Assembly: GCA_965233585.1 (NCBI GenBank)
Contig: CBDDTI010000652.1
Location: 1-27,591 of the forward strand
Direction of reading: 5' to 3'
DNA: 27,591 bases
DNA from: a bacterium
GTDB taxonomy: Bacteria > SAR324 > NAC60-12
Shown: positions 1 through 27,591 of the stretch, one piece after another
How positions within the stretch are numbered: position 1 is the stretch's first letter
Layout of the letters: each line of letters begins with the position of its first letter
Notes under the pieces: model-generated
What the model was told of the DNA's origin: nothing
What the model saw: the letters and a program-made list of their open reading frames with translations, nothing else
The model's database searches: none
Position numbers and translations under genes: made by a program

Positions 1-439
1 TGAAGAGGGATATTTTCGCCAAAGCTCCGCGAAAGTTATGCGAAAGAGCGGGCGAAAGTCAAAGTGCATGTTGAAGGGGGTGGGCCAGTAAATCTTGCCG
101 AAAAACCTAGTCAGCAAGAATCTGCCCTGAGAAGGGATTCCGAGATGCTAGCTGCATGTTTAAAAGACAATCAAGAAGTGATCCGTGATTCTCTGGTGTG
201 ATTTGGCAAGTGGTGAATAAATCTTCACAAGAGGTGTTGTTGGCCAACATAGGCCCCGCGAAAAAAAAAAGTAGTTCGCGAAAGTTTCGCGAAAATAATA
301 TTTTTATTCGCGAAGAAAGGTCGTTCTCGGATAAAGGAATTTTGTTCAATTGCCACATATCAAAACGGTGTTGGCTCAGCATTATTCGTTAGTGATCTTT
401 TATCTAATTCTGCTCTGATTTATATATCTTTGGTTTATT

Positions 440-1037
440 CAGGCTAACCCCGTCCAGGTCGGCCTAGGTCCGCCTAAGTCTGCCCAGGTCAATCCCAACT
501 CCCAGGTTCTCCCAGGTTCTCCCAGGTTTTCCCAGGTTCTCCCAGGTTTTCCCAGGTTCTCCCACATTCTTCCAGGTTCTTCTAGGTTTTCCCAGGTTCT
601 GTCAGGTTCTGTCAGGTTCTCCCAGGTTTTCCCAAGTTCTCCCAAGGTTTTCCCAAGTTTTCCCAGGTTTTCCCAGGTTCTCCCAGGTTCCCCGTTCTCC
701 CAGGTCCTCCCAGGTTTTCCTAGGTTCTCCCAGGTTCTCCCAGGTTTTCCCAGGATCTCCCAGGTTTTCCCAGGTTCTGCCAGGATCTCCCAGATTTTCC
801 CAGGTTTTCCAAAGTTTTCTCAGGTTTCCCAGATTCTCCCAGGTTTTCCCAAGTTCCTTTTTCCCAGGTTTTCCAAGGTTCTCCCAGGTTATCCCAGGTT
901 TTCCCAGGTTTTCCTAGGTTCTCCCGGTTTTCCCACGTTCTCCCAGGTTCTCCTAGGTTCTCCCAGATTCTCCCAGGATCTCTTAGGTTTTCCCAGGTTC
1001 TCCCAGGTTGTCTCAGGTTCTCCCAAGTTCTCCCAGG
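440..1037. repeat. 10-bp tandem satellite (consensus TTCTCCCAGG)
   Basis: Dozens of contiguous ttctcccagg/ttttcccagg units read directly; more diverged units at 440-500. Confidence 0.95.
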
Positions 1038-1065
1038 AAATTAGTGATTTCCTGCGGTTTTATTG

Positions 1066-1250
1066 ATTTCCGGGATTTCCTTGGAGATTCTGGGTGTTAT
1101 TTTCTGCGATTTTGTGGGGTTTCCGGGATTTCCTGGGAGGTTCTGGGTGTTATTTTCTGCGATTTTGTGGGTTTCCGGGATTTCCTGGGAGAACATGGGT
1201 GTTATTTTCTGCGATTTTGTGGGGTTTCCGGGGTTTCCTGGGAGAACCTG
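1066..1250. repeat. ~52-bp minisatellite, ~3.5 copies
   Basis: gttattttctgcgattttgtggg recurs at 1096, 1149 and 1201. Confidence 0.9.
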
Positions 1251-1399
1251 GGTGGAAATAATTGGGGATGGGCCTGGGAGAGCTGCAAGAGTTAGTTCGG
1301 GGAAAAGTGGCTGGAGGGTGGCCCGCTATTTTGACCCGTAATTTCCAAATTTCTGCCGCAGGCATTGCCGCCCCCTTTGGCCTGCAGGTTTGCCACACT

Positions 1400-2200
1400 T
1401 TAAAATTTAATTATAAATATTACAGGGCTATAGCAAAATATATTACTAAGAATTTATTCATATTAATTGATATGTTTTAAAACCAAACACGGATAAAATA
1501 AATTATATTATTGTATTTTCCTTGAAAAATTATATACATTATATATTATATATGACAAATAAATATTATATAAATAGAATTGAAATTTGAGGAAATAATA
1601 TGGATATTAACTATGTTCCAATTATTTTATTAGGATTCTTTGCGAATATGAACATTTTTAAAAAAATATTTATTATTTTCCTTGCTGTGTACGATATTTC
1701 GGCCACTTTTAGGTATATATACATATTCTTATATATAGATAAAACAGGTTGTATCATGATAATAATTTTTCCTGAGATAATTTTCCATTATCTGATGTAA
1801 TTTTTTGTATCCCCGTTGTGATATGGGGATGGTGTGCTTTTTCCCGCATGATGTAACTTAAATACGAAATTTATATGGAAAATTGATATTTATGGTATTA
1901 TTTGTTTATTTATTTATTTATGTATTTATCTATATATATATATGTTCTTTTTTCTAATAAAATTTAATTTATTTAAATTTATTAAAAAATATTTAATTAG
2001 AAATAATTTATTTTTATTATTTTTTAAATAATATAAAAAAACATATTATATGGTTTTTAATTAAATATATACCTAATATATTAAATTAATATATATAATT
2101 TATTTTTATATTATATTTTAAAAATATTCGTATTAATTAGGTATATTACCAAAATTGGATATGTAAATAAAGTATTTCCAATATCTTCCTAATAATTATA
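1400..2200. other. Very AT-rich tract, probably hypermutated repeat DNA
   Basis: Abrupt switch to almost pure A/T; the adjacent repeat copy at 2200-2566 shows C>T/G>A changes. Confidence 0.75.
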
Positions 2201-2566
2201 TTAGTAATATCGTAGAAGGCGGTGACGAAATTTTAAAAATAGGAAACCTATAGGAGAGGTTGCTTGTTGTGAATTACGGATGGCAGAGCGAAGCCATTGA
2301 TGGACCGACAGGTGGATGGAATTATATTTTTCGGAAAGGTTATAATGGTTGCAGTGGTTACCTTACCACAATTGTTGGATATAGTGTGGCGTAGTGCAGT
2401 TGCAATTGTAGTTGTAGTAAAGTATCGTGGAGTTGTAGTTGTAATGTAGTGCAATTAGTGTAGTTGTAGTTGTAGCGTAGTGTGATGTAATTAGTGTAGT
2501 GTAATGTAGTGTAGTGCAGTATAGTATATGAAGTGCAGTGCAGTGTAGTGTAATTTACTTGTAGTT
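2201..2566 (-). mobile_element. 3' fragment of the CTACA-microsatellite element (same family as 13591-16479), AT-shifted
   Basis: Reverse complement aligns with ~16100-16478 (ccactgcaaccatt...ggtccatca...ttcgctctgccatcc...acctctcc...caccgcctt). Confidence 0.9.
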
Positions 2567-3221
2567 GTGTGATGACCCGAGCTGGACTGCCAATGACCGA
2601 GAATTGAAGCTGACCAAATTGCTCAAAGTCCAAGGGTTCGTTGTGGGGATACAGGCGAGTGAAGCTACCAAGATCATGCATGAAAAAGGATGGGACATGG
2701 TCGTGCTTCGAACTTTTCAGAATGCTGAATTGTTAACTCTGGTAGTTGGATCAAATGCAGATCCGCCACAAATGCGATTCACTACCAATTTGGGATCCTT
2801 GCTCATCACACCCCTAGAAGCACAGGATCGCGGACAAATTACTAGGCAGAAATTTACGAAAGATCAGAGTCTTGCCAAGGCAGGCACTGCCGAAAAGAAG
2901 GGTGACACCACCCCCTTAACGGCATCATCAAGTTCCAATCTTGCAGCGGATGATCCTTGGGCATCTGCAGCGCATGCAAACACACGTAATCGGATTGATG
3001 CTATGGAAAAGAAATTTGTGACCCTCAGCGCGCAGGTAGAAAAGCTGGAAAAGGGCCAAGAAACCACGAAAGAGCAGATTAGCAACTTGAAAGCCAGCCA
3101 GGATTCGGGATTTAAACAACTTCTTGACGCCATTGCTGATCTGAAACTTTCGAAACCAAGTGAGTCTTTGAGCTCAACCCCGGTTCCATCCCCAGCGCCA
3201 AAGGTGGCAAAGTATCATTAA
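2567..3221 (+). pseudogene. 5'-truncated ORF1-like C-terminal fragment of a non-LTR retrotransposon (coiled-coil tail)
   Basis: Open 218-codon frame starting right at the junction with a microsatellite element. It has DDPW followed by heptad-like RIDAMEKKFVTLSAQVEKLEKGQ...LLDAIADLK and lies directly upstream of an APE domain. Confidence 0.6.
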
Positions 3222-3736
3222 ACATCAGTTTATCTGAATGTTTTTCTCTGTGTTTGCTACTGTTTGGTGAGATGGCTCTGGGCTTTCTTTGTGGGTTGCA
3301 GGGCGTCTCACTCGCCGGGGTAGTTGCTTTGGCCCCTTTCTATTTTATTCTCATTAATTATTTGTACCGGTTTGGGATCCTCTGCTGTAAGATATCCCCC
3401 CGAAAATCTGAACAAGGGCGTCATGCCAGGAAACGACGCAATTTTGCCAGAAGAATGTTAGCCAGAAGCGCTCTCAATATCTTGCTCATTCAATCGTTTG
3501 TAATTCAACCATTCGCGACTCGACAAGCATGCGGCTTTGGCCGTATATTTTTTTGCTGTCATGCCTGCTCTTTCAATTTTTCTCCTGGGCGCGGGGCTTG
3601 CCAACCCTCGCCAAATCTGAACGAGAACAGGACGACACAATTTTGTCGTTTGATGCAGCTCACATCCTTCATGACAAGTCTGTTCTATTTTGTTCTTTTG
3701 TTTTCCCCATGTAAAAATTATCGTGATGAAGGGCCA

Positions 3737-5412
3737 ATGCAGATTGCTACATTAAATGTCACATCATAGCCCAAAAGGCTTGATACAGTCCTTAACTTTG
3801 CGAACTCGTGCCCTGATTTGGGTTGCCTCATTCTTCAAGAAACACGAATACCTGCCAGCCGGGTCAATTCTTTGACACTTCGGGCCAGAAATGCTGGGTG
3901 GGACCTTTTAGTTGGACATCAACCCCCAATCAGAGCGATTAAGGCTGATAAATTTTCTTTACGCCATTCATGGGGAGGCCTGGCTACTTTGGTTCCTCGT
4001 GACCACCCAGCACGGCTGTTATCATTTCAATCTGAATGGAGCCATCTCGAAAGAGTATATATGCCACTATGGATTCCTTCTGATGATGGGAAATCAGGAT
4101 TTATTATATTAAATTGTTACCTACCAAGCGGCCAATCTATAATTAATGAGCGTGAAATTTTGCTGTCGGCTATTTTTTGTTTTGCTTCCATTTTTGACAC
4201 ATCCCCCACAATGGCTGGAGGTGATCTCCAATGTGCTCCAGAGGATTCCAGTGCACTTACGCAAATATTGGCTTCCAATCGGTGGTCAGATTTTTATGTC
4301 GATAGTTGCAGATCCAGGAACTTAGAGCCCGAGGCCACCTACTCAGGAAATGGGTGGGCGTCAGACTTTCGGGGTTTGAGGAAAAACTCGAATCGACCAT
4401 CTCTTTTTGAACGATTTGGCAAGATCAGCAGCAAAAGAAGCAAGCATCTTTCGAGGTCCAGTTGTGCCTGGTCACTTTCCAATCCTTATAAGATTAGAGT
4501 ACCAGATTTTCCATGAGATGGTTTTTGGGATTAAATAACAACCTCAATGGAATATTCCCGCCAAACCTTGTTCTCAAGAAAAATGGGATGAAAGGGATGC
4601 CATTTGCCACCCGATCCTAGCAATTTATATTCCTTCGTTTGTTCGGGCAGCTGAAAAGGGTGACCCCCAAACTTTCTGGGATAGTTTGACCCGTATGATG
4701 ATGCACGAGATGCTAAATTGTATAGCTGGCCAATTCATTCAGTCACGTAGGGCTGATATTCCGGTTTTTGAATAAAAATCATTCGTTCCATCACCGTATA
4801 AGCAAAATCAATATCAATAAATTTCTTTAAAGAGTTATAAATAATTACATGAATTATCCAAGAAAAACCAAAAAAAACATGAAAATAATCCTGTCTGGAT
4901 AACTCACCTGAAGAGGACTTTGATTAATACCTCCAAGGATTTGGGGACTTTAGGATGCACGATTCCTACACAAGGGTTCTCCCAACAACAAGTCTCTGAA
5001 TTCCTTAATGCTGCCAACCAGGCATTGACAATATATGATTTCGACAAATAAATGCAGGACTAGATTAAAATCATTCATGAGTGGAAAAATCGACTTCGGA
5101 TTTCCAATTCTGCGGATAAGAGGGAATTTTTTCGATGGTTAAAAGGGGTTACCCCTTCGCTCCCCAAATATTTCTTCGCCCTGATGGATCTTTAACTGAT
5201 AATCCTAATGAAATTCTTTCCCTCCTGAAAGATCATGCTGAAAAAAATTATAGCCATCATCGGAATACCCGTGAAGATGCACTTTTCGCACAATTTGTGA
5301 ATTTGTTTCAGGATGAAATCAATAATTTGAAGAATTCAATTAAATTTACCCCTTTTGATATGGTTAACACCTGGAATTTTTTCCAGAAAAAACCCGCCAA
5401 CAAAGCCACGGG
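3737..5412 (+). pseudogene. Decayed LINE ORF2: APE/EEP endonuclease plus linker, truncated just before reverse transcriptase
   Basis: Motifs IATLNVTS*, LILQETR, GGLATL, LNCYLPSG and GGDLQ; after a frameshift near 4375, TRIDHLF and PGHFPI. Further on LRPDGSLTDNPNEILSLL and KKPANKATG (pre-RT KA-G-DG position). Multiple stops and frameshifts. Confidence 0.88.
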
Positions 5413-5499
5413 TTTGGAGGAAAAGGCTTGATGATGAGGACAAAATTCTGTTTTGTAAATGGGGTTTGTTCAACAGGCTGAGGGGGGTTGGCATTGGCA

Positions 5500-6355
5500 G
5501 AATTCATTGTAATCTACCTTTTCATTTTAAAATACGGCGATTTTTTTCTTCAATTGGCGGAATTTTTTTTATGTTCCAGCTAAAATAGCGCCATGTTTTT
5601 TCTCATCGCGCGGTACCATTTTATGGGCATTTTGGTTTTTGAGTTGGGCCGTGGGTTTACCTCTCATTTTCGGACATCCCAATATATATATATATTTATT
5701 TATATATATATATATACATGTAATATATTATATCTAGAATAAAAATAAAGAAAAATGATCCGAAAGAATTTACATGCGATCTAAGGGATATAGATAACGC
5801 AACATATTTTCAAGGTATTACAATGAAATCTTATTTTTTTTCAAAATATATTTTTCAAAATATATTGAAAAATAATATGTTTATCCATAAATTTTGTCCA
5901 TAATTAATTTTAAAATATTTAATAATTTATTTTCAAGGTATGACAATGACATTTTAAATGATGTAAATGCGATTTTAGGGATATAAATTCCGTAATTTAT
6001 TTTTGAACCCATCGAAAAAAAATTGGCATTTAAATAAAATTTAAGGAATATAGATGGCATAATACATTTTTAGGATAAAATATATAGGGTAATTATATAT
6101 ATATATACAATACAAAGATATATAATCTATAATATAAACAAACAAAAATAATCGGAAATATAATAAATTTAGTTAACAATAGCCTTATATCCATCTATTG
6201 CAGTGGTAATTATATCATCTATTTTTTCATTTCAAAATAGGGTGATTTTTTCTTCAATTGGGCGAATTCGTTTTTTGTTCCAGCTAAAATAGTGCCGATT
6301 TCTTTCTCACCGCGCGGTGTTATCTTATAGATATTTTTATTTTTGAGTTAAGCCA
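5500..6355. repeat. Diverged ~150-bp direct duplication (~5500-5650 and ~6205-6355)
   Basis: Shared tgttccagctaaaatag at 5572-5588 and 6276-6292, plus ttcttcaattgg and cgcgcggt in both copies. Confidence 0.85.
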
Positions 6356-8300
6356 TCTACTTTTAGGGGGGTATAAGGCCTAAGATTCTTGAGGAAACAT
6401 TTGGCTGAAATCTGGCTAAAAAAATAAATTTCAATTCCTATAAAAAAATAATAATTTTAAAATAATTGGTATAATTAAAAATACGAAAAAAAACCTAAAA
6501 AAATATCATATATTTTTATATTATTAATAATATTAGAATAAAATTTTTAAATAAATCAAGTCTAAAATAAAAAAAATATATTTCTGGTAATATAAACATA
6601 TTATATTATAAAATATAATTTAATAAAATTAATATTTTTAAAATATAATTTATATAAAACCATCTTCAATATTTAGGTTTTAAATACTATAAAAAAAATG
6701 TAATAAAAATAACATTTTCGTAAATATATTCTTTAAATTTAAAGATTATAAATATATAAATAAAATTTCTATTCGAATTTTTCTTCAAAATTTAAAAATT
6801 AAAAATATAATAATAAAATATTTATATAAAATTTTCCTCAAAAAATAAAAATAAAATTATATAAATTTTAAAAAATATAATTTAATTCTAAATTACCCAG
6901 AACCATCGGGGTTGCCATTACCCAGGACAACCTATACCCCAGATTTTATAAATACGATTCTAATTTTAAAATATAAATTACAAAAATATAATTAATCAGG
7001 AAAAAAAACCTATAAATATAAAAAAATATTCCAGTTAGAAAAAATACTCCTACAAAAGCCTGAGGATTTTACAACCTATTTTTTTTTTTCCTTTTTAAAA
7101 TAGCCTTAAATTTTCATAATACCTTTGTAGGGGCCTTGTTCAAATATTGGTTAATAATTTCTGTAGTAAAATTTAAGATTCTTTTTCTGGATAGTCCAAG
7201 GATATAGGTTATTTTTAGAATAAATCCGGGATTAATTTTTTTTTCTTAATTAATTATTCTGACCAATTTAAACGGTCGTATTTTATTTTAAAAAATCAAT
7301 ATAAAATTAACTAAATTTATTATCCAAATTAAGGTTATTAAACACTCCCATTATACCAAGATTTACCAAATTTCTTTTTCACGGTTTTCGCGATAGATTA
7401 TTTTTTATTATTTTTCTGCATAGCTAGGCTATATACAGAAACGATTAAAAATAATCCTATAAGTCCTTAATTTTATCTATCCCTAATAAACATACATATA
7501 AATATATGAAAATATATAATAATTCTTAGGAAAATATTAGTATAATGTTAACTAAAAATAATTTCCATAAATTTGTAAAATAAATAATTTCTAATGTAAT
7601 TTTTCTCCCGAAAATTAAAATTAGGTTTAATAATATTATAATATAATTTATAACTACAGGTTTTTTGGATATAATTTACCTATAAATTATATTTAGCCAC
7701 AATTTAGCCATTAAATAAATTCCTAATTTTCCCAATAAATTTATTTAAACATATATATAATATAAATTATTTTTATAAACCAAATAAACATACCTATAAA
7801 ATTCTCTTTATATTACAAAATCCCAATACATAATAAGGTAAATCCTATAAAATAAAATTTTAAAAATTTTTTATAAAAAATATATATTCTCAGCTTTTAA
7901 AAACAAAATAACATCCTCAATTCAAAATCATAACAAATAACAACAATAAAATATTTCCCAATTATTTTCAAAAATATAATTTATTCTATAAATTACAATA
8001 TTTCATACATCCATTAATTTCCAAAAATATATTTCGAAATTTTCCTCAATATATTTAAAAATTAAATGTATTTTTTTTATACAAAATATAATATAAAAAT
8101 TTAAAATAATAAATAAATAATTATAATTTATATTAGAAACATCCCTCAAAATTTCATTATAAAAAAATAAAAAATATAATTTTCATACGAAATTTCCTTC
8201 TATTTTTTTAAATTATAATCGTAATATAATATAACATCTCTTTGTTATAACATGTTATAAGATATCTTTTCTAAAATATACTATATCTTTACTATAACAT
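5680..8300. other. 2.6-kb extremely AT-rich tract
   Basis: Almost pure A/T with no ORFs in the track; grades into a recognisable satellite at its right edge. Confidence 0.85.
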
Positions 8301-8862
8301 ATTATGCGATCTTTTTGTTGTGATATATTATAAGATTTCTTTGTTGTGAAATCGAGATCTCCTTGTTGTGAAATTTCTTTGTTGTAAGGTCTCTTTGTTG
8401 TAAGATTATTTTGTTGTGATATGTTGTAAGATGTCTTTGATGGGAGATTTCCTGATTGTAAGATATCTTTGTTGTGAGATCTCTTTGTTGAGAAATTTCT
8501 TTGTTGTGAGATTTCTTATTGTAAGGGTTGTTTGCTGTGAGATCTCTTTGCTGCGAGGTCTCTTTTCTGGGAGATCTCATTGCGATAATATCTCTTGGCT
8601 ATAAGACCTCTTTGCTCTGAGATCGCTTTGCTGTCTGTGAGACCTCTTTGCTGTGAGATCTCTTTGCAATAAGATCTCTTTGCAGTGAGATTTCTTTGCT
8701 GTAAGACCTCTTCGCTGTGACATGCTGTGAGATCTCTTTGCTGTGACATGCTATGAGATCTCTTTGCTGTGAGACTTCTTTGCCGTAAGATCTCGTTGCT
8801 GTGAGATCAATGACTTCCAAAGATCCGTAACACGGAAGTTAGACCTTCAAAATTCCTTTGAT
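8225..8862 (-). mobile_element. Element carrying a 16-bp satellite (GAGATCTCTTTGCTGT) and ending in a GGAAG..AACTTCC hairpin terminus
   Basis: 16-bp periodicity from ~8300 to 8810. The reverse complement of 8833-8858 matches 13592-13617 at 21/26 positions. Confidence 0.75.
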
Positions 8863-9285
8863 CATGATATTTCATTTTTCTATAAAGCAATATTATAAGA
8901 ACTAATACTAATTTGGCCATACTGTTTATTTGTAACATCCTTTAATATATTTTTAAACATACATGAAATATCTATCTGCTTCTAATATTTTATAATCTCT
9001 TAATATTTTTATTTCGAACCTGGATGAGGAATATTATAAGCAATATTCAGCAATTATGTGAAAGTATGTGCGGATATGATTCAAAAATATGTAAGTGGCC
9101 TTGAATCTCAGCAGGAGCCGCTGCCATCTCGGAATTGCTGCCAGAAACGGCATCAAGCCTTGGCGTCCCCGGCGCACAGCAATCCTGCAAAAAAAAAGAT
9201 ACGTGAACCAATCGTGATGAACCAATGGCACCCGCTCTCTCAAACTAGCACAAATGAACACACACACACACAGAGACAGCCACGC

Positions 9286-9608
9286 ACACACTGTGGGGTA
9301 ATGGTGAGTAGAAAGTGTGAATGATGTCATAGTCTTCGCCTGATTTCCTGAGTTGCCTGGCAGTAGATTTTCAGCGGACACGGATTCGCGATCGAAGAAA
9401 CAACGCACAGCTCATACACAAAAACAGAAAGTCAACAGTTGAAGCATGTTGAAACTATAGCAGGTACGTAGATCAGGCGTCCCTGACCTATATCCTTACC
9501 ACATGTCACCCAGCTTCGTTGGCAGAGGAAGTGACATGGGCACCTCTGCCCCCTGCTTTTGAGAATTGTACAAGCGCAATAAACAGAACTAAAACCGTTT
9601 GTTATAAC
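9286..9608 (-). repeat. Direct repeat A, copy 1 (323 bp)
   Basis: Near-identical to 10720-11042 (2 substitutions seen); (CA)n on both sides. Confidence 0.95.
9460..9556 (-). ncRNA. Putative pseudoknotted structured RNA, type A (also at 10894-10990)
   Basis: Plus-strand coordinates. Outer stem GCAGG 9460-64/CCTGC 9552-56. Stem GGCAGAGG 9521-28/CCTCTGCC 9543-50. Crossing stem CATGTCAC 9502-09/GTGACATG 9531-38. Hairpin 9469-9490. Same topology as the type B motif. Confidence 0.75.
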
Positions 9609-9669
9609 GGTGTACACACACACACACAATGGCCCCGAAATGGGGCAAAACCGCAAACCGCCTAGTTTT

Positions 9670-10410
9670 TACCTAAGAAAACGGACCTAAAGAGCCTGCC
9701 TAAGAGAATGAATACCTGGCCTAAAAGAACCTGATGACGATGACGAGTGATGTGAAAAGCAAAAAGTTAAACCGAGTTCGATAAGTCGTAAATCCTAACA
9801 TTAAAGAAAATGCGCATGCAAAAGCTGTACGTTTGAGTTCAAAAAGAAAACGATGCACAAGACTGTACGATAAAGCCTTTCAGCCAAGACCTCATTTGTA
9901 ATTCCATCTCATCGTCAAGAACAAATAATCGTACAGGTACATTGGCAAGTGAAAGTTCTGAGTTCCGGAACTGCAGAATGAGCTTGAGTTGCTGCTGAGC
10001 TCTTGACCGAAAAGGTTCCGACAAGTTTCGGCTCAATCTACATAACAAAATTCCCTGATTCATCAAAACATGATTGATTCATCAAACCTAAACTGTTTGC
10101 TATATAGTAACCTAAGGAGCCTGCCTAAGCGAGTGAATACATAGCCTAAACAGAACCTGATGACGATGATGAGTGATGTGAGAAATAAAACGTTGAACCA
10201 TGTTCTATACCTAGTAAAACTGACCTAAGGAGCCTGCCTAAGAGAATGAATACATGGCCTCAAAAGAACCTGATGACGATGACGAGTGATGTGAGAAACA
10301 AAACGTTGAAACATGTTCTATACCTGGTAAAACAAACCTAAGGAGCCTGCCTAAGAGAATGAATACATGGCCTAGAAAGAACCTGATGACGATGACGAGT
10401 GAGGTGAAAA
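9670..10410. repeat. 113-bp repeat family (one copy ~9685-9770; tandem copies at ~10110, 10223, 10336)
   Basis: acctaa(g/a)gagcctgcctaag...gaacctgatgacgatga(c/t)gagtga occurs four times. Confidence 0.9.
9839..10066 (-). pseudogene. Possible ORF remnant of the A-flanked element (Penelope-like retroelement protein?)
   Basis: Protein-like peptide LCRLSRNLSEPFRSRAQQQLKLILQFRNSELSLANVPVRL...RSWLKGFI lies between the A repeats. A basic peptide (MTKSRFYTVKSNRSSHKAKKP*GRSF...) lies upstream on the same strand at ~10410-10580. No catalytic motif seen, so the family is inferred only. Confidence 0.35.
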
Positions 10411-10719
10411 TGCTACTGAGACTCCGACCAGACCAAAAGCACTTGTATTGCACCCGTGGTGCTGGGAACTTCGGCTTATGTCTGCTTTGTCCGAACTGGA
10501 CGAAACTTCTGCCTTATGGCTTCTTCGCCTTATGGCTGCTTCGATTGGATTTTACAGTGTAAAATCTTGACTTCGTCATATGACGCTTGAAATGCACTCG
10601 AAGTGCATACGGCTTCGGAGATTCATACTCCACTCTGAATACGGGAAAATGCCCGCTCATGACTTTTTGATTGGTCGAAACCAACCGACGGTGCGACCAA
10701 GTCAGGTCAAACACCCAGG

Positions 10720-11042
10720 ACACACTGTGGGGTAATGGTGAGTAGAAAGTGTGAATGATGTCATAGTCTTCGCCTGATTTCCTGAGTTGCCTGGCAGTAG
10801 ATTTTCAGCGGACACGGATTCGCGATCGAAGAAACAACGCACAGCTCATAAACAAAAACAGAAAGTCAACAGTTGAAACATGTTGAAACTATAGCAGGTA
10901 CGTAGATCAGGCGTCCCTGACCTATATCCTTACCACATGTCACCCAGCTTCGTTGGCAGAGGAAGTGACATGGGCACCTCTGCCCCCTGCTTTTGAGAAT
11001 TGTACAAGCGCAATAAACAGAACTAAAACCGTTTGTTATAAC
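10720..11042 (-). repeat. Direct repeat A, copy 2
   Basis: Offset 1434 bp from copy 1 at both ends. Confidence 0.95.
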
Positions 11043-11049
11043 ACAGACG

Positions 11050-11360
11050 CTAGACAAGAAAGGATCTTTGAAAAGATCCGTCAGGAACTGAATCCTGTAA
11101 CATGCAAACCAGCCTAGACAATTAGACCTAAAGTAGATCCCCTTGTAGTACTTCATTGTGAAATGGACAGCTTGTTCAACAGTTCAAACTGAGTTCTGCA
11201 GGTACAGGGAGGTGATCAGCCTCCCCTTCCCACCAATGGCAATAGCTTCGTTGCGTGCAGTATGCCAAAGGTGCTGCACGCCCCTGCGTTATAAAAAGGG
11301 AGAGGACAGAAGGAAGAAAAAGAAGAGAAAGTTTTACATCTATTTAGATGTTACACACAC
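11050..11360 (-). repeat. Direct repeat B, copy 1 (~311 bp)
   Basis: Near-identical to 12138-12449 (2 substitutions and 1 indel seen); ends in (CA)n. Confidence 0.95.
11198..11287 (-). ncRNA. Putative pseudoknotted structured RNA, type B (also at 12286-12375)
   Basis: Outer stem GCAGG 11198-202/CCTGC 11283-87. Stem GCGTGCAG 11253-60/CTGCACGC 11274-81. Crossing stem CACC-aa-TGGCA 11231-41/TGCCA-aa-GGTG 11263-73. Hairpin 11206-11226. Confidence 0.75.
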
Positions 11361-12137
11361 GCACACACACACCCGGCCGGAGCCGGGTCAACCCTGAAAG
11401 GCAAAAGGAAGAAAAAAGCGGACACGACGACGGGCAAAAACCAGAACAGCGCAGGGGGGGAGGGGAACGAACGGGCCTCCAGAACAAACCTACGCGGCGA
11501 AACGGACCTGACCAAAAACAGAGCACACACCTAAACCCCACGACACATTACGGAGAGGCACGCAGGGAGAATTAGGGGCCAAATGGGGACTAGTTAATGG
11601 CAAGCGAGAGAAACCAAAACAATTAATTTAAAAACAAGACTCAGTTCCTTGATACTTTGAGGTCGTGCATTATTCCCTTGCCGGGACCGTGGTCAAGTCG
11701 TGCCGCAATGGCATAAACGGCTGTTCAAGTTCCATCGAATTAGGTGCACAATATGTTTGACCTCACCAGACAACCATCAAAAGAAAAAAGACCACACCTG
11801 AAAGTCGTGTGCCTGCCTGAATGGTTGTTCATGCGACATGGTTATGTCTCATTTCAAAAGCTGAAGCTGCAGTAAAAACGGGGTTTCTGATTGTTCAGCA
11901 CGGCTTCACAGTCGGAGAAGTGCAGCAGCTAGGAATCCCTGGGACCACAGGAGCCGCGGGAATTCTCGAAAAACGGTAAAGAACCGAAAGGCCAACTGTT
12001 TCGCTTTACTTAAACGAATTGCTAAGTTAAAATGTGTGAATTCGGAAATTTGAAATCAAGTCTGTCCACAGTCACCCACAAAGGGGTTGCCTCAATTGGC
12101 CCTATGGCACCTTGTCGGAGTCACCATAGGAATCACA

Positions 12138-12449
12138 CTAGACAAGAAAGGATCTTTGAAAAGATCCGTCAGGAACTGAGTCGTGTAACATGCAAACCAG
12201 CCTAGACAATTAGACCTAAAGTAGATCCCCTTGTAGTACTTCATTGTGAAATGGACAGCTTGTTCAACAGTTCAAACTGAGTTCTGCAGGTACAGGGAGG
12301 TGATCAGCCTCCCCTTCCCACCAATGGCAATAGCTTCGTTGCGTGCAGTATGCCAAAGGTGCTGCACGCCCCTGCGTTATTAAAAAGGGAGAGGACAGAA
12401 GGAAGAAAAAGAAGAGAAAGTTTTACATCTATTTAGATGTTACACACAC
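12138..12449 (-). repeat. Direct repeat B, copy 2
   Basis: Offset 1088-1089 bp from copy 1. Confidence 0.95.
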
Positions 12450-13590
12450 ACACATACATGCACGACATGCACATCATTCCAAATTGCACTACTATTTGGA
12501 ATATTTTAATATTGGATTGACATGCCTTGACTTGAGGTCTTGACGGGCTCGACTGACTCGACTGAGAAGTTCTTGCACCTACGGTTGCAGCCCGATAGGA
12601 CTGCAAAAGCACGCCAGGGCCAGCACCAGCCCCATCCCTGGGGCATCGGCCGTCGCCGACTAGAAGTGACGTGACAGATCCTCATCAAATCATTCCAATC
12701 ACGCGTTGAGGGTGCCATGTAGGTGGGTAGAACATGCACAACAAAACTTTGGGACGGACCTCTTGAGAAGTTGTCGCCTTGATCTGCATATTCTCGTTTC
12801 TTGATAAAGTTGTCGGTCACCCAGAGCTGGAAGGCGTTCATGATGATCTGCGGCAGGGAAGCTGGAACGACTTCCGCGGAAAACAAGCATAGTTTCTGTT
12901 GAAGCAAGGATGCTGTCAATTGTGTGAAATTGAAGCAATGCGTCCCAAGTCAGCTTCCACAAAGCACCGCGCCGGTGTTGCTATCATCACCACAAGCAAT
13001 TTCAACCTCAAAATCGTACCACTGGAATTTATCAACTGAGCGAGGGTGAGTCACGTCTGAAATTCGGGAACTCAGTGCGACGCAGTGGGTCCATGAAAGG
13101 CTTGAGACACACTCCCGCCGCAATTGTCAAAGGTTTCGCAAGCAAAATCATCAGAATAACCTCGGAACATCTTGGAACATAGGAAAACAAGGTCCATTCG
13201 TCATTGGTATGAGAATGACAAACCAATTTTATCTGTGACCAGTGACAATGACAATGCGCACACTGTTTGGAAAGCTAGAAATAAACTCGGTGGAGTACCA
13301 TAAAGAGCTTCATGAAGGTCACGATCACGAGCCATAAGCCAAGCTGTTTGGCATACATTATCACCTCAACTGGAAGCCAATGCAGCAGAAGCCAAGGCTG
13401 CCCGCGGAAACTTCAAACAAAATGAATGTGATGAAGAACAGTAGCAATTTGGCAAGCTTTAAGTTTCACAAGTTTTCACAAGAATGCTTCAAGCGTTTTG
13501 CAAGCTGGAACCTGGAACTCTCCTCCACGCCAGTAGCTGCCAGTTCTGAAATCCTACGGCCAAACATGTTCACCCTAAGGCCTACTAGCC

Positions 13591-16479
13591 GAAGGAAGTT
13601 TAGAAGTCAAACTTCCGACAATATGGACAGATGAAAAAGCAGAGGTGGGAAGAGTCAGAGAAGAGAAGAAGAAAGATCAGAGAAGAGAAAGCGTCAGAAG
13701 AAAGAAGATGCAGGCGCGCGAAAAGGTAGAAAAGTCCCAAAATACCGTGTCTTTCCAATGTTTTGGGGCTCCGGAGGCTCGAAACGTAGGCTCACTAAAG
13801 CAGCGGGTGCGGAGCCATCTGGCCAGATGAGAGATGAAGAATTGCACGCCGTTGTGGCGCGAAGCAAATTTCGAAGTCAAAATGCTAAAAATACCACAAC
13901 GTTGGAGCACTTTTGCAAGTTGAGATGTTGAAAAAATGCACGCCGTTCTGGCGCGAAGCACATTTGAAAGTCAAAAGCGGTGTAAAAAACTGACGGCCTC
14001 AGAGCACTTGTGGAAGTTGAGACGTTCAAAAGTATACGCCATTGTGGCGCGAAGCACATTTCGAAGTCAAAATGCCAAAGACACCACATGTTCGCGCCAC
14101 TTTTTGACGTTGAAGCGTCGTTTTGTGTTGCAGGCGTAAGGGATTCTGCACCCTGCCAAAAGCGTGCAAAACATGGGGGTGTTGTGACAGTTTCAGCAAC
14201 GTTGGCAGGCGTGGGGCATTTGAAGAGGATCTGCAAAGATGCATGTCGCGTGGCAGGCGCAGTACTAGAGACACATGAGTCAGACATGTCAGGAGATCCG
14301 GGTGCTGATTTCCTGAGAGGGGTGGCATTTTGGAGCATCAGATCTTCAGGTTTTGGTAAGATGCTTTTGTGTGACAGGTGCAGCACTTCGTGTGACCTGG
14401 CCTCACTGTTTCGTGGCAGGCGCAGTACTGCAGATAGATGGAATGAAAAATCGCAAAACGCATTGGCACGAGGCCCTGAGCTCTGCACTCAACTTTGTAT
14501 TTTTGAAGGAAGTCTCGCAGAATTGCTTCGCTTTTGATATCGTCAACTTCGAAAATTGAGGAAGTCTCGCAGAATTGCTTCGTTTTTGACCTTGTCAAGT
14601 TCAAAAACTGAGGAAGTCTCGCTGAATTGCTGCGTTTTTGATGTTGTCAAGTTCAAAAACTGAGGAAGTCTCGCTGAATAGCTTCGTTTTCAAGCTTGTA
14701 GCTAGACAGATAGATAGATAGAAAACTACAAGTACAAGTGCAACTACAACAACACAACGCCATAATACAACTACAAAATACAAAAATACTACGCTACAGT
14801 ACACTACACTCATTACACTACACTAATCTAATTACACTACACTACGCTAATTGCAGTGCACTACGCTAATTGCAGTACACTACACTAATTACATTACAAC
14901 TACAACTACAACTACGACTACAACTACAACTACAACTACGACTACAACTACAACACCAACAACAACACCAACAACAACACCAATAACAACACCAACAACA
15001 ACACCACCACCAACACCAACGCCAACGCCAACACCAATACCACCACCAATACCACCACCACCACCACCAACAACAACAACCACAACAACCACAACAACCA
15101 CAACAACCAACAACAACAGCAACAACCAACAGCAACAGCAACAACAGCAACAGCAACAGCAACGACAACAACAAGAACAACAAGGACAACAACGACAACA
15201 ACAACACCAACAACAACAACAACTACTACTACTGCTGCTGCTGCTACTACTACTATTACTACTACTACTACCACTACCACTACCACCACCACCACGACTA
15301 CTACTACTACTAATACTAGTACTACTAGTACTACCAGTACTACTAGTAATGGTGCTACTAGTAATAGTGCTACTACTACTACTACTTCTACTTCTACTTC
15401 TACTACTACTACTACTCCTACTCCTACTACCACTACTACTACTATTACTATTACTATTACTACTACTATTACTATTGCTATTACTACTACTACTACTATT
15501 ACTACTACTACTATCACTACTACTACTACTGCTACTGCTGCTACTACTGCTACTACTACTACTAGTACTACTACTACTAGTACTACTACTACTACCTGCT
15601 GCTAGTACTGCTACTACTGCTAGTGCTACCACTACTAACACTACCTACTAGCTACTAACTACCAGCTACGAGCTACTAGCTACTAGCTACTAACTAGTGC
15701 TTGCTACTAGCTACTAGCTACTAGCTACTTACTACTTACTACTTGCTACAGCTACTACTACTACTACTAAGACTACTACTACTACTAGCTACAGCTACAG
15801 CTACACTACATTACACTACGCTACGCTAATTGCACTACACTACACTACTCTACAACGACTACATTACACAACACAACACAACACTACACAACACTACACT
15901 AATTACACTACACTAAGTACACTACACTGATTGCACAACAGCTACAACTACAACTACAACTACACTACATCACGCTACACTACACTAGACTAAACTGCAC
16001 TGCACTACTGTACACTACACTGCGCGACACGACGCTACACTAACTACAAGTACAGCTACAACTACAACCACAATACTTTACACTACTTTGCACTACACTA
16101 CGGTAGACTACACTACACTATACTACACTACACGACACAGCTGTACAGTACACTACACTACATTACATTACACTAGACTCATTACACAACACCAAAACTA
16201 CAACTGCAACTGTAACTACCACTACGCTACACTGATTGCACTACACTACAACTACAACTCCACGACACTACAACTACAACTAGAATTGCACTACACCACA
16301 CTACATCCAGCAGTTGTGGGTGAGGTGACCACTGCAACCATTGCAACCACTCCAAAAAACAACACTCCAACCACCTTTCGGTCCATCAGTGGATTCGCTC
16401 TGCCATCCATGCATCACAACAACTCACCTCTCCCATATAATTGAAACTTCCGCCACCGCCTTGTGCGGTACTACTGGTA
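13591..16479 (+). mobile_element. Non-autonomous element with Helitron2/Helentron-like termini and an internal CTACA/trinucleotide microsatellite
   Basis: 5' hairpin GGAAGTTT(13594-601)-7 nt-AAACTTCC(13609-16). Subterminal AAACTTCC at 16444-51 followed by hairpin ACCGC-CTTGT-GCGGT (16455-69). Internal ~95-bp repeats (13845-14110) and ~52-bp repeats (14505-14690). A second family copy lies at 2201-2566. Confidence 0.75.
14720..16300. repeat. Compound microsatellite: (CTACA)n, (ACAACT)n, (ACC)n, (CAA/CAG)n, (CTA)n, (CTACTAG)n
   Basis: Read directly from the sequence. Confidence 0.97.
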
Positions 16480-17297
16480 GGTGGTAACAATATGTGGTAA
16501 TGGCACTTGCATTGCGCCTGAGCACCCTCTTCCAAGACCGTGTTAAGGGCATCCGTAAGCACTCGGAGCAGCAAGTACTCAATGAGGACCTGCGAAATCC
16601 GCAATTGTGTCTTCACTTCGCTTCCCAATCAGTCCAGCAGTGAAACAAAAGCGCACAGAGTTTCACACGGCAAATGATTTGCACAGCCAAAGCAGCCCCG
16701 AGGGTGGTATCCAGTATGATGTTAAGCCAGTACCTCAAGACCAAGATTGCCGGGATGAAGCATGATCTTGGAAGAAAGGCAATCCATGGCAATATATGCC
16801 AATGCCAACATCCTCTACTCTGGCACACCATTCGCATTCATCGCCTTGGCCCATTTGGCTTCCCAGAAGCTCTGCACACCTGAAGGTTCAATACAATGCT
16901 TGACCATGCCGAGCATGAAAAAAACACTATCAACATATGCCGTGCTTTGTTTGAGCGCTGCTTGCAAAGCAAGTTGCAGAAGATTCAGGATATGGATCCA
17001 TCCTGCGAATTTTGCAGTCGAAAGCTGCCGTTCAAAAAAACGCGAACACACGTAAAGTAGCACAGAAGCAGCGGACCCAACGGACCCCATACAATCACTG
17101 TTCAGAGAGCAGGGTCGGCAGAGTTGGAAGAGTGAAATGCTGCGGGCAAATTGGCAAATCGTCTTTCACCAGGTCTTGGTCTTAGGATGTCTTAGGGGCT
17201 TCTACGCGGCAGCACGATGAACACAGCTAAAGCGACAGCGCTCTCAGAGTCACAACTCACAAGAGATTGGGAGCAAGCAGGAAAAGATGTGTACTGT

Positions 17298-17382
17298 GCT
17301 ATATATATATATATAAATACACACACATACCAGTATATTTATATATATATATATAATATGATTAAATAATATGTATATATTA
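17298..17382. repeat. (TA)n/(CA)n microsatellite
   Basis: Read directly from the sequence. Confidence 0.9.
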
Positions 17383-18500
17383 TCCGCCGACCCCTGCCGT
17401 TGCCATTGCAGGGGGAGGCGCCCGAGACAGCCAAGCATCGGCAGCGGCCTGTTCTCCTTCACTGGCAGGCAGTTCAGGAGCTGACGGCGCCACGACCAGC
17501 TGCCTTTCGAAGGCAGGATCTGTCCCGCAGTGCCATGCTGTTTCGGTGTGGCAAACGTACCTTTTTGAGCTTTTAGCTGGCCTTTGAACCTTGTTCTATA
17601 GGCGTTTCAAAGCGAGCAAATGGGCCACGACCTAGCAGCCCTGCGAGAAGTCTTCCGTCCTTCACTGCCATGCTGTTAAAGCGTGGCGAAGGGTGCTTTT
17701 TCCCGAGCTGGCGGCTGCTCTTGGCATTCTTCTTTGACCGTTAGAAGGCGGCATGATGTCTTCCAACCGGGCAGCGGCGCGAAGCCTTCCGTCCTTCACT
17801 CCCATGCTGTTAAAGCGTGGCAAAGGGTGCTTTCTCTGAGCTGGCGGTGCGTTTTTGAGCTTTTTGGCTGGCCTTTGAACCTTGTTCTATAGGCGCTTCA
17901 AAGCGAGCAAATGGGCCATGACCTAGCTGCCCTTCGAGAAACCGTCCGCCCTTCACCGCCATGCTGTTAAAGCGTGGCCTTCACCGCCATGCTCTTGGCA
18001 TTCTTCTTTGACCGTTAGAAGGCGACCTGACACCGTCCGACCGGGCAGCGGCGCGAAGCCTTCCGTCCTTCACTGGCAGGCAGTTCAGGAGCTGACGCAG
18101 CTGCCCTTCGAAGGCACGATCTGTTCTGCAGTGCCATGCTGTTTCGGTGTGGCAAACGCACCTTTTTTGAGCTTTTAGCTGGCCTTTGAACCTTTTTCTA
18201 TAGGCGTTTCAAAGCGAGCAAATGGGCCACGACCTAGCGGCCCTTCGATGCAAAAAAAAGTTGAGCACATTTGAACATCAAGAGCACAATGGAGCACTTG
18301 ACCTCTTCAAGTCCTGCACCAATCAACTGCTTGGAGGAGTCCAGGCCAAATTGAAACCATGTTCTTTCGCCTCCTTCCACAACCTCACAACATCTCACAC
18401 CGCATCGCACCGCATCACACCGCATCACAACGAATCACAACGCATCACACCCCATCACAACCTATCACAACCCATCACAACCCATCACCAATGTCATTTC
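17383..18500. repeat. GC-richer composite repeat with internal duplications and a (CATCACAA)-like tail
   Basis: tttt(a/g)gctggcctttgaacctt...ctataggcg.ttcaaagcgagcaaatgggcca recurs near 17570, 17865 and 18175. ccttcactggcaggcagttcaggagctgacg occurs at ~17456 and ~18067. Begins next to (TA)n with hairpin CCCCTGC..GCAGGGG. Confidence 0.8.
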
Positions 18501-18699
18501 ACAACTAGACGACGGTTGGCCCGAGAGCGAAAAACACGTTTTTCAAGCAGCTCTGAGGATGGTAGTCGTAAAAGATAGTCGGTGAATAATTGGTGAATTT
18601 TATATGAGCTATGGAAAGATATGGTGTGAAAAAGTAAGATTGATCAAGAAGAGAATATTTGGTAAAGGGCATCAGATGACATGTGTCTTGCAACCACAG

Positions 18700-18785
<86 letters not shown>

Positions 18786-18959
18786 AAGGGGGGGTAGAAA
18801 GAAAACATGGAGAAATGTAATGTGAGCAACAAAAGTGCACAGGAGACTCAGTACCATGAGTCTGCGAATGACATGTGCTATCTCATTTTATTATGGTAAT
18901 TCCCACACACATTGCGGAAAAAGGCTCGGCACCATCATTCCGTGAACGCGAAGAAACGC

Positions 18960-21070
18960 GACGCTTTTATACAGAGACGCTTTTACACACAGAATCTTTT
19001 ACACATAAACACTTTTACACACAGACGCTTTCACACAGAGACGTTTTTCATGCGCACACACACAGACGCATTTCCACACAGAGACTTTTACACGAAAACA
19101 CTTTAACACACAGACGCTTTTATACACAGACTCTTTTACACACATACGCTTTTACATGCAGATGCCTTTTTACAGACGCACACACACTTTCACACACAAA
19201 CGCTTTTACACACAGACGCTTTTGCACACAGACACAGACGCTTTTCCACACAGACCCTTTTACACACAGACGCTTTTACACACAAACACTTTTACACACA
19301 TACGCTTTTACACACGGACGCTTTTACACGCAAACACTTTTACATACAGGCGCTTTTACACACAGACGCTTTTACACTCAGACACTTTTACACACAGACG
19401 CTTTTCCACACAGACCCTTTTACACACAGACGCTTTTACACACAAACACTTTTACACACAGACGCTTCCACAGAGACTTTTACACAGAGACGCTCACAAA
19501 GCGCGGCACCACTGGGTGACCTCAGTTTACATATAAGAATATGGATGTTCACTCTGTGCACAATGCATCTTGTCTCTACGTTCACGTCTGAGCCCAGGAA
19601 AGAGGTAAAGAGGTAAACTATGCTTGTCGCTGCAGAGTTGCGCAATCCACTGCAAAGCATTTGCTCTCTGACTTCCAAACTGAGAACACCACTCATGAGT
19701 TTGACATGACAAAGAACCACTGTCGCAGAGACCTGCAAACTGAAGGCTGAACGCATCAACAAAAAACTAGTTTAACAAAGCTCGGTAACAAAAAACTCAG
19801 CAGCTCGGCAACACCATCTTACATCATCTCGCAATGCCTTGTTTCATCTTGTATCATCCTGGACTTCCAAACTGAGAACACAATTCGTGAGTTTGACACT
19901 TGGGATGGGCATCATTGTCGAACACCATGATGCTGCAAATTACATGCATCACACCGTTCTCGAAGGAAACATCCACAAAGGTACAACGAACCCAACAGCT
20001 TGGTAACTTCTACAACTTCATGCACTAACCTGCTACACACTCGCACAATTCAATGCAAAGAATGTGTTCTTCGAAGCCTGAGACCACGACTCCTGCGTTT
20101 GACAAGCAAACATCATTGTCACATAGACATGCAAACTGAACAGTGAAGCTCACTATGAACATCTCAATTCCCACACAAATTATCACACCAAACGAACCAA
20201 GCTCCGCACGTCCTAGCACGGATACACTAGCAAGCATTTTCACCCTCAATCTCTAACAGTTCCATGTCGTGCGGTAAAAGTACACACAAAATCTTTTACA
20301 CACAAACGCTTTTACACATGATGCTTTTACACAAACACACTTTGACACACAGACGCTTTGACACACAAAAGCCTTTACACACAAACGCTTTTACACACAG
20401 ACGCTTTTACACACAGACGCTTTTACACACAGACGCTTTTACACACAAAAGCTTTTACACACAGACGGTTTTACACACAGACGCTTCTACACGCAGGTGC
20501 GGTAAAAGTACACACAAAATCTTTTACACAAACGCTTTTACACATGGTGCTTTTACACAAACACACTTTGACACACAGACGCTTTGACACACAAAAGCCG
20601 TTACACACAAACGCTTTTACACACAGACGCTTTTACACACAGACGCTTTTACACACAGACGCTTTTACACACAGACGCTTTCACACACAAAAGCTTTTAC
20701 ACACAGACGGTTTTACACACAGACGCTTCTACACGCAGACGCTTTTACACGCAGATGCGTTTTACACACGCAGACACGCTTTCACACACAAACGCTTTTA
20801 CACACAGACGCGTTGACACACAAACGCTTTTACACACAGACGCTTTTACGCGCAGATGCGTTTTACACACGCACACGCGCTTTCACACACAAACGCTTTT
20901 ACACACAGACGCGTTCACACAGAAACGCTTTTACATACAGACGCGTTTACACACAGACGCTTTTACACACAGACGCTTTTACACGCAGATGCTTTTTACA
21001 CACGCAGACACGCTTTCACACACAAACGCTTTTACACACAGACGCCTTTACACACAGACATTGTTACACA
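18960..21070. repeat. 16-bp satellite ACACACAGACGCTTTT in two blocks (18960-19495 and 20280-21070)
   Basis: Read directly; the repetitive HTDAFTHRRFYTQTLL ORFs are its translation. Confidence 0.97.
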
Positions 21071-21084
21071 AACGAAAGCGTCCA

Positions 21085-21718
21085 TCGCAATTTTTCCTCA
21101 GTTTTTGACGTCCAAGGTCCATTTCGTGCAAAAGGGTTACGATTAACTAAGTAAAATCGCAATTTTTCCTCAGTTTTTGACGTCCAACGTCCATTTCGTG
21201 CGAAAGGGTTACGATTGACCAAGTAAAATCGCAATTTTTCCTCAATTTTTGACGTCCAACGTCCATTTCGTGCGAAAGGGTTACGATTGACCAAGTAAAA
21301 TCGCAATTTTTCCTCAATTTTTGACGTCCAACGTCCATTTCGTGTGTAAGGGTTACGATTGACAACTCAAAGTCGCAATTTTTCCTCAGTTTTTGACGTC
21401 CAACGTCCATTTCGTGCGAAAGGGTTGCGCCGGACGCTTCAAAGTCGCAATTTTTCCTCAGTTTTTGACGTCCAACGTCCATTTCGTGCGAAAGGGTTGC
21501 GCGCGACCAATAAAAGTTGCAATTTTTCCTCAGTTTTTGACGTCCAACGTCCATTTCGTGCGAAAGGGTTGCGCGGGACGCTTCAAAGTCGCAATTTTTC
21601 CTCAGTTTTTGCCGTCCAACGTCCATTTCGTGCGAAAGGGTTGCCGGGGACGCTTCAAAATCGCAATTTTACCTAGGTTTTGGACGTCCAACGTCCATTT
21701 CGTGCGAAAGGGTTGCGT
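21085..21718. repeat. 72-bp tandem repeat, 9 copies
   Basis: t(c/t)gcaattttt starts at 21085, 21157, 21229, 21301 and so on to 21661. Confidence 0.97.
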
Positions 21719-21777
21719 TTCGTGGCGCTCCGGCGGCACCGCCCCCGCCTTAAGAGAGAATAGAAGAAGAGCGAGAG

Positions 21778-22375
21778 GAGATCTGCAGATGTGAAGATCT
21801 AGATCTGGAGGTGTGAGGGTGTGAAGATCTAGATCTGCAGGTGTGAGGGTGTGATGATGTAGATCTGCAGATGTGAGGGTGTGAAGATCTAGATCTGCAG
21901 GTGTGAGGATGTGAAGATCTAGATCTGCAGGTGTGAGGGTGCGAAGATCTAGATCTGCAGATGTGAGGGTGTGAAGATGTAGATCTGCAGATGTGAGGGT
22001 GTGAAGATCTAGATCTGCAGGTGTGAAGGTGTGAAGATCTAGATCTGCAGGTGTGAAGGTGTGAAGATCTAGATCTGCAGGTGTGAAGGTGTGAAGATCT
22101 AGATCTGCAGGTGTGAAGGTGTGAAGATCTAGATCTGCAGGTGTCAGGGGGTGTGAAGATGTAGATCAGCAGATGTGAGGGTGTGAAAATGTAGATCTGC
22201 AGATGTGAAGGTGTGAAGATGTAGATCTGCAGGTGTGAAGGTGTGAAGATGTAGATCAGCAGATGTGAAGGTGTGAAGATCTAGATCTGCAGGTGTGGAG
22301 GTGTGAAGATCTAGATCTGCAGGTATGAGGGTGTGAAGATGTAGATCAGCAGATGTGAAGGTGTGAAGATGTAGT
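21778..22375. repeat. 30-bp tandem repeat (GTGTGAAGGTGTGAAGATCTAGATCTGCAG), ~20 copies
   Basis: Read directly; gives a 10-aa periodic translation. Confidence 0.97.
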
Positions 22376-23240
22376 ATAACGGCTGCTTTTTTACGAAGAA
22401 CCCTTCGCAGGCGCTCTCGGGAAAAATGATGGAAACATGATGAAATGTGTATTCCCACGATGGTAGGCAATATCATATGAGATAAGCTGCATGAAGCAGC
22501 CGCAAGGCTTCGCAAGGTGTGGGGATCTGGGGGATTTGCATTTATTGCGCTGTGAAAAATCTGTCACTATCTGGGACTCTGGCCTTTTTGGCGATCAATG
22601 TGCCGATGCAGCAGGCAAACAGCAAAAGCTGCACCTTGAGCCATCGAAATCATCGAGCTGAATCCATTGAGTTTCGTATGAGAATTTATCAGAATCAATG
22701 ATTGAATTAACTGAATCCGACGAATCCACCTAAATGCCAAGCCGGGCGCCAGCAAGCCGTAGAGGCCGGGGAGCACAATACATGGCTTCGTGGAGCTTTC
22801 TGCCATAGACCCGAGTCCATGACAACTACCGCATACCACCTACTGCCTTTGCATGTAGGATATGTATTCTAAATAGTTTGAAGTATGTAAGTGTCTTAAG
22901 ATGCATGTGCGTATTTACTGTGTGGATCTGTGAATATTTCTGTGAACATTTCCAGAGTGTTGTACTAACACAATCACACGGCCTCCCACATCTGTGGTCT
23001 AGACGCGTTCATTTGAAGGGTGTCTATAAAAACGAAAATAATGTATCATACAACAATGAAGCACTTCTCTGCAACGCGGGTTGTTCTGCCATCTCTGAGA
23101 CCATTCCTATGGCGCACACATGTAACCCCTGAGGTCTGCAAAGGCAATAACCAGTGGAATGTCCGAGTCAAGTTCACCAGGTCACTGCAACGTAGATGTC
23201 AAGATCTTTGTGGACAACTTGTGGCAACTGACTCTCCGCA

Positions 23241-24066
23241 CTATGCAGCAGTTTTTAAAACAATTTCCAGTTCCTCCGGAAGCGACTGCGAGAAGTTCCA
23301 CTGTTTCATCATTTGACGTCGGATTCTGCTGATCCGTTGCGATCGGCTCTCTGCCGGATGCTGCTGCAAACGCCTGTCGGATGCCTCCGCCAGCCACAGT
23401 GTCCACACCTCTGCATTCACAATTTCCGAACCGAGAAGTTGAGAACCAATGCTCCATAAATCTGGTGTTGACCCTTCCTGCAGCATGCGACTGCTCAATA
23501 ATTTGCATTTGGTGGCCAAGTGCTTTAGTTGATCATGTATCTCTCCTTCAACGAGCGAAGCCAACATCAGCAAGCCATCTAAGGCCCGAAGGACATCCAG
23601 TGGTGCAACTGAAAGGCGTGAAGAGATCAAGCGAGAAATCGCATCGATGGATCGTGCCATCAACTGCGGATGTAGAAAGCGCAGCCGACCCAAATGCTGA
23701 GGAACTGCGACCAGATCACGAGGGTCGCATTCTTCGGCTTTTTCGTGTATGGCATCACAAATCTCTCGAAGCTGCTCACTTTGAACAGAAGAAGTACACC
23801 TTGCCAATGCCATCAAAACCCTACGCAGGTCGCCAAAGCTCAAGTCATTGCATTGCCCGCTCAAATGCTGGAGGAAAGGTGCACGAAGAGAATCAGCTGG
23901 CAAACCCAATCGGTCTAGCGCTAGCATGGCTGTCACCAGTGACTTTACTCCGGCTCTGAAAGACAATGACCGGATAAACTCTTCAACCAAAGCTTTGTGG
24001 TGAAATCGAGCGTCAGCCATTGACCAAAGAATCGATGCCATGTCCTGAGGAGCCAGTTCTGCATGC
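23241..24066 (-). CDS. Terminal exon of an alpha-helical repeat protein (HPR/OPR/FAST-like, possibly an organellar RNA-binding protein); 5' splice boundary approximate
   Basis: About 275 open codons with repeat-like helices: LAPQDMASILWSMADARF, LSFGDLRRVLMALAR, CDPRDLVAVPQHLGRLRF, VAPLDVLRALDGL. Upstream pyrimidine-rich tract and AG|G acceptor candidates at ~24066 and ~24047. Confidence 0.7.
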
Positions 24067-24329
24067 CTTGGCACAAATTTCCAACGAAAAAACAAAAACA
24101 CCGGAAAGTTCAAACAAACATGACAATTTCTGCCAACCTATGCGCCTGTCAATTTCTCTCAATGTTTTTCAATTTCTATCAATTTCTCTCGACTTCTCTC
24201 AGCTTACCTACATATCAGGCGCCATGGTTCAAGTCGAATGAATCAATGTATCTGGCCAGTTGGACACCGTCAAAACCAAAACAAACTGCAATCAATTTAT
24301 GATCAATCCATAGGCTAAGCTCAGGTTCG

Positions 24330-24402
24330 CAGCCAATGCCTGATCCAGTAAATTGTTCCAAAGCTGTGGATCTCGTCGCTTGCGTCGCGCTGTTTGGCTC
24401 AC
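24330..24402 (-). CDS. Candidate upstream exon of the same gene
   Basis: AG|G acceptor, then VSQTARRKRRDPQLWNNLLDQAL, which would complete a helical repeat with the next exon. The donor would be GC or GA and is unresolved. Confidence 0.45.
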
Positions 24403-25679
24403 CTCAACCTCACAAAGTCACAGTGCTACAACGCAAGGAACAGATTGAAACAAAACCAAATTCTGCCTGGGTCGTTTCAATCTTTTCATGGTTCCAGTTT
24501 ATTGTTCCTGCTGCTTGTTGTCGCAGTACCGCTTGCAGGAAAAAAACAGGCTACCCTGTTTCTCTTGGTACTAGTACTCCCAAACCCTCCCAAAGTTGGT
24601 CTACGCTTTACCCTTCATTTAATATGTTTGCTCTGCTGTCCACCTATCTGCAGGGAACAAAACTAAGGGCCACAAAGGCTGTCAAGAGCAAAATTTTTCG
24701 TTTTAGGTAGTTCGCTTTATCGCTTTACATTTTTTGTACCCTTTTAAACAATAGCTATTGATTTGGAGGTCCACTTCAATTCATTGCCACATCAACGGTA
24801 GGGGCACTTCATGGTCAGCAGTCTGCTGTCCACTGTTTTTCTTCAAAGTGCGGAAAGAATTTCCTTCAGAGCAGCTTGGTTTTTGCGTTGTTGCGCGTCG
24901 TCTGCTTGTGCAGATTCTGTTCATCTCTTTGGATAATGAGATCAAACCTGTATTCAATGGTAGGTTTCAAGGCCAGGCTGGACCACGCCAAATAGATGTT
25001 TCAAAACTTGACGCAAGATTGAAGTGCGCCACTCCGCAGATGGATTGGGTCTCTGGCTGCCCGGTGCCACTTTTAGATATTTTTGGTTACGGTTACGTTA
25101 TCGATTTGGCCATCGCTAATTTCATCTGGTAAAATCAGGAAACATGTGACAGATTGTTTCTCAAGCACAGCCTCTGCTTGTCAGAGCGTGTGTCGCAACA
25201 GGGCTTGGCAGCAAGTTTTGTGGTCAGAAGGGCGTACCTAAGCCTTTTGGGAGCACCTTTAGGCCATTTGGGAGCTCCTGGATTCACATCCGACGAATAC
25301 TAAATCCACGTTCCGGTAATGCGTCACGACGCTTTTTCATTGCTGCCAAGTCGCGTCATGTTGATTTTAACTGTTTTTATGGTGTTTTTGTGCTTCCCTT
25401 CAATGACTTCATCTGCTTCTCAGGATTATTTTTTAAATGGATCAACATTTACATGGCGCCACATTTTCGTGCATCTTGCACGGGGCTAAAGCGAAATGTG
25501 TGAGTGCGCAAGTGGCTTGCCGTTTCACTACAGCGAAATGACAATTTTTGAACCCATCAGTTTTAGTCTTTTTGGATCTTTTTGGATCCTTTTCTTTGGC
25601 ACAGATCTTAAATCAGCACACCTTTTTCGTCGCTCCTGTTTCCCTGCATTTGGTTTCATTCAAAAATCCATGAGTTGGC

Positions 25680-25910
25680 CGGCTTGCACAGTTCGGGCGT
25701 CTGCAGAATGGTGTGAAGCTTTACAAACTGGGGCGTTTGCACAATGGTTTGCACAGTTCCGGGGTCCGCAGTTTGGGCATCCGCAAAATGGTTTGCACGC
25801 TGCAAAGGCTTATAAATGCAGACTTCGGCCGTCCGCAGAATGGTTTGCACAGTTGGGGCGTCCGCAGAATGGTTTGCACACGTTGGCCGTCCGCAGACTG
25901 GTTTGCCCTA
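25680..25910. repeat. ~29-bp degenerate tandem repeat (gtttgcacagttggggcgtccgcagaatg)
   Basis: tttgcac and tccgcagaatgg recur several times. Confidence 0.85.
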
Positions 25911-26441
25911 CGTGATTCCATGAGAACCACTTCGGCACCCAATCTAAAACGCTCCTGCAATGAAAACGGCTGCGAGAAAATCACTAAAAGTGCCCAAATA
26001 CAATCATGACAAACCAATCGCGTTTCTCAGAAATGGCTATCCTTTTTGCCGTTGACTAATTTTGATGAATTTAATTTTGGCGTTAGCAGTTTGTAATTTG
26101 TTGGAAGTAAAGACCTATACCTCCAAATTGTTCTGTTTCTTGCTGTTTTGCTTTCTCAAGTTGCTACTGGAATCTTGATTTATGCCTCTCAGCAGGCCTG
26201 CTCCCATTCCCACTTTCACTGTCATGTTCATGCTTCATTGTCACGTCCATGCTTATGCCTATACCGGATCACGAATAGATGGCATCTTCACTGCGCAAGA
26301 TAAGATGGCATTTCGAGCGAATGTCAAAAAAATATTTGATTGCATTTGAATGGGCGGGCTGCCCCTAATGTGCCATCTTAGCGTGCCTGCCCCAATAGGA
26401 ATAGCAGAATCACTACGATCAATTCAAAGAAATCTAACTTA

Positions 26442-27591
26442 TGCCATCTTAGTGTTGCCAGGGAACACTAAGACGGCACATCCGGCACGTCCTGTCCGAG
26501 AAAGATGAAAACTGCTGCTAAAACTGTCTTTTTCACATAGGGGGCACTATTACATGGACCAGGTTTGGGTGGCTGGGTTTTTTTCCACCCTTTCCATTGC
26601 AAAAAATGAACAGCAGAACCTCAAAACCGACTGTTTCACATAGGAAGCAGCAAGGGGTGAATCGTTTTTGGCTGGCCAGATTTATTTCAACACCACTTGT
26701 GGGGTGCTGCTGCGGAACACTGAGATGGCACATCCAGGTACGTCGATGACGAAGAAATGAAGCGTAGCGCCTCAAAGCCACCTTCTTAATATGTTGAAAC
26801 ATTTTTCACGTAGGACGCAATAAGAGATTGAGCACTTTTGGGCGGCCGGATTTTCCGATCTTTTTGCGACATTTTGCAAAAACATGCAAAAGCCATCAAA
26901 AACAACTTTTGGATACTTTTGGGGGATTGACGGGGGTTGCCAGGGAACACTAAGATGGCACATCCAGGCATACCCTGCCGGAGAAAGATGAAAACTGCTG
27001 CTAAAACATGCTAAAACTATCTTTTCCACATAGGAGGCACTATTACATGGACCACGTTTGGGTGGTTGGGATTTTTTCCTCCCTTTCCATTACGAAAAAT
27101 GAACAGCAGAACCTCAAAACCGACTGTTTCACATGGGAACCAGCAAGGGGTGAAACGGTTTTTTGGGTGGCCAAATATGTTTTGGGAGGCTGCTAAGGAA
27201 GACTAAGATGGCACATCCAGGCACGTCGATTCCGAAAAAATGAAGCGTAGCGCGTCAAAACCACCTTTTTCACATAGGACGCGATAAGAGATTGAGCACT
27301 TTTGGGCGGCCTGGTTTTCCGATCTGTTTGCAACATTTTGCCAAAAGCATACAAAAACCATCAAAAACAACTTTTGGATACTTTTGGGGGATTGACGGGG
27401 GTTGCCAGGGAACACTAAGATGGCACATCCAGGCATACCCTGCCGGAGAAAGATGAAAACTGCTGCTAAAACATGCTAAAACTATCTTTTTCACATAGGA
27501 GGCACTATTACATGGACCACGTTTGGGTGGTTGGGATTTTTTCCTCCCTTTCCATTACGAAAAATGAACAGCAGAACCTCAAAACCGACTG
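26442..27591. repeat. ~465-482-bp tandem array, ~2.4 copies, running off the window end
   Basis: cagggaacactaaga(t/c)ggcacatcc at 26459, 26941 and 27406, with collinear downstream sequence. Confidence 0.95.

Follow-up and report, generated by a model that had tools for sequence, protein, structure and literature searches.

A covarying, pseudoknotted RNA motif in Penelope-like elements of a coral-associated eukaryote lies outside the catalogued families and may be a new ribozyme

What RNA is encoded by the two sets of terminal repeats, A and B, in a 27,591-nucleotide stretch of DNA filed under a bacterial genome (the window)? The initial annotation had assigned them to two unrelated retroelement families, each carrying the same pseudoknotted fold on the minus strand, and had guessed at a dinoflagellate source. 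The two sequences read exactly as it had written them, on the minus strand and in two copies each; the fold shared by A and B and the retroelement terminal-repeat setting are both borne out. In our best explanation, the motif acts in cis as an RNA domain of Penelope-like elements (PLEs), a family inserting into (TG)n, and is transcribed from the minus strand of the window.

The window consists of eukaryotic sequence that was placed in a bacterial bin, and several bacterial genome bins contain such host retroelement DNA. The host is a coral-associated eukaryote: instead of supporting the dinoflagellate guess, most runs in which the stretch occurs, six of RNA and two of DNA, carry the label coral metagenome, and the others bear coded organism names. 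The internal region of element B (I_B) is found at high word depth in contigs of four RNA runs from three studies, and that of element A (I_A) is also covered by RNA-run contigs, these data being assembled contigs in which neither RNA ends nor strand are visible. The same assembly yields 18 Hammerhead_1 matches, 7 of them above the cut-off, with none on the nine contigs that carry the motif.

Read in the RNA sense, the motif spans 75-97 nt and runs GCAGG-G-P2-AAC(G/A)AAG-pseudoknot-(optional hairpin)-C/U-GUA-CCUGC, the outermost blocks making up P1. The window holds four copies, all on the minus strand, where 0.00 are expected (fixed-block pattern, 100 shuffles). Motif B in the 3' module of the full B element (11198..11287, minus strand; model scores 95.7 and 96 bits) consists of the P1 5' strand (11287-11283), a single G (11282), the P2 5' strand (11281-11274), the P2 loop that forms the pseudoknot 5' strand (11273-11263), UA (11262-11261), the P2 3' strand (11260-11253), the linker AACGAAGCUAU (11252-11242), the pseudoknot 3' strand (11241-11231), GGAAG (11230-11226), a hairpin with a CUGAUCA loop (11225-11207), U (11206), GUA (11205-11203) and the P1 3' strand (11202-11198); its counterpart in the upstream, 5'-truncated module (12286..12375, minus strand) has the same sequence. 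Motif A in the 3' module of the full A element (9460..9556, minus strand; 44.5 and 43.1 bits) follows the same plan, with the P1 5' strand at 9556-9552, G at 9551, the P2 5' strand at 9550-9543, the loop at 9542-9529, the P2 3' strand at 9528-9521, the linker AACGAAGCUGG at 9520-9510, the pseudoknot 3' strand at 9509-9497, AGGAUA at 9496-9491, a hairpin with a GACG loop at 9490-9469, C at 9468, GUA at 9467-9465 and the P1 3' strand at 9464-9460, and it too recurs with the same sequence in the upstream, 5'-truncated module (10894..10990, minus strand).

Repeats A and B each represent the 3' module, repeated as a pseudo-LTR, of a non-coding retroelement that inserts into (TG)n. Both composites are laid out as a 5'-truncated copy followed by a full copy and are non-coding derivatives, and both share the module order (TG)n, small hairpin, motif and 3' end, with (TG)n at both module ends. 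The module of the full B element, R_B (11047..11365, minus strand; 98% identity to 12135-12454), contains the hairpin (11350-11337), UAAAACUU (11336-11329), a pyrimidine-rich spacer, the motif, a variable part and a conserved 3' end, ...cuuucuugucuag, with its last base at 11047; this end block is conserved in C559, C698, C548, C13 and C615. The upstream 5'-truncated B copy (12135..12455, minus strand) presents (TG)n at ~12456-12442, the hairpin at 12439-12426, the motif and the 3' end, directly after which comes I_B (11366..12134, minus strand), a non-coding region that starts with UGUGAUUCC, ends in (TG)n at ~11372-11353 and contains no ORF of at least 110 aa. The module of the full A element, R_A (9286..9630, minus strand; 99% identity to 10720-11042), comprises (TG)n (~9630-9614), the hairpin (9611-9596), UUUUAGUU, the motif and a 3' end reading ...ccccacag, followed by a TG-rich flank; the upstream 5'-truncated A copy (10720..11046, minus strand) meets the B 3' end (11047) via a short gucugugu, and the non-coding I_A (9631..10719, minus strand) has 113-bp tandem repeats at 10110-10448. 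The proposal that the two families are unrelated is not supported: they carry the same kind of module, and I_B is 73-84% identical to the internal regions of four other composites (on C559, C615, C13 and C548). Within composites the R pairs are 96-99% identical, whereas the motif helices are wholly different between composites whose internal regions share 73-84% identity. Units measure 1.0-1.4 kb, with a coding copy of 9.3 kb, and the motif lies 150-250 nt from the element 3' end. Every 5'-truncated copy has kept it, as have the non-coding derivatives. Genomic copies do not begin or stop at any constant position within it, the junctions being set by UGUG/(TG)n microhomology.

Beyond the window, the motif is widespread: at least 9 contigs of the assembly carry it, as do at least 127 loci in metagenomes. 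A regular-expression search of the assembly and the fetched loci gave 141 distinct matches, 123 of which combine at least 7 of 8 P2 pairs with a pseudoknot duplex at least as stable as -10 kcal/mol; the remaining 18 include three apparent chance matches (L049, L146 and L148), the others being register-shifted or decayed copies. The count of only two independent sequences in the initial annotation is thereby superseded, and the further homologues uphold its claim that the stem, the pseudoknot and the hairpin covary, with scores above those of all 500 shuffles in alignments of 111 and 116 distinct rows. Across the 111 rows, P2 and the hairpin are paired in 95.4% of cells as opposed to 66.0% in shuffles, their covariation score is 0.585 vs. 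0.117 (reached by 0/500 shuffles), and changes on both sides are seen at 7/8 P2 pairs and 6/7 hairpin pairs. Across the 116 rows, the pseudoknot is paired in 95.5% of cells vs. 56.8%, with a covariation score of 0.810 vs. 0.151 (0/500; slid controls 0.034-0.053) and changes on both sides at 11/11 pairs, in an alignment that leans towards the structure because it was fitted to a model in which the pseudoknot is written as nested pairs. Furthermore, the mean duplex between the loop and its partner is -18.3 kcal/mol in native combinations vs. -8.0 kcal/mol for swapped partners (n=2970). Together, these patterns of sequence change indicate that the motif is a real RNA structure.

P1, in contrast to the covarying helices, shows compensatory changes in 0/5 pairs of the same alignments, so its pairing stands without covariation support; P1 and the junction bases hardly vary at all. 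It is important to note that the invariance of GCAGGGG, CAACGAAG and GTACCTGC is partly built in, since the collection scan was anchored on these fixed blocks. Among copies found without the anchor, several families carry the linker variant AACAAAG, including C615, which has still transposed and has two copies; the strict invariance claimed for AACGAAGCU therefore does not hold, the linker being variable 3' of AACGAAG as well. Nor is the hairpin a fixed part of the fold, as had been thought: it is optional and absent from 15 of 55 representatives, and where present its loop holds a self-complementary hexamer (UGAUCA or UGGCCA) in 22 of 40 cases. In nested folding P2 and the pseudoknot compete, the minimum-energy fold taking one and the centroid the other. 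On structural reasoning, a 13-nt loop with 11-12 bp paired and closed by an 8-bp stem looks sterically tight, and the two helices may thus alternate rather than coexist. The minus strand is confirmed as the RNA sense, decisively because the element ORF lies on the same strand. The pseudoknot is more stable in that sense in 48 of 55 representatives, the wobble-pair signal is modest (19 internal G-U vs. 6-9 A-C), and single-sequence folding carries no strand signal, antisense folds being as stable as sense ones.

The ORF belongs to an autonomous relative that encodes a Penelope-type reverse transcriptase (RT) preceded by a probable GIY-YIG nuclease, with the motif ~40-270 nt 3' of it on the same strand. 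An RT-like ORF lies upstream on the motif strand at 3/3 loci where ORF pieces adjoin the motif: on C599 the ORF extends to ~12665-12700 and the motif is at 12742, and the gap is ~115 nt at L072 and 269 nt at L050. The RT aligns with the canonical PLE RTs of this assembly over 176 columns (hhalign probability 96%, E 4e-9), as opposed to probabilities of 1.2% and 0.3% with two other RT sets; its Pfam RVT_1 match is weak (E 8e-4), the insertion between motifs A and B amounts to roughly 32 residues, and every relative seen has YVDN as its motif C. The N-terminal YIG...R motif reaches an hhalign probability of 38% (E 3e-4) against the Pfam-verified GIY-YIG domains of the assembly; the autonomous protein has no Pfam GIY-YIG match, a PDB profile search gave 0 matches, the AlphaFold model (pLDDT 45) is too low in confidence for use, and GIY-YIG is present in 25-38% of members of the nearest ESM Atlas clusters. 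A CxC-like motif, CCC or CSC by eye, is found between nuclease and RT. By its domain order and features, the relative appears to have the Naiad/Chlamys architecture. As described in PMC8557442, the RTs of PLEs and telomerases are sister groups, transcription of the studied PLEs starts within the pseudo-LTR, hammerheads are located in the pseudo-LTRs of canonical PLEs, Naiads and most Chlamys are without one, and the Chlamys target is (CA)n.

The motif also falls outside the catalogued RNA families. Rfam gave 0 matches in the whole window at gathering score, and with the threshold relaxed to E<=10 the motif still had no match, either in 9300-12500 or at 20 loci, in line with the initial annotation's inference of an undescribed RNA; the twister, twister-sister, hatchet, hairpin, VS, glmS and hovlinc models likewise have no match at E<=10, in a search that very divergent members could escape because covariance models do not score pseudoknots. 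Placed where hammerheads normally sit, in a PLE type that lacks them, the motif may by analogy be a new ribozyme. Our favoured reading, held tentatively and at somewhat under an even chance, is that it would be a self-cleaving ribozyme of an undescribed class doing the hammerhead's job. We counted in its favour the variable helices with near-fixed junction bases, the retention of the motif by non-coding derivatives, as retrozymes keep hammerheads, and its match in position to the hammerheads of canonical PLEs (per PMC8557442), a match that also speaks against a non-catalytic role. Such a role, in RT recruitment or dimerization, is nearly as likely as self-cleavage, if short of probable: the motif would be a structured platform for RT or nuclease binding (RNP assembly, template choice in target-primed reverse transcription) or a dimerization or packaging signal. 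The R2 3' UTR and the telomerase RNA pseudoknot, which serve their RTs, are the model for the platform. Consistent with a non-catalytic element are the 3' UTR location, the retention in every truncated and non-coding copy, the lack of cleavage-defined element ends and the pseudoknot on which telomerase RTs, by the kinship described in PMC8557442, depend as relatives of PLE RTs. Several observations were counted against the ribozyme: P1 without covariation fits protein or DNA-level recognition as well as it fits a catalytic core, fixed bases without compensatory change being what protein recognition predicts; the palindromic hairpin loops suggest RNA dimerization, a function of the packaging type; families that went on transposing differ at the linker G; no copy boundary falls at a fixed point in the motif; P2 and the pseudoknot would coexist only tightly; the wobble-pair strand signal is modest; and what hammerheads do in PLEs has yet to be proven in its own right, Naiads thriving without them according to the authors of PMC8557442. 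On the other hand, the small hairpin by (UG)n and the conserved 3'-terminal block, which has a hairpin too, occupy better positions for an RT recognition site, the motif is 150-250 nt from the 3' end, and the palindrome-bearing hairpin is dispensable.

Another RNA role is unlikely, be it a structure that shields the 3' UTR from exonucleases or stabilizes it, a signal for translation or processing, or a switch between P2 and the pseudoknot: the competition of these helices in nested folding, their presumably tight packing and the position just 3' of a stop codon would suit it, but no such Rfam family matches, there is no ORF for it to regulate in the non-coding derivatives, and the covariation of the two helices is seen in the same sequences. 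A known class in rearranged or strongly diverged form, with pistol-like connectivity the closest, or else a permuted hammerhead or an HDV-like fold, is more improbable again. CGAA in the linker recalls HDV J4/2. A loop pairing past an A-rich linker, a second hairpin and a G-U junction recall pistol (as described in PMC4604425), and natural non-circular permutations of the hammerhead that create pseudoknots are described in PMC10085705; against these stand the Rfam results, the non-conserved CUGANGA, the CUGAUCA loop missing from 23 of 40 hairpins and all hairpin-less members, a strand order and junction that differ from pistol's, and the lack of the 3-bp P3, L3/P1.1 and upstream P1 strand that HDV requires. 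Least probable of all is a DNA-level signal (a pseudo-LTR promoter or nuclease site) or an antisense structure, with the RNA fold incidental; it accords with the fixed GCAGG...GTACCTGC blocks that do not covary, the transcription start in the pseudo-LTR of studied PLEs (PMC8557442) and the equal stability of antisense folds, but three helices stay paired through hundreds of both-sided changes, and both the pseudoknot stabilities and the excess of internal G-U over A-C favour the ORF sense.

We propose for the favoured self-cleaving ribozyme a role that builds on the layout of the elements, in which the motif lies in the 3' UTR module and PLE-style partial tandem insertion adds an upstream module copy to give the pseudo-LTR. 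With one cut in each module of a read-through or tandem transcript, the ribozyme would release unit-length RNA of ~1.09 kb (B) or 1.43 kb (A), which could be circularized and copied more than once around; this would explain the 96-99% identical module pairs despite family divergence. Its core would consist of the near-fixed junction bases G6, AAC(G/A)AAG, G-N-GA-W-R and C/U-GUA between P1, P2 and the pseudoknot, with a scissile bond that we would guess to lie in or next to GUA before the P1 3' strand. Possible but more doubtful is the full proposal of an eleventh-or-later self-cleaving class that replaces the hammerhead in N-terminal-endonuclease PLEs, until now regarded as having no ribozyme, sustains a retrozyme-like life cycle in corals via unit-length, possibly circular RNA, and offers in its pistol-like but differently connected pseudoknot core a second natural solution on one architectural principle. 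The large Naiad/Chlamys group is reported to be without a hammerhead, unlike canonical PLEs and animal retrozymes, its need for a ribozyme being left open in PMC8557442, and a covarying RNA at the hammerhead position makes that need directly testable. If the motif cleaves, it would be a new ribozyme class in animals or their symbionts and would link every endonuclease-bearing PLE to processing by a ribozyme; failing that, these telomerase-related retroelements would have their first defined cis-RNA element, one through which RT template choice can be approached. Its covariance model is ready for annotating such elements.

How does the motif compare with known systems? HDV-like ribozymes of non-LTR retrotransposons (R2, RTE, L1Tc) are pseudoknotted RNAs that process co-transcripts; they form a nested double pseudoknot with the P1 5' strand at the cleaved 5' end, a 3-bp P3 and L3/P1.1, and their catalytic C lies in J4/2, a strand that also contains CGAA. 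The motif resembles them as a pseudoknotted retroelement RNA whose linker holds CGAA, but lies in the 3' module rather than at the element 5' end; when the motif and the 60 nt before it are inspected, no strand has an upstream partner and there is no P3/L3, and Rfam gave no match. Pistol ribozymes, which are bacterial and phage-associated, have a conserved G after the pseudoknot 3' strand, as does the motif. As described in PMC4604425, they also share a hairpin loop that pseudoknots with a strand 3' of an A-rich linker (in the motif, 11/11 of these pairs covary), a second hairpin that follows and a G-U junction before the closing helix 3' strand. In pistol, however, the P2 5' strand lies between the linker and the pseudoknot strand and the P3/P2 junction is strictly the 2-nt GU (PMC4604425), whereas the motif opens with the 5' strand of its closing helix, before the first hairpin, the C/U-GUA junction has 4-5 nt, the second hairpin is optional and the pseudoknot is twice as long; Rfam gave no match to pistol or twister, neither of which the initial annotation had found to fit.

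The hammerheads of canonical PLEs and retrozymes (PMC8557442, PMC7229834 and 10.64898/2026.07.22.740005) are, like the motif, small structured RNAs that lie in sense orientation near the 3' end, in a repeated terminal module; they persist in non-coding derivatives, the elements form partial tandems, and the coral-associated host also carries ordinary type I hammerheads. The motif differs in its 11-14 bp pseudoknot, in cleavage that is here only a candidate activity, and in its units of 1.0-1.4 kb (9.3 kb coding) as opposed to tandem monomers of 220-400 bp. A hammerhead assignment was rejected: a single G separates P1 and P2, there is no CUGANGA strand and no Rfam match at E<=10, in agreement with the initial annotation that the core is absent; CUGAUCA occurs only as a hairpin loop, in 17/40 hairpins and in 0/15 hairpin-less representatives. 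With Naiad/Chlamys PLEs, for which no conserved RNA motif is reported in the literature searched, our elements differ in the YVDN motif C, in lacking a Pfam GIY-YIG match and, with regard to Chlamys of green algae, spike mosses and slime moulds, in their origin from coral-holobiont DNA. They share a nuclease-like domain before the RT, a CxC-like motif, the RT A-B insertion, pseudo-LTR partial tandems, microsatellite targets, a lack of hammerheads and, with Chlamys as described in PMC8557442, a cysteine-free interval from the GIY-like motif to YIG and a (CA)n/(TG)n target.

The motif is built, in RNA-sense order, from the 5' strand of P1 (GCAGG), a single G, an 8-bp stem P2 whose loop of 13-15 nt consists almost entirely of the 5' strand of a pseudoknot, the P2 3' strand directly after that loop, a linker of AAC(G/A)AAG plus one to three variable bases, the pseudoknot 3' strand (helix of 9-14 bp, mean 12), a purine-rich junction (GGAAG, GGAUA or GUGAUA), an optional hairpin, and a C or U followed by GUA and the P1 3' strand CCUGC. 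The pseudoknot helix is often interrupted by a bulged U or, at its centre, by a U/U or UU/UU mismatch. Pairing of a 13-nt loop over 11-12 bp while it is closed by P2 would be sterically tight, and nested folding picks one of P2 and the pseudoknot, not both. The single G, described as invariant in the initial annotation, is very nearly so (54 of 55 representatives), whereas the hairpin, listed there as part of the shared fold, is absent in 15 of the 55, where the sequence runs ...GUGAAAAC-GUA. Hairpin loops, where present, read CUGAUCA in 17 of 40 cases and GACG in 15, the remainder mostly containing UGGCCA or UGAUCA, and a self-complementary hexamer is found in 22 of the 40. In the window, direct reading of the sequence places the motif on the minus strand at 9460-9556 and 10894-10990 in A and at 11198-11287 and 12286-12375 in B, the two non-coding elements, and the sequences originally put forward for A and B are letter-exact at all four copies. 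A three-fixed-block pattern finds four sites in the window and none in 100 dinucleotide-preserving shuffles.

The covariation first proposed for the 8-bp stem, the pseudoknot and the hairpin holds in a much larger sample. In an alignment of 111 distinct rows to model R1, which describes P1, P2 and the hairpin, 95.4% of paired cells are complementary against 66.0% in shuffles, and the covariation score is 0.585 versus 0.117, a value reached by none of 500 shuffles, with slid controls at 0.041-0.078; both-sided changes occur at seven of the eight P2 pairs and six of the seven hairpin pairs. Model R2, derived from eight gap-free 90-nt members, swaps P2 for the pseudoknot, encoded as nested pairs; its alignment, with 116 distinct sequences among 122 matches, is structure-fitted and hence biased towards the structure, and in it all 11 pseudoknot pairs are changed on both sides, each in 53-77 sequences, with 95.5% paired cells against 56.8% in shuffles and a score of 0.810 versus 0.151, again reached by 0 of 500 shuffles (slid controls 0.034-0.053). 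An alignment-free comparison points the same way: the duplex between loop and partner averages -18.3 kcal/mol in native combinations versus -8.0 kcal/mol for 2970 swapped partners, 0.3% of which reach the native median. No compensatory change was seen in P1 (GCAGG/CCUGC), mutated copies simply lacking one pair. The invariance of GCAGGGG, CAACGAAG and GTACCTGC is partly built in, because the collection pattern held these blocks fixed. The linker, by contrast with its earlier description as invariant, reads AACAAAG in several families among copies found without that anchor, including both copies on contig C615, where a full member has P1 GCGGG.

Within the 12.0-Mb assembly, of which the window is contig C652, pattern searches, both exact and relaxed, together with a six-member covariance model place motif copies on nine contigs (C13, C463, C477, C548, C559, C599, C615, C652 and C698). 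One scan of public metagenome contigs gave at least 127 loci and a scan of a prokaryote genome collection eight. A regular expression run over everything fetched returned 141 distinct sequences, 123 of them with seven or all eight P2 pairs formed and a duplex between loop and partner at least as stable as -10 kcal/mol; three of the other 18 (at the fetched loci L049, L146 and L148) are helix-less and look like chance matches, and the rest are indel-shifted or decayed copies. The original caveat that only two independent sequences supported the fold is thereby superseded. The 55 representatives were drawn from the 123 at five or more base differences across the loop and the 5' strand of P2. A relaxed descriptor search for members with another P1 returned noise alone, and all true members carry GCAGG/CCUGC or a single-base decay of it. 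Well-formed copies also occur in unrelated bacterial bins (loci L144, L149, L151, L145, L147 and L150; locus GC 0.47-0.52), L144 and L149 lying 13 kb apart on one 5.3-Mb MAG chromosome and L151 on a 4.2-Mb MAG chromosome, with flanks dissimilar to this assembly. A 406-aa ORF upstream of the L144 copy, on the motif's strand, was considered as a Penelope-like element (PLE) protein and rejected (hhalign probability 0.2%). These bacterial-bin copies are probably host DNA or the product of chimeric assembly.

The assembly itself, listed as a prokaryote genome (completeness 92.5, contamination 2.1), is a mixture of bacterial-looking and retrotransposon-rich eukaryotic contigs: some 3.5-4 Mb are dense-coding and bacterial-looking, some 7-8 Mb, the window included, are poor in long ORFs, and both classes share a GC of about 40%. 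Its 113 RVT_1 and 60 GIY-YIG matches, often adjoining, mark the low-coding part as eukaryotic and PLE-rich. Pfam, run on 19 window ORFs and seven ORFs of C599, returned a single weak, below-cut-off SseC match (window ORF 2565-3218). Six RNA and two DNA public runs with the window stretch are labelled coral metagenome and others bear coded organism names; nothing among them points to the dinoflagellate source guessed at the outset, and the eukaryote may be either the coral host or another eukaryotic member of the holobiont. In the assembled contigs of four coral metatranscriptome runs, window 11309-11863 (the 3' half of the B internal region plus the (TG)n/hairpin) has summed word depths of 177-3851. 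The B family is probably highly expressed, and DNA carry-over in the libraries is also possible; depth in the RNA runs is low over the motif itself because its helices are family-specific.

Every motif is preceded, in RNA sense, by (UG)n together with a small hairpin and by UAAAACUU or a word like it, and sits in a repeated 3' module (R, a pseudo-LTR) whose end is a conserved block, either ...ggauucaguuccugccggauca...cuuaucuag or, as a second type, ...uucugagcaag, followed by UGUG. Direct-repeat motif pairs 1.0-1.4 kb apart define five composites, two of them in the window (A and B) and the others on C13, C559 and C615, and a pair on C599 is 9.3 kb apart. The layout, again in RNA sense, is a 5'-truncated copy, (TG)n-R, followed by a full copy in which (TG)n-R comes after the internal region or the ORF, and it is the arrangement of partial tandems with pseudo-LTRs that PMC8557442 describes for PLEs. 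In the window, element B comprises, on the minus strand, a truncated copy at 12455-12135 and a full copy at 12134-11047, and element A a truncated copy at 11046-10720 and a full copy at 10719-9286. B's internal region and its counterparts on C559, C615, C13 and C548 share 73-84% identity, and the motif helices are wholly different among these composites; the two R copies of one composite are 96-99% alike. Copies join at UGUG or (TG)n, where one C477 copy stops 7 nt past the motif, and these positions fit, as we infer, microhomology-based priming at a (CA)n/(TG)n target. At C13 14000-18000, (TG)n-R units from different families stand in a row, five in all and 370-1215 bp apart, and look like repeated insertion into one another's microsatellite.

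Other conserved features accompany the module. Several families carry a second, probably structured segment 3' of the motif (...GUCCCGCCCUGGGCGCAUUUAAGAUGCAGCUGGGGGGAC..., which has an inner stem and whose two ends are complementary; C13 36364, 37538, 17603, 16370 and 15150, C477 15034, and C599). The 3'-terminal block of the module has its own hairpin, GGAUCA...UGAUCC (window 11047-11110 and 12135-12200; also C559, C548, C615 and C13), and is a plausible candidate, at the 3' end of the element, for recognition by the RT. Element A contains 113-bp tandem repeats with CUGAUGACGAUGA-type words (window 10110-10448 and 9723-9792), which give weak C/D-box snoRNA matches far under threshold.

A weak RT-like ORF in the metagenome locus L050 led to C599, where tblastn with P0003, an 890-aa relative, locates a PLE ORF on the plus strand at 6810-9213 and, after a satellite array that splits it, at 12465-12665, upstream of a plus-strand motif at 12742-12816. 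Large satellite arrays with units of 16, 30 and 72 bp are common to C599 (9115-12300 and 16900-18560) and window 18900-22500, and were set aside as no part of the motif finding. A 300-aa C599 ORF used as query retrieved full-length relatives of 539-1064 aa. Pfam gives the protein a weak RVT_1 match alone (E 8e-4); in hhalign, its C-terminal half matches the assembly's canonical PLE RTs, that is, RTs adjoining a Pfam GIY-YIG, with a probability of 96% (E 4e-9, 176 columns), against 1.2% and 0.3% for two other RT sets. It has an insertion of about 32 residues between RT motifs A and B, and motif C reads RYVDN. YVDN stands in place of YxDD, the second catalytic aspartate being replaced, in three full-length relatives among P0001-P0011 and at about 9050-9110 of C599; the largest cluster of this RT family has 244 member sequences. 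The N-terminal part (...Y-x6-FYIGSTS...KRDFNR...) matches the assembly's Pfam-verified GIY-YIG domains at a probability of 38% (E 3e-4), the nearest ESM Atlas clusters have GIY-YIG and RVT_1 in a share of their members, and its predicted structure has a mean pLDDT of 44.9; the match suggests a putative GIY-YIG nuclease there. The stretch between the two domains contains, by eye, the motif CCC or CSC. A profile search of the PDB with the protein family returned no matches. The order of putative nuclease and RT, the CxC motif and the insertion, as well as the microsatellite target and the lack of a hammerhead, agree with the traits that PMC8557442 gives for the N-terminal-endonuclease PLEs Naiad and Chlamys (nuclease before RT, CxC, fingers insertion); the cysteine-free putative GIY-YIG core and (CA)n target resemble Chlamys in particular.

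The ORF also decides the RNA strand, since it lies on the motif's strand. At L072 and L050 the ORF (tblastn, P0003) is likewise 5' of the motif, and in all three loci where an ORF piece stands beside a motif the orientation agrees with the minus-strand RNA initially proposed; a weak ORF fragment on C13 (32429-32704) is 3.7 kb from the closest motif and on the opposite strand. Strictly inside the helices, G-U pairs in that sense outnumber A-C by 19 to 6-9, and 48 of the 55 representatives have the stabler pseudoknot in this sense (P2 and hairpin being neutral), which by itself is modest evidence. Single-sequence folding z-scores (sense -1.3 and -2.0, antisense -3.5 and -2.2) were uninformative on strand, and the small hairpin plus GUAAAACUU adjoining an RT proved too noisy for orientation.

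As to function, hammerheads typically lie within PLE pseudo-LTRs, in an unclear role, and Naiads and most Chlamys are without them, according to the passages of PMC8557442 on these ribozymes. This assembly has 18 hammerhead matches, none on a motif contig; the seven above the Rfam cut-off are type I, on low-coding contigs (C658, C660, C147, C310, C122, C633 and C612), two of which, C310 and C660, also have RT matches. With hammerheads in PLE pseudo-LTRs and none here, the motif takes their place in hammerhead-less elements, whose non-coding derivatives have retained it, much as hammerheads are retained in retrozymes. The homogenised R copies, it can be argued, imply a template with one R, from a unit-length, circular or multimeric RNA, and processing by a ribozyme would yield such a template. 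We lean, tentatively and at somewhat less than even chance, towards a putative new self-cleaving class. Variable helices with near-fixed junction bases look like a catalytic core; they equally resemble a ligand or protein pocket, as might be expected of a non-catalytic element for RT recruitment or dimerisation, and the palindromic hairpin loops, which suggest dimerisation, count against a ribozyme. Further points against self-cleavage are that the linker G can be A, that P1 does not covary and that no genomic copies are cut off at one set position within the motif as cleavage fossils would be, partial matches being contig ends or point-mutated copies. A putative non-catalytic element for RT recruitment or dimerisation we consider only slightly less likely than the ribozyme; various other roles take up what remains.

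A rearranged version of a known ribozyme class is improbable. At gathering score (Rfam 15) the whole window is without a match, as a check for known classes called for; at E<=10, window 9300-12500 gives three junk snoRNA matches alone, all away from the motif, and 20 related loci give 53 matches, nearly all weak and of miRNA or snoRNA type, most beside repeats and none at the motif. An HDV-like ribozyme depends on a P1 strand lying upstream and on a P3/L3/P1.1 module; by inspection neither is present, as the initial annotation noted for P3/P1.1, and that annotation also correctly denied the motif a hammerhead core: CUGANGA is missing, and natural permuted hammerheads retain it in the account that the relevant part of PMC10085705 gives. 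Open-access papers and bioRxiv, searched for retroelement ribozymes, Naiads, PLE pseudoknots and coral retrozymes, contain no description of the motif, which is new to Rfam 15 and to this literature. Pistol is the nearest class in architecture: it and the motif share a pseudoknot with a hairpin loop, an A-rich linker, a second hairpin and a G-U-containing junction, whereas in pistol the closing-helix 5' strand follows the linker and the junction is strictly 2 nt (PMC4604425, in its structural description). The early judgement that pistol does not fit is right as to membership; given this likeness and the differences in connectivity and junction, the motif may work like pistol, yet is no member of its class.
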